Of a stretch of DNA of 64,000 nucleotides, positions 1 through 64,000 are shown one piece after another. The notes under the pieces are model-generated. The model was not told the DNA's origin, did no database searches, and saw only the letters and a program-made list of their open reading frames with translations. Position numbers and translations under genes: made by a program. The stretch's first letter is position 1. Each line of letters starts with the position of its first letter. The stretch lies in NCBI GenBank assembly GCA_040220235.1, contig JAVJTO010000017.1; one strand, 5' to 3'. Source of the DNA: Coleofasciculus sp. B1-GNL1-01 (GTDB lineage: Bacteria; Cyanobacteriota; Cyanobacteriia; Cyanobacteriales; Coleofasciculaceae).

Positions 1-117
1 AATATTCTTCGCAAAGTAAAGGCAAAACTCAGTTTAGATCTGAGTGAAGTTACTAGAGGTGCCTTGACAGCACCCATTCGTTTAAGGCTTTGGTCTTAGC
101 GATGCTAGAATCTGCGT

Positions 118-1089
118 CTATGAAAGAGCGCAGAGTGTCAACAAAACCATTTTAGGCGCAAGCAATACCTCACCTTCTGATTCAATCACCTGAGTAATAC
201 CCAGAAACCTCCCATCTTCGTGGTGAACTCGCCGAATATTGGCAGCCGAATCAGTCGAAGCATCTTGATTTATATTCTGTTTATTTATACCGTTATTATC
301 TCCTTCTATCTGCTGTCCTCTACCCTCTGCCTTTATACGTTGACCCTGACACCAACGACTAGCCTCATCTGGCGATAACGTAACCTTCCCTAAATGTTCT
401 AACGCGGCTTCAGGTGGAATTGGAGTAAAGGTTTCGGCTTGTACCTGTGCAGCCAATTCCTCTAAACTCAAGCTATTATCTAATGTAAATCCACTGCTTT
501 GGGTACGAATCAGGGACGCCAAGGTTCCACCAGTCTTAAGAACCTCTCCCAAATCACGGGCAATGGAACGAATATAGGTTCCCGCACCACAGGCGATCGC
601 CACATCTAGTTCCGCTAATTCTCCTGGACGCCAATCTAATACCTCAATCTGATATACTTCAACCTGACGCCTGGGGATCTCCGCCGTTTTACCCGCCCTA
701 GCTAACTCATATAGCCGCTTTCCCTGAACCTGAACTGCACTGTACATCGGGGGAACTTGCTCAATTTTTCCCTGAAACTTTTGCAACAAAGGGATAACAG
801 TTTCCAGAGTTAATCCAGAAGCAGAAGCCGTCGCCACAATATCTCCCTCTAAATCATCGGTTGTTGTCTTCACCCCCAACCGAATCGTCGCCTGATATGC
901 TTTATCTGAGGTCATATACTGTAACAAACGGGTCGCTCTACCCAGTGCGATCGGTAAAACCCCCGTAGCCATTGGATCTAAGGTTCCCCCATGTCCGACT
1001 CGTTTCAGCCGCAGCAAACGCCGCACTTTCGCTACACAGTCGTGAGAGGTAAATCCAGCCGATTTGTTTAAGTTCAAAAATCCTTGCAT
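118..1089 (-). CDS. truB: tRNA pseudouridine(55) synthase
   Basis: GHGGTLDP catalytic-Asp motif, QVPPMYSAV, GTYIRSIARDLG; low-complexity insert near the C-terminus. Confidence 0.97.
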   Translation of the reverse strand: MQGFLNLNKSAGFTSHDCVAKVRRLLRLKRVGHGGTLDPMATGVLPIALGRATRLLQYMTSDKAYQATIRLGVKTTTDDLEGDIVATASASGLTLETVIPLLQKFQGKIEQVPPMYSAVQVQGKRLYELARAGKTAEIPRRQVEVYQIEVLDWRPGELAELDVAIACGAGTYIRSIARDLGEVLKTGGTLASLIRTQSSGFTLDNSLSLEELAAQVQAETFTPIPPEAALEHLGKVTLSPDEASRWCQGQRIKAEGRGQQIEGDNNGINKQNINQDASTDSAANIRRVHHEDGRFLGITQVIESEGEVLLAPKMVLLTLCALS

Positions 1090-1231
1090 GCGTCAATTCT
1101 GTTTGGGGTTTTGCCGCTTGGACGGAGTAGTGTGGGTAGAGGGGGAAGGAATCTTCTGGAAAATGTTTTAGCGGTTAAAACTCGTCTAACTGAGTTAGGA
1201 TTTGACATATTGATTGCATTGATGGAAGTTG

Positions 1232-1612
1232 ATGTTAGATCAGCTAAAGCAACAAGCAAGGCGACTGAAGATTGAACTGTATGCCTTGTATTTAGCCTAT
1301 CGTGATCATCGTGTACCCTGGTATGCCAAAATTTTTGCTGCCTGTGTTGTTGCTTACGCATTTAGCCCAATTGATTTAATTCCTGACTTTATTCCAGTTC
1401 TAGGCTACTTGGATGACTTAATCCTAATTCCAGTGGGGATTAAACTTGCACTTAAGATGATCCCTCCACAGATTATGTCTAAGTACCGAAAACAAGTACA
1501 AACAAATCTACCTAACAGTAAGCCTAAAAATTGGATAGCCGCTGCAACTATTGTGATTGTTTGGCTTCTCTTGGCAATCACAACCATTCGTTGGATGCTT
1601 CAATTGATTTAA
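1232..1612 (+). CDS. YkvA/DUF1232 family membrane protein
   Basis: [21 protein letters not shown] signature. Confidence 0.9.
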
Positions 1613-1990
1613 AAATATTTATCTTAAAACAACAACATTCAAACAATACTGGCTGAGTGATTTCCTCCTTTGGGCAATGAAACTTGAAGTGGCACTGATA
1701 AATCAATTATTCAGTAACGCAGCTTCCTAGATTCTATTTGAGGAAATATCAACGTTCTCGATGAATGTTGCTGTTTTTATGCTGTTTGTTGCTATCTTCT
1801 GATGAGACAGATATTAAATGAGACAGGTTTTTTCTTCCTCCTAACTCTAACGTTTGTAGACTAAGCTGTTTTATCTGTCGCCAGAAGTTATTTAGCTTTA
1901 TATTCAATTTAGCACGTTCTCTGAGATAGGCAACCCCTTGATAGAGTCTTTTATATTTGTTTAAAAACGACAAACTTCTGAAACATAAGT

Positions 1991-3880
1991 TTACGGAAGC
2001 GGAATCAAAAGTGGTGCCTGTGGCGAGGGCGAGACGTTCCTCAGTTCATCGATCTCTTCAACGGGTTGATTTAGCGTTAAAGACTCAACCAAACTCAATG
2101 GCATGGCGTCTTGGCTGAGGAATTGTGCATAAGCTGCATTGAGATAACGTTGGTATTCCGATTGACCCGCAATATAGACTTCAAAAAAGGCAACACTCAA
2201 CGCCTGGGTATAGGCACGCCCGATCGCGGGATCAGGACCCATCACTTCTGGTGGCAATTCTACCGCCGTTGTCGAGACTCCCAGATTAGAGAAGTGAGTG
2301 CCTTTATTCAGCAATGCCAGATACTTATTCGGTGTGGTTAGCCAAGTAAAGGGTTGAATCTGTTCCGGAAGCGCAGGTGCTACAGTATCACTACTTCCCG
2401 AAATCAACATCAGGGGGATTTGAATTTGAGCAAACTCAGATTCGCCAAAGATAGCACTCCCCACCGGATTAATCGCGATCGCGGCTTGAATCCGTGGATC
2501 ACGAAAGTCATAGTCCGCCACGGGTAACTCTAATGCCCGACATTGCAGCAACAGCGATACATTCAAGGAATCCTCTGACTCCCCACAAACTTGCTGTAAT
2601 CGCTCAAAATTCAGTTCCGCACCCGCTAGCGCCAAGGTTGTGTAACCGCCAAAGGATTGACCCAATACGCCAACATTATCCAGATTCAACTGTCCTTGAT
2701 AGGATTGTTCCAGTTGATCCAGCAAAAAGGTAATATCCAAGGGACGGTCAATGAACTCTGACGGCGGTGTCACCTCACTAGCTAGTCCTCGACTCAGGGC
2801 TTGTAATTGTTCAGCATTACTGCCAGGATGTTCTGGTAGGGCTACAGCAAACCCATAAGATGCCAAATGTTGGGCTAAATATTCAAACGTCATCCGATCA
2901 GAACCGAGTCCGTGGGAAATTACAATCAGGGGAGTTAATCCTTCCCCAGCAGATGTCGCAGACGGTAAATACAAATCCACCGGAAATCGGCGTCCGCGAC
3001 TGGGATCATTCAATGTTAGGGTTTGTTGAGAATAGGCAACGAGTCCGGGTTCCCGCAAGTCGGGTAATTCGGAAAAGTCGGGTGGCATTTGGGGAAACTG
3101 GGACTCAATCTGGGCTTGAACTTCCGCCATCGCCTCCTGATTCACCGCCGCGATCGCTTGTTGGGTTTGCCGACTTAACCGAGATAGTTCTTCAATAAGC
3201 TCAAAACTCCGGGCAGAGTTAATCCGTATACCATAGGTGGGAAACTCCCGCAGTACATTTAATAAGGTTAGCCCCCCCGGTTCAGCCGCCGCTTTGATTA
3301 ATGCAGCACGAATCGCATAGAATCCCTCTTGACCGGCTTTAGTTTGAATCACTTCCCCCAACCGTTCCAAGATGGCTTCCCCTTGAGGCGAATAGAGAAA
3401 CTGTGCGATCGCCACTGGACTCACCTCGATGGGGGTAACTAAAACCTGCCGTAACCGTTCTAACTGTTGCGGTTCCACATAACTAGCATAAAACGCCAAT
3501 TCTGGCTCAATTTTACCCTCGGTGGCGTAAACTTCCAGTGCCTCAATGGGCAGAGAAAATTCTAACGGACCATAGGGAATATAAATTTTCGTCGCACTCT
3601 GAACCGGAGTCGCCATCACCACCATTCTCAATAGGGCGGTTGAAACCGCAGCTACACAAACGAAACCCACCTTCGCGGGTTGCCAAACCCTTAATTTCCT
3701 GTTAGTCCGCTCAAGCAGACTTGGTTTCGTCTGGTTCCACGATTTCCAATCGTTCTTGTCAGCTACAATATCTGAGTCGAAATTGTTATTATCATTTGCT
3801 TCTACCTTACCACCTTGCTCCTTTCCTTCTGCCTTCTGGAAGCCCTCTACCTTCAAACAGGCTTCTGTCTTACTTTTCAT
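1991..3880 (-). CDS. DUF1400 + alpha/beta hydrolase (true start may be downstream of 3880)
   Basis: SHGLGS oxyanion region, GQSFGG nucleophile elbow, GTHFS catalytic His; N-terminal cyanobacterial DUF1400-like region. Confidence 0.85.
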   Translation of the reverse strand: MKSKTEACLKVEGFQKAEGKEQGGKVEANDNNNFDSDIVADKNDWKSWNQTKPSLLERTNRKLRVWQPAKVGFVCVAAVSTALLRMVVMATPVQSATKIYIPYGPLEFSLPIEALEVYATEGKIEPELAFYASYVEPQQLERLRQVLVTPIEVSPVAIAQFLYSPQGEAILERLGEVIQTKAGQEGFYAIRAALIKAAAEPGGLTLLNVLREFPTYGIRINSARSFELIEELSRLSRQTQQAIAAVNQEAMAEVQAQIESQFPQMPPDFSELPDLREPGLVAYSQQTLTLNDPSRGRRFPVDLYLPSATSAGEGLTPLIVISHGLGSDRMTFEYLAQHLASYGFAVALPEHPGSNAEQLQALSRGLASEVTPPSEFIDRPLDITFLLDQLEQSYQGQLNLDNVGVLGQSFGGYTTLALAGAELNFERLQQVCGESEDSLNVSLLLQCRALELPVADYDFRDPRIQAAIAINPVGSAIFGESEFAQIQIPLMLISGSSDTVAPALPEQIQPFTWLTTPNKYLALLNKGTHFSNLGVSTTAVELPPEVMGPDPAIGRAYTQALSVAFFEVYIAGQSEYQRYLNAAYAQFLSQDAMPLSLVESLTLNQPVEEIDELRNVSPSPQAPLLIPLP

Positions 3881-3883
3881 AAT

Positions 3884-6247
3884 TTAAAATTGATATCTTT
3901 TGCTATTAAAATCATCCCATTGCCCCCACCTCCATAGCTTGTGGAACTTGCGGCAACGCTTCATGTAGAAGAGAGCGGTTTTATCCTGATTATTTTCTCG
4001 GCAAATTTCTTTAAATATTTTATAGCCTTCAGCAAATTTTCGGCTATAAAAAAGATGAATCCCCAACTCAAACTTGCCTCGATGCTTAATTTTCAGATTA
4101 ACCGACGTTAGGGGTTCCCCATCAAAGGCTTCAAAGACAGAGACCGCTTTTTTTCTTCCTTTGACCGGAACTTTCCCTAAAAATCGGTAATTATAGCTTA
4201 ACGGATTATCCAGACTCAGCAAAAACTTTTCACTAAAGATAATCGACGCGCCAAAAATCTTCGTCAATCCTTCCAAGCGAGATGCCAGATTCACGGCATC
4301 AGAAATGACTGTTGCCTCCATCCGTTGTTCTTCTCCAATGGTACCTAACATCAGACTACCATTATGGAGTCCCATGCCCACTGAAATCGGTAGGCTTCCT
4401 TTTTCTTGCTGCTTCCCGTTATAGATGGCGATCTGTTTTTGCATTTCAATCGCCGCATCTAAGGCTTCTTCAGCTTTTTCGGGAAAGACTGCCATGATCG
4501 CATCGCCGATGTACTTATCCACAAAACCATTGTGCTGACGGATAGTGGGGACGACTTTCTTAAAATAATTATTGATAAAATCAAAATTTTCCTGGGGCGA
4601 CATCTTCTCCGACAAGGTAGTAAATGAGCGAATATCGGCAAACATAATCGTCATATCCCGTTCTACGCAATCCCCCAATTGAGCCTCACTGAGGTTGGTA
4701 TAGCCTAAAATTTGGAGTAATTTCGACGGAATGAAGCGGTTGCAGTTGGCATTGATTTGGGTCAGTTGCAGATAAGGATTAATTCGGGCAAACATCTCAT
4801 TGGGATCAATGGGTTTAGCCCAATAATCATTGATCTGGTAGCTCTGTATTTTTTGCCAGTCTGGTTGCTTTTCTTTATCGCCAACGAGAATAATCGGCAA
4901 TTCATTGGCTGAGAAAAAACGGCGCATGGTTTGGCAAAGTTCATAGCCATTCACGGGAGATATTACGGCATCCACAATCAGCAAGTCAGGCTTAAAGCCT
5001 TTTTCGATTTCGGCTAAAACTTGCTTGCCATTCGCGACCCGTTTTATCATGTAATCTGGAGAATTTAAACAGGGCTTGATTAGGGCTTGCCAATTGACAG
5101 TTTTATTAGCTACGATTAAAATCTTGAATGACTGGATTGAAACAGAGGAGTGTTTAAATTCAGCAGCTATTTTATTGGGGGATTTTACTAGAGACAGAGG
5201 CTTTTTGCCAGACGCGGCTAAGGGGATTGGTTGATTATCAGAAATGGGTAGCGTCAAAATAAAGCGGGAACCCTGATTGCCGATTGATTCAACCTGGAGT
5301 TGACCGCCATTGAGTTCGACCAGACGCCGAGTCACGATTAATCCGAAGGCGATACTGCTGTACTGTTGGATTGTGGCACTATAGGCATTCTCCAGTAATT
5401 GCTCTGCGGGAATATTGATGCCGATATCAGCAATAATCAGTTGCAATTGCTCAGGGGTAATCGTGGCTGAAATGTCGATCACGCCTTTTTCGGTAAACTT
5501 AATCATGTCAATGATTAAGTTATACAAGATTTGCTGCAATTGATTAGCATCAGCATTAAAAGGGGGGGAATCGGCAGCGATGGAGTTGCGTAATTGTAAA
5601 TTTTTGGAGCGAATTAAGGGTTGACAAAGCTCTAACACGTCTTGAGTGATGGAGTGTAGATTCACTGATGAATTGAGACGTTGCGGCGGGTTGGGATTTA
5701 AGGTGAGAGTATCGAAAAGGGTATCGGTAAAATTGGCAACACGCTGAACCTTTGCCATCAACATAGAAGGATTAGCATTTGGCTCCTGTGAAAGGAAATC
5801 AAGGTCTTGATCCGACAAATCGTCAATGATTTTCTGAAGGCGATCGCGAAATGGGGGCTGTGGGTTAACGATCTGGCTGAAAAGGAGACGGGTGTTATCT
5901 TTATTGGTGGTTAGAGCTTGATTCGTGGCGAGTTGAGCCGCGATGCTTGAAGGGGTGCGATCGCCAAATTGTTTCCGGTTCAGGTTATCCTGAAATGAGG
6001 GCGATGCTGGAACTTGACTAAACCACTCCTCTTGAGCATCATCTTGACTATTGGAAAAAGCTTTAACTAATCCTAAGGCGATCGGCAGTGCCAAAATTAA
6101 ACTCAGACTCACCAAGCTTAACACCAGCCAGAGGAGTTTCTGGAGGGGATAAAATTCTTCAGTAAGATAACCCGATGCCAGATAGAAAAAACCAAGATTG
6201 GTACTAATGATGGCAACGACACAGAGAAGGATGACGTAGCGTTTCAT
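3884..6247 (-). CDS. Membrane-anchored class III adenylate cyclase with degenerate HATPase and receiver-like domains
   Basis: Two N-terminal hydrophobic helices; cyclase motifs MFADIRSFT, VDKYIGDAIMA, SDAVNLASRLEGL; eroded kinase and receiver motifs upstream. Confidence 0.88.
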   Translation of the reverse strand: MKRYVILLCVVAIISTNLGFFYLASGYLTEEFYPLQKLLWLVLSLVSLSLILALPIALGLVKAFSNSQDDAQEEWFSQVPASPSFQDNLNRKQFGDRTPSSIAAQLATNQALTTNKDNTRLLFSQIVNPQPPFRDRLQKIIDDLSDQDLDFLSQEPNANPSMLMAKVQRVANFTDTLFDTLTLNPNPPQRLNSSVNLHSITQDVLELCQPLIRSKNLQLRNSIAADSPPFNADANQLQQILYNLIIDMIKFTEKGVIDISATITPEQLQLIIADIGINIPAEQLLENAYSATIQQYSSIAFGLIVTRRLVELNGGQLQVESIGNQGSRFILTLPISDNQPIPLAASGKKPLSLVKSPNKIAAEFKHSSVSIQSFKILIVANKTVNWQALIKPCLNSPDYMIKRVANGKQVLAEIEKGFKPDLLIVDAVISPVNGYELCQTMRRFFSANELPIILVGDKEKQPDWQKIQSYQINDYWAKPIDPNEMFARINPYLQLTQINANCNRFIPSKLLQILGYTNLSEAQLGDCVERDMTIMFADIRSFTTLSEKMSPQENFDFINNYFKKVVPTIRQHNGFVDKYIGDAIMAVFPEKAEEALDAAIEMQKQIAIYNGKQQEKGSLPISVGMGLHNGSLMLGTIGEEQRMEATVISDAVNLASRLEGLTKIFGASIIFSEKFLLSLDNPLSYNYRFLGKVPVKGRKKAVSVFEAFDGEPLTSVNLKIKHRGKFELGIHLFYSRKFAEGYKIFKEICRENNQDKTALFYMKRCRKFHKLWRWGQWDDFNSKRYQF

Positions 6248-6578
6248 AAGGTTTAGAGTTTGGGAGGGGCTAAATGCATCGATTTAATCAAGTCAATGCC
6301 AACTCACGGAATCTACAGGGGATCGAGACGTAATATTGGCGATCGGTTCTCAACGCTTCCGAAAAAAAAACTACTATTCTACATCATCCGCCTCAAAATT
6401 AAACTGCTCCGATAAAAATCTGCTAAATTTTTAGCACGGTGCTTCTTGCCAAAACCTGGGTAGCCGTAGGAGACTGACATCGGTAAAAAGTGGTGCTGGG
6501 TGAGATTACCCCAGCCAACGTGCTTTCTGGCAAGCGCCGATCCACTGAGTCATCGGAGAAGGACATCGGAGAAGGAAC

Positions 6579-7496
6579 ATGACGGCATTACAAGGACGAG
6601 ACGTGTTAGGTTTAGCTGACCTGAGTGCGGATGAAATTCACGAACTGTTGCATCTAGCTATCCAGTTGAAAACCGGTCAGGTTAACCTGCGATGCAATAA
6701 GGTGTTAGGGCTTTTGTTTTATAAGGCATCGACCCGAACCCGAGTCAGTTTTTCGGTGGCAATGTACCAACTGGGGGGTCAAGTGATTGACTTGAACCCC
6801 AATGTCACCCAGGTGGGTCGAGGAGAACCTGTGGTAGATACAGCCCGGGTCTTGGATCGGTATCTGGACATCCTGGCAATTCGCACCTTCGAGCAAAAAG
6901 AACTAGAAACCTTTGCTGAGTATGCTCAGATTCCGATTATCAACGCCCTGACTGACTTAGAACACCCTTGTCAGGTCTTGGCAGACTTGTTGACCATTCA
7001 AGAATGCTTCGGCTCACTAGCGGGTGCGACGGTTGTGTATTTGGGTGATGGCAATAATGTGGCTCACTCACTCATGGTAGGATGCGCCCTCATGGGGATG
7101 AATGTCAGAGTTGCCACACCATCGGCTTACCAACCGAATAGTTTAATTGTAGATCGAGCTAAACAACTGGCGGTCAACAGTGAAGTGACGATTACGGATG
7201 ATCCAAAGGCAGCCGTTAAGGGCGCTAATGTAATTTATACCGATGTCTGGGCAAGTATGGGTCAGGAAGCGTCAGCCGATGCGCGAATTCCAGTCTTTTT
7301 ACCGTATCAGGTCAATGAACAACTCTTAAGTTTAGCGGCAACGGATGCGATCGTGTTGCACTGTTTACCCGCCCACCGAGGCGAAGAGATTACTGACGAG
7401 GTGATGGAAGGTTCGCGATCGCGGATATGGGATCAAGCCGAAAACCGGATGCACGCCCAGAAAGCGCTACTGGCTAGTCTTTTAGGCGCTGATTAA
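6579..7496 (+). CDS. argF: Ornithine carbamoyltransferase
   Basis: STRTR, HPCQ, DVWASMG, HCLP motifs. Confidence 0.97.
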   Translation: MTALQGRDVLGLADLSADEIHELLHLAIQLKTGQVNLRCNKVLGLLFYKASTRTRVSFSVAMYQLGGQVIDLNPNVTQVGRGEPVVDTARVLDRYLDILAIRTFEQKELETFAEYAQIPIINALTDLEHPCQVLADLLTIQECFGSLAGATVVYLGDGNNVAHSLMVGCALMGMNVRVATPSAYQPNSLIVDRAKQLAVNSEVTITDDPKAAVKGANVIYTDVWASMGQEASADARIPVFLPYQVNEQLLSLAATDAIVLHCLPAHRGEEITDEVMEGSRSRIWDQAENRMHAQKALLASLLGAD

Positions 7497-7638
7497 CGGG
7501 GTGGATGGGATGGTTTAACGGTAAAGCCTATGGTTAAGTCGGGGCGGGTTTACTTGTATCTGGGTGAGGTCAAAAACGTTAATAGGGAAACCCGCCCCTA
7601 CATAAAACTGATTAAACATTGCTTTTAACCGGACAAGG

Positions 7639-7667
7639 ATAGGACATTAGTACTACTAATGTCCTAT
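7639..7667. promoter_or_regulatory. Palindromic double LexA box upstream of lexA
   Basis: ATAGGACATTAGTA-C-TACTAATGTCCTAT perfect 14-bp inverted repeat; minus strand reads TAGTACTAATGTCCTA, close to the cyanobacterial LexA box (AGTAC-N4-GTTC type). Confidence 0.8.
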
Positions 7668-7799
7668 AGTAAATAGTATTCGTTTAGTTGAATAATGGGT
7701 TTCAATTTAACCCCTCTCAGGGCAGATTGACTGCCATCAAGACTAGCAAGTCGAATGGTTGAGCTATCTGCTTCGTCAAAACCTAGTGTAATTTATAGA

Positions 7800-8420
7800 A
7801 TGATGGAACCCCTCACCCAAGCCCAGAAAGAACTCTATGATTGGCTGGTTGATTATATTCAAACAGCCCAACACGCGCCCTCAATCCGGCAAATGATGCG
7901 GGCGATGAACCTGCGATCGCCCGCACCGATTCAGAGTCGGCTCGAACATCTACGCAACAAAGGGTACATTGATTGGACAGAAGGCAAAGCCCGGACGATT
8001 CGGATTCTCAGCAGTACGACATCGGGAGTACCTGTGTTAGGTGCGATCGCGGCGGGGGGTATGGTGGAACCCTTTATCGATGGCATGGATCGGATTGATT
8101 TATCCGGTTTATTCACCCAACCTGGTAACTTTGCCCTCCGGGTTACAGGGGATAGCATGATTGAAGCCTTAATTCGAGAAGGGGATTTGGTGATTATGCA
8201 ACCCGTTCCTGAACCCGAACAATTGAAAAATGGTCAGATTGTCGCCGCTAGAGTCGAAGGATACGGTACAACATTAAAACATTTTTATCGGCAAGAGGAT
8301 ATGATCACCCTACAACCTGCTAATTCTAATTATCCGCCCATAGAAGTGACAGCACAAAAGGTAGAGGTACAGGGCGTCTTAGTCGGCGTCTGGCGTAGCT
8401 TCGAGTCAAATCCAACCTAA
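7800..8420 (+). CDS. lexA: SOS repressor LexA
   Basis: MEPLTQAQKELYDWL wHTH start, IAAG cleavage site, GDSM catalytic Ser, TLKH catalytic Lys. Confidence 0.96.
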   Translation: MMEPLTQAQKELYDWLVDYIQTAQHAPSIRQMMRAMNLRSPAPIQSRLEHLRNKGYIDWTEGKARTIRILSSTTSGVPVLGAIAAGGMVEPFIDGMDRIDLSGLFTQPGNFALRVTGDSMIEALIREGDLVIMQPVPEPEQLKNGQIVAARVEGYGTTLKHFYRQEDMITLQPANSNYPPIEVTAQKVEVQGVLVGVWRSFESNPT

Positions 8421-8947
8421 TATTTGACTGATTTGTTCCGCTAGCGGGACTTAAACAAAAATCAACGCCAAATAAAGCCCAAACTGGCTTTATAAGCGAC
8501 AAATACGTCCCTATTTTCGTTTAACCAACTGATAAAGCCATTTGACATTGCCCAGATTTAAGATGACTGGCTTAAAAGCTTCTGTGGGTAAGCTTTTTGC
8601 TATTTAATCTAATCGAATCCCTTCATGATTTTTGAGCTTCTCTGTTCTGTACACTTTCCGATTTCTCCAATATACTGTCGTCCTTTATCAAAGCAATTAG
8701 GCATCGCTGCCGGATGGGTCTCTTTCAAGTTAAAGTCAGAAAACGCGAAAGGCTTACTATAACTACGTTATAACCTGTTTTAGGTCTTTTTTCGTTCAAG
8801 TCCCACTACGAAAATTGTTTTGCATAAGCTCTAGCCGCTCAGAGTTAGATCCGACTGAACAACCCTTGATTCTCGCCAATCAATCTTAAACTATGGAGGT
8901 ACAACCCTTGAGACGATATCCCCGCCCACGTAGCCCCTGATACACGA

Positions 8948-10408
8948 GTGATGAGCAACCATTTGAGCGCCGTAAAAATCCCCACTAACACAGCTTCCCG
9001 ATATTGGAGTGCGATCGCGATTGATGCAGCCGGGAGACGCCAAATCCGGGAAATTACTGAAGCTAAGGCATTTTTCCTGGAATCATTCCCTGATTTTACC
9101 CCAGAGACTCAAGTCTCGGATACCCAGGTTCAACGTCAACTCTGGTACTGGATGCAAGGAGCAGGGGAAGCAGGGGAAGCTGGGGGAGCAGAGGGAGCAG
9201 GGGAAGTAGCTGATCAGAGTAGTATGGCTCAACTTTGTCTCAAATGCTTTATGTCACAGCAAATTGACGCTGTTTGTCGGGGGTTAGCCAGTCGGTTTGG
9301 CGCGGAACATGGCTTTAGCAGTACCGATTTATTACCCTTTGTCTTAGATGAAGAAATCGGTAAACCCCACCGCCATTCTCCCACCTACCAATCCTTCCTG
9401 GATGAAATCTTACAGAGTTTTGACCCCGAACAAAGCAGCCTCGCTACTTGGACAACCCGTCGGGTGAAACACCATAAACCCCTGAATCAGTTTCTACTCG
9501 AACATGGGATTTATTTAGTTAGTGATTGGGCAATCTTAAATGATACCAAACCCAAACAACTACATCGTATTTTCGCCGAGTTTCACCACTTAACCCCATC
9601 GGAAATCCAACGCGCCCAACAACTTCTTGATGCTTATCACGCCGTCTACCGCAGTCAACGCCTAAAACAACGTCTCGCTGGAGTTAAAGGAAAATGTCAC
9701 CCTCCCACCCCCGAACAATTACAGCAAATGGCGCAACGCCTCTCCTCTCCCCTACGCCCAGAACTCCTCCTGCGCCAACTACAACTTATCGCCTCTCGAC
9801 TGCGTGAGTACCGAATTTATGTACGTGGCGGGACGTTAAAAAGCGAATCCCTGGATGCAACGCCGAATCAACCTATAGATGTCCCCTATTCTGAACCCAC
9901 ACCTGATGAACAAAGCGAATTTTTAACCGCCTATCGCCAACAGTTTCTTCGGGGTTTAGATCAAGCCATTGCCCGAATTACAGGCGATCGCACGATGAAG
10001 TTACAGCGTCGAGATTCCCAAAAAGCCCAACAGTTTCTCACTGCGTTGCATCTGTTTCACTGTCAGGGACAATCTATGTCCGATATTGCCCGAAACTTTA
10101 ACTATAAAGGACAATTTCAAATTAGCCGTCTCCTAAAACTGAAAGCCTTTCGCGCCGATATTCAACGGGAATTACTAATTTATTTAAGCGATCGCATCCT
10201 GGAGAAAGCCCAACGCTATACCAGTAGCCAACGCCTGCAAACCGTTCATCACCAAATTCAAGAGGCGATCGCAGAACAAGTTACTAAGGTGATCGAAGAC
10301 GCGGCGACAGAAGCGAGTACGGCTACCCATGAACGCCATCAAAAAACCCGCAGCCTCTTTGCTAAAAGACTCTGCCTCTATCTAGATAACAGGAGTAATA
10401 TATCATGA
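8948..10408 (+). CDS. Cyanobacterial sigma-like/HetZ-related HTH protein
   Basis: FDPEQSSLATW (sigma region 2-like) and C-terminal HTH (GQSMSDIAR...QFQISRLL); overlaps the next gene (ATGA). Confidence 0.6.
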   Translation: MMSNHLSAVKIPTNTASRYWSAIAIDAAGRRQIREITEAKAFFLESFPDFTPETQVSDTQVQRQLWYWMQGAGEAGEAGGAEGAGEVADQSSMAQLCLKCFMSQQIDAVCRGLASRFGAEHGFSSTDLLPFVLDEEIGKPHRHSPTYQSFLDEILQSFDPEQSSLATWTTRRVKHHKPLNQFLLEHGIYLVSDWAILNDTKPKQLHRIFAEFHHLTPSEIQRAQQLLDAYHAVYRSQRLKQRLAGVKGKCHPPTPEQLQQMAQRLSSPLRPELLLRQLQLIASRLREYRIYVRGGTLKSESLDATPNQPIDVPYSEPTPDEQSEFLTAYRQQFLRGLDQAIARITGDRTMKLQRRDSQKAQQFLTALHLFHCQGQSMSDIARNFNYKGQFQISRLLKLKAFRADIQRELLIYLSDRILEKAQRYTSSQRLQTVHHQIQEAIAEQVTKVIEDAATEASTATHERHQKTRSLFAKRLCLYLDNRSNIS

Positions 10409-11733
10409 CTTTCTACTCAACCACTCAACCCGGGCTTGATGGTGACGCTTTCGCCATTGAAACCATCCAACTCTCTGACGATGCGATTGAACAAGCCGTT
10501 CACCTCGCCCAACCCATTGCTAACGAACAACGCCAATGGCAAACCTATCTCAATGCTTTAGCCCTATTTGGCTTTGAAACATGGTTAGCCGAACGTAGTT
10601 CTGATTTAACCGTAAATCGCGATCTCACGTCTCTGTTCGATTCTGCGACAGCGAATTTGATTGAAGCCGTTTGTCATTTTCAAGTGAATGGGTTTACCCT
10701 CTGTCTAATTGCCCAAGGTAGCCTAACCGATGATCAGATATCTATACCCCGAACTGTTGTCGATATTCCCGAATTTATCCCCCATTTCTACGTCATCGTA
10801 GACGTACAAGAGGAAGAGGAAACCGCCGTGGTGAAAGGGTTTGTCTCCTATCCCCAACTCATCGAACACCGGGATACTCTAGGCTTAACCCCTGAGGAGG
10901 ATTGGACTTATTCATTCCCCCTCGATTGCTTCGACACCGAACCCAGTCACCTCCTGTTAGAATTACGCTGTTTAACCCCCAGCGCCATTCCCCTCCCCCC
11001 GATTCCCAGTGATCGCCGCCTACAACTTGCCCAGACGCGATCGCAACTGGAAACCAAACTCCCCCAACTCCAGTCTCCGGCGTCTCAACTCTGGCACCAT
11101 TTAACCTGGGAACAAGCCACCCTCGTACTTACCCGTCCGGAATTACGTACCTGGCTGTATCAACTGCAAACCGATCCCCAAAGCCAACCCACCCTCCAGA
11201 ACTACCTGTCTGATGTACTCAGCCGCATTACCCGAAACGTAATTAATGTGGGACGTTGGTTACAGGATGAATTAGACGAACTCGCCCAAGAACTCTCCTG
11301 GCAACTTCTGCCTAGTTTAACCCCCGCTACCGCCATGCGCCGATCAGCCACTGAAGAATTGGATGCGATCGTGCAACAACTGGAGTACAATAACGTCGAA
11401 ATTCCGCCTCAAGCCAAGGGCGCGTATCGTAATCTCCAAGTAGCAGACATCCCCCTGCGCTTGTATGCGATAACGTGGCCCCTCTTATCTGCAACCGTCC
11501 CCGAATGGGCGTTACTGATCATTTTAGGCACAGAGTCTCCAACAGGTTTCCCAGAGGGTCTAACATTAGAGATTAGTGACCAAACAGAGATTTTAGTCGA
11601 ACAAGAGTTAGATGCCAATAGTTCCTATTTCTTCACCAGTGTAGTGGGAACGTGGCAAGAGACGTTTGGCGTCACGATTCGTTTAGGATCGGATATTGAA
11701 CACATCCTGCCTCCCTTTGGCTTCAATCTCTAG
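10405..11733 (+). CDS. DUF1822 family protein
   Basis: WQTYLNALAL..WL N-terminus, PEFIPHFYVIVDV, internal INVGRWLQ motif typical of DUF1822/PatU-like proteins. Confidence 0.75.
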   Translation: MTFYSTTQPGLDGDAFAIETIQLSDDAIEQAVHLAQPIANEQRQWQTYLNALALFGFETWLAERSSDLTVNRDLTSLFDSATANLIEAVCHFQVNGFTLCLIAQGSLTDDQISIPRTVVDIPEFIPHFYVIVDVQEEEETAVVKGFVSYPQLIEHRDTLGLTPEEDWTYSFPLDCFDTEPSHLLLELRCLTPSAIPLPPIPSDRRLQLAQTRSQLETKLPQLQSPASQLWHHLTWEQATLVLTRPELRTWLYQLQTDPQSQPTLQNYLSDVLSRITRNVINVGRWLQDELDELAQELSWQLLPSLTPATAMRRSATEELDAIVQQLEYNNVEIPPQAKGAYRNLQVADIPLRLYAITWPLLSATVPEWALLIILGTESPTGFPEGLTLEISDQTEILVEQELDANSSYFFTSVVGTWQETFGVTIRLGSDIEHILPPFGFNL

Positions 11734-12019
11734 AATTAGGCATAATGGAATAAGCTAGTCCGCGCAGGCGGACTTTGTTTGTGTAGCTGCGACTTCTAGT
11801 CGCCAGGGCTTCTAGTCGCCAGGGCAAAAAAGAGGTTTCTATTAAAATAGAATATAAAACTCTTATGTAGTCGTCTTTAAACGACTTAAGCTTTTGGTTC
11901 CTTGGGTTTTAACCCTAGGCGGTTGGTGAGACTGTAGCTTGAAATTTTGCTTCTGCTTCTGCCTTCTGCTTTTTTATGGTGTCATCTGCTCGATCCTGAT
12001 AAACTACGATTTTAGCCTC

Positions 12020-12937
12020 ATGACCTATTTATCCTTACCCCACCGACTTCACTCTCTCAGCTTGGCGACAGCGACGCTGCTGTTAACATTCCTCTCGCCG
12101 ATTTCCCTATCGCCTAATCTATCGCTATCTCTATCAACCCAGGTACAAGCCCAAACCTCTCAAGATCAAGTCAGTCAAGCCCAACAGTTGCTAGATGAAG
12201 GAATTAATCTGTATCAGCAAGGTCAAATGCAGGAGGCGTTGAATCGACTAGAGGAAGCATCCAACCTATTTAAGCAAGTCGAAGCCCCCGTAGAAGAAAC
12301 CATAGCCCTGACCCAAATTGGTCTAATTTATGAGCATCGTCAACAGTATGATGATGCACTAAACGCTTACGAACAAGCCTTAAGCCTAGCCAAAACCTTC
12401 GATGATCCGTACCAAGAAGCGATTATCCTCGATTACATGGGTTCAGTCTATTCAAGTCTAGAACAATATTCTCAGGCACTGGATCTGCACCAAAAGTCAC
12501 TGGCACTTTTCCGAGAAGTGGATAATCGCCGCAGTGAAGGCATTGTATTGGGTAATATTGGCAAACTTTATTTCGCTCAAGATCAAAATGAGCAAGCGAT
12601 CGATTTCCTTCAAGAAGCGCTCAGTATTTATCAAGACTTGAACGAAAATATCTTAGAAGGAGAGGTTCTGTATTACTTGGGATTATCCCATCAAAACTTA
12701 AAAGAATATGCCCCAGCTTTAGACTTTCACCAGCAAGCTTTAGACATTTTCAACGCTGAGAATATCCCTGAGTTACAAGCTCTAGCTTTATACAATATGG
12801 GGATAATCTACAGTCAACAAGGCAAAGAAAAAATGGCGCAATCGTCTTATCAAAATGCCTTGGCGATTTTTGAAGAATTAGGAAATGAGCAAGGGATTGC
12901 CGCTATTCGTTATCAAATGGAAACGCTTGAACAATAA
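12020..12937 (+). CDS. Exported tetratricopeptide-repeat protein
   Basis: Signal-peptide-like N-terminus (..TQVQAQ) and about 6 TPR units. Confidence 0.85.
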   Translation: MTYLSLPHRLHSLSLATATLLLTFLSPISLSPNLSLSLSTQVQAQTSQDQVSQAQQLLDEGINLYQQGQMQEALNRLEEASNLFKQVEAPVEETIALTQIGLIYEHRQQYDDALNAYEQALSLAKTFDDPYQEAIILDYMGSVYSSLEQYSQALDLHQKSLALFREVDNRRSEGIVLGNIGKLYFAQDQNEQAIDFLQEALSIYQDLNENILEGEVLYYLGLSHQNLKEYAPALDFHQQALDIFNAENIPELQALALYNMGIIYSQQGKEKMAQSSYQNALAIFEELGNEQGIAAIRYQMETLEQ

Positions 12938-13007
12938 TTGAGGGTGACAAGCCTTTCAATTGGTGAGGAACTGTCCCCAACTATAAGTCCCGAATGACTA
13001 ATGACCC

Positions 13008-13238
13008 ATGAGAAATGACAACGAACAGATTTCTAAAACAGAAGCCAAGCAACTGCTAGAACGTTTAGTGTTTGACGATGAACGTCCTCAAGACTGGGTA
13101 CAGGATGTTTGGGGATTGAGTCCAACTTTAGGAGAAAGTGGTGCAAAATTGCTGGAGGTATTTGAAGCATTGATTGAATGTTGCCCTGACGAGAAATTGG
13201 AAAATTTAATCCAAATTTATTATCAAGACAAGTTTTAA
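13008..13238 (+). CDS. Small acidic hypothetical protein
   Basis: 76-aa ATG-started ORF with protein-like composition in an intergenic gap. Confidence 0.6.
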   Translation: MRNDNEQISKTEAKQLLERLVFDDERPQDWVQDVWGLSPTLGESGAKLLEVFEALIECCPDEKLENLIQIYYQDKF

Positions 13239-13364
13239 CGGGAATAGGGAATAGGGAATAGGGAACAGAGAGTTCATCGAAAAGCTGGGGGAGAAGTTCC
13301 CTCCCCTTGACAAGGGGAGGGTTAGGGAGGGGTCAAATGTTTTCCAGGAAAACAGCCTATTTAG

Positions 13365-13781
13365 TTAACGTTTACTCCTGGAAAGCAATCTTGACACATC
13401 AGCATGCATCAGGGCAATATTGGGATCACGTTGAATTGCTTGATAGTAACGTTGCTCTCGATTTGTCCCCGCTTCATCCGGAGAAACCAGAGAACGGGCT
13501 TCGTCTAAAAGTTCATTTGCCTGATGCAACGTTATTGGTTCTTTGGCACTCAACGCTTCATCAATCTGAACAATAAATTGAGAGAAAGGGCGTAACCAAC
13601 TAAACCATTCATCTTGGACAACCAGTTGGAAAAACTCTCCTTTTGAACGAATACGCCCATGAAACCGTTCATACTGATCGCGTTCCGAGTGGAGAAGGGC
13701 TTTATGCAGTTGCAGCAGCGCCCCACGCACATCGCGCAGGCGTTGAAAGGGTAGGTTTCCGGGAGAATAGGTAAATGACAT
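13365..13781 (-). CDS. Conserved hypothetical protein
   Basis: 138-aa helical ORF (LLQLHKALL...FSWLRPFSQFIVQIDE). Confidence 0.7.
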   Translation of the reverse strand: MSFTYSPGNLPFQRLRDVRGALLQLHKALLHSERDQYERFHGRIRSKGEFFQLVVQDEWFSWLRPFSQFIVQIDEALSAKEPITLHQANELLDEARSLVSPDEAGTNREQRYYQAIQRDPNIALMHADVSRLLSRSKR

Positions 13782-13891
13782 GAACCAGGATTGCGATCGC
13801 GACTTTCTTTATCTTAGATTGAGTTTAACATTGGTGTAGTGTGCCGTTGGCGATCGCGCTTGAGAGCTAAGTTAATCATAAACACGTTATT

Positions 13892-15016
13892 ATGGATAAT
13901 AGTACGTCTAATTTTATCACCCTATTTTTGTGTGGTGATGTGATGACGGGAAGAGGGATTGATCAGGTGCTACCTCACTCTAGTAACCCCGTTCTCCACG
14001 AATCCTACATCAAAGATGCCAGAGACTATGTAACCCTGGCTGAGAACACGAATGGTATTATTGAAAAACCTGTTAACTTCGCTTACATCTGGGGCGATGC
14101 ACTTGAGGAATTCGAGCGAGTATCCCCCGATTTAAGACTGATTAATTTGGAAACCAGTATCACCAAGAGTGACGAGTATTGGCAGGATAAACTCATCCAT
14201 TATAGAATGCAGCCCGATAATAGTCCTTGCTTAACAGCCGCCCATATTGATTATTGTTCTCTGGCAAATAACCATGTTATTGATTGGGGATATGCAGGGT
14301 TACAAGAAACATTAGACACCTTAACTAAACTGAACATAAAAAGTGCGGGAGCAGGACACAATCTTAAAGCAGCCGCAGCACCCACCGTGATGGAAATTGA
14401 AGGAAAAGGTAGAGTCATTGTGTTTTCCTGGGGTTTCAAAACCAGCGGGATTCCCCGGAGTTGGGCAGCTACTGATGATAAGCCTGGTGTTAATCGATTA
14501 ACAGATGTTTCTGATCGCACTATCCTTGAGATTAAAGAAAACATTCGATACGTAAAACGACCCAGAGATATTGTCGTGGCGTCGATTCACTGGGGAGGAA
14601 ATTGGGGCTATCAGGTTCCTGGTGAACAACGAGCATTTGCCCATAAACTGATTGATCAAGCTGGTGTTGATATCATTCACGGACATTCGTCCCATCATGT
14701 CAAAGGAATAGAAGTTTATCGGGAAAAACTGATTCTTTATGGATGTGGTGATTTACTCACTGATTATGAAGGAATCAGCGGTTATGAACAGTATCGAGAT
14801 GATTTAAACTTAATGTACTTCGTGACTGTGAATCCAGCCACAGGACAGCTAATTAATCTGCAAATGACACCGACTCAGATCAAAAATATGCGATTAAATC
14901 GAGCTTCAGCAACAGATACACTATGGCTAAGAGATGTCTTGAATCGGGAAGGAAAAAAGTTTCGCGATCGCGCAACATTGAACCCCGATAATACCTTAAC
15001 ACTCCACTGGGAATAA
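13892..15016 (+). CDS. CapA/PgsA-family metallophosphoesterase (poly-gamma-glutamate synthesis-type)
   Basis: GDVMTGR, NLET, LANNH, SIHWG, GHSSHH, YGCGD motifs. Confidence 0.9.
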   Translation: MDNSTSNFITLFLCGDVMTGRGIDQVLPHSSNPVLHESYIKDARDYVTLAENTNGIIEKPVNFAYIWGDALEEFERVSPDLRLINLETSITKSDEYWQDKLIHYRMQPDNSPCLTAAHIDYCSLANNHVIDWGYAGLQETLDTLTKLNIKSAGAGHNLKAAAAPTVMEIEGKGRVIVFSWGFKTSGIPRSWAATDDKPGVNRLTDVSDRTILEIKENIRYVKRPRDIVVASIHWGGNWGYQVPGEQRAFAHKLIDQAGVDIIHGHSSHHVKGIEVYREKLILYGCGDLLTDYEGISGYEQYRDDLNLMYFVTVNPATGQLINLQMTPTQIKNMRLNRASATDTLWLRDVLNREGKKFRDRATLNPDNTLTLHWE

Positions 15017-15020
15017 TTCA

Positions 15021-15155
15021 CAAATGACGTAGCTTGCTTCTCGTAAAAGCGAGTATGATAAATGACATAAGACAAATGACGTAGCTTGCTTCTCAAGGGT
15101 AGCGAGTATGACGAATGACGAATGACGAATGACAAATGACAAATGACAAATGACG
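15021..15155 (+). repeat. STRR heptamer tract (AAATGAC/GAATGAC) with GACGTAGCTTGCTTCTC..GCGAGTATGA units
   Basis: Tandem heptamers. The unit recurs at ~44860, ~53160-53230 and ~57540-57595; the heptamers also at ~51200-51245. Confidence 0.9.
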
Positions 15156-17870
15156 ATCTCCACCGATTCCAGCTTTGCTGATACCCAAACCCATTGGGCA
15201 AAAGACTCAATTCACCAGCTTTTTACCCGCCAAATTATCAGTGGTTATCCGGATGGTAGCTTTCGCCCCAATAACTCCGTTACCCGGGCTGAATTTGCGG
15301 CGATTTTAAATAAAGCTTTTCCCCAGGCTACCCCGGTGCGCGATGCCATCAACTTTCGCGATGTACCCGCCAATCACTGGGCAAATTCCGCGATTCAAAC
15401 GGTTACCCGTGCTGGATTTTTCTCCGGTTATCCGAATGGAACCTTTCGCCCCAATCAACCCATTCCCCGTGTACAAGCGCTGGTAGCATTAGTCAGTGGG
15501 TTACAGTATGACCGTGATCCAAATCCTAACCCAATTCTCCAGCAATACTATGATGATGCAGCAACTATTCCCAATTATGCACGGGGCGCGATCGCAACCG
15601 CAACCGATAAGTTTTTAGTCGTTAACTATCCAGATGTCAGACGCCTACACCCAAATCGCAACGCCACACGAGGCGAAGTGGCTGCACTGATTAGTCGGGC
15701 GTTAAACCTTCCTGGCGTTCCCCGACAGTATGTTCCCGGTTGGGATATTATCGCCATTGAACCGTTATTCGATGCAGCAGATTCTTTTGTGCAAGGACGG
15801 GCGAGGGTCAAACTAGGCGATAAATGGGGATATATTGATAAAACTGGCACCTTTATTGTTGATCCGCAACTGTATGAAGCCGAACCGTTTTCTGAAGGAA
15901 TTGCATTAGTACGATTGCAGCAAAATGGCGTTGACTTAAGCTGGGTTCGTAGTAGGCACTTTAGTGCCAGAAGCGCTAAAGCGCTGACGACAAACGCCCG
16001 AAATCAATTATCCCCACCCGAAATCCGAGGCGTTTGGCTAACGACTACCGATAGCCAAGTCTTTAATTCCCAAAAAAACATAGCTGAGGCGATGGATTTC
16101 CTCGCCGAAACCGGATTTAATGTCGTTTTTCCGGTGGTTTGGAAGAATGGGGCGACGCTTTATCCCAGTCGCCTAATGCGAGATACAGTGGGACTAGAAA
16201 TTGATCCCCGTTTTACTGGACGAGATCCCCTCGCTGAACTGATTCAAGCGGCGAAGAACGTAGGATTAGCGGTAATTCCGTGGTTTGAATATGGTTTTGC
16301 CAGTTCCTATAATCAAAAAGGTGGACGCATACTTGCCCAAAAACCCGATTGGGCGGCGCGGGATCGTCAAGGGAATTTACTCACCAAAAATAACTTTGAA
16401 TGGCTGAATGCATTTGACCCCCAGGTGCAGGATTTTATCATCGGACTTATCCTAGAAGTTATTAGAAATTACGATATTGCCGGAATTCAGGGGGATGATC
16501 GTTTACCCGCCCTGCCATCTGAAGGGGGGTATGATCAGCAAACGGTACAACGCTATGTGCAGCAGTTCAACCAAGAACCGCCTAAAAACCCAAAAGACGC
16601 CCAATGGTTACAATGGCGGGCAGATTTGCTAACGGATTTCCTGACTCGTCTATACCGACAGGTAGTGACGATTAATCCAAACCTGATAATTTCTATCGCA
16701 CCTAGTCCCTATCCTTGGGGATTCCAGGAATATTTACAGGATAACCAAGCGTGGGCGGATCAGGGATTAATAGATATGATGCATCCTCAATTCTATCGTC
16801 GGGATTTTGCTAGTTATCAACAGCTTGTTGATCGGTTGGTGAATGACCAATTAAGCCCGGTACAATTGTCTACAGTGATACCCGGAATCCTGATTAAAAG
16901 CGGGTCGTATCGCATCAGTTCCCAGGATTTAGTCCAAGCAATTGAGTACAATCGCGATCGCGGGTTAGCCGGGGAGGTGTTATTTTTCTACGAGGGCTTG
17001 CGCCAGGATAATGATACCTTAGCCAACGCCTTGCGATCGCACGTCTATGCCCAATCGGTTCCTTTTAATATTGCACAAGTGAAGGCACAAGGGTTTACCC
17101 ATCGTCGGGTTGGGGCTGAATATCGTTATATTGACCGCTTTGGGAATCTCGTTACTCAGCCTGAATTTGATTGGCTGGATTCATTTCAGGAGGAACGGGC
17201 GCGAGTGCGAATGGGGTACAAGTGGGGCTATATTGACAAAACCGGACACCTGATCACTCGTTTAGACTTTGATCAGGCGGATCAGTTTGCCGAAGGATTA
17301 GCGCGAGTGAAAATTGGTAGTCGGTATGGGTATATCGATTTATCCGGTCAATCCGTAATTTCTCCCCAGTTTGATCAGGCGACTCGGTTCAGTGAAGGGT
17401 TAGCGGCGGTGAAGGTTGGAGATGAATGGGGTTATATCGATAAAATTGGTCAATGGGTCATTCCGACTCAGTTTGATCAGGCGGAGTTGTTCTCCGAAGG
17501 ATTAGCAGGGGTACAACTGGCAGGTAAATACGGATATTGTGATCAAACGGGTCAACTGGTGATTCCCGCCAACTTTGACGCGGCGGGGTCATTTGCCCAA
17601 GAACTTGCCCCTGTGCAATTGCGCGATCGCTGGGGCTATATTAACTCTACTGGAGAATTGGTTATTGAGCCACAATTTGATGCGGCGCAACCCTTTTCCC
17701 AGGAATTAGCCGCCGTCAAAATTGGATCGTTTTGGGGGTATATCAATAAAAAGGGCGATCCAGTCATTTCACCAGAATTTGATCAAGTCAGGTCTTTTAG
17801 TGATGGATTAGCCCCCATTCAGATGGGTAAACGGTGGGGGTATATTCGCAATCTCTTTGAAAAATCGTAG
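15150..17870 (+). CDS. S-layer homology (SLH) + WG-repeat + GHL10/DUF187 glycoside hydrolase-like protein
   Basis: Three SLH repeats (GYPDGSFRPNNSVTRAE), EIRGVWL...IQGDD GHL10 core, multiple WG repeats (FSEGLAAVK..WGYID). Confidence 0.88.
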   Translation: MTISTDSSFADTQTHWAKDSIHQLFTRQIISGYPDGSFRPNNSVTRAEFAAILNKAFPQATPVRDAINFRDVPANHWANSAIQTVTRAGFFSGYPNGTFRPNQPIPRVQALVALVSGLQYDRDPNPNPILQQYYDDAATIPNYARGAIATATDKFLVVNYPDVRRLHPNRNATRGEVAALISRALNLPGVPRQYVPGWDIIAIEPLFDAADSFVQGRARVKLGDKWGYIDKTGTFIVDPQLYEAEPFSEGIALVRLQQNGVDLSWVRSRHFSARSAKALTTNARNQLSPPEIRGVWLTTTDSQVFNSQKNIAEAMDFLAETGFNVVFPVVWKNGATLYPSRLMRDTVGLEIDPRFTGRDPLAELIQAAKNVGLAVIPWFEYGFASSYNQKGGRILAQKPDWAARDRQGNLLTKNNFEWLNAFDPQVQDFIIGLILEVIRNYDIAGIQGDDRLPALPSEGGYDQQTVQRYVQQFNQEPPKNPKDAQWLQWRADLLTDFLTRLYRQVVTINPNLIISIAPSPYPWGFQEYLQDNQAWADQGLIDMMHPQFYRRDFASYQQLVDRLVNDQLSPVQLSTVIPGILIKSGSYRISSQDLVQAIEYNRDRGLAGEVLFFYEGLRQDNDTLANALRSHVYAQSVPFNIAQVKAQGFTHRRVGAEYRYIDRFGNLVTQPEFDWLDSFQEERARVRMGYKWGYIDKTGHLITRLDFDQADQFAEGLARVKIGSRYGYIDLSGQSVISPQFDQATRFSEGLAAVKVGDEWGYIDKIGQWVIPTQFDQAELFSEGLAGVQLAGKYGYCDQTGQLVIPANFDAAGSFAQELAPVQLRDRWGYINSTGELVIEPQFDAAQPFSQELAAVKIGSFWGYINKKGDPVISPEFDQVRSFSDGLAPIQMGKRWGYIRNLFEKS

Positions 17871-18018
17871 GGGCGCACCGACGTGCGCCCGTGTCAACTT
17901 AAGCGGAAAACCCAAGCAATACCTTAACTCTACCCCCCTCGTTCCCCCCTACAAGAGGGGGGATGACAAAGGATGCTTCGCTTTTGTTGCACGGGGATTA
18001 AGGGGGGTTAAGATCGAC

Positions 18019-18213
18019 TTAATCGGCTGGTGTTAAAACTTTCTGTGACAAAATGTCATTTAAGGGATTTACAAAAGAAAACTCTTTGTGAAAAGGGTTT
18101 CTATTACTAGCTTTAACAGGCATATCTTGGCGACAACGAGAGCAAAACCAATAAATACGCTTGTCACGAACGTGAGCTAGTAAGTGAGATGAACAACAAG
18201 GACAATTATTCAT
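18019..18213 (-). CDS. Small Zn-ribbon protein (CPCC...CSRC)
   Basis: MNNCPCCS..LL.H....IYWFCSRCRQDMP pattern. Confidence 0.7.
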   Translation of the reverse strand: MNNCPCCSSHLLAHVRDKRIYWFCSRCRQDMPVKASNRNPFHKEFSFVNPLNDILSQKVLTPAD

Positions 18214-18617
18214 GGTTATTTCTCCACCCGACATTGATCAGCTTACTTATTGAATGTAAAAATTTTGGGGAAGAATCGGAAAAAAATTTAATTTAATGTT
18301 TACCTGCCAATAGGCAGATGTCAACCTAAACTTAATTGTATATGATAGTAAGTTTAGATAACAAAAAATTAATCATATTTGATGTTACATGACGTAATTT
18401 GTCTTTTCTTTGAGTATCATAGACTATCATACGCCAGCTTAATCGCTCAATTGAGCCGGATTGACGTAAGCTGCTTTGTTCAGCACTTATCATTGATTGT
18501 TCAAAACCCATGAACCATGCACCAGGAACCATGAACCATGAACGATTAACACAAAAACCCACGTCTTTGAAGCGTGGGATCTGAATAATTTACACTTCTT
18601 AAACTCGATCACTCCGA

Positions 18618-18821
18618 TCACTCAGTTGTGATTAAAATCCGTTGCGATAACAACGGATCTAGAGTCTTGGTAACAGGCGACGCTGGAGACGGATTAGTTT
18701 TCGCGGCATTAGTAGCCGGAACAACAGATATCTCCTGACTATCGTGATTACCAAACCAATGATTTGGGGTATGGCGAATACGAGGCAGAAGTTGAGCAGA
18801 ATAACAAGGATAGTTGTTCAT
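18618..18821 (-). CDS. Cys-depleted paralogue of the adjacent small Zn-ribbon protein
   Basis: MNNYPCYSAQLL..I....NHWF....QEISV aligns with the 18019..18213 product. Confidence 0.5.
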   Translation of the reverse strand: MNNYPCYSAQLLPRIRHTPNHWFGNHDSQEISVVPATNAAKTNPSPASPVTKTLDPLLSQRILITTE

Positions 18822-18851
18822 AATCAATGAATGCACCCAACACCTAACACC

Positions 18852-19295
18852 TTACATCACTTCTACTCGACCGTCATCTTGCAGATAAACAGCGCGAACC
18901 CCTGGAGAACGACCACTGGGCAATACTTCAATGCGTAAGACTCGGGCTTCAGGTTTGCGGATATTCACATTTAAGGGTAATCCTTGGGTATCCCAAAGCA
19001 CCGCTGAGAAATTCGGGTTAGTATTACCGCCTCGGACAAAAGAGAGAACCTGTCCGGGACTCACAGGTAAAGGGTCTGTAACATCGACCTGTTGAAGTTT
19101 GATCACACTAGAGGTTAAATTCGCTACCTCAACAGTAATCCGTTGACCCGGTACAAATTTTACGGATTCCTGTCTGCAACTGCTAGCAGCCACACAGGTT
19201 TGCGCTTGTGCCGGATGAAAATCAGCCGTTGATGGTATTGCCAGCGTCGTGGCGACTAAAAGCACTATTGGCAATTGTTGGGAAAGTGGATTCAT
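18852..19295 (-). CDS. Exported hypothetical protein
   Basis: Signal peptide ending AQA, Cys pair, beta-rich body. Confidence 0.7.
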   Translation of the reverse strand: MNPLSQQLPIVLLVATTLAIPSTADFHPAQAQTCVAASSCRQESVKFVPGQRITVEVANLTSSVIKLQQVDVTDPLPVSPGQVLSFVRGGNTNPNFSAVLWDTQGLPLNVNIRKPEARVLRIEVLPSGRSPGVRAVYLQDDGRVEVM

Positions 19296-19330
19296 CTTAT
19301 GTTATTTGTCCTTCGTCTTATGTGATTTGT

Positions 19331-19436
19331 TAAGCTGTTTGGCATTGAAACCTTAATGTCAATAAGGACGAAATCCTTTTTGTAGTGTGAGCATCTTGCT
19401 CGCTACCCATTTCTAATTTAAATGTGTGACAGCTTA
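19331..19436. mobile_element. ~105-bp MITE, copy 1
   Basis: TIRs TAAGCTGT...ACAGCTTA, internal palindrome GTAGTGTGAGCATCTTGCTCGCTAC; close copy at 26174-26276. Confidence 0.75.
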
Positions 19437-19548
19437 AGAAAATTAATTTTATGATTTAGACGTAGGGTGGGCAAAATTTATAACGTTTAAAACCCTGATA
19501 GTATCATTGCTTATTTTTGCCCACCACAGAATCACTTGTTATTGATTA

Positions 19549-20772
19549 TCAGTGCGGCAAACTCTCAGGAAAACGCCAACTATTCCGAATCGATTCAAAA
19601 TCAGCATCAGTTTTCGCTTGTTCGCGGAAATTGGGATTAATCTCAATTGCCTGTTTTAGACTGTCAATCGCTAGATCAGCGTAACCTTGCAGCGCACGAC
19701 AACAGGCTCTATTATACCAAGTATCAGCCAAGTTCGGTTTGAGTTGCAGGGCGTGGTCGTAGGCAGTAATCGCCTCTGTATACTGTTGTGAGTGATAAAA
19801 TGAGTTACCTAGAGAATTCCAAGCCTGATAAAAGTCTGGTTTAATTTTAATGGCTTTCTGGTAGGAAGTAATTGCCTCTTTGAATTGATGCAACTCTGCC
19901 AAGCAAAGTCCTCTATTATACCACAATTGATATAAATTGGGATTGATATGAATAGCTTTATCGTAAGCCGCGATCGCGTGATCATATTGCTGCTTTTCTA
20001 TAAATTTATTTCCTTGGTTAAACCAGTGTAAATCGCTAGCATTTTGGGTTTGATTTCCCTTTTGTTTCATCAACCAGAGAAAGCCAAGAAATCCGACAAT
20101 TAATGCCAACTTCGTCGCGGGTTGAGTAAACAGGACACTCCCTAACTGAATCGCTTCTGGAGGAATCTTGAGAAGTAAAGCAATTTGATAAATGAACAGA
20201 AAAAGTTCTCGACTTGCGGCAGGTACAAACCATAACACGCCAAAAATAAACCAAAAACTATATCGACCTAATTTACTCAGTCGTTGCTGAAGCGATGGCG
20301 GTAACCAAGGGCGAATAATTCCATACCCATCCAGCGGGGGAATAGGCAATAAATTGATAACAACGGCAAAAATTTGTAGGAAAATGAGAAAAGCTAAACT
20401 TTGTCCTAACCAATCATCAGGTGATACCGTAACCCAATCCAACCAAAACGGAATCGCCAACGCCACCGTCACCACTGCATTAGCAAACGGACCAGCCGCC
20501 GAGACTGCACTATCCCATCTGCGATCGCGTAATTTACTATGGTCAATATAAACCGCCCCACCGGGAAGGGCAATTCCCCCCATGACCAAGAATATCATCG
20601 GCATGAGTAGACTCAAACCTGGGTCAGTATAGTTGAGGGGATTAAGCGTCAAATAGCCTTTATCCTTAACCGAGGTATCGCCACCGAAGTAGGCGACAAC
20701 AGCATGACCAAACTCGTGCAAGCACAAGGATACCATCCAGCCGCCAAAAACAAACAATCCCGCCAACCACAT
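19549..20772 (-). CDS. Site-2 protease (M50) with C-terminal TPR domain
   Basis: HEFGH zinc motif, NLLPIPPLDG, C-terminal TPR units. Confidence 0.92.
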   Translation of the reverse strand: MWLAGLFVFGGWMVSLCLHEFGHAVVAYFGGDTSVKDKGYLTLNPLNYTDPGLSLLMPMIFLVMGGIALPGGAVYIDHSKLRDRRWDSAVSAAGPFANAVVTVALAIPFWLDWVTVSPDDWLGQSLAFLIFLQIFAVVINLLPIPPLDGYGIIRPWLPPSLQQRLSKLGRYSFWFIFGVLWFVPAASRELFLFIYQIALLLKIPPEAIQLGSVLFTQPATKLALIVGFLGFLWLMKQKGNQTQNASDLHWFNQGNKFIEKQQYDHAIAAYDKAIHINPNLYQLWYNRGLCLAELHQFKEAITSYQKAIKIKPDFYQAWNSLGNSFYHSQQYTEAITAYDHALQLKPNLADTWYNRACCRALQGYADLAIDSLKQAIEINPNFREQAKTDADFESIRNSWRFPESLPH

Positions 20773-20973
20773 TACCGCTTACTCCCAAGCGAAAGGAATA
20801 TCTCTAGTTTGGCAAATTTTGCGCGATTGTGTAATATCCTTGACTGTTCCCTGTTCCCTCGCCTCACCCCAATACTTATTCATCAACCTTATACTGATTG
20901 TTGAAAATTGTGGCGGTGAGAGAGTGTAATCGCCTTTTTTCATTTCATTCACACTCACCCAAAATTGCTAAGT

Positions 20974-21831
20974 TTAATTTCCCGGCGACAAAACCTGGTA
21001 GGGTTGATTATTGATTTCCCAGTGCTGAATTGATTGATAGAGTTGAGTGGTGCGGAAATAAGAATCCTCGTAAGCGAGTCGTAATTCTCTCTCCAGAGTA
21101 TCGGGTTTAACCTCGTTGGTATTCCATGACCCCCACACTTTGCTCAATCCTATCGATAAGATACAAATAATATCGTGACCACAGCAGACTTGCCAAGGAT
21201 CGTGGGCAGTTTTTTCTAAAGTTTCTATACCTCTTTGAATATCTTGGTCTCTCAGTCCCAATTTTTGTGAGTGACCTTTAACAAGTTTAATCAGTGTATC
21301 TGTATCAATAAATAACGTGGATTTGTCAATAAATTTACTAAAACTTAAATCTTCAAACTTCAGGGAAAGATTTTCTTTCAATGAAACCCATCGTAAATAT
21401 CCAATCCTTTTCCCCCTTTCCAGCAACGTTAAACGGATGATATCTTTACCAAACTTATTTATCTTGTTCTCTGAACCACGTTCGGAAAGTACTTTGTCTA
21501 AAGCCAGCGATTTAATCAGCATCATTTCCAGATCATGCTCATCGGTTAAGAGTAGGTTTAAGCTATAAGGTAAAGTCCCCTCTAGTCGGCAAAAGTCTGC
21601 ATCTACAATGGCGAGAACACCCGCAAAATTATCTTGTTCAAGAATCTTTATAGCAGCAACAGCATTCTCTTTACCATTAGCGATAGAAAATTCACAGTTT
21701 GTCCCATCTATAAAACGCTCATACACGAGCTTATCACTGCGCCCCTCTACGATTATAAAAGAACCTTTGTGACTACTACGCCGCATCCGAATTTGATTTG
21801 CAATCCGATCTGGGGTAATAAATTCTCTCAT
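20974..21831 (-). CDS. DUF4435/TOPRIM protein, PARIS AriB-like
   Basis: IVEGRSD (TOPRIM Glu), IVDADF (DxD), DLEMML, CGHD; 4-bp overlap with the upstream ATPase. Confidence 0.75.
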   Translation of the reverse strand: MREFITPDRIANQIRMRRSSHKGSFIIVEGRSDKLVYERFIDGTNCEFSIANGKENAVAAIKILEQDNFAGVLAIVDADFCRLEGTLPYSLNLLLTDEHDLEMMLIKSLALDKVLSERGSENKINKFGKDIIRLTLLERGKRIGYLRWVSLKENLSLKFEDLSFSKFIDKSTLFIDTDTLIKLVKGHSQKLGLRDQDIQRGIETLEKTAHDPWQVCCGHDIICILSIGLSKVWGSWNTNEVKPDTLERELRLAYEDSYFRTTQLYQSIQHWEINNQPYQVLSPGN

Positions 21832-23192
21832 TCCGCTGGTCCTTTTAACTCAACCGTTAAATCCCAGCGATCGTGGATGATATCGGGCGAATGAGTTGCA
21901 ATTAAAACATCAATATTAGACAGTTTAGTTATTTCTTGTAAATCTTTAAGAAATTGCACTTGCCACTCGACGTGTAATGATAGTTCTGGTTCATCAATGA
22001 GAATTAAAGAATTAGGTTTAACTTTGAATAATAACTCATAAAGAAGGACAAGTTCGTGCTGTTCTCCAGATGACAAATTTGTCGGCGATAATGAGTTGCC
22101 ATTATCAGTGGTAAAAGTAAACCCCTTGTCTTTACTAATATTTATCTGCTTGTAAGAAAATTTATCATTAATAATCCTTTTAATCAAATCAGTTTTTCTA
22201 GCTATCTCATTAAATACACTGAGTTTTTTATCGACATCTTCTATATAAACTGACAAAATTTTCTTTGTACTTTCGTCTATATCGCCTTGAATTTGAAAAT
22301 TCGGATCTTCATCTCTGTTTAAAAGTCCAGCTTCTATTAATTTAGAACGTTTTTCTTCAAGCTCATTGAGTTTCTGTCTTAATTCTTCGTCCGTTAGTTC
22401 AGGCAGTTGTTTTTGTTGAACTACTCTTGCTGGAAAAGTTCTATCAAGTGACTGAGACAAAGTACCGTATTCAGTCAGCTTGGCTTGGATATTTTCGGCA
22501 AGTTCTTTGGCATAACTTGCAACAGAAGGTGACATTAATGGGGGACGGTTATTGAATAGTTGTGATCGTTTATTATATGCTGAATTTAACAAACGCTGGT
22601 ATTCTATAAAACGAACATTGATAGAATTGGTTAATTCTTTTAACCAATCTTCGGTGGGTGTGATAAAAGTTTCTCCTGCTCCAGGAATACCTTCACCGAA
22701 ACGATCTAAAACTTCTATCAAAGATAGTTCTTCACTAGTAGGCATATAGAACCACCGACTCCCTCCTATTCTTTCAAGTCCAGGTATAATATCTTCGATT
22801 ACTCTGACAGCATTCAAAGCTCTACGCTTTTCTTCTTTAATGATAAAGTCTGTGGAAAATTCCTTGGTATTATTATGGCTTTGGTTTTCAAAATAGAACG
22901 TTAGTCTATTTCTCTCATCAGAATCAGAGTTTCCTTTTTTAATGTTTTTTTTATTTGCCTTATTTACTTTGATATAATCATCATTGTCAAAGTTTATTTT
23001 TAGATGACTAAATGGGATAGCACGAAGCTCTGAATACCGCAATTTAAAAAAGCCATTAATCAGCTTTAGTAATGTGGTTTTTCCTACTCCATTTTTACCA
23101 TGAATTATGGTAATACGCTCTTCCAAATTCAGGGAGACAACATACTCAAAAACACCGAATAAATCAGTGACTGAAATTTGATTAATTCTCAT
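21828..23192 (-). CDS. ABC/AAA_21-type ATPase, PARIS AriA-like
   Basis: Walker A GKNGVGKT, signature LSSGEQ, Walker B/D-loop LIDEPELSLH, ATHSP switch, coiled-coil insert. Confidence 0.8.
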   Translation of the reverse strand: MRINQISVTDLFGVFEYVVSLNLEERITIIHGKNGVGKTTLLKLINGFFKLRYSELRAIPFSHLKINFDNDDYIKVNKANKKNIKKGNSDSDERNRLTFYFENQSHNNTKEFSTDFIIKEEKRRALNAVRVIEDIIPGLERIGGSRWFYMPTSEELSLIEVLDRFGEGIPGAGETFITPTEDWLKELTNSINVRFIEYQRLLNSAYNKRSQLFNNRPPLMSPSVASYAKELAENIQAKLTEYGTLSQSLDRTFPARVVQQKQLPELTDEELRQKLNELEEKRSKLIEAGLLNRDEDPNFQIQGDIDESTKKILSVYIEDVDKKLSVFNEIARKTDLIKRIINDKFSYKQINISKDKGFTFTTDNGNSLSPTNLSSGEQHELVLLYELLFKVKPNSLILIDEPELSLHVEWQVQFLKDLQEITKLSNIDVLIATHSPDIIHDRWDLTVELKGPAE

Positions 23193-23210
23193 AAGTATTT
23201 CCCCGAAACG

Positions 23211-24527
23211 CTAAAGTAAACGTAATTGATTCTTTTGATTCCCTTTTCCCACTTGACTCGCTTCCTGCTTATCGTCTCTCGACTCCTCTACCTCTAACCA
23301 ACTATCTCCTTGCCCATCCAATAAATATTGCGCCGCTTCTAACATATCGGCGGCAATATCTTTTAAATTATCTTGACTGTCTAAATACGTCTTCAGCGCA
23401 TCCATGGGATTCATGCTGCTACCCACGCCCAATTCTGGTAAACGTGGACGGGCTAACTGACTGGCTAATTCGGGGCGAATCGTATAACTGTGGGCTTCAC
23501 TCAGGGCTTGATGAATTTTACTATTATCGATTAAATCCAACTGATCAGAACGAACTTTATAAATCAACCGAACTACAGCATCATCAATCGTTTTTTTCTT
23601 AATCGCTTTAAGTAATGCTGCTTCTGGATCAGCTTCCTCAGCCAGATTCACGTTAATCGTGCAGAATGGACGCACAGGTAAGGGACAAAATTGCCACTCA
23701 ACCTTACCTTTATCTAACTCAATTAACACATAACCCTTGTCTTCCTTTTCCTCACTAAAATCAACCCGTTCAATACTACCCGGATAAATCACTGGTGGGT
23801 TATTCGATGGATTCAGATTTTGATGGCGGTGAACATGACCTAATGCTACATAATCAAAACACGATCGCGCCATCAGTGACAGGGGAATAGTAAAGCCTTT
23901 CCCTACAGCCAAAAAACGCTCTGCACCAAAACTAGCACGGTCTGCCATTAAATGGGCTAAGAGTATGGTTGGCGCTTGGGAATCTAGCCGCCGAATTTCT
24001 CCTTCTAAAATCGGTTCAAGGCGTTGAATTAATAACTCATTCACCTCGCCTAAGGCTAACCCTTCAGTTTCTGGGCGTGTCAGTAAACTGGAACGAGTTA
24101 ACCAAGGTAAAGTAATCACTTGGACTAAACCCTTCCGGGTTTGAATTGGATGCGTCGCCAGCGTATCACCCACAATAAATCCAGGCACACCTAGGGTACG
24201 ATAAATACATAAACTTGCCCCCCCATTGCCTTGGGAATGTTGGTCATGATTCCCAACTAGCAATACCGTGGGAATTTCTGCATCCACTAAGCGGCGAAAT
24301 TGCGTAGCAAAGGCTTCTTGCACATAAGGGGGAGGTGTGGCGTCAGGAAATGCATCGCCGCCAAATAAGACTAAATCCACGGGTTCAGCAATGGCGCGAT
24401 CAATACATTGAGATAAGGTATTGACAAAATCTTCCAGTCGTGTATTTAACCCCGTTTCTGGGTTAGTTCGCCCATGGGAGAAACCACTACCCAGATGGAT
24501 ATCTGATAGGTGAAGAATTTTAATCAT
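23211..24527 (-). CDS. sbcD: Exonuclease SbcD (Mre11 family)
   Basis: HLSDIHLG, GGD, GNHD, LGHVH, YPGSIERVDFSE. Confidence 0.95.
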   Translation of the reverse strand: MIKILHLSDIHLGSGFSHGRTNPETGLNTRLEDFVNTLSQCIDRAIAEPVDLVLFGGDAFPDATPPPYVQEAFATQFRRLVDAEIPTVLLVGNHDQHSQGNGGASLCIYRTLGVPGFIVGDTLATHPIQTRKGLVQVITLPWLTRSSLLTRPETEGLALGEVNELLIQRLEPILEGEIRRLDSQAPTILLAHLMADRASFGAERFLAVGKGFTIPLSLMARSCFDYVALGHVHRHQNLNPSNNPPVIYPGSIERVDFSEEKEDKGYVLIELDKGKVEWQFCPLPVRPFCTINVNLAEEADPEAALLKAIKKKTIDDAVVRLIYKVRSDQLDLIDNSKIHQALSEAHSYTIRPELASQLARPRLPELGVGSSMNPMDALKTYLDSQDNLKDIAADMLEAAQYLLDGQGDSWLEVEESRDDKQEASQVGKGNQKNQLRLL

Positions 24528-24636
24528 AATCGTGTAGAGACGTGCCATGGCACGTCTGGTGATTGCCTGTCTGTAGGGGCTTTCGTTTTCTTATCGATGA
24601 TAACGTTAATTCAAAACCTGCCCAACCAATGACCAA

Positions 24637-24978
24637 TTAATCAGCAAATTGGTTCAGAATACTTGCAACGACAGACAACACAATTGAACCAATCAAGGCG
24701 TCAAGAGGTCCACTAATGGTAAACATGGCACCCGTTAGGTAGGCGACTAAGGACAAGGATATGGCATTAATCACTAACAAAAATAGCCCCAATGTCACAA
24801 TCGTCAAGGGTAGAGTCAGCATAATCAGAATCGGTCTGACGATAGCATTGACAATCCCTAAGATAACCGCCGCGATCGCCGCCGTGGCAAAACTCCCGAT
24901 CTCAATACCCGGTACGATATAGGCAGTGATGACTAATGCCAGTGCCGTAAACAGCCACGTTAAGAGAAAATGTTTCAT
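24637..24978 (-). CDS. 4-TM phage-holin-family (YvlD-like) membrane protein
   Basis: NAIVRPIL..LTLPLTIVTLGLF..VINA signature. Confidence 0.85.
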   Translation of the reverse strand: MKHFLLTWLFTALALVITAYIVPGIEIGSFATAAIAAVILGIVNAIVRPILIMLTLPLTIVTLGLFLLVINAISLSLVAYLTGAMFTISGPLDALIGSIVLSVVASILNQFAD

Positions 24979-25008
24979 GGGTTTGGTCGAATATCACATA
25001 TCCGAATT

Positions 25009-25791
25009 CTAACTGGCGAGACGTTCTGGTGTTTGCGGCTGTAGTAACGATACCAATTCATTTATCCCCCGTTGCAGGTGTCGCGTTACCGTCATCGGAC
25101 TAACACCAATGTGTTTAGCCGCTTCTTTGCGCGGGAGATCCCGGAAAAAGACGAACTCAATCGCCGCTTGGGTTTTGGTTTCCAGTTGCGCGATCGCGCC
25201 TTGTAACTGCTGTCGGTCTTCTTCCCAGTGCTGCAAGGTTTGGTCATAACTATCCGGTAGCATATCACCCAACGTGACCGGATGATCGACATTATGACCC
25301 ACCGTCAAATCTAAACTCAAGGGTAAACGATTTTTCGAGGCTAATTTACTCTCCTGCCATTCTTGCATCGAAATATTCAGCGCTTGAGCAATTTCCGCCT
25401 CTTTTGGCGGACGTCCTAATGTAGCGGTTAACCGCTTACTGACGCGCTGTCCTTCCTGCTGAAGTTCTTGCCAACGACGAGGAATCTTGACAATATTTCC
25501 TTTATCTCTAAGAAAATGTAGCATCTCGCCGCGAATAAATGGCACAGCAAAGGAACTAAAGGCATACCCTTGATCCGGCTTGAACCGTTCAATCGCCCGA
25601 ATCAAACCCAGATAGCCAAGTTGTACCAAATCGTCATAAGGTTCGCTACATTGCTGGCTGACGCGATAAGCAATTTTCTTCACCAATCCACTATTTAACC
25701 GGACAAGCTGATTACGTAACTCAATGGAAGGATTTTGGGAGTACGCCATCAATAATTCCATTCCGCGAACATTAATTGATTGAGCTGTCAT
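25009..25791 (-). CDS. sigF: Group 3 RNA polymerase sigma factor SigF
   Basis: LRNQLVRLN, DLVQLGYLGLIRAIERF, AFSSFAVPFIRGEMLHFLRD, region 4 HTH GVSPMTVTR. Confidence 0.88.
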   Translation of the reverse strand: MTAQSINVRGMELLMAYSQNPSIELRNQLVRLNSGLVKKIAYRVSQQCSEPYDDLVQLGYLGLIRAIERFKPDQGYAFSSFAVPFIRGEMLHFLRDKGNIVKIPRRWQELQQEGQRVSKRLTATLGRPPKEAEIAQALNISMQEWQESKLASKNRLPLSLDLTVGHNVDHPVTLGDMLPDSYDQTLQHWEEDRQQLQGAIAQLETKTQAAIEFVFFRDLPRKEAAKHIGVSPMTVTRHLQRGINELVSLLQPQTPERLAS

Positions 25792-26050
25792 GATGAATAA
25801 ACCAACACCTGTGCTACGGTGTCCTCTAACAGGGCTTGAATATTTAGTCAGTAATCTTGACCCTATTGTCGAAACAGATGAACAATTCAACCATCGTTGT
25901 TTTACGGAAATTTAAAGGAGGGGTGGTGGGCGTCTCCGCAAAAATACGTAAATGATAAAAATGGGTTGGTCTTGAGTTATCTTGGTTTATACTCTAGAGT
26001 GAATTATTTCTCCTCCCGCTTCCCCCGCTTCCCTAGCTCCCCCTGGCAAC

Positions 26051-26082
26051 GTAAACTTGTATAAAGCTTTATCCCCTCACCC
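26051..26082 (+). repeat. Left 32-bp direct repeat of the defence block
   Basis: GTAAACTTGTATAAAGCTTTATCCCCTCACCC; 30/32 identical to 32320-32351. Confidence 0.85.
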
Positions 26083-26173
26083 TGCTTGCGCTGAGGGTGG
26101 GTACTCCCGCAAACACGTTGACCCTGAGCGAAGTCGAAGGGTCAACACCGAGCGAAGCCGAGGTGCTGATTGT

Positions 26174-26276
26174 TAAGCTGTTCGGCATTTAAACCTTAAT
26201 GTCAATAATGGCGAAAGCCTTGTAGTGCGAGCATCTTGCTCGCTACTAATACCCAATTTAAATGCATGACAGCTTA
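26174..26276. mobile_element. ~105-bp MITE, copy 2
   Basis: Same TIRs and internal palindrome as 19331-19436; supplies the stop codon of the 26258 ORF. Confidence 0.75.
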
Positions 26277-26704
26277 TTCCGAGATAACATCTGATGGAAG
26301 GTGACAATCACGGTATATTCATCTTTATCACAAGAAACCTTAAAACGACGCTTGGGATACAGTGACTTGAGATGATTTGCCCACATTTGTTTGATCAATT
26401 GTCCCAAATAAAATAAGTTATCGATTCCAACACATTCTGAACCAGGAAGCAAATCATCAATGTGCTGATGGTTCATTACCTGTTCAATGGCGGCAATATC
26501 ATCTGCGAGTTTTGCTTGCCACTGTTTATAGGTTTCTAGATGGAAGGTTTCTAATAAAAATATACCGCCTTCATGTTCAACAACGTCAGGGAAAAAGAGT
26601 TTGGTGAAGGCTAAAGCCACTTCAATATTAGCGACTCCACCCAGATAATCCCAGAGTGAAAAATCATCGCCATTGGCTTTTTTCCACTGCTGGAAATCGC
26701 TCAT
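26258..26704 (-). CDS. Probable immunity protein of a polymorphic toxin
   Basis: ~148-aa acidic/aromatic protein whose ATG starts 1 nt after the toxin-fragment stop (TGA-G-ATG). Confidence 0.55.
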   Translation of the reverse strand: MSDFQQWKKANGDDFSLWDYLGGVANIEVALAFTKLFFPDVVEHEGGIFLLETFHLETYKQWQAKLADDIAAIEQVMNHQHIDDLLPGSECVGIDNLFYLGQLIKQMWANHLKSLYPKRRFKVSCDKDEYTVIVTFHQMLSRNKLSCI

Positions 26705-26705
26705 C

Positions 26706-26880
26706 TCATCTGTATTTAAGGATAGGCGTTGGTGTTCCTGCATGAGCTTTACCCGTCAAGTCTACTCGCTTAATTGCCCGTCCATTGTCATCGTAGACAA
26801 TATAGCTAGTTATGTTACCGTCATCTAAACGATAACGCACCTCTCTAACACTTGCTCCATCCAGAGGAAATCTCCTATTA
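26706..26880 (-). pseudogene. Polymorphic toxin C-terminal remnant (Ntox24-like RNase)
   Basis: RYRLDDGNITSYIVYDDNGRAIKRVDLTGKAHAGTPTP resembles the Ntox24 motif; no start codon, 5' end abuts a REP palindrome at 26881-26905. Confidence 0.55.
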
Positions 26881-27047
26881 TGTAGAGACGCGCCATGGCG
26901 CGTCTGGAACAATGACGCCGAAAGTCCTAATCGATGTGTCTACTATATAAAAGCTCCAATGTCAAAGCCCAAAGCCAATCTCCTGATTGTGTGTCAAACT
27001 GGTAGAAGTGCTACTCATCATTGGAAACAATTAGGGGCAAATCAATC

Positions 27048-30000
27048 ATGTCCGTTCGCCTCATCAATAGTCGATATGCTCTATCTTCCAATCCTCTCTC
27101 AGGAGGGATGGCTGAGGTTTATCGAGCAAGAGATTTAGAGGATGATGAGGAAAGACGGGTTGCGGTGAAGTTATTCACACAAAGGAATATTGAAGAGGAA
27201 ATCATCGCTGAATCCTTTAGGCGCGAAACTCAAGCCCTCCAGGAATTGAAGCATCCCGGAATCGTGGAACTCCTCGACTCAGGTAAAGATGAACAGAGGG
27301 GTCATCATTTCCTGGTTTTGGAGTGGATGGAAAAGGATTTAACCGCACTTCTGGAAGAATCCCCGCTGGATAAATGGGACTCATTTTGGCTGGCGGTAGG
27401 TTTACCGATACTCGACGCTTTGGCGTTCTCTCATAATCGTAACTGTGTTCACCGAGATATCAAACCCAGTAATATTTTAGTTGGTAGTGATGGCAAGCCA
27501 AAACTGGCTGACTTTGGCATTTCTAAGCTGAAAAGCTACCTGCAACCTCGTGTGACACTCAGGGAGTTTGTTTCTCGTCCCTTCACACCGCCAGAGGAGG
27601 ATGATGGTTCTTATACCTATACTCGCGATGTCTTCAGCTTCGGCGTTTTGGTGCTCAAGTGCCTAACAACTGTAGAGCTTGTCAATTACGATAGCATTAA
27701 TCACGCGATCGCAGCCTTGAATGCGCCAAAGTCAATTATTGACATTATCGAGCGTGCTGTCTCCCTTGATCCCGCAGAACGTCAACCAAACGCCGAGGTT
27801 CTCCTAGCAGAACTTAAAGCTATTCAAAGCAGTCAAACCCAAACTGGACAAAGGAAAAAACGCCCTTGCTTCCTTGAGTTGACACCTAAATGCTTGAACC
27901 GACTTGAGAGTGAACTGGATAATTCTTCCCAAGTTGAAATCCAGAACATTATTCTGAGTGATCTCAATAATGAATGTGGAAGTGGGATTCGTCCCTATAA
28001 ATTCAAAGATAAAATATCTGATGATCCAAATAGTGCTGATCACTATGAAATTTATGGGATTTCCTACCGTTATCACGTCAAAGTCGATGAAAAACGACGG
28101 AACAACCTAGTTGTTTTTAATGCTTGGTCTTCTTCCTACTCACAACTCGAACAGCGTCGCGAGCGGGCTTGGATTCTACCCTATGAGTTCAATTTTGACC
28201 GCCCACTGAATGTATATGAAGCAACAGAAGTAATTCAGGAGCTACAAGACGCGGTTATAGAGCATGAAGCCAGTCTAAGAGAACGAGAAGAAGAAGAAGA
28301 AAAACAACGCTTATTTCGGATATGGGGTGATATTCTTAGAGCCAAAACAGACTGGGAAGAAAAACGCGAGACACCGATTCGATATAAACACTTTACCGAT
28401 CAGGATAATCGCGTTGTCTTTGAAATAGAATCCCTTCCCGATGACGACATTACTGGACAACCTCGTCATGTCAAGACTGCCAAGGGCTATAGCGTACTTC
28501 GAGGAGATGTTGAAGAAATAAACGATGATCAATTAACCCTATACATTAGATATGGAACGCCTGATCGATTACCAAAATCAGGAGAACTACGCTTTGATAG
28601 TCATGCGGCTGAAGTTGCCCTAAGTCGCCAGAAAGTGGCTTTGGATGCTGTGCGATTTGACCGTGCTGTTCGCGCAGATTTACGCAAGTTACTGGTTAAT
28701 CCCCAACAAGCCTGTTCTCCAAATTTCGATCAAACCATACCGTTTATTCAATCCCTCAATTTGTCGCAACAGGAAGTTGTTAAAGCCGCACTCTCGACTG
28801 ATGATTTTCTGATTGTTCAAGGTCCACCCGGTACAGGAAAAACAACGTTTATTACAGAAGTTATCCTGCAAACGATTCAGCAAAACCCGGATGCACGAAT
28901 TCTGCTCAGTTCCCAGACTCATGTCGCTCTCGATAATGCCCTCGAACGGATTCAAGCGAAAAATCCTAATTTAAAATTGCTGCGGATTGGCAACCATGAA
29001 CGGGTATCAGAAAAGGTTCATTTGCTTCTACTCGATGAACAGATGAATCAGTGGAGAGAAGATGTTATTGCTAAGGGAAAAAAGTTCATTGCTAATTGGT
29101 CAGCCCAACGGGGTATTTCTCCCCATGACAGTGAAATGTCAAGTTTGTTTCAAGCGTTAAAAAATACAACCATAAAGCTTAATACGCTGAGAGGAGAAAT
29201 TAAAATTTGGCAGCAAGATTTAGATGAGATTTGCCCTAATGCCTACAATCCGGACAAGCAAAACTCACTAGCGATAGAGAGAATACCTGAAGACAGGGTA
29301 GATGAAGTTCAAAGTATTGTCGAAGAAATTGAGCGTTTGCGTCAGCAGTCTAAACTGGCTCGCGATGAGCAAAAGAAAACAGCTAAACGCTTATATAAGT
29401 TAAGTGAAATCGAATATGATGAACTATTGAATATGCCAGTTGAGGAGTTAGAAGGTTATGCAAGGCTCTTGATTGATGACGCTAACAGTTCTGACGCAAA
29501 TATGCTGCAAAACTTGCTGAGTATTCAGACAGAATGGTTTGAGCAGTTTGGTCGCAATGAAACATTTACTACTCCTTTAATTAAGCGATCGCAAGTCGTG
29601 GCGGGAACCTGTATCGGGATTCCCAGAGACATTCAGGATATCGAATTTGACTTGTGTATTGTCGATGAAGCCTCCAAAGCGACGGCGACAGAAGCGTTAG
29701 TTCCCTTAGCGCGATCGCGACGCTGGATTCTAGTTGGTGATCCTCAACAACTTCCCCCATTCCAAGATGAAGCGAGTCGAGATACTGAATTTCTAAACAA
29801 GTATGATCTGAATCAAGAGGATATCAAAGAAACGTTATTTGATTATCTCTTGAGAAGGCTTCCCGAAGCTAACCGCAAAATGTTGACAATTCAACATCGC
29901 ATGGTTAAACCGATTGGCGAGTTAGTCAGTCAGTGTTTTTATGAAGGTAACATTGAAAGTGCCAGAACTGATATAGATGCTAATCTCAACTTGGTTATCC

Positions 30001-30506
30001 CTAAACCCGTGACTTGGTTGACGACGACAAAATTGCAAAATCGTCGTGAACAGTATGCGAATCCTAGCTATAACAATGTCTGTGAAGTAAACGTTATTAT
30101 TAAATTGCTCCAACAACTCAATCATAAGGCAATTCAGGCTAAAATTAACTACAGCATTGCTGTATTAACCGGATACTCAGCCCAATTAAAATTACTCAAT
30201 CGTTACCTAGCTTCAGAATCAGATAAGTTGTCAGCACTGACAATTGAGTGCAATACCGTTGATGCATTTCAAGGGCGCGAAGCTGATATTGCTGTATACT
30301 CGGTGACTCGTTCTAATAAAAAGGGTGACATGGGTTTTCTCCGGGAGTATGAGCGGCTGAATGTAGCGTTATCTAGAGGAAAAGTTGGTTTAGTTATTGT
30401 CGGCGATCATCTCTTCTGTCGCACCTCACGCCATAATCCTCTTAGTCGAGTTGTGGATTATGTTGAGCGTAATCCAGAGTATTGTTCTCTCCAGGAGGCT
30501 AAGTAA
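27048..30506 (+). CDS. Ser/Thr kinase fused to SF1 (UPF1/DNA2-like) helicase, Mokosh type I MkoA-like
   Basis: Kinase: GGMAEVY, VAVK, HRDIKPSN, DFG. Helicase: QGPPGTGKT, DEASK, VGDPQQLPP, QHRM, TVDAFQGRE, RLNVALSRG. Confidence 0.85.
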   Translation: MSVRLINSRYALSSNPLSGGMAEVYRARDLEDDEERRVAVKLFTQRNIEEEIIAESFRRETQALQELKHPGIVELLDSGKDEQRGHHFLVLEWMEKDLTALLEESPLDKWDSFWLAVGLPILDALAFSHNRNCVHRDIKPSNILVGSDGKPKLADFGISKLKSYLQPRVTLREFVSRPFTPPEEDDGSYTYTRDVFSFGVLVLKCLTTVELVNYDSINHAIAALNAPKSIIDIIERAVSLDPAERQPNAEVLLAELKAIQSSQTQTGQRKKRPCFLELTPKCLNRLESELDNSSQVEIQNIILSDLNNECGSGIRPYKFKDKISDDPNSADHYEIYGISYRYHVKVDEKRRNNLVVFNAWSSSYSQLEQRRERAWILPYEFNFDRPLNVYEATEVIQELQDAVIEHEASLREREEEEEKQRLFRIWGDILRAKTDWEEKRETPIRYKHFTDQDNRVVFEIESLPDDDITGQPRHVKTAKGYSVLRGDVEEINDDQLTLYIRYGTPDRLPKSGELRFDSHAAEVALSRQKVALDAVRFDRAVRADLRKLLVNPQQACSPNFDQTIPFIQSLNLSQQEVVKAALSTDDFLIVQGPPGTGKTTFITEVILQTIQQNPDARILLSSQTHVALDNALERIQAKNPNLKLLRIGNHERVSEKVHLLLLDEQMNQWREDVIAKGKKFIANWSAQRGISPHDSEMSSLFQALKNTTIKLNTLRGEIKIWQQDLDEICPNAYNPDKQNSLAIERIPEDRVDEVQSIVEEIERLRQQSKLARDEQKKTAKRLYKLSEIEYDELLNMPVEELEGYARLLIDDANSSDANMLQNLLSIQTEWFEQFGRNETFTTPLIKRSQVVAGTCIGIPRDIQDIEFDLCIVDEASKATATEALVPLARSRRWILVGDPQQLPPFQDEASRDTEFLNKYDLNQEDIKETLFDYLLRRLPEANRKMLTIQHRMVKPIGELVSQCFYEGNIESARTDIDANLNLVIPKPVTWLTTTKLQNRREQYANPSYNNVCEVNVIIKLLQQLNHKAIQAKINYSIAVLTGYSAQLKLLNRYLASESDKLSALTIECNTVDAFQGREADIAVYSVTRSNKKGDMGFLREYERLNVALSRGKVGLVIVGDHLFCRTSRHNPLSRVVDYVERNPEYCSLQEAK

Positions 30507-32026
30507 TGAATGTCCCGAAATATGACTTCTTAATTTGCCCAGAACAATGTGATCAGGAACAAATTGCTCGTCGCTACGATAATCGAGCTGGCTTTGATTT
30601 GGTTAGCTATAAAGAAGTGGGTTTACCTGTTTACAAAATAACGGTTCAAGCTCTGACTCAAATCCGTAAGCCGATTCCTCCTATAGAAGAATATGTTTTA
30701 AAAGCCATTCATGCTGGGTTATCCTCGGAACAGGATATCGCTGGATTCCTGGGTTTAGAACCCTCTATCCTTAGAGAAGCCATGATTGAGCTACGGTTGA
30801 GCGAAACTATCGACCTGATCGCTCCAGAAGACTCGGCGATGCAAGTTTGGAAGCTGACTAAAAAAGGAGAACGAACGCTCAAGGAAGCCCAACTTATTGT
30901 CCCCGAAGAACGCAGTTTTACAATTAACTTTGACGGACTATTAAGGTATGTACGCTGGTATGGAAGATTAGACATAAATTTGCTACGTCCCAGAGAGTTG
31001 CGTCAGCAAGGAATGATGGAAATTCCAGCTCTTCCCGCCAAACCTCCAGAATTATCGGACATTAAACTAACGGATGTAGACCGGATTATTAGTCAAGATG
31101 AAAAGGAGAGGAAAAAAACGCGATCGCGAGAACGAGAGCTTCTGGCTTTAAAAACTATTGAGCGCCGACAGCGATTTTTTCAACCCGCATTAGCCCTAAT
31201 CTATAAAGCCAAAGATAGGGATGAAGTGCAGGTGGCGTTTGCCATTGATGAAAGGCTATCCTCTGAGCATGAACAAGCCTTTGCTCGTGCTAATGGTGTG
31301 AAGAAACTCCGTATCATAGAAAATCTTAATGACAGTGAATGTAAGAAATTAGCTGAAGATATTTTAGGACGTGAATTTGTGGCTCAAGCTCCACTCCCAG
31401 AAGTGGATGATATAAAAGATAAGGTAGCTTCGGTTCGCGCTACTATTGAAACCACTCGCCAGACTATTGAACGAACCCAGACGGATCACGAAAAGAAAGA
31501 ACTTGAGCAAAAACTTCAAGCCGCTAACCAGGAAATAGAAAAACTCCAGGCTCAACTCAATGATGTTCCGATTCGTTGGCTAGGAGTTTATGAACATCGC
31601 CCTTTGCTCAAACAGGCGCTGCAAGATAGTCAAGAACGTCTTTTAATTATTTCTCCATGGATTCGAGCCAACGCGACAAATGAGTTAATTCAACAGTTAG
31701 AGAAACTTCTAAAGCGGGGAGTAAAGGTTTTTATTGGATATGGTTTAGGGGAAGATTACAATCAGAAAACCCGCGACAAGAAAGCCGAAAACGCGATAGA
31801 AAAACTCGATCAGCAGTACGATAACTTTCGTCTCAAGCGTTTGGGCGATACCCATGCTAAAATCCTTATCTCTGACTCCAAATTTGCTGTTGTCACCAGC
31901 TTTAACTGGCTGTCATTTAAGGGTGATCCCAACCGCACATTCCGGGATGAACGGGGAACATTAGTATTTGATTCGCAGAAAATCAAGGAACTATTTGATA
32001 AAGAGATGAAGCGATTTTCAGTTTGA
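30506..32026 (+). CDS. Coiled-coil + PLD (HKD) nuclease protein, Mokosh type I MkoB-like
   Basis: IISPWI and HAKILISD...TSFNWLS single HKD motif; TAATG translational coupling with the upstream gene. Confidence 0.8.
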   Translation: MNVPKYDFLICPEQCDQEQIARRYDNRAGFDLVSYKEVGLPVYKITVQALTQIRKPIPPIEEYVLKAIHAGLSSEQDIAGFLGLEPSILREAMIELRLSETIDLIAPEDSAMQVWKLTKKGERTLKEAQLIVPEERSFTINFDGLLRYVRWYGRLDINLLRPRELRQQGMMEIPALPAKPPELSDIKLTDVDRIISQDEKERKKTRSRERELLALKTIERRQRFFQPALALIYKAKDRDEVQVAFAIDERLSSEHEQAFARANGVKKLRIIENLNDSECKKLAEDILGREFVAQAPLPEVDDIKDKVASVRATIETTRQTIERTQTDHEKKELEQKLQAANQEIEKLQAQLNDVPIRWLGVYEHRPLLKQALQDSQERLLIISPWIRANATNELIQQLEKLLKRGVKVFIGYGLGEDYNQKTRDKKAENAIEKLDQQYDNFRLKRLGDTHAKILISDSKFAVVTSFNWLSFKGDPNRTFRDERGTLVFDSQKIKELFDKEMKRFSV

Positions 32027-32319
32027 GTTCGTTCGTAGTAAGGGCTTTAGCCCTAGATTGGGTTAGGTGACATACATCAACCCTGGACTATCATTAAGGG
32101 GAAATTCCTTAATTTGCTCGACTCGCCCCGCTATCGTCAATGGGAAGTGTCTTAATTTTGTTGAGGAACCCGAATCTTTTGTTAATTCAGAATCAAGGAT
32201 AACTTGGTGGGTTACGGCGGATAGATGATTCAATAGTTCGTTTCATCAATTGAGTACCGCCTAACCCACCCTACGGGTTAAAAGGTTTATCTATTTAGGT
32301 GTGCCAAGTCACTACAAAT

Positions 32320-32351
32320 GTAAACTTTTATAACGCTTTATCCCCTCACCC
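32320..32351 (+). repeat. Right 32-bp direct repeat of the defence block
   Basis: GTAAACTTTTATAACGCTTTATCCCCTCACCC; 30/32 identical to 26051-26082. Confidence 0.85.
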
Positions 32352-32371
32352 AAGCCTAGTGGTAGGATGAA

Positions 32372-33852
<1,481 letters not shown>

Positions 33853-33876
33853 CTTGAAATTATAACACATATAAGC

Positions 33877-33910
33877 AAAGGGTGGGTATTACCCACCTTT
33901 TTTTCTTTTT
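33877..33910 (+). terminator. Intrinsic terminator after thiC
   Basis: GGTGGGT-ATT-ACCCACC hairpin followed by a T run. Confidence 0.75.
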
Positions 33911-34198
33911 TATTAGTCGGAATTGATTCTTCTGACTTATGCATGTTTTCGCGGTTTCAGTCAAAATAGTTACCAGCACGTCATTAATGTTCATCCTTCA
34001 AGTGGTGTGGCTACCATTTAGATACATTGTGCAGTGTTTCAAAACGGTTAACCCTTGTTTAAGCCGAATCGTCAACGTAGAAGGTTAAAAAAAAATCTGA
34101 TTAGAGGAATTGTCAGTATCATCAGATGGCTGGCAAAACTCGGTAAAGGTTTGTATAACACAATAGTGTCGCATCAGCGTTCCTCTACTCAACCCCCG

Positions 34199-35752
34199 AT
34201 GCAAGCTGCACCCGTACCCCGCAACGAAGCCGAGCGGATCGAGGCTCTTCAGGGGTACAACATCCTTGATACACTACCCGAACAAGATTTTGATGACCTC
34301 ACAGCTTTAGCCTCACACATCTGTGGGACTCCCATCGCCCTGATTAGCCTGATTGATCAAAATCGCCAGTGGTTTAAATCCAAAGTTGGCATCGAGGCGC
34401 AAGAAACACCCAGAGACCAGGCATTTTGCGCTCATGCAATTCTGAATCCCGAAGATATCATGGTTGTACCCAACGCCTTAGAAGATGAGCGGTTTGCGGG
34501 GAATCCTCTAGTAACGTCTGATCCGAATATTCGATTTTATGCTGGCGCTCCCTTGGTGACAAAAGATGGTTTTCCCCTGGGAACCCTCTGTGTGATTGAC
34601 CAGATTCCTCACGATCTCACACCGCAACAGATCAACGCCCTACAAGCGCTAAGCCGTCAGGTGATTAACCAAATGGAACTACGGTTGAATTTAACTCGGT
34701 TAAATCGCCAAATTGCTAGGCGCAGAGAAGTCGAAGCCAAACAGCGATTATCAGATCAGCAAGTCGTCGAACTCCTCGAAAGCATGACTGATGGATTTTT
34801 TGCCTTGGATCGACAATGGCGGTTTACCTATATTAATCAAGTCGGCGCTCAAATTTTACAGCGCCAACCTGAAGAATTACTGCGCCAGAATTTCTGGGAT
34901 GCTTTTCCCGATGCGGTGGGTTCAAAATTTGATCGGCAATATAACAAAGCAATGGATCAACAGAGTCCTGTCACGTTTGAAGCCTTCTACCCACCGATCA
35001 GATGTTGGTTTGAAGTGCGAGCTTTTCCCTCCTATGAAGGACTCTCGGTTTTCTTTCATGACATTACCCAACGCAAGCAAACCGATGCGGCTTTAAAACG
35101 GGAAAAGCAAAAAGTTGAGAACTTGTTACTGAATATTCTGCCCCAACCCATTGCCAAGCAGTTGCAACATGAGCCAGGATTAATCGCCCAGAAACATGAG
35201 GATGTGACAATTTTATTTGCCGACTTGGTAAAGTTCACTCAACTAGCGGGTCAGATTTCTCCCCAAGAGCTAGTTAGCTTGCTCAACCGGATCGTTTCCA
35301 CGTTTGACCAACTCGCTCAAAAGCATGGTTTGGAAAAAATTAAGACCATTGGTGATGCTTATATGGTGGTTGGCGGACTTCCTACTCCTCAGCATAATCA
35401 TGCCGATGCGATCGCGCAAATGGCGCTGGAGATGCAACAGAGTCTTGCCCAAATTAACACCGCCACGGGTAAGAATTTTCGCTTGCGGATTGGGATTAAT
35501 ACCGGAGTCGTGATTGCGGGCGTCATCGGCACAACTAAGTTTAGCTATGACATTTGGGGTGACGCGGTGAATATCGCTAGTCGCATGGAATCTCGCGGTC
35601 AACCGGACAAAATTCAGGTGACTGAGACAACGTATCAGCGCTTGCGAGACAAGTATGAGTTAGTCGAACGGGGGTTTATCCGGGTTAAAGGCAAGGGTAA
35701 GATGAAAACCTATTGGTTAATGGGTAAAAAGCCGAAAATTGTGCAACAGTAA
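34199..35752 (+). CDS. GAF-PAS class III adenylate cyclase
   Basis: GAF ([18 protein letters not shown]), PAS ([16 protein letters not shown]), cyclase [36 protein letters not shown]. Confidence 0.93.
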
Positions 35753-36167
35753 GAAGTAGGCGAACCACTCGCACTCCTATTCCCTTCTAGGTTCTGCCTT
35801 CTACTATAAATCGTGACCAATTTGAGGGTTAATGGATGTATCCTGAAGGGGTGACAAGCAGCTCAAAAGCTTTGCAGACAAAGCATTTCCCCCCTCAAGC
35901 CTCAAAAAGATGAGAGCTTATTGACAAGCTTACCCTCGAACAAAGAGGTGAATGAGTTGGAATTGAGGAGGGCGTGATAGTTATCTATAGGGTTCTGATT
36001 CAGGATAATATAGATAATCAGTGCCTAAATACTGCATTGGATTTTAAATCAGAGTTATAAATTGACCAAAGATTTCCTCTCAGAGTATGTTTATGAACAG
36101 AAGAAAGGGGAAAAAGTTGTTCTTGGCTGCTCCTTTCCTCTGGTAACGGCTAATCTGGAGAGGATAA

Positions 36168-36953
36168 ATGTCCGACGTTCAAGATGCATCACCCAATCAA
36201 CTGGTTTGTACAGTTTTGCCGACTTACAACGAGCAGGACAATATCAGTGCGCTGATTGAGCGCCTGCTGGCGAGTAACGCGACACCTTACCTGGTGCTTG
36301 TGGTTGATGACAACTCCCCTGATGGCACATGGGAGATTGTAGAACAGTTTGCCGATCGCTATCCTATTTCCTCTACTTCACCAGAGGATGGCAACACGGT
36401 AGGGGTTGCCTTAGTCCGACGGATTGGTGAAAAAGGGTTAACCTCGGCTATCCAGCGTGGCATTGATGAGGCGATTCACACCTATAATGCTGGAATCGTC
36501 ACTTGGATGGATTGTGACCTCTCTATGCCCCCTGAAGACGTACCCAGGCTGGTACAAGCTATCCAGAAAAACGAAGCCGATGTTGCCTTTGGTTCCCGGT
36601 GGGTTCCGGGGGGAACGGATAGAGCTCATGGTTTAATGGCTCGCACCCTGAGTTGGATTATTAATTCCTTCGCCAGAGTGATGCTATACAGCCGGATACA
36701 TGATTACACTAGCGGCTTCATCGCCGCCCGTGCCGAAGTATTGGAGCGTATCAAGCTGCGTGGGGGTTATGGTGAATACTGCATCGATTTGTTATACCGT
36801 GCCAAACGACTGAACTACCGACTCGTCGAAATCCCTTACATCTGCGTACCTCGTACCGCAGGGGAGAGCAAAACGGGTTTAAACTTGTGGGATTACTTGG
36901 TCAAAGGACGCAAATATGTGTCAACTATATGGCAGCTTTCCCGGAAAAAATGA
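36168..36953 (+). CDS. GT2 polyprenol-phosphate glycosyltransferase (DPM1/ArnC-like)
   Basis: VLPTYNE, VDDNSPDGT, MDCDLS, GSRWVPGG, DYTSGF. Confidence 0.9.
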   Translation: MSDVQDASPNQLVCTVLPTYNEQDNISALIERLLASNATPYLVLVVDDNSPDGTWEIVEQFADRYPISSTSPEDGNTVGVALVRRIGEKGLTSAIQRGIDEAIHTYNAGIVTWMDCDLSMPPEDVPRLVQAIQKNEADVAFGSRWVPGGTDRAHGLMARTLSWIINSFARVMLYSRIHDYTSGFIAARAEVLERIKLRGGYGEYCIDLLYRAKRLNYRLVEIPYICVPRTAGESKTGLNLWDYLVKGRKYVSTIWQLSRKK

Positions 36954-37097
36954 TTAACTTAAGGCTTGCTGTCGGGAGTGTTGTGGTAGGGGGAGGGAAT
37001 AGGGAATAGGGAACAGGCAATAGGCAATAGTTGAGGGAAGCTATGTAGGGTGGGCACTGCCCACCAACCTTAATTCAGTAACATTCAACTTAGGTGG

Positions 37098-37188
37098 AAT
37101 GGCACTGACTTTAGAGTTGGTAGTCAGCGCTGTCTTCGCTTCTGGCACTAAAGTGCCTACTACGAAACCAGCTTAAGTCAGTGGCATT
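37098..37188. mobile_element. ~90-bp MITE/REP-like element
   Basis: TIRs AATGGCACTGACTTTAG / CTTAAGTCAGTGGCATT; 37137-37180 matches 15932-15975 (reverse complement) at 43/44. Confidence 0.7.
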
Positions 37189-37242
37189 TGGATTAGGTTA
37201 CAGTGTCTAATCCCCTAGAAACGTTAGGAGTCTGGTTCTGTA

Positions 37243-38373
37243 TTATTGCCCCGCTTCCAGTAAAATATCTTTAACGGTGGCGGCGACTCGTTCTATCTGT
37301 TCAGGGGTTAACGCCATACCACTGGGAATATAGAAGCCTCGGCGGGCTAAACGTTCAGCGACAGGGTAGGACTCCCCTTTGAACAGTCCCATCTTATGAA
37401 ATACAGGCTGTTCGTGCATGGGCCAAAAGAAGGGGCGACTGCCAATTTTCTCCTCTCTTAATCGTTTCATTGCCTCTGTCGCCTCAAAAGGCACGTCATC
37501 GGTTAAGACGACACCATACACCCAGTAAATGTTTTCCGCATAATCGGTGCGGGTAAGGGGTAACTCTAAACCTGCTACATTCCCAAGAAGTTCTGTGTAA
37601 CGTTGTCCCATCTGGCGTTTACGACTTACAAATTCATCCAACCGCTCTAATTGAGCTAGTCCGACGGCGGCTTGTAAGTTCGTCATGCGGAGGTTCCAGC
37701 CTAAGTCTTCATGGACAAAACGCTGCTGGGGTTGAAAACACAGATTTCGCAGAGAACGACAGCGTTGCGCTAGGTTGTCGTCATCGGTGACAATCATTCC
37801 CCCTTCACCGGTGGTAATGTGTTTGTTGGGATAAAAGCTAAACGTACTAATATCACCTAAGCTGCCACAAGGTTTCCCCTTATAGGTTTGACCATGCATT
37901 TCAGCCGCATCTTCAATCACCAATAAGTTATATTTTTGGGCTAACGCTTGGATGGCGTCCATCTCTACAGGTAAGCCGTAGATGTGGACAACCATAATGG
38001 CTTTGGTTTTGGGGGTAATCTTTGCTTCTACCTGCTCAACATCCATATTCCAGGTGTCAGGATTGCTGTCCACAACCACTGGAATCGCTCCCGCCCTCAC
38101 AATCGCAGTGGCACAGGAGATAATTGTGAATGTAGGCAGAATGACTTCATCCCCTGCACTAATTCCCAGAGCAACGATAGCCGCGTCTAGAGCCATGGAA
38201 CCATTACTCACAGCTATGCCATGTTTTCGTTCTACACGAGTGGCAAATTCGGCTTCAAATTGCTTGACAAATGGTCCTTCAGACGAAATCCATCCGGTGT
38301 CTATACATTCATTGAGATATTGCTTTTCTTTGCCGTCTAACAGAGGTTCATTGACCGGAATTGGTTCTCCCAT
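37243..38373 (-). CDS. DegT/DnrJ/EryC1/StrS sugar aminotransferase (GDP-perosamine synthase-like)
   Basis: IEDAAE, FSFYPNKHITTGEGG PLP-lysine motif, GWISSEGPFV N-terminus. Confidence 0.92.
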   Translation of the reverse strand: MGEPIPVNEPLLDGKEKQYLNECIDTGWISSEGPFVKQFEAEFATRVERKHGIAVSNGSMALDAAIVALGISAGDEVILPTFTIISCATAIVRAGAIPVVVDSNPDTWNMDVEQVEAKITPKTKAIMVVHIYGLPVEMDAIQALAQKYNLLVIEDAAEMHGQTYKGKPCGSLGDISTFSFYPNKHITTGEGGMIVTDDDNLAQRCRSLRNLCFQPQQRFVHEDLGWNLRMTNLQAAVGLAQLERLDEFVSRKRQMGQRYTELLGNVAGLELPLTRTDYAENIYWVYGVVLTDDVPFEATEAMKRLREEKIGSRPFFWPMHEQPVFHKMGLFKGESYPVAERLARRGFYIPSGMALTPEQIERVAATVKDILLEAGQ

Positions 38374-38379
38374 AGTTGG

Positions 38380-38847
38380 TTAATCCGTTATCTTGACCTG
38401 TTTGCTCTCAACGCCGGGGAAACGAGTCTTGTCCTCATTCCCCACATAAGGACCTTGCTTGACTTCAATCATCTCTATTTCTTCTAAGACTTCAAAGCCA
38501 TGTCCTCCTTTAATCAGGAGAATGACATCCCCAGCTTCTAGGATATGACTCTCTAAATACTGTTGCTGGTCGTCATAAAAATCGACTCGCAGTTTCCCTT
38601 GTTTAATAAACAGAACTTCCTGAGTGTAAAAGACTTCTCGACGGACTTGATTGTGGATGTGAGGAGTAATCGTTTTTCCCGTCGGATGCCTCATGTAGGC
38701 TAGTTGTTGCGAAAAGCTGTCGGGGGTAAAAAAGTGAATACCCGGTTGGTTAAATTCAGTGCTAATAATAATGGCAAATACTTCTTGGTTATGAACAATT
38801 TCTTGTAGTTGTTTTTTGCGAGGTTTTATTAACATTGGGGTTCTCAA
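38380..38847 (-). CDS. Cupin-fold protein (WbuC-like)
   Basis: PHIH...TQEVL and GGHGF..EVKQGPY cupin motifs; overlaps no gene, 6 bp from the aminotransferase start. Confidence 0.75.
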   Translation of the reverse strand: MRTPMLIKPRKKQLQEIVHNQEVFAIIISTEFNQPGIHFFTPDSFSQQLAYMRHPTGKTITPHIHNQVRREVFYTQEVLFIKQGKLRVDFYDDQQQYLESHILEAGDVILLIKGGHGFEVLEEIEMIEVKQGPYVGNEDKTRFPGVESKQVKITD

Positions 38848-38916
38848 AGTAGCGTTTAATCAAGACGACATTGGCGCTATAACTAAGACTTAAAGTATAG
38901 CTCAACGATTACTCGT

Positions 38917-40725
38917 CTACAAGGGTTGCTTAATCGAGGCTTCGTAGATGGGATATTTGCCAAACTGACCTAAATTAGACAATTCAATCTGAAAGCGCTG
39001 CTCACCTTTAGTGAATTGGAGATTATCCTGACTATCTTCCGGTGGCTGGCATTTTCGATAAGGATAGCATACATAAATAAATTGATCCTGATTCTGCTCC
39101 ACTAATACTTTACTCAATTTAACTAAATCATTGCTAGTTTCAGCTTGAAAAAAGAACTTTTCGCCTCTCAGAGGGGGTTCTAGCAATTGAGCCGCATATT
39201 GATGAGACACTGCAATCACCCGTTCTGGACTTTCTGCCAAGAGTTGGGTGGCGGGAGGAATGCCTTGATGCGCCTTCTGCAACGCCACTGTGCCTAAGTA
39301 GGTGTTTTTGTGGATACCAATGGCTAAAAGGACAACGATGGTAAAAATGCTGATGTATTGGAAAAGGGGACGTGATCTGTCCTTGATGAAATTTAACTCC
39401 TCTATCGTTACCCAGGTGACTAGGGGGATAAGAGACAATAAGTATCGCGGTCCCCACTGCTTACCCCCAACCGCAATCTCGTCCGCACCAGAATCTAACA
39501 ATAAACAAGCACCAGCAGTGAACATCACACAGATTAGATAAATTACCCCTATCCTAGCATTGAATTTTACCTCGATTTTTCTGAACACATACAGCCACGC
39601 GATCGCGATGAGGATTGGCAGACTATATTGCTTAATCGCTGTCTTTAATTCAGCCGCACCTCCAGTCAGAAATAGATACCCAGCAGCGGCAATTAATAGA
39701 CCGATTATACCCAGAGTAACGATTTTTAGGTTCAGTTTAGCTTCTAGTCTCTTAAAGACACACAAGAGCAAGTAAAGTAGCGGAAAAAAGGCGATCGGGA
39801 AATACTCAAACCCGACGACACTGAGTTCCTGGAAATTGCCCCAAGCCTCAGCAAGGCGGCGAGTCCAAGAGAACTCCTCGACAATTTCTACCGCATGCAT
39901 TCCCAGAAAAAGACCGTAAACCAGTTTGTTGGCGACAAAAAATAGACTAACTGCCACAAACATACTCGCGATAAACGTTTCTTTGTTTTTGGCTAAATAA
40001 TGGATAGATTTGAAATTAAACTTGTTAAATAAATTCAAAAAATTACTCTTCGCTAAGGCAGCAATAATCACCAAAGCGGATAACGTCGCCACCATAGACA
40101 AAAACTCGGGTCTAAACCAAGCCGATAAACCGATTAAACCGCCACTGACTACAGCACTGGGTTTCGATAAACCCGATGGATATCCGAGCATTAGCAGCAT
40201 TGCCATACCTGCAAAGCAAAGCGCAACGGCAAGGCTATGCTCCCAATACATGGCACTATACAGGGTTAAGTGCGAGGCAAAGATCAGACTAATTAACGCA
40301 ATTGAGGTATGAAATGCGCTAACCTTTAAACGTTTACAGGTAAGATAGAAAGTACCCCAGATTGCCCATGTAGAAACTAACGGAACCAGATAAAGACCTC
40401 TGAAGCCAAAAAGTCCATAAAATGGTGCGGTGACTAGGGGAAACGTAAAGGGAAAGGTAATGTAATAGCGCCCCGTTACATTGTAGACAAACGGTGGTGC
40501 ATAAGGATATAATCCATCCTGCCAAAGATTTCGCACCCAGGCTTCTGAGGGTTGCCACAGATCGAAGCGCCATTCACCCGTACTTAACTGCTGGGCGAGT
40601 AAGGATTTGAGCGCAGCATCGCCGCTAAAATATGTACCTTCGGGAATTTGAAATTGTAAATAGAGTGAAAATAAAACTCCAATGACAATAATCCCTAGAG
40701 GAATCGGCTCAAGCTTGATTTTCAT
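38917..40725 (-). CDS. Polytopic GT-C-like glycosyltransferase
   Basis: More than 10 hydrophobic segments; FSGD in first external loop, WEHSLA, FRPE, WGPRYLL motifs. Confidence 0.65.
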   Translation of the reverse strand: MKIKLEPIPLGIIVIGVLFSLYLQFQIPEGTYFSGDAALKSLLAQQLSTGEWRFDLWQPSEAWVRNLWQDGLYPYAPPFVYNVTGRYYITFPFTFPLVTAPFYGLFGFRGLYLVPLVSTWAIWGTFYLTCKRLKVSAFHTSIALISLIFASHLTLYSAMYWEHSLAVALCFAGMAMLLMLGYPSGLSKPSAVVSGGLIGLSAWFRPEFLSMVATLSALVIIAALAKSNFLNLFNKFNFKSIHYLAKNKETFIASMFVAVSLFFVANKLVYGLFLGMHAVEIVEEFSWTRRLAEAWGNFQELSVVGFEYFPIAFFPLLYLLLCVFKRLEAKLNLKIVTLGIIGLLIAAAGYLFLTGGAAELKTAIKQYSLPILIAIAWLYVFRKIEVKFNARIGVIYLICVMFTAGACLLLDSGADEIAVGGKQWGPRYLLSLIPLVTWVTIEELNFIKDRSRPLFQYISIFTIVVLLAIGIHKNTYLGTVALQKAHQGIPPATQLLAESPERVIAVSHQYAAQLLEPPLRGEKFFFQAETSNDLVKLSKVLVEQNQDQFIYVCYPYRKCQPPEDSQDNLQFTKGEQRFQIELSNLGQFGKYPIYEASIKQPL

Positions 40726-40973
40726 GAGTGTGTATGGTGGCAATGGCTGCCCTTTATTTTACATTTATTTAAAAATCTGTGGCAACCACCGAAAATTTCG
40801 TTTATTCTAGGAAAACCATTGTTTTTGACCAATACAGCTTGACAACCCTGGTCGTCTTTAGAGGATTATATTCATATTTATTTACAAAACGTAAAATACT
40901 CCGTCACGTTGATGGCGTATCCTTCACCTAACCTTTACAATTGACGGTTGTATAATTATATAGTCTTAATTTT

Positions 40974-41918
40974 ATGTGGAAACCTTTTAAGCTCGGATCT
41001 TGGTTAATTACGGCGGGTGTTGCCTGGTCACTAGGTTACATTTATAACGTCCACCATGGCGGTGAATTAAGCTTCCTGCGAAAAATGTATGAACACAAGA
41101 TGGCAGTTGCTGAACAAGTACAAGCACCAACGAGAGTGCTGATTGTGGGGGGGTCAGGAGCGAATTATGCCACGAGTGCGGCGGCGATAGAAGCGGAACT
41201 GGGTATTCCGGTGTTCAACCTAGGATTGGATGGACCGGTGGGGCTGAATGTAATCCTGCCTAGTACGTTAGATCAAGTGCGCCCTGGAGATATTGTGCTG
41301 CTGATTCCTGAAGATTTAATTCTTTTAGATGATGATGGATTGTTAGACCGTTCGGTGCCATTTGGCATTGCCATTGGACGACCAGGTTTGGGTGATGTTC
41401 CGCCTCAGCAGCTTGCTGAAAACTTATTGTTAGTGGGAACCCCAACTCTACGAGGACTGACAAAATCGACAATAGATTTGATTGAAAAAGGCGAAATGAC
41501 GGGATATTACTCCGATCCCTTTACTGACCGAGGAGACCCCACAGTGACCAAAGTTCGCAAGGGTGAGTGGTGGAAATGGCGAATTAAGCAACCAATTTCT
41601 GATCATGCCATAGACCGAATCACTGAATTTCGGGAGCAGGTGGAAGCCAAAGGCGCTACTTTAGTTATATCTTTACCTTGGGTCTATGCGAGTACGGAGC
41701 AAGAGACGATCGCGAATATGCGAAAGATTGCGGCGGAACTGGAAAAAATTGCCCCTTTAATCGCCTATGATCAAGAAACCTTTAACCTAAAAAGCGATTC
41801 GAGTTTGTTTGCGGATACCCACCACCACCTTTTACCGGACAGTCGGAAAATTAGAGCGAGAGAATTGGCTGAAGGATTAGAACCCTTTGTTAAGAAAGAC
41901 CGCACCCAGGCGAAGTAA
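40974..41918 (+). CDS. Membrane-anchored SGNH/DltD-like protein
   Basis: LIVGGSG block I-like, FNLGL, FADTHHHL (DxxH-like). Confidence 0.55.
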   Translation: MWKPFKLGSWLITAGVAWSLGYIYNVHHGGELSFLRKMYEHKMAVAEQVQAPTRVLIVGGSGANYATSAAAIEAELGIPVFNLGLDGPVGLNVILPSTLDQVRPGDIVLLIPEDLILLDDDGLLDRSVPFGIAIGRPGLGDVPPQQLAENLLLVGTPTLRGLTKSTIDLIEKGEMTGYYSDPFTDRGDPTVTKVRKGEWWKWRIKQPISDHAIDRITEFREQVEAKGATLVISLPWVYASTEQETIANMRKIAAELEKIAPLIAYDQETFNLKSDSSLFADTHHHLLPDSRKIRARELAEGLEPFVKKDRTQAK

Positions 41919-42056
41919 GTGAAGTCAGACCAGGGGAAGTTTTCGGAATTCATCTGGCTAAGTTTAATTGAAATGTGAATGTAGGATTTGATGTCTGTTT
42001 AAACTGTTTCAATTGCTGAACGGGTTTTCTCGATACAAAAGAAGGTTTATTTTAGT

Positions 42057-43928
42057 ATGGTTGGTGATAAAGAAAAAGCTAAACGTCCTTTAGCCGCTAA
42101 GATAGAGGAAGTATTTGGGCTTGACCTGCGATCGCTAGCAGTTTTTCGCATCGGTCTGGCGTTGATGGTGATTTGGGATTTAATCATCCGGGTTAAAGGG
42201 TTAAATGCTCATTATACGGATTCTGGGATTCTCCCGCGTAGCGCACTAATTGATGAATTCCTCAATCCCTGGTATCTGTCTATCCATGTAATTAGCGGTG
42301 AGCCTTTTGTCCAAGGGCTACTTTTTTTATTGGCGTTTTTTATCGCTTTGGCGATGTTAGTAGGATATCGCACCCGACTAGCAACAATTGCGACGTGGGC
42401 GTTAGTTATTTCCCTGCAACACCGCAATCCGGCGTTAATTTTTGCCGCCGATGATGTGCTGCGAGCGATCCTATTTTGGGCTATGTTTTTACCCTTGGGT
42501 GCGTCTTATTCGGTGGATAGTGCGCTGAATACATCGACCCAACCGTTACCGAAGCGGGTTGTCTCTGGTGCGACGTTTGCCTTGATGGTACAACTCTGCT
42601 TTATTTATATGTGGTCGGCGGCGTATAAAACCCAGAGTGAGATTTGGTGGCCCCAAGGCGATGCGGTTTATTATTCCTTAAGTTTCGATCAGTATGTATC
42701 GGGATTTGGTCTATTTTTACTGAGCTTTCCGCCACTCTTGTTAAAAGCGATTACATTCAGCGCCCTCTGGTTTGAATGGATCGGACCATTGATGATATTT
42801 ATTCCCTTCCGGAATAGCTTTTTCCGCTGTGTGGCGATTGTTTCATTTATTCTGTTACATATTGGGTTTGAGTTAAGTTTTGAACTGGGGGTTTTATCGT
42901 TTCTGAGTATGGCGACGTGGTTGGCGCTGCTTCCGAGTCCGGTTTGGGATGGACTGGCTAAGCGGTTGAATACCGATAAACGTCGGGGGTTAAGGATTTA
43001 TTATGATGCCGATTGTGGCTTTTGTAAGAAGGTTGTCCATCTGATTCGCACGGTCTTAATTTTGCCGAGAACTCCGTTACGAATGGCTCAAGATGATGCG
43101 TCGATTTGTGCGGATATGGAAGCCCAAAATTCATGGGTGGTTGTGGATTGGCAAGAAAATCGGCATTTTAAGTTTGAAGCTATCGCCTATGTGGTGAGTC
43201 TGTCGCCGTTATTTGGGTTTTTGGCTAGGGTGTTGAGATGGCGTCCAGTTATGGCGGTGGGGACGAGGTTTTATGAGACAATAGCGTCTAATCGACGCAC
43301 GGCTGGGATGTTAACTAAACCGCTCAAGTTTCGCCCGATTGAGGTACGTCCTTCACGGCTGCTGAATGCGATCGCGTTATTTTTACTGATGTTTACATTT
43401 ATTTGGAATCTTCGCAGTTTTGCTGCTCAAACCTTTACCAGACGACCGGTTGAGAAAGATGACTGGATTAGTGCGACGCATAAGTTTTTGAATCGCCGGA
43501 CATTTCAGCGCATTGATCCGGTGAGTCGTTTGACGCGATTGGATCAGTCGTGGAGTATTTTTGCGCCGTCACCGCCTCTAGATGATGGTTGGCATGTGAT
43601 TGAAGGTAAACTGAAGGATGGCAGTGAAATTGATATTCTCCAGGGTGGGGGTGCGGTGAATTGGGATAAGCCGACTCCTCAGCAGTTAAAGGCGATATAT
43701 GGGAATCAGCAATGGCGGGTTTATTTCATTAATTTAAATCGGGCGATCGGGAAAAAGCTTTATCCTTATTATGGAAAGTATCTCTGTCGGACGTGGAATG
43801 CTACCCATGACGGTGGTAAGCAATTGGAGAGTTTTGAGATGTATTTTATGGATGAGAGAACTGTACCGCCAGGTGAACCTCAAGATGTAGAGAAGGTTAA
43901 GAGGTTGGAGCAATCTTGTTCGGATTAG
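42057..43928 (+). CDS. HTTM-domain membrane protein with inserted DCC1-like thiol-disulphide domain
   Basis: DLRSLAVFRI HTTM start, YYDADCGFC (DxxCxxC), C-terminal DQSWSIFAP. Confidence 0.8.
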   Translation: MVGDKEKAKRPLAAKIEEVFGLDLRSLAVFRIGLALMVIWDLIIRVKGLNAHYTDSGILPRSALIDEFLNPWYLSIHVISGEPFVQGLLFLLAFFIALAMLVGYRTRLATIATWALVISLQHRNPALIFAADDVLRAILFWAMFLPLGASYSVDSALNTSTQPLPKRVVSGATFALMVQLCFIYMWSAAYKTQSEIWWPQGDAVYYSLSFDQYVSGFGLFLLSFPPLLLKAITFSALWFEWIGPLMIFIPFRNSFFRCVAIVSFILLHIGFELSFELGVLSFLSMATWLALLPSPVWDGLAKRLNTDKRRGLRIYYDADCGFCKKVVHLIRTVLILPRTPLRMAQDDASICADMEAQNSWVVVDWQENRHFKFEAIAYVVSLSPLFGFLARVLRWRPVMAVGTRFYETIASNRRTAGMLTKPLKFRPIEVRPSRLLNAIALFLLMFTFIWNLRSFAAQTFTRRPVEKDDWISATHKFLNRRTFQRIDPVSRLTRLDQSWSIFAPSPPLDDGWHVIEGKLKDGSEIDILQGGGAVNWDKPTPQQLKAIYGNQQWRVYFINLNRAIGKKLYPYYGKYLCRTWNATHDGGKQLESFEMYFMDERTVPPGEPQDVEKVKRLEQSCSD

Positions 43929-44134
43929 TTACCCTCTTTTTGCCACGGCGATTAAAATCGCTACTACACTAATGTATGCGAAGCCTTCCCGAAGGGTAGT
44001 CCGCCTACGCGGACTGAATTATAACAGGGGTGGCTAACTAGGCAGATCATTCTCAAAGAGTAACCCAATTTATCGGCTGCGTTTCCCATTCCCTGTTCCC
44101 TCCCTTCACCACAATACTGATTCAGTCAACCCTA

Positions 44135-44668
44135 ATGAGTTCAATTCTAACTACCCCACTCACTGAATTTCTGTCTCAACCTAATATTGAGTCGTCTCCA
44201 GCATGGGAATTGATCAATGGGTGTGCGATACAAAAGCCGATGCCAACCCTTTTTCACTCGCGGCTACAACGCAATTTGGTTAATTATATTAACCGTCATA
44301 CGGATAGGTTTGAAGCGGTACAAGAACTACGTTGTCTAGTTCCGCCCTATTCTCCAGTCCCAGATATTTCTATTATTAGGATTGATCGTCTGTCGGAAGA
44401 GGATGGACCTTTTGATGGCGCACCCGATTGGTTGATTGAAATTCGCTCACCTGACCAAAGTACGTTAGATTTACAGAAAAAGATTCTCCATTGTCTCAGC
44501 AATGGTACACAATTAGCTTGGTTAATTGACCCCGGAAGTGAACAGGTTTGGGTATGGCAGGGAGATAACTTACCAACCATCTGTTCAGGTTCAGAGGCTT
44601 TGCCTATTTTGGGTAATTTGCCTCAATTGACTGTTGATGCTGTCATGGGAATGACTCGCCGCTTATAA
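44135..44668 (+). CDS. Uma2 (DUF820) family PD-(D/E)XK protein
   Basis: WELING..QKPMP, VPDI, APDWLIEIRSP, WLIDP. Confidence 0.92.
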   Translation: MSSILTTPLTEFLSQPNIESSPAWELINGCAIQKPMPTLFHSRLQRNLVNYINRHTDRFEAVQELRCLVPPYSPVPDISIIRIDRLSEEDGPFDGAPDWLIEIRSPDQSTLDLQKKILHCLSNGTQLAWLIDPGSEQVWVWQGDNLPTICSGSEALPILGNLPQLTVDAVMGMTRRL

Positions 44669-44785
44669 TTGGCAAGCTGTCAGGGTGTCGGTTGGGTTGA
44701 CGTAAGGAAACTCAACCAAATCTAGCGTAAACCTGCTGGGCGCAAGCCTTGCGCCCCTACGGACGTGACACAGCTACAATGGTAA

Positions 44786-44930
44786 TAAGTAGTCGGACAA
44801 AAGAAAACAGCACGCCCATGCTTGTTTTGTAAACAAGCCTCAAATCCTTACAAAGGACGAATGACGTAGCTTGCTTCTCGAGGGCAGCGAGTTCTCCACT
44901 GTTCACGTTAATTGTGTCCACTTATACTTA
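44786..44930. mobile_element. Degenerate MITE-like element
   Basis: Imperfect TIRs TAAGTAGTCGGACA / TGTCCACTTATACTTA enclosing an STRR-associated unit. Confidence 0.45.
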
Positions 44931-44999
44931 TGTGTTTTCTGGGCGTGTGTCGGTGCTATCTGATAATATAATTCACTCTCTGAGAATAAAGGGTGTTTG

Positions 45000-45236
45000 A
45001 GCCGGATTTTGCGACAAGGGGTAGGTGTTTTTTTGAGTGAACCTAAATTTTTGGCTGTAATGCCGTGGGGGTAAGGCTTTGGAGGTTTTTATCTATTCAG
45101 GAGGTTGTCGCACCTTACGCCGTAAGGGTTTCAGCGATTTTAGGACTTTGGGTTGGCTAGTCGAAGGGTTAAAATTAAGGGGTTGTCGCATTGGGGGATG
45201 CAACTTCTTTCTGGGAGAGGCTTTCAGGATGCGGCA
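45000..45236 (+). promoter_or_regulatory. CRISPR leader
   Basis: Non-coding stretch 5' of repeat 1; GGTTGTCGCA at 45103 and 45181, inverted TGCGACAA at 45010, as in cyanobacterial leaders. Confidence 0.7.
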
Positions 45237-45344
45237 GTGACAATTCCCCTTCGGGGGGATTGAGGATTGAAACGATTGTCTGCCAAGCAATGGCAGCTTG
45301 CTGGGGGCGTGACAATTCCCCTTCGGGGGATTGAGGATTGAAAC
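45237..45344 (+). CRISPR. Minimal CRISPR array: 2 repeats, 1 spacer
   Basis: Repeat GTGACAATTCCCCTTCGGGGG(G)ATTGAGGATTGAAAC at 45237-45273 (37 nt) and 45309-45344 (36 nt); hairpin with C(UUCG)G loop and ATTGAAAC 3' end; 35-nt spacer GATTGTCTGCCAAGCAATGGCAGCTTGCTGGGGGC. Confidence 0.92.
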
Positions 45345-46015
45345 GGATAATTTCCCAACGCCGACTCATGACTAAACACCCATACCCCACGAGTTGCCAT
45401 CATTCCCCTGGCGGAGGAACGATCAAATTCAAAACACTTGACTAACGCTTGCCAAAATAACGCTAAATCCGCCTCCGTTACTCCAGTTTGTTTGGCAAAT
45501 TGGGGACAATAAAACCCATGCGCTTTATACAACCCGTAGGGAATAATATTTTTCCGCCCCATGGTTTTATTCTCTTTCCCCTGTTCATTGGTATCCGTTG
45601 CGGCACACCGCGTAATCGATAAATTCATCGGTAGCACCGGATCAAGGGATTCCCCAAAGGTTAATTGTACCGCACCGCGCACTTGTCCGGCATTTTTCCC
45701 CGTGGATAAAACCGCGCCAAACATACGAATGTCATAGAAATTCTCACACATCCAATCCCGTGCTGCAGCAACATCTTTGGGATTGGTTAGCCTTTTTTTC
45801 TTAGAGTCCACGGTTAACCCTTTAGCCGAAACCGCCTCATCAATTGCCTGATTTAAAATAGCGCCTTCGCTGACAAAAATCCGCTGATCTGATGCCAGGG
45901 TGACAAAGTTGCGAATCTTGCGCTTCAGACAAGCATCGGTGACTAATCCATGTCCGGTTTGTAAGTCAGTTCTGGGTGTATTGTCGGCATCTGGATCACC
46001 ATTGGGGTTTCCGCT
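45345..46015 (-). pseudogene. cas7: Type I-C Cas7 (Csd2), truncated at both ends
   Basis: One frame reads SGNPNGDPDADNTPR..GLVTDACLKRKIRN..FYDIRMFGAV..GQVRGAVQ..TMGRK..YGLY..DRSSARG..HESALGNYP. An in-frame TAA precedes it with no start codon, and it ends at the CRISPR repeat. Confidence 0.88.
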
Positions 46016-46368
46016 TTAGTTTTCTTGGTATTCAACTCACTCCAAAAGCCTAAATCAAAATAAGCTTGAGCGCCAATACTAAACGTAGTAGGAATAGCTG
46101 TGGTTTGAGCCAATTCTGCGATCGCGCCATTAATCTGGGCAAGCTGGGAGACAAACCACTGGGCTAATCCACCCTCTAATACGGCTAAATGATTTTTTGC
46201 CCCCGATGCGAGGCGATGACTCATGGGAATGGGAGAAAATCCGGCTGTGGCATAACATTTAACTGCATTGGTATTAGCTAACTCGCTAGTTTGAGCCGCC
46301 CGTTGTAACTTGGCGTAGGTGGCTAAAAGTCGCCCATACTGAAACGCGATCGCTTCTTCTTCTGTCAT
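45943..46368 (-). CDS. cas11: Putative Cas11c from an internal start in cas8c
   Basis: Purine-rich GAGGAAAGAACAAGGGAAAAAGGTA before an in-frame ATG (MTEEEAIAFQYGRLLA) at the start of the helical C-terminal domain. Confidence 0.6.
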   Translation of the reverse strand: MTEEEAIAFQYGRLLATYAKLQRAAQTSELANTNAVKCYATAGFSPIPMSHRLASGAKNHLAVLEGGLAQWFVSQLAQINGAIAELAQTTAIPTTFSIGAQAYFDLGFWSELNTKKTKAETPMVIQMPTIHPELTYKPDMD

Positions 46369-47631
46369 TACCTTTTTCCCTTGTTCTTTCCTCACTTGTT
46401 TCACGCCTTCACTATACATATTTAATAGCACCGCACGGGGATAACTCACGGTTTGCTCAATTCGATTTCGCCCACAGACTCGTTGGATTAAATCCATAGG
46501 TAAGGCTTCACCATAAACAGCATTTCGCATCAATGCAGTTACAGTACGACTTTGGATTTCTTTCGCCTCCCGATACCCCGCCGCCGCCAACCGCCAGACG
46601 CCCAAATATCCGCAATTATCACGATTCCAGCCAATCACTTCTTGACGCTTTAACCATTGTTCATAGTGGTGAACAAACTCCGGTTCTTTGCCATGAATCC
46701 AATCGCGAACCACTAATCGACTGGTATAGCCGGATAACGCCAAAATATTAAACTCCCAATCGGGATTAATCTGCTGTGGTTTGTGGAAGAGATTCAGATA
46801 ATCTCGCACCGTTTCTACACTCGGCGTTTCAAATAAATGCCGCGTCATTCCCCCAGAATCTGCCCAAAAAACAAAGGTTGTACTACCGATATTAATATGA
46901 TGATTGTCGTCCCGTAATAGATAACTCAGGGCTTGGGAAAATTGTTCATCAGCTTCAGCACTAATGGGTGAAACTAATGCTCCCGATAAGCCATAAGACC
47001 AACAGGATTTATCATAGGCACTAATTAACGAAGCCCCCGCCGAATTTGTCCCCGGTACACCTTTAATCTGCAAGGAAAACTTGGTAGTTACGGGTAATTC
47101 CTCCCCCGTCACTAAACACTGCATCACCGGGCGATCGCTGGCGGTTAGTTCATCTACATGTCGCGCCCAAAATTTTTGCACGGTGGGTAAATCATGGATA
47201 TAGCCAGGAACTTGATCAATGGTAAAGGTGACGGTTTGCTTAGGTTCAAGTTCTTCGAGTTGAGGATGAGAATTGAGGAAGGTTAAGATAGCCTGAACCG
47301 CTGGTTCTTTTGTGGCTTGATAACAGCGTTGTAAGAGGGCGCGATAGGCTTTGGCTTTTTCTCCATCACCGAAAATATAGTCAACGGTATCGGTAATTAA
47401 TTTGGGCTGAATCGCATTGCGGCGAATATGGGGACAAGACAGTTTTTGACCCGGTTTTGGCTTTTTGGCTTTACCGTTGCGGTCATATTGCGGGGTATTG
47501 AGTTCGATAATCCGATTAAAACTGCCATCGGGATTGAGAATAATTTGCCAGCAAATTGTCGATTCGGCGTAGGCTTTAGCGGGAAGATTAAGGGTGTGGG
47601 AGAGTTTGACTAATTCAGTGAGTATGGTCAT
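45943..47631 (-). CDS. cas8c: Type I-C Cas8c (Csd1); last ~23 aa are out-of-frame cas7 sequence
   Basis: CLVTG, IKGV, ASLIS, FWAD, RLVVRDW, AFQYGRLLA, YFDLGFW; lies between cas5 and cas7. Confidence 0.88.
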   Translation of the reverse strand: MTILTELVKLSHTLNLPAKAYAESTICWQIILNPDGSFNRIIELNTPQYDRNGKAKKPKPGQKLSCPHIRRNAIQPKLITDTVDYIFGDGEKAKAYRALLQRCYQATKEPAVQAILTFLNSHPQLEELEPKQTVTFTIDQVPGYIHDLPTVQKFWARHVDELTASDRPVMQCLVTGEELPVTTKFSLQIKGVPGTNSAGASLISAYDKSCWSYGLSGALVSPISAEADEQFSQALSYLLRDDNHHINIGSTTFVFWADSGGMTRHLFETPSVETVRDYLNLFHKPQQINPDWEFNILALSGYTSRLVVRDWIHGKEPEFVHHYEQWLKRQEVIGWNRDNCGYLGVWRLAAAGYREAKEIQSRTVTALMRNAVYGEALPMDLIQRVCGRNRIEQTVSYPRAVLLNMYSEGVKQVRKEQGKKVMTEEEAIAFQYGRLLATYAKLQRAAQTSELANTNAVKCYATAGFSPIPMSHRLASGAKNHLAVLEGGLAQWFVSQLAQINGAIAELAQTTAIPTTFSIGAQAYFDLGFWSELNTKKTKAETPMVIQMPTIHPELTYKPDMD

Positions 47632-47857
47632 GGTTTTATTATAAGTAATAGTTTGTCAATGTCACTGTTCGATCCCCCTAAATCCCCCTTCAAAAGGGGG
47701 ACTTTCTGAGCGAGTCTGCGTCGGCGGACTTGGTTTGTGTAGCTGCAACTTTCTTTTCAACAGAGAGTAAATATTTTATCTCCCTAAATCCCCCTTCAAA
47801 AGGGTGACTTTATAATCCAGTCCGCGCAGGCGGACTTGGTTTGTGTAGCTGCGACTT

Positions 47858-48487
47858 CTAGTCGCCAGAGTAAATTACCCGACAATCCATCACACCTTTT
47901 TGAATCGAGGCGCGAAAAAATATCGGTTTTGCTCCTTCTGATGTAAACTCAATATGATGCAGCATTAATCCTAAATCGGTAGTTAAATCAATGGGCGTTT
48001 CATTCTCCGTTGGCTGACTAAAATACGCCACGAATTCTCGACAGCCTAAATAGGGTTGCTGAAAACATTGCCCCTTGGCTAATCGGCGTTTAAATATTTC
48101 CAGATATTTAGTTAAGGGATCTGTTGCATGAGACTGACGCTGCATCTGAATCGTGACTAAATAGGCGACATCGTTTAAAATAAGGGCATGTCGCTGAGTG
48201 CGATCGCTCTCAATTTCTAGGATTCCTCCACTTTGGGCGGTACGATGAGATTGACGCGATTTTAGGGTATTCCGTAGAATCGAAGCTTTCTGAATCGATT
48301 TAAGGAGACTAATCTGAATTACCTGATACTGAATTTCGGGTTTCCAGAAAATAGACTCAGCGATTCCTTTGGCGGCGGAGGGGGTAATTACATCATAAGT
48401 GACTTGTTCAGTTTTAAATTCGGGGCGGGTAAATAAAGCGCGATCGCCCCAAATTTTGAAGGTGATTTCGTTGGCTTGGCTACTCAT
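47858..48487 (-). CDS. cas5: Type I-C Cas5 (Cas5d)
   Basis: WGDRALFTRPEFK.E.VTYDVITPSAAKG..ESIFWKP and QPYLGCREF motifs. Confidence 0.95.
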   Translation of the reverse strand: MSSQANEITFKIWGDRALFTRPEFKTEQVTYDVITPSAAKGIAESIFWKPEIQYQVIQISLLKSIQKASILRNTLKSRQSHRTAQSGGILEIESDRTQRHALILNDVAYLVTIQMQRQSHATDPLTKYLEIFKRRLAKGQCFQQPYLGCREFVAYFSQPTENETPIDLTTDLGLMLHHIEFTSEGAKPIFFRASIQKGVMDCRVIYSGD

Positions 48488-48611
48488 CTCCGGTTCGGTT
48501 GAGGATTCGGTATGATTCCCTTTATAGCATTTATAAATGAAAACCCCCTCTCCCCCAGCCCCTCTCCCACCAGGGGAGAGGGGAGTAAGAATGAATTAGA
48601 AATACCCAACT

Positions 48612-50723
48612 ATGACTTCAGATTATCCACCAACTCATTCTATAATTCCTGATCAATCGCCTCAGTCTAACATCCGGATTTCTCGCCCTCCTCGTCAAGA
48701 TGGAACGGTTCAAACAGTTAAGCAACACTTAGAAGAAACAGGCGCGATCGCGGCTTTTGTTCACCCCCTAGCTGAAATCGCTGGAAAATGGCATGATTTA
48801 GGTAAATTTGACCCCACTTGGCAGCAGTATTTACAAGCAAGTATGGCGGGGAATAAATGTAAATCTCCTGGACATGCTATTCATGGCGCGGCGTTAGCCT
48901 GGAAAAAAGGACTTCATGGCGTAGCCTTTGCCATTTTAGGACATCATTCTGGATTACCTAATCTCGGTGGCGCAGATGGTATCCAGCAGAAGCTAAAAGG
49001 TGATCAGCATTGGCAATCCATCCAGGCGATCGCACAAAAAGAATTAGGCGATAATTTCTTTACTTGTCCTTCCCATTATCCAAAACATCCCCTCACCGAA
49101 GACTTATTAATTCGGATTATTTTCTCGGCGTTAGTTGATGCGGATCGAGAAAGTGCTGCCCGATTTCTGGGTGACTGGGATACCGTTACACCTCCAACTA
49201 TAGAGCAATTAATCCCCCAATTTGAAACCCACTATCACCATCTGATCCAAAAGGCAGCAGATACCCCTATCAACGCCATCCGCCGGGACATTTATCGCCA
49301 TTGTCAAGCCGCCGCCACCCTAAAACCGGGATTCTTTCGCCTCACCACTCCCACAGGTGGAGGTAAAACCCTAAGTGTCATGGCATTTGCCCTCCATCAT
49401 GCCCAAAACTACCAGCAAAAACGAATTATTTACTGTCCACCGTTTACCAGTATTATTGAACAAGCCGCCCAAGTTTACCGAGAGAGTTTCTCGGAAGATG
49501 CCGTATTAGAACATCATAGCGGTGTGGTATTTGATACCCATACCGATGAATTACACCATTACCAATTCGCCGCCCAACGTTGGGATTATCCGATTATTGT
49601 ATCCACAACGGTTCAACTGTTTGAAAGTCTCTTTAGTCGCCACCCCAGCCAATGCCGGAAAGTGCATCGCATTACCAATAGTGTGATTATTTTAGATGAA
49701 GTTCAGGCATTACCGACAAAGTACCTCAAACCGATCATGTCCATGTTACGGGGATTGGTGGACAAGTGGAATTGTTCTGTGGTATTCTGTTCAGCAACTC
49801 AACCCTGGTATGGAATTCTCGATCTGCCGGAAATTCGCGATATTGTACCGCTAAATCAGCGTCAAAGCCACGCCAAAACACTCCAGCGAGTCGAGTATCA
49901 CTATCAGCCACAAGCCTGGGATTGGCGCGATTTACTCCAGGATATCCGCCAACGTTCCCTGAAGAATGCCCTTGTCGTTGTTAGTGCTAAAACAGATGCC
50001 CGTCAGGGATTCAAGGTATTATCGGAACTGGGAAATACCTTTCACCTGAGTACGAATATGTACGCCGCCCACCGTCGCCGGGTACTCAACCAAGTGCGCG
50101 ATCGCTTGAACCAGGATTTGCCTGTTTATCTCATCAGCACCCAATTAATCGAAGCTGGCGTGGATATAGACTTCACGGCTGGGTATCGTGCGATCGCGGG
50201 CTTAGATTCTATCATCCAAACCGCAGGACGAGTCAACCGGAATCATAAATTCAATCACGCCATTTTTACCATATTTGAACTCAAAAATCAAGGGTTTCCG
50301 CAGCAAGACAGGGACAAAATTCAAATCACCCGCAATTTACTCAAAGCGGGTCAATCTTTACACGATGAAGCCAGTTGTCAAGACTATTTCAAAAGCTTTT
50401 TAGCCAATCCTGCGGTTAATTTAGATCAGCAGGAGATTCAAAAGCGGCGAGAAGGTTTTATGTTTAAAGATATTGATACTCACTTCCAAATGATTGAGGA
50501 TAATAAGGTTAATGTAATTATCCCCCTAGAAGACACCGCCAAACAACTGATTGAATTAGCGCAAAAGCAACAGAGATTGAGTCAAAAACAATGGCGACTC
50601 CTACTGCACTATGCTGTCGGCGTTACCCCAAAGCTAGCCGATGCTTACTCCCAAGAAATATTCCCCGGCTTACGAGTTTGGCAGGGCGACTATAATCCTA
50701 ATTTTGGTATTGTTACCGAATAG
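48612..50723 (+). CDS. cas3: Cas3 HD nuclease-helicase
   Basis: WHDLGK, GHHSGL, SALVDAD HD domain; PTGGGKT, DEVQ, SAT, STQLIEAGVDIDF, QTAGRVNR helicase motifs. Confidence 0.95.
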   Translation: MTSDYPPTHSIIPDQSPQSNIRISRPPRQDGTVQTVKQHLEETGAIAAFVHPLAEIAGKWHDLGKFDPTWQQYLQASMAGNKCKSPGHAIHGAALAWKKGLHGVAFAILGHHSGLPNLGGADGIQQKLKGDQHWQSIQAIAQKELGDNFFTCPSHYPKHPLTEDLLIRIIFSALVDADRESAARFLGDWDTVTPPTIEQLIPQFETHYHHLIQKAADTPINAIRRDIYRHCQAAATLKPGFFRLTTPTGGGKTLSVMAFALHHAQNYQQKRIIYCPPFTSIIEQAAQVYRESFSEDAVLEHHSGVVFDTHTDELHHYQFAAQRWDYPIIVSTTVQLFESLFSRHPSQCRKVHRITNSVIILDEVQALPTKYLKPIMSMLRGLVDKWNCSVVFCSATQPWYGILDLPEIRDIVPLNQRQSHAKTLQRVEYHYQPQAWDWRDLLQDIRQRSLKNALVVVSAKTDARQGFKVLSELGNTFHLSTNMYAAHRRRVLNQVRDRLNQDLPVYLISTQLIEAGVDIDFTAGYRAIAGLDSIIQTAGRVNRNHKFNHAIFTIFELKNQGFPQQDRDKIQITRNLLKAGQSLHDEASCQDYFKSFLANPAVNLDQQEIQKRREGFMFKDIDTHFQMIEDNKVNVIIPLEDTAKQLIELAQKQQRLSQKQWRLLLHYAVGVTPKLADAYSQEIFPGLRVWQGDYNPNFGIVTE

Positions 50724-50747
50724 GCGATCGTTTCAGTGACGGGTTGA

Positions 50748-51117
50748 GGAAGGGCGGGTTTTGTCGAAAGGTTATTGGTTTCTCGGTTAATTTTGTCCCT
50801 AAACCCGCCCCGACATTGAATTTATTGTGCCGATATCAGATTTCTAGATTAACCAGAAACTGGACAATAAAACCTAGCCGATTATTAGGCGCGATCGCCT
50901 CCCAAAGATATGGGGATAAATTGGGGATTCAGGTGTTCGGTTGGCTGAGATGGTGGGGAAGGGCGGGTTTTGTTGAAAGGTTATTGGTTTCTCGGTTAAT
51001 TTTGCCCCCAAACCCGCCCCGATATTGGATTTATTGTGTCAAGATCAGATTGATAGATTAACCGGAAACTGGGCAATAAAACCTAGCCAATTATTAGACG
51101 CGATCGCATCCCAAAGA
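50748..51117 (+). repeat. Two diverged 161-bp direct repeats of REP-like elements
   Basis: 50748-50908 vs 50957-51117; each has a GGGCGGGTTT...AAACCCGCCCC stem and ends in HIP1. Confidence 0.85.
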
Positions 51118-51250
51118 CGTAGGGGCGGGTTTAGGGATTAAAGGAGTTAACCCACCTCAAAATAAACAACGAAACCCGCCCTGATCCCAACCTAAATTTG
51201 ACGAATGATGAATGACAAATGACGAATGACAAATGACGAATAACAAATAA

Positions 51251-52339
51251 CTACGCCACCTGACTCAACGCTTCCGTCAGATAATCAGCCGTGGCTTCCA
51301 CAAGCGCGATCGCATTTTCATATAGCATACGAGTAGGTCCTAGAATTCCCACACTGCCCACAGGTAGATTATCCTGTTCGTATGTCGCACTAACTAACGT
51401 ACAGGTTTGCATCGGTTCCAAAGGGTTCTCTGTGCCAATTCGTACTTTTGCCCGCCGCTTAGAATTCAAATTATCCGGAAGTTCAAAGATTAGGGGCCAC
51501 AGTTGTTCCTGTTCTTCTTCCAACAAATGCAGCAACATTTGAACTTGTTGCAACTCAGCAAACTCCGGCTGACGCAATAACTCGGCAATCCCTCGAACTA
51601 AAATCGGCGTGGCTACCGATGTTTTCATCGGACGAGTTAATTCTGCCAATACCTTCTTCAAGAAATCAGCATACTGGGCAAATTCGCGGTCAAGTTCACT
51701 CCAATCCAAGTTAACCAGTTCACCCAGAGAACGTCCCCGAAGCTTACTACTTAAAAAATTAGATAATATCTGTAATTCTTGCTCAACAGCCGCTTCATCC
51801 GGTGGATCATCCTCTGATACCGAAGGCAATTCCATGACAATGGATTGGGTTTGATAGGCATCAGTCACCACAATCAACATCACCCGCCCTGGTGCGACAG
51901 ACACCAATTGCAAATGGCGCAATCGTGTTGTTTGAGTTTGAGGTAAAGTAATCAGGGTAATATACCCACTCAAGGTGGAGAGAATTTGCCCCGCATCCCG
52001 TAGCAACGCCTCAAAGTTGAAATCGTCTCCCTTCAAATGATCTGATAGTAATGTCTCGGCTTGACGTCCCAACGTATTAGAGGGTTTTATCAGCCGATCC
52101 ACATAAATCCGATATCCTGAATCCGAGGGAACCCGTCCTGCAGAGGTATGAGGTTGATAGAGTAAGCCAGATTTTTCTAGAACGCTCATACAAGAGCGAA
52201 TTGTAGCAGGACTAACACTCAGATCATACTCATGGGCTAAAACTTTGGAACCCACAGGTTCCGCCGTCGCAATGTAATGACGGATGGTTGCCCAGAGAAT
52301 ATGTTGTTGCCGACTATTAAGACTGACGTGTACAGACAT
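51251..52339 (-). CDS. hrcA: Heat-inducible transcription repressor HrcA
   Basis: [35 protein letters not shown]. Confidence 0.97.
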
Positions 52340-52564
52340 TTGAAAAAAAGCCGAACGTAATCAGATTTTCACCAGAATTCTTTAAAATCATGAGGGTTAT
52401 GGCAAATTTACGGAGAAATGTTTCTCCTAGATATCCCTAAAAATAGGTTAAATCGCCAACGCCGCTAAACTGACCTTGTAAGTGACAGGCTTTCCTGGTT
52501 GGATGAGTATTGATCCAAAGATAACAGAAGAAACCAAGATTCTGTAGCTTGCCATGATCGACCG

Positions 52565-52924
52565 CTAGTAGCGAGGGATGGTAGGATCGACCGTTGCGGA
52601 GTATGCATCAATTCCACCGACGACATTTTTGACATTGGTAAACCCCTGATCCGCTAACCACTGACACATTTGAGCCGAACGGATACCGTGGTGACACATC
52701 ACCAAGGTTTCAGCATCAGCTTCAAAGCGGCTGTGGATTTGGTCGGACCATTGGGCAAATTCGCTCAAGGGGAGAACATCAAACCCCTGAATATGCGCGA
52801 TCGCGACTTCCTGGGGTTCTCGCACGTCGATAAGCTGGAGTCCTTCCGGGGATTGGCTGATCCGCTGCGCGAGTTCCTCAACACTGATTTGGGGAATGGG
52901 TTGATTAAAGGATTGAGCTGACAT
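52565..52924 (-). CDS. Rhodanese-domain protein
   Basis: LIDVREP, CHHGIRS, GGIDAY; the upstream ORF extension is repeat-derived. Confidence 0.9.
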   Translation of the reverse strand: MSAQSFNQPIPQISVEELAQRISQSPEGLQLIDVREPQEVAIAHIQGFDVLPLSEFAQWSDQIHSRFEADAETLVMCHHGIRSAQMCQWLADQGFTNVKNVVGGIDAYSATVDPTIPRY

Positions 52925-52987
52925 AACAGATGTAACGAAAATAATACATACCAGAATACCTATATCCTTAAGATTGGCAAAGGGTGT

Positions 52988-53058
52988 GGGGGAGCTGAGG
53001 GAGCTGAGGGAGTTGGGGAAGCTGAGGGAGCTGGGGAAGCTGAGGGAGCTGAGGGAGA
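52988..53058 (+). repeat. 9-mer tandem repeat (GGGAGCTGA/GGAAGCTGG)
   Basis: About 7 units; related tracts inside the CDS at ~9158-9207 and reversed at ~26008-26043. Confidence 0.85.
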
Positions 53059-53225
53059 GCGTGTAGGGGCGGGTTTTACCATTAACGGGAAGGTTGTTCA
53101 CCCTGATATCACTAAACCCGCCCCGATTAGAGTGCAAGTCACCTTCAACAAAGGACATAAGACGTAGCTTGCTTCTCAAGGGAAGCGAGTATGACGAATG
53201 ACATAAGACAAATGACATAAGACAA

Positions 53226-54965
53226 ATGACAATGAAACTACGCTCGTTTTTTTATGCCTTAGCAGCCAGTGTGGTAATGTTGCTGTTACTCGCTGGCGGT
53301 GGCTGGTTCTGGGTCAGCGCCCACAGTCCCCTAACTCTCTTGCAGGAACAGGAGGTCAAGACTCCCACAGCGGCGATTTTTGTGCCGAAACAAGCCCCCG
53401 CCATGATATCGTTGCTCGTGAATCCAGACCGTTTGGCAGCGTTGCGGCAAGTGTTGGTTCCACCCCAGAAGCGACGAGGTGCGATCGCGGAATTTAAGCA
53501 ACTGGAAAATAGTCTGCTGGCGAATTTGGGGCTGGATTATCAACGGGACATTCAACCCTGGATTGATGATGAACTGACCCTGGCGGTAACGTCGTTAGAT
53601 GTTGACCGGAATCCCGAAAATGCGGCACAACCGGGATATTTACTCGTTTTTACCACCAACGATCCTGAAGCCGCGCAGGAACAGGTTTATTCTCGACTCG
53701 CGATTACCGACCCAGCCGATTTAGTGGTTGAATCCTATAAAGGGGTCAACCTAATTTATCAATCCTCGAATCCCCCAGGGAAAAAGGTTGCAGAGGATAC
53801 AGACTCTCGTTCCATCCCGGATACCTTAACCAGCGCGATTGTGGGCGATCGCTTTGTCCTCTACGCCAATCAGCCTAAGGTCTTGCGGAATGCGATTAAT
53901 ACGGTACAAGTACCTGATTTGAGTTTGGCAGAAAATTTCGATTATCAACAACTGCTGCAAAGTCTGACCGAACCGCGTATTGGATTCAGCGTGGTGAATT
54001 TACCCGCCCTAGCCGCTTGGATTTCCAATCAACCGATTCCTAATCGTGAGTCATTTGAGGCGTCTAAAAGCTTGGCGATTACCTTGTCCCTCACTCGTCA
54101 GGGGTTGTTAGCACAAACGGCGATTCCTCGGTCAAAATCGAGTCCAGAATCGATTACCCCAGTCTTATCCCAGCCTGTTGATGCCCTCCAGTACATTCCC
54201 ACCCAAAGTGCGTTAGCAATTGCTGGGGTGAATTTAAACCAATTTTGGGAACAACTGTCCACCCGACTGGAAACCGATGAGAATCTCAGTAGCTTACTCG
54301 ACCAAGGAATTGCCCAGTTAGAGTCTCGTTGGGGGATTCAATTACCAGAAGAGATTTTCAGTTGGGTGGAACAAGACTATGCCTTATCCCTGTTTCCTCG
54401 ACCGGATCAACCGAATCCCGACTGGATTTTTGTGGCGCAAACGGCTAACAATGATCGGGCAATTGACGCGATTGAGCATTTGGATATCGTCGCCAAACAG
54501 CAGGGACTCAATGTGGGAGAACTCCCGTTTGGCGATCGCACGACGACGGCGTGGACGAAGTTGGTGACAGCGAAAGCGCTGAAGAATCGCCAAGATGGGT
54601 TGTTAAGTCTACAAGCCCAAGTTCGGGGGGTTCACACCACGGTGGGAGACTATGAAGTGTTTGCCACATCCATTGAGGCGATGGACGCCGCCCTTGGGGG
54701 CGTGAAGGATTCACTGGTTCAGAACCTAGACTTTCAGAACGCGATCGCGGCTTTACCGACTCGAAATGATGGGTATCTCTATCTCAACTGGTTAGAGAGC
54801 CAACCCTTAATTGAGCGTCAGCTTCCCATTTTGCGGGTGGTGGAACTCATTGGTCAACCTTTATTTAACCACCTGCGATCGCTAACCATTACCAGTTATG
54901 GTATGAATCAGGATGTTCAACAGAGTCAGTTATTTTTCCAATGGGTTGATCGTTCCTCTGGCTAA
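53226..54965 (+). CDS. DUF3352 family protein
   Basis: N-terminal TM anchor; AAIFVPKQAP, LDYQRDIQPWI, repeated two-half architecture. Confidence 0.8.
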   Translation: MTMKLRSFFYALAASVVMLLLLAGGGWFWVSAHSPLTLLQEQEVKTPTAAIFVPKQAPAMISLLVNPDRLAALRQVLVPPQKRRGAIAEFKQLENSLLANLGLDYQRDIQPWIDDELTLAVTSLDVDRNPENAAQPGYLLVFTTNDPEAAQEQVYSRLAITDPADLVVESYKGVNLIYQSSNPPGKKVAEDTDSRSIPDTLTSAIVGDRFVLYANQPKVLRNAINTVQVPDLSLAENFDYQQLLQSLTEPRIGFSVVNLPALAAWISNQPIPNRESFEASKSLAITLSLTRQGLLAQTAIPRSKSSPESITPVLSQPVDALQYIPTQSALAIAGVNLNQFWEQLSTRLETDENLSSLLDQGIAQLESRWGIQLPEEIFSWVEQDYALSLFPRPDQPNPDWIFVAQTANNDRAIDAIEHLDIVAKQQGLNVGELPFGDRTTTAWTKLVTAKALKNRQDGLLSLQAQVRGVHTTVGDYEVFATSIEAMDAALGGVKDSLVQNLDFQNAIAALPTRNDGYLYLNWLESQPLIERQLPILRVVELIGQPLFNHLRSLTITSYGMNQDVQQSQLFFQWVDRSSG

Positions 54966-55190
54966 AACGAATTAGTCTCGGAATAGAGTTATCATCAACA
55001 AGGTAGGGGCGACCCGCTTAGCTTAATTAACAACGCCAGAAACAGGGCGGGTTTACATAAGTTACCAGTTTTTGCTTACATGGTATCGGTAAAACCCGCC
55101 CCTACAGACGGTCGGGTCGCCCTCTACTAAATTGGGTCGGGTCGCCCTCTTCTCAAACCTTTATATCAGAACGTTTTTCATAGGAAGTTG

Positions 55191-55871
55191 ATGGAACCAA
55201 CAATCCGACCCAGAGTTAAAATTTGCTGCATTAGTAGCATGAACGAAGCCAATTTAGCCATTCGTTATGGCGCTGCTGCCATAGGCTTAGTATCCGAGAT
55301 GCCCAGTGGACCGGGTATGGTGTCTGAAGGCTTGATTGCCCAAGTCACCACTAAAGTCCCTCCGGGTGTCTCATCATTTCTACTCACCAGTAAATTTGAT
55401 ACCTTAGCCATTGTTGCCCAGCAACGACGCCTAGGCGTTAACACGATTCAGATTTGCGATCGCCTACAGTGGGGAAGCCATGATGATTTACGTCAGGCAT
55501 TACCTGGAATTGCCATTGTCCAAGCGATTCATATTACCAGCGAAGCCGCGATCGAGGAAGCGTTAGCCGTTGCGCCCTCTGTTTCTGCATTGATACTCGA
55601 TTCGGGGAATCCCCTGTTACCAGAAAAAGAACTGGGCAGAACCGGGCGAGTTCATGATTGGACGATTAGCCGACGCATCCGGGAATTAGTCAACGTGCCT
55701 GTTTTCTTAGCGGGTGGACTCACTCCAGATAATGTCAAGGATGCGATTCAAGCCGTTCAACCCTTTGGCGTGGATGTCTGTAGTGGGGTTCGCACGAATG
55801 GCAAATTAGATGAGGGTAAACTCTCTGAGTTCTTCAATCAAGTGTATGAAAGTTTAACGCTCTTTGAGTGA
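55191..55871 (+). CDS. trpF: Phosphoribosylanthranilate isomerase-like protein
   Basis: VKICCI, LDSG, TGRVHDW, FLAGGLTPDNV, GVDVCSGV. Confidence 0.8.
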   Translation: MEPTIRPRVKICCISSMNEANLAIRYGAAAIGLVSEMPSGPGMVSEGLIAQVTTKVPPGVSSFLLTSKFDTLAIVAQQRRLGVNTIQICDRLQWGSHDDLRQALPGIAIVQAIHITSEAAIEEALAVAPSVSALILDSGNPLLPEKELGRTGRVHDWTISRRIRELVNVPVFLAGGLTPDNVKDAIQAVQPFGVDVCSGVRTNGKLDEGKLSEFFNQVYESLTLFE

Positions 55872-55925
55872 GGCAAAGTAAACACTTGAGGTTAGAATGG
55901 ATTGCAAAGCTTAGAGCCATTGCTT

Positions 55926-56201
55926 ATGCTGCGTACATTTCGGGCTATCCTGAAGGGCAATTTGCTGGAATGGCAGGAGGAAGTCAATCAGGGGCTTCAG
56001 GGCGATTGTCCGGTTCAGGTTCTAGTCACTTTTATCCAGGAAGAACCGCTGATTACAACCCACAGCCGTGGGCAACAAATGGCGGCAGTAGTAGAACAAT
56101 TAGCGCAGACACAGGTATTTTCAGGGATCGATCCTTTAGTATGGCAGCGCCAGAGCAGACAGGATCGTGAACGTCCAGGGGAAGTCAATGATGCTACTTG
56201 A
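55926..56201 (+). CDS. Probable antitoxin of a VapBC-type pair
   Basis: IDPLVWQRQSRQDR C-terminal motif; overlaps a PIN-domain start. Confidence 0.6.
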   Translation: MLRTFRAILKGNLLEWQEEVNQGLQGDCPVQVLVTFIQEEPLITTHSRGQQMAAVVEQLAQTQVFSGIDPLVWQRQSRQDRERPGEVNDAT

Positions 56202-56331
56202 TAGTAACATCATTATTTACGCGACTCGCCCCGAATATGTCTGGTTACGTGAATTCATTACTTTGTTTGTCCTGGTGATCGCGATCGCGTCTTTGAAGAG
56301 GATTTTATTGACGTCATCTTTAACTCACTAA
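56188..56331 (+). pseudogene. Truncated PIN/VapC toxin
   Basis: MMLLDSNIIIY PIN N-terminus; only 47 codons, similarity lost near a HIP1 cluster. Confidence 0.65.
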
Positions 56332-56659
56332 ACGCCAATAGCAAGCTACGTAAGGGTTTGAAGCTTGTATTTACATAAATTAACATAGTTTCATTTATTT
56401 CCATCAACCTACTTACAGTTATTTCAGCCTAAAGATAGGGTATTTTTCACCAGGCATGAGTCTAAGCTGAAGTGTATTCAACGACACGAATTTACCGAAA
56501 AACTATGCCGAGAGCCTCAGTTGAGTAATACATAAAAAAGATTACTCAAAATTATTCACATTTTAGTTTATTCGTCAACCCCTATTACTGGACTGGTGTT
56601 CTGGCAATTATACCAACCCTATATCTCTATATACGGAATAAAAAATAAGGAGCAATTTC

Positions 56660-57436
56660 ATGGCAAACGATCGAGACCAACAGAACAACGTAGAAGTTCT
56701 TGAACAAGGCAACATCTACTTCTGTTACCGACCCAAAGTCGAAGAACATTCTGTCGAAGGACTTGATGATGTGCAGCGGTTCTACATAGTTCTGAAACCT
56801 CACGGAAAGGCATCCTATCGCCTGATTGTAGTCGGACAAAAACAACTACCAGAAGTGAGCCAGCATGGGCAACAAACTTGGGGCTTTGTCGAAAGTGTCA
56901 GTAGTGACGCCAAAAAGATTGAGCAGGGTTTAAGAGAAAAGACCTATCAGACAAAAACCCGAGGCAAACGAGAGCAACCTGCTGCCCGTTCCGTTGGCGA
57001 AGGGGTCTATGATCTGGTGCTTCATAACGATCACACTCATCTTGTCTATGCCCTGGAACTTCCGGAAGAACAAGGTCAGGCGCAGCAGGAACTACGGATC
57101 GAACCGGAAGGAAGTTATATTCTTAATATCAAAAATCCCGATAAACCATCTCCGCAGGGCGCTGGCTTAGGAGAGGAGCAAAAAGTTGACTTCCCGCAAC
57201 ACCTGCAAAAACAGTTTGAAAATCATCGTTTTATTGCCGCCAACCCCCCAGATTTTCTCGATTACAGTGGCGCTGAAATGGTGTTAATTTCAGCCGCCGC
57301 CGATGTTTCTAAAGAACTCGGTATCGAACTCGATCCACAATCAGAAACCGAAAGTACGGCGGAAATTCTGAATGATCTGCGGATGCGTAAGTCACGCCAT
57401 CCCATTGAACCACTTCTAACAGGAGAATGGCGTTAA
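56660..57436 (+). CDS. Conserved hypothetical protein
   Basis: 258-aa ORF with AAGGAG RBS. Confidence 0.8.
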   Translation: MANDRDQQNNVEVLEQGNIYFCYRPKVEEHSVEGLDDVQRFYIVLKPHGKASYRLIVVGQKQLPEVSQHGQQTWGFVESVSSDAKKIEQGLREKTYQTKTRGKREQPAARSVGEGVYDLVLHNDHTHLVYALELPEEQGQAQQELRIEPEGSYILNIKNPDKPSPQGAGLGEEQKVDFPQHLQKQFENHRFIAANPPDFLDYSGAEMVLISAAADVSKELGIELDPQSETESTAEILNDLRMRKSRHPIEPLLTGEWR

Positions 57437-57635
57437 TTAGAGATGTCAAATCCTTACCGTTCCCCGTTACACACCGAGCGAAGCCGAGGTGTTCCCCGTT
57501 CCCTGTGCCCTGTGTCCTTGTCCTCCAACCCTTACATAAACGTAGCTTGCTTCTCGATGAAAGCGAGTATGACAAATGACAAATGACAAATGACGACCCC
57601 CGCCGTTAACTTTAATTTTGCCCACCTACTTAATA

Positions 57636-58430
57636 ATGACTTTATCTGAAGAAAAACTGCAACGTCAGTACACAATGGTTGATGGTTTGTCCATACACGA
57701 TCGCAGATCGGCAGAGGCGCTACCCGAAGACGCTCCAACTGTGATCCTGATCCATGGACTGGTGGTTTCCAGTCGCTATATGATGCCCACCGCTGAGTTA
57801 CTCGCACCCGTTGCTCATGTCTACGCGCCCGACTTGCCCGGTTATGGTGAAAGTGATAAGCCAGACTATATGCTGGAGTTACCTGAATTAGCCGATATTT
57901 TGTGTAAATGGATGGACGCCGTAGGAATCGAGAAGGCGACAATGCTGGGGAATTCCTTCGGCTGTCAAATTATTGTAGAGTTTGCCATCCGTCATCCTCA
58001 TCGTATCGAACGGGCGGTGCTTCAGGGACCAACAATGAATCGGCACACCCGCACCTTCGGGGAACAGTTGTGGCAATTGATTCTAGACTCACGCTATGAA
58101 GATTCCTCCCAAGCACCGATTCAACTCTACGATTATTGGCAGGCTGGTTTGCTGCGGGCTGTTTGTACGATCCAGATTGCCTTAGCCGATCGCATCGAGG
58201 CAAAGCTTCCCGACGTACAAGTCCCCACCCTGGTTGTGCGCGGTGAAAAAGACCCTCTGGTGCCACCGTATTGGGCAGAGGAAGTCGTGGAACTGTTGCC
58301 CCAAGGTCAATTAGCCGTGATTCCTGGGGGCGGACATACCCTCAATTACAGCGCTCCTGTAGAATTGAGCCGTATAACAAAAGCGTTCCTAGAGGCAACA
58401 AAATCGCATCAGTTGACACAGGAGATCTAA
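57636..58430 (+). CDS. Alpha/beta fold hydrolase
   Basis: IHGL, DLPGYGES, GNSFG, GEKD, GGGH catalytic triad. Confidence 0.9.
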   Translation: MTLSEEKLQRQYTMVDGLSIHDRRSAEALPEDAPTVILIHGLVVSSRYMMPTAELLAPVAHVYAPDLPGYGESDKPDYMLELPELADILCKWMDAVGIEKATMLGNSFGCQIIVEFAIRHPHRIERAVLQGPTMNRHTRTFGEQLWQLILDSRYEDSSQAPIQLYDYWQAGLLRAVCTIQIALADRIEAKLPDVQVPTLVVRGEKDPLVPPYWAEEVVELLPQGQLAVIPGGGHTLNYSAPVELSRITKAFLEATKSHQLTQEI

Positions 58431-59906
58431 GTGAATATACCTTTTAACAATCGCATGTTGACTTCTATGTTGGCAATGATGCGAATAGCCCCCCCTTACA
58501 TTGCTGACTTTGACTCCGCCTCAGGGATGCTGCGGGCGACGGCGGCGTATTTACGGGGGGAAGATTTTCCCGGAGTCGGTATCGCACCACCTGTTACAGA
58601 ACCCCTCATCGCCCTAGTGAACCAGTTACCCCGTTCTCTCCAGGAATCGATTTACATTCAGGGTAGTGCAGGTGAAGCCATTGCCGCTGATCAGTTAGGG
58701 AATGTCAGTGCTGATGCTGTGGCTCAATGGATGGTGAGTGAGTATCCCCAGCGTTCCTACCCAGCCGTTGCGATCGGTTCTTCCTGTGGGGCGTTGGTTC
58801 ATCTCTACGCCGCTTTGGACATGCCATGGTTACCCCAAACCTTTCTCATCCCAGTAAAGCATCCAGGGATTGATCCAGACGAGCCAAAAAAGATTTTAGA
58901 GTGGAGTAAACAACCCGCTAGGGATCTACTAGAGGCTAATCCTGATCTCACGTTATATCAGATGCATGATCCGAGTCAGGATCGGCTGACGAGTCAGGGA
59001 ATGAGCTATTTTCGCGTCAAGCGCTTGCGCTTGGGTAAAACGTATGAGCGCTTCTTGGAGAATTCGTTACCCAGAGGCGGGACAATTTTTCTCGTCGAAT
59101 GTCAGCGCACCTTCCCGACAACTCAGATTAGCGATCGCCATATTTTCCAGTTTGGCGCATTAGGTGGTGCAACAGCAGAAGAGTTCCTCCACGGTGGCGA
59201 ACGAGTTGCTCAGTTTCTGGAGAAATACCAGTCACCTCTGCGACAATGGGACGCACCCACTCCAGATCGCGATCGCCCCGAGGCGGAGTGGGGCTTTGAG
59301 CCAAGCCTACGCGAGGATGTGGAGCGTTTTGCCCGTCAGCGAGGGTATCGGGTGCGGCGGATCACGTTTGAGCAACCGGAGGATATGAGTCCCTTTGTGG
59401 CTGAATTTTATCGGTGGTGGTACAAGCAGCGTCAGATTGTTTCCAATCGGTTATTAGTTGAATCCTTTATCCTGCAAGAACCGTTTTGGACGTTGCGAAC
59501 GGGTTCAGTACCGTTTTGGATGAAGTTTAATACGGAAGTGTCTTTCAATTGGCTAAACCAATATTTAGACAGTACAGACGCTTATGATGAGATCTACATG
59601 ATGCTCTTTTCTCATGGAACAGATTCCATCGGTTTGTCTTCGATTGAGGATTGGCGTACTGTTCTCAACCGCGCCCGTTTACGGGGTGAGTTTGTTGGCG
59701 TAGATGAGGACAAATATCCCAGGGATTTTGCCACGTTTATGCACTACTACACCGATTTACCGAAGACGATTCGGGTACGTTACCCACTCCCTGAACCCCT
59801 AGCCCTAGAGAAACTGGATCAATTTATTGGTGAAAGGGGCGATGAGTTTCCCGTGCATTGGAGTGATGATGTGTTAGGCGATGTTCAGGGAGGAAAACGT
59901 TCATAG
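58431..59906 (+). CDS. Hypothetical protein, abutting the hydrolase gene
   Basis: 491-aa ORF starting immediately after the previous stop. Confidence 0.75.
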   Translation: MNIPFNNRMLTSMLAMMRIAPPYIADFDSASGMLRATAAYLRGEDFPGVGIAPPVTEPLIALVNQLPRSLQESIYIQGSAGEAIAADQLGNVSADAVAQWMVSEYPQRSYPAVAIGSSCGALVHLYAALDMPWLPQTFLIPVKHPGIDPDEPKKILEWSKQPARDLLEANPDLTLYQMHDPSQDRLTSQGMSYFRVKRLRLGKTYERFLENSLPRGGTIFLVECQRTFPTTQISDRHIFQFGALGGATAEEFLHGGERVAQFLEKYQSPLRQWDAPTPDRDRPEAEWGFEPSLREDVERFARQRGYRVRRITFEQPEDMSPFVAEFYRWWYKQRQIVSNRLLVESFILQEPFWTLRTGSVPFWMKFNTEVSFNWLNQYLDSTDAYDEIYMMLFSHGTDSIGLSSIEDWRTVLNRARLRGEFVGVDEDKYPRDFATFMHYYTDLPKTIRVRYPLPEPLALEKLDQFIGERGDEFPVHWSDDVLGDVQGGKRS

Positions 59907-60146
59907 TTTGTAGTCAGGGCTTTAGCCCTTATTCCCCACGCGATCGCTTATCAGGATGAACCAACCCATCGTGCGATCGCGCAGCATCACCCCAGCCTAG
60001 AGGTGATTCAATTTATGCATATTTTCCCTCAAGTTGAGAGATAGTAGGTATAGTAAGCCAGCAATCGGTACTCTGTAACTTTCCCTTGGGCAAGTCTCCA
60101 GATCCGTTGAATGAGTCTAAATTCCAGCATAACAGGGGTGGGAAAG

Positions 60147-60275
60147 TATAGCGGTACTAAGACAGGTTAGGACATTCTTTACTGTTACCTGTTACCTGTT
60201 ACCTGTTCCCTGTTCCCTGTTCCCTGTTCCCTCTTGGGATCAACTGATGTCCTAACATATCCTCGTAGTGCTATA
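60147..60275. mobile_element. TATAGC-ended (IS630-type) MITE enclosing an STRR heptamer tract
   Basis: 29-bp imperfect TIRs (TATAGC...GTTAGGACAT / ATGTCCTAAC...GCTATA), internal (CTGTTAC/CTGTTCC)n. Confidence 0.7.
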
Positions 60276-60331
60276 AAAATACAATCCAAAAATGTGGGTG
60301 AAGCGTCAACCCATAATCCAAAATTGTTATC

Positions 60332-62509
60332 ATGTATCACCTTTCTCGCCGTCACTTCTTACAATTTGCTGGCTCAACTTTAGCCACCTTGGGATTAAGC
60401 CAGTGGGATATTATCCAAAAAAGCCATCGCTATGCTAAAGTTCTCGCCCAAGATACTCCACGTAAGTTGGCGCTGTTAGTCGGAATTAATCAGTATCCCA
60501 ATAGCGATCGCTTCGGCAATTTAGCAGGCTGTGTCACAGATGTAGATTTGCAAGAATACCTGCTGATTCACCGTTTTGGTTTCCATCCCCATGATATTAT
60601 CAGCTTAACAAGTGATGAAACTCCGGACAAGCAACCGACTCGCCAGATAATCTTAACTGCGTTTGAAGAACATTTAATTAAACAAGCAAAACCCGGAGAT
60701 GTCGTTGTTTTCCATTTTTCCGGTCATGGTTCCCGATTATACGACCCAAATTCCCTCCAAAACTGCCCCAACCAAATTGTTAATGATGAATTGAATAGCA
60801 CGTTAGTTCCGGCGGATGACGGGCAAAATGGCATTGCACTAGATATTATGGGACGCAGTTTATTTCTGCTGATGTCGGCGTTAAATACTGAAAATGTTAC
60901 GGCAGTACTGGATAGTTGTTACTCTGGGGGTGGCACTCGTGGAAACTTTCGCGTGCGTTCTGTTTCCGGTAAAGAATTTCAACCCAGCCCGGAAGAAATT
61001 GCCTATCAAAAACGCTGGATGGAAATGTTACAACTATCTCCGGAAAAAGTTACTAATCGGCGCTGTCGGGGAGTCGCTAAAGGGATTGTTGTTGCCTCCG
61101 CGCAACGGGATCAAGAAGCTTTAGATGCTTATTTAGGTGGCTTTTATGCGGGGGCGTTTACCTACCTGATGACACAGTATCTCTGGCAGCAAACAGATAC
61201 GGTAGGAAATGCTATTGCCAAGATTGCTCACAACATAAAGTCCCTTTCTCGTCAAGTGCCGTTAGCGGATGGCGATCGCAATCGTCCTATCTACTTTTTT
61301 AACCGACAAGTGCCTCCTGCGGATGCGGTGATTACCCAAGTTAACGGTGACGAGGCAATGTTGTGGCTGGGGGGAGTTGGGAGAGAAAGTTTGGAAGCGT
61401 TTCAGCCGGGTGCTACATTTGCAATGGCAAACGATGGGGGACAGAATTCTGGCAAGGTAGAGTTGGTATCCCGTGACGGTTTGTGGGGGGAAGCGAAGTT
61501 GGTGGAAACCGATGGAGTGACTTCGCTGCAACCGGGAATGCTGCTGCAAGAATACAGTCGCGTCATTCCGGCGAATCTCACTCTCCGCCTCGGTGTCGAT
61601 CCGTCACTTTCGGGTGAGATTAATCTACTACAAAATGCGATCGCGGCTCTGCCTCGGACGGAAATTATTCCCGCACAACCGGGAAATGTTCCCTATCCTG
61701 GCGGCGTGCAATCTATCCTCAGTCGGGTGAGTGTCGATTCTTATCGGGAATTGCAACGGGATGGGGTTGCTAATCTTCCGGCGGTGGGTAGTATTGGTTT
61801 ATTTACCGAAGCCTTTGTCCCCGTACCGCGATCGTTTGGTGAGGTGGGGGAAACGGTTACGGATGCGATCGAACGTCTCGAACCCAAACTAAAATCCTTT
61901 TTAGCTACCTATATTATTAAAAAAACGCTCAATGCAGGGGCTTCTCAACTGAATGTGGAGGTGTCGATGCATTTGGTAGAAAAACCGGAACGGGTACTTG
62001 CTAGAACAACGACAGGGCGAGAGCAAGCCAGTCAAGAGTCAGTGTATCCCAACCGCTTACCCGTACAAAAGCTGTTTCAGTTTCGCGTCACGAACCGGGA
62101 AAGCGAACCCCTGTATCTGACAACGCTGTTGATTGACTCTACGGGTGGGTTAGTGGTAGTGTTTCCTTATCTTTATCCCACGTCTAAGGAAGGGATGCGC
62201 TTAGATCCAGGGCGCACTTTAACGATTGGCGATCCGAAGCAATTGAGGTTACAGGCGAGGGAAAGCGGAACGGCTGAAGCGTTGGTAATTGCTAGCCGCA
62301 CGCCGATGGAAAGGGCGGTTAAAACGTTGGTATCGTTAGCGCAGGAGTTGAATCGGAGTGAGGGGGCGTTGGCGTTGAGGGAACCTGTTGAGGTGGTTGG
62401 GGATTTGTTGGCGGATTTGAGTGAGGAACGCAGTATTGCGGCTGTGAGAGCGAGGCGTATCAGTACGGCGGAGATTGCGACGTTGTCGATTACATTTGAG
62501 GTGAGCTGA
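60332..62509 (+). CDS. Caspase-family (peptidase C14) protein with Tat-like signal and C-terminal DUF4384-like domain
   Basis: SRRHFLQF twin-Arg motif, KLALLVGINQY, HFSGHGS and DSCYSG catalytic dyad. Confidence 0.9.
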   Translation: MYHLSRRHFLQFAGSTLATLGLSQWDIIQKSHRYAKVLAQDTPRKLALLVGINQYPNSDRFGNLAGCVTDVDLQEYLLIHRFGFHPHDIISLTSDETPDKQPTRQIILTAFEEHLIKQAKPGDVVVFHFSGHGSRLYDPNSLQNCPNQIVNDELNSTLVPADDGQNGIALDIMGRSLFLLMSALNTENVTAVLDSCYSGGGTRGNFRVRSVSGKEFQPSPEEIAYQKRWMEMLQLSPEKVTNRRCRGVAKGIVVASAQRDQEALDAYLGGFYAGAFTYLMTQYLWQQTDTVGNAIAKIAHNIKSLSRQVPLADGDRNRPIYFFNRQVPPADAVITQVNGDEAMLWLGGVGRESLEAFQPGATFAMANDGGQNSGKVELVSRDGLWGEAKLVETDGVTSLQPGMLLQEYSRVIPANLTLRLGVDPSLSGEINLLQNAIAALPRTEIIPAQPGNVPYPGGVQSILSRVSVDSYRELQRDGVANLPAVGSIGLFTEAFVPVPRSFGEVGETVTDAIERLEPKLKSFLATYIIKKTLNAGASQLNVEVSMHLVEKPERVLARTTTGREQASQESVYPNRLPVQKLFQFRVTNRESEPLYLTTLLIDSTGGLVVVFPYLYPTSKEGMRLDPGRTLTIGDPKQLRLQARESGTAEALVIASRTPMERAVKTLVSLAQELNRSEGALALREPVEVVGDLLADLSEERSIAAVRARRISTAEIATLSITFEVS

Positions 62510-62700
62510 GAGGATGTTTGAGAAGTCTAAAATGTCATGCTGAACGGAGCGATAGCGTAGTGAAGCATCTCGAACCGCAACGCTACACAGAGATTCTTCG
62601 CGCTCCACGGAGTTTACCCTCGAACCCTTCACTTCGTTCAAGGGCAAGCTCCGTGAAGGGTTGCGCTTAGAATGACAAGTGACACTTTTCAAACACCCTC
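62510..62700. mobile_element. IS5-family (IS1031-group-like) MITE with TGA target duplication
   Basis: TIRs GAGGATGTTTGAGAAGT / ACTTTTCAAACACCCTC, flanked by TGA at 62507-62509 and 62701-62703. Confidence 0.72.
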
Positions 62701-62832
62701 TGAGCGAGTGTGGAGAGTTCGCATACAACAAGCGTTCATTTCTCGATAAGTTGAGTAATTTTTTGCATAACCTTCTCCGTAGGGGAGATATGTACGAGCA
62801 GTTTGCTAACCCATTAATAGAGAAAGTTGTCT

Positions 62833-64000
62833 ATGTATCGTCATTTATACCGTCTTAGTGTTGTTACTGCCTCCTTACTCATTGGGGTGAGTTGTCCGTT
62901 ACCAGGGGTGGGGAATAGTGGGGGAAGTGGTGCTGCTTTGGCGCAGGCGCAGACAAGAGAAGAACGGAATAACGAGGCGCTGCGCCTATTAGAAGTAGGA
63001 GTTCAGCAGTATCAGCAAGGTCAGTTTGGAGAAGCTTTGGAGACGCTTCAAACTGTTTTAGTTATTGTCAGAGAAACTGGAGAGCGCCAATATGAAGGAA
63101 TAACTCTCCTCGGTATTGGGAGAGTTTACCAAAGCCTGGGACAGTACCCACAAGCGTTGGAGTCTTTTCAACAAGCTTTAGCCATTGCCCAAGACATTGG
63201 TGATCGGGCAGGAGAAGGTACAAGGCTCAGCAATATTGGGTCAGTTTACCGCAACCTGGGACAGTACCCACAAGCGTTGGAGTTTTATCAACAAGCCTTA
63301 GCCATTGTCCAAGACATTGGTGATAGGAGAGGAGAAGGTGCAACACTCAACAATATTGGGGAAGTTTATCGCAATCTGGGACAGTACCCACAAGCGTTGG
63401 AGTTTTATCAACAAGCTTTAGCCATTCGCACTGAAATTGGTGATAAGAGAGGAGAAGTTACAACACTCAACAATATTGGGTTAGTTTACGACAACTTGGG
63501 ACAGTACCCAAAAGCGCTGGAGTCTTATCAACAAGCTTTAGCCATTCTCCAAGACATTGGTGACTCTTCAGGAGAAGGTGCGATACTCAGCAATATTGGG
63601 TTAGTTTACTCCAACTTGGGACAGTACCCACAAGCGTTGGAGTCTTTTCAACAAGTCTTAGCCATTGCCCAAGATATTGGTGATAAGAGAGGAGAAGTTG
63701 TAACACTCAACAATATTGGGGTAGTTTACTTAAACTTGGGACAATACCCACAAGCGTTGGAGTCTTTTCAAAAAGTCTTAGCCATTGCCCAAGATATTGG
63801 TGACTCTTCAGGAGAAGGTAAAACGCTCAACAATATTGGGTTAGTTTACTTCAACTTGGGACAATACCCACAAGCGTTGGAGTCTTTTCAACAAGTCTTA
63901 GCCATTGCCCAAGATATTGGTGACTCTTCAGAAGAAGGTAAAACGCTCAACAATATTGGGGCAGTTTACGACAGCCTGGGACAGTACCCAAAAGCGCTGG
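62833..64000 (+). CDS. Exported TPR-repeat protein (partial, runs off the window; not in the ORF track)
   Basis: ATG 62833 opens MYRHLYRLSVVTASLLIG..ALAQAQ; 40-aa (120-nt) repeats NIGxVYxxLGQYPQALExxQQALAI; no stop before 64000. Confidence 0.9.
   Translation, partial: MYRHLYRLSVVTASLLIGVSCPLPGVGNSGGSGAALAQAQTREERNNEALRLLEVGVQQYQQGQFGEALETLQTVLVIVRETGERQYEGITLLGIGRVYQSLGQYPQALESFQQALAIAQDIGDRAGEGTRLSNIGSVYRNLGQYPQALEFYQQALAIVQDIGDRRGEGATLNNIGEVYRNLGQYPQALEFYQQALAIRTEIGDKRGEVTTLNNIGLVYDNLGQYPKALESYQQALAILQDIGDSSGEGAILSNIGLVYSNLGQYPQALESFQQVLAIAQDIGDKRGEVVTLNNIGVVYLNLGQYPQALESFQKVLAIAQDIGDSSGEGKTLNNIGLVYFNLGQYPQALESFQQVLAIAQDIGDSSEEGKTLNNIGAVYDSLGQYPKAL

Follow-up and report, generated by a model that had tools for sequence, protein, structure and literature searches.

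The crRNA handle of type I-C CRISPR-Cas systems is 11 nt long and their PAM is TTC. During spacer integration, the bottom strand is cut exactly at the 3' end of the repeat, and the PAM end of the spacer is joined at the repeat-spacer junction. According to the accessible sections of PMC8390005, Cas1-Cas2 cuts at repeat ends, and an intermediate that is joined on one side only can break or revert; half-site intermediates, disintegration and the aberrant duplication of repeats are treated there and in the available part of PMC4872114. In type I-D systems, Cas4 selects GTN (available text of PMC5896167 and PMC10212523), which is the PAM for both uptake and interference (PMC5896167). Furthermore, PMC8047081 reports, in its accessible part, degenerate or cut last repeats as well as arrays that collapse to one repeat and are refilled, and the available text of PMC6990116 deals with escape from self-targeting by deletion of the target, the spacer or cas genes, including microhomology deletions near the targeted site. 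Adaptation modules can also be shared: according to the sections of PMC7145637 that are accessible, a single cas1-cas2 pair serves arrays that belong to several interference types, and arrays at a distance match a cas cluster in trans. Decay of cas genes, degeneration of the last repeat, collapse of arrays and sharing of adaptation modules are all known phenomena (accessible portions of PMC8047081, PMC6990116, PMC7145637, PMC12080349, PMC11903412 and PMC4872114).

The locus considered here, in which a repeat end is fused to cas7, shares repeat-end cuts and off-pathway outcomes with the aberrant integration events of PMC8390005 and PMC4872114; however, the duplications published in the available text of these articles comprise 29-33 bp around an inserted spacer, whereas spacer-less suffixes of 4-36 nt and deletions are found here in natural genomes. 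The accessible cases of PMC8047081 are substitutions or truncations inside the last repeat and repeat-repeat recombination, while the present ones are spacer-less suffix copies and deletions that start from an intact repeat end. Loss of a cas gene is shared with the escape events of PMC6990116, but a self-targeting spacer was not found among 61 spacers tested, and a repeat-cas fusion by spacer-protospacer recombination was not met in the accessible part of that article. In contrast to the shared modules in the available text of PMC7145637, the array of the I-C effector appears to be tuned to a type I-D module encoded at a different site of the genome; Cas8c would then be supplied with GTN spacers. 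In the open-access literature, supplements aside, no prior description of spacer-less repeat-suffix fusions or repeat-anchored deletions was found; one may exist.

A type I-C locus with a type I-D-like array

The window analysed is a stretch of 64,000 nucleotides of contig JAVJTO010000017.1 (assembly GCA_040220235.1) of the mat-forming cyanobacterium Coleofasciculus sp. B1-GNL1-01, which is labelled G000; other G, L and X labels denote compared genomes, loci and sequencing runs, respectively. All four type I-C interference genes, which code for Cas8c, Cas5c, Cas7c and Cas3, score above the cut-offs of the I-C models, with Cas7 being truncated (Table 1). The minus-strand frame beside the array matches Cas7/Csd2 (TIGR02589, E 1e-86, covering profile positions 13-240 of 284) and continues for 39 codons across the array until a stop codon at 45224-45226. 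As in described type I-C systems, the repeat hairpin leaves an 11-nt tail. In contrast to them, the locus lacks cas4, cas1 and cas2, cas3 is divergent, the array is convergent on cas7, with the leader and both repeats pointing at the end of this gene, the 37-nt repeat and the leader are type I-D-like, and cas7 is broken twice in G000. Cas7 is encoded once in this genome, and no intact Cas7 is available for Cascade; full-length Cas7 is present in the congeners G002 and G006. The sole Cas1 and Cas4 of G000 are of the I-MYXAN type and are encoded on contig C51 as a Cas4/Cas1 fusion beside arrays with a different repeat.

Table 1. Position of the features in the window and, where an L label is given, in compared loci.
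Feature	Position	Strand	Remarks
CRISPR leader, proximal part, type I-D-like	45100..45236	+	last 60 nt compared with cas1d-adjacent leaders
Repeat 1	45237..45273	+	consensus, 37 nt; 9-bp hairpin, then 11-nt 3' tail
Spacer	45274..45308	+	35 nt; common to run X1
Repeat 2, terminal	45309..45344	+	36 nt, one G short; predicted hairpin still folds
Deletion junction 1	45344..45347	.	repeat end fused to cas7; 152 bp missing compared with G002; microhomology window CGGA
cas7c pseudogene	45345..46012	-	without start and last 43 codons
cas8c (Csd1)	45943..47631	-	TIGR01863 above cut-off; C-terminus altered by deletion 2
Deletion junction 2	46007..46009	.	125 bp missing: last codons of cas8c, intergenic DNA, cas7 start; microhomology 0-3 nt; absent from X1
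cas5c	47858..48487	-	TIGR01876
cas3 (HD + helicase)	48612..50723	+	TIGR01587, TIGR01596; divergent from cas5c-cas8c-cas7
Stacked spacer-less repeat suffixes (4-35 nt) at repeat 3' end	L116:8137-8178; L117:6684-6735; L118:5460-5520; L120:8950-9030; L115:7865-7910		

The repeat sequence is found at a single site in G000, the I-C array, and a search with the repeat pattern matched only one metagenome contig and four genomes. The spacer of the window has no target in G000, where its best non-self match shows 10 mismatches over 35 nt; a 19/20 match on contig C63 was rejected as a target because of the same 10 mismatches. An 8-nt crRNA handle was likewise ruled out, as the repeat fold gives 11 nt. 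In G004, the leader of the orthologous array is divergent (77%) and the repeats start with CTAAC, as does the degenerate last repeat of G003 (L017:5816-6125); judging from these sequences, the leader and repeat type of the I-C array is swapped in this one lineage. Upstream of the leader, a gene for a putative nuclease of the Uma2 family (PF05685) is located at 44135-44668, and the neighbour at this site differs in G002 and G007. Downstream of cas3, a 209-bp tandem repeat is present in two copies (50722-51124) and in more copies in G003.

The repeat-cas7 junction is a small deletion

A preliminary description, made from the letters of this DNA alone, had placed a junction between repeat 2 and antisense cas7 at 45344/45345. 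Indeed, repeat 2 ends at 45344 and antisense cas7 starts at 45345, with codons ending ...HESALGNYP. That the break lies exactly at the repeat end, as was also claimed, is possible, but this register is only one inside a microhomology of 1-4 nt, whose extent varies with the ancestral trailer (C, CG or CGGA). The locus was found in five of eight congeners (G002, G003, G004, G006 and G007) and on a metagenome contig (L022), with an identity of ~94-98%. Intact Cas7 runs on with THKLF...AWQKLD, with a distance of 19 bp between the cas7 stop and the last repeat. Compared with G002, ~152 bp are missing in G000, namely the trailer and 43 codons of cas7, which bears out the earlier observation that the C-terminus of Cas7 is absent.

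The junction was checked by comparing contigs, not raw reads, of four sequencing runs (23 listed) with the intact G002 locus. A contig of run X1 with a depth of 85.9 has the same 152-base skip and the same spacer and no cover over the trailer bin; the trailer is kept in X3, X7 and X12, three of the four runs compared. X1 also shares the terminal repeat that is one G short. It represents a different haplotype, which agrees with G007 at 19 of 19 listed cas7 alleles and with G000 at 12 and which lacks the second deletion. The junction is thus present on two cas haplotypes, so that at least one recombination is needed. No order of the two G000 lesions can be derived, since the G000 junction occurs in X1 together with cas7 alleles of the G007 type. 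Repeats are often misjoined during assembly; however, an artefact of this kind, one of two outcomes that the preliminary description had named as speaking against its reading, is extremely improbable, because a different strain, X1, carries the junction at high depth without trailer cover and the missing 152 bp were not found elsewhere in G000 in an array of the same repeat. The second such outcome, long microhomology, is not seen either, as the breakpoints share 1-4 nt. Junction 1 is therefore confirmed as a real, small deletion.

The absence of cas4, cas1 and cas2 near the array had been pointed out before and holds true, but it is no sign of loss: these genes had no match within 11-16 kb around the locus in G002, G003, G004 and G006. 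Since they are absent from the locus in every congener checked, they were not removed by the deletion in G000, and a large deletion that carried them off is ruled out by the intact loci. Likewise, the event was thought to have deleted the intervening DNA and disabled the system. While cas7 is indeed cut, only ~152 bp without adaptation genes were lost, and a second lesion, junction 2, which had been overlooked, also kills cas7. Furthermore, cas7 contains a nonsense codon in G007 and a 314-bp deletion in G003; as far as the compared sequences tell, the I-C locus is decaying in several lineages. The deletion in G003 begins 36 nt, or one spacer length, past the G000 breakpoint (window 45345-45380, L019:5935-5970), which may be chance.

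Leader likeness and probable loading in trans

The last 60 nt of the leader agree in register with four cas1d-adjacent leaders at 30-33 of 60 positions (0 of 5000 shuffles each), compared with 14-20 of 60 for five others (MYXAN and other leaders). The gene order cas4-cas1-cas2 is found at two of the four leader-matched loci (L027 and L029, both checked). All four congeners tested for it (G002, G003, G004 and G006) possess cas10d, and cas4-cas1d-cas2 is likewise found in congeners. In G000, cas1d, cas4d and cas10d were not found, and a cas2d remnant, split into two overlapping pieces, lies ahead of the leader of an orphan I-D-type array (C26:64343-65062, L063). A second orphan array of this type is located at C59:63629-63879 (L064).

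In G320, one spacer occurs in the same register in an orphan I-C array (L119:7557-7591) and in a cas1-adjacent I-D-type array (L231:1511-1545), and the leaders of the two arrays are identical at 88 of 135 positions. The common spacer suggests that I-C effectors may be fed with GTN spacers. Orphan I-C arrays probably obtain their spacers in trans from a type I-D Cas4-Cas1-Cas2 module, and as such a module would select GTN, the triplet GTC that precedes the break in G000 would fit.

Sequence of the breakpoint and search for a self-spacer

It had been predicted that intact cas7 continues with TAT CCG AAN past the break if a spacer with a TTC PAM was involved. Instead, it reads TAT CCG ACT, and the triplet before the break is GTC. 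A second prediction, that a relative carries a cas7-derived spacer, failed as well: none of the 61 spacers tested (40 from other G000 arrays and 21 from I-C arrays other than that of G002) matches the intact I-C locus within nine mismatches. The microhomology at junction 1 amounts to 4 nt (CGGA) in comparison to G002 and L022 and to 2 nt in comparison to a G006-type trailer. A microhomology of at least 4 nt occurs at 1.7% and GTN at 5% of downstream sites. Both CGG copies lie at the inner end of small predicted hairpins.

Searches for protospacers of the I-C arrays gave no target: the best non-self match of 26 I-C spacers in G000 has nine mismatches, none was found in sets of 52, 9 and 151 genomes, six spacer patterns had 0 matches each in viral contigs, and no match was obtained with plasmids and phages. 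The I-C arrays of six assemblies have no spacer in common, and the array of G003 is devoid of spacers. On their own, the microhomology, the triplet GTC in place of TTC and the lack of a self-spacer favour an ordinary deletion.

The 3' end of the repeat is a recurrent breakpoint

Seven sequences of the locus comprise five rearranged trailer haplotypes, all of which have a breakpoint register at the 3' end of the last repeat; the trailer changes are +36 (G003), +24 (G007), +5 (G006), -41 (G004) and -152 (G000). In G003, 36 nt of a degenerate repeat follow the last consensus repeat without a spacer, G007 contains 24 nt of the same, and the plain trailer begins with short GAAAC/AAAC-like copies. 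The repeat-end breaks of G003, G004, G006 and G007 show a microhomology of 0-2 nt. Repeat-end deletions were not found at four other orthologous array ends in the genus (two to three genomes each).

Relatives of Cas7 are encoded in 39 of 401 genomes of the order, and at several of these loci, adaptation genes are missing nearby and the repeats are 37 nt long, ending GATTGAAAC. Five of seven orphan I-C arrays inspected (G161, G225, G296, G280 and G342) end in spacer-less suffixes that are fused to the repeat end and partly stacked (Table 1); such a fusion is absent from those of G320 and G230. Of 40 terminal repeats, five are followed by a suffix of at least 9 nt; among 902 internal repeat-spacer borders, this applies to two (Fisher p 2e-6, though related arrays are not independent). 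The 40 arrays are non-redundant, have a visible trailer and were not chosen by pattern search, with some of them being read backwards or kin; the arrays of G280 and G342 are too degenerate for automatic suffix scoring. In an anchor-free scan, 16 tandem duplications were detected near terminal repeats, of which five cover the exact repeat end (expected by chance in 6% each; p 0.002), and several further ones sit at the end of an earlier suffix.

A pattern search of the 401 genomes yielded 103 matches, 34 in arrays and 69 outside. Most of the in-array matches were discarded as chance spacer starts, and seven of eight array-linked fusions have no downstream repeat. As this search is anchored by design, it shows spread rather than precision. 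A microhomology of at most 2 nt is seen in 16 of 17 hand-picked suffix duplications. GTN had to be rejected as a general rule for suffix fusions, since it precedes only 3 of 17. Within the orphan I-C arrays, a tally made by hand and post hoc puts it before 4 of the 11 repeat-end fusions (p 0.005-0.07); the other seven, like all 14 other suffix duplications of the set, are non-GTN (L175, outside the set, has GTC). L141, L143 and L164 look like gene-end duplications and L205 like a simple tandem repeat, and these were not counted as CRISPR events.

Possible origins of the junction

A tentative but tenable reading is that junction 1 is a scar of the spacer integrase, formed by Cas1-anchored joining at the 3' end of the repeat. 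It is preferred because related arrays repeatedly show cuts and duplications at the same repeat edge. An orphan I-C array without adaptation genes would be loaded in trans by the I-D module, and once the array is short or collapsed, the integration site at the repeat 3' end would adjoin the trailer. A one-sided intermediate could then be mis-resolved, such that the repeat is rejoined to some other DNA 3' end instead of its own flank. Extension of the flank into the repeat would produce a spacer-less duplication of the repeat suffix, whereas a trimmed flank or the capture of a downstream chromosomal end would lead to a deletion that is anchored on one side at the repeat. The partner end in G000 would lie 152 bp downstream, in cas7, and spacers inserted later upstream would leave the scar at the trailer end. 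From the compared sequences, we infer both Cas1 as the maker of the junction and the route taken. Repeat-anchored deletions of this kind resemble the adjacent deletions of transposons, which have one fixed and one variable breakpoint. The wider proposal comes close to an even call: through mis-resolved spacer-side intermediates, the cyanobacterial Cas1-Cas2 integrase might act as a local mutagen in nature, with spacer-less suffix duplications, 'adjacent deletions' and the cut cas gene as its products, and a cas1-less cyanobacterial I-C clade might borrow I-D adaptation and so may use a GTN PAM. Of the self-inflicted CRISPR origin suggested in the preliminary description, the plausible part is thus a link to Cas1, as GTC fits GTN and the repeat 3' end is a recurrent breakpoint, but neither TTC nor a self-spacer was found.

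Several observations argue against the integrase. The 4-nt CGGA match has to be taken as chance, most events of the survey are duplications, with G004 as the only other clear trailer deletion, and lesions that have nothing to do with repeats contribute to the decay of the locus as well (the deletions of 125 bp in G000 and 314 bp in G003 and the nonsense codon in G007). Present-day G000 has no Cas1d, and a look-alike duplication occurs at a gene end outside a CRISPR repeat (L141/L143). Since selection does not act on terminal repeats, their load of changes is higher in any case.

An ordinary microhomology-mediated deletion, in which slippage during replication or alternative end joining would have used the CGGA copies at the repeat/trailer border and in cas7, perhaps with the help of the two weak hairpins, is a possible though rather doubtful alternative. 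The match to the repeat end would then be chance. It would account for the 4 nt shared with G002 and L022, for the position of both CGG copies at the hairpins and for the decay of the locus in several lineages; moreover, alternative end joining uses microhomologies of 1-9 bp (accessible part of PMC6990116). However, the stretch of microhomology comprises just 5 out of a few hundred possible registers, other deletions in the same cas genes have 0-3 nt of microhomology, and neither the repeat-end breaks of the four congeners nor the contrast between terminal repeats and internal borders is explained. Slippage is nevertheless kept under consideration, because each model has to accept one match of 1-3% as chance.

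It is unlikely that the junction arose via a self-spacer. On this route, I-D Cas4-Cas1-Cas2 would have taken up a ~35-nt spacer from cas7 after a GTC PAM, and recombination between spacer and protospacer, favoured by self-attack, would have deleted the older array and the trailer, leaving the repeat fused to cas7. GTC indeed precedes the break in the repeat-end register and belongs to the I-D PAM (available text of PMC5896167), as do the triplets before 4 of the 11 orphan I-C fusions, and arrays without common spacers, or without any as in G003, fit repeated collapse. Recombination within a duplicated protospacer is also part of a published integration model (PMC8390005, accessible sections). 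On the other hand, the matching spacer is absent among the 61 tested, most of the 11 fusions and the 14 other suffix duplications are non-GTN, the genome, viral, plasmid and phage searches revealed no protospacer that would give the PAM of the I-C clade, and the GGA match is left unexplained.

Consequences and meaning of the junction

Since no Cas7 can be made in G000, neither Cascade nor self-attack is to be expected, and no second cas7 target was found in this genome. An RNA antisense to cas7 had been envisaged as a product of the junction. Such a role is unlikely because the intact array already runs head-on into cas7, whose stop is close to the last repeat, and because cas7 is dead by its second lesion. 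No sigma-70-like promoter was scored on the plus strand. The product of repeat 2 would bear an 11-nt handle. In G002, the 3' tail of the last repeat is predicted to pair with the trailer and the region of the cas7 stop (L016:4619-4655, z -2.8 with the repeat hairpin), and in this model the pairing could mask an extraneous crRNA handle; the hairpin of tail and trailer is lost in G000 through deletion 1. The junction allele is likely to be without function and is one of several lesions in a decaying locus.

The junction is a real lesion in a dying locus and points to a mutational process at the ends of CRISPR repeats that can be put to the test. This bears on the repair of incomplete spacer integrations in cells and on their cost to the host. 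If repeat-end fusions are scars of Cas1, genomes keep a readable record of failed integrations, and CRISPR loci have a route by which they erode their own neighbours and by which arrays collapse. Should a I-C Cascade indeed read GTN, this compact editing system would have a PAM of a new class. If an ordinary deletion is the true origin, the junction is one lesion in a dying locus, and the pattern of suffixes still needs an explanation.

In addition to the arrays, solitary repeat-like units followed by 1-3 tandem copies of 12-13 nt of their 3' end were observed (L176, L177 and L178 in G088 and G306; L162, L166, L168, L170 and L204). By their sequence, these units could be relics or small regulatory RNAs.
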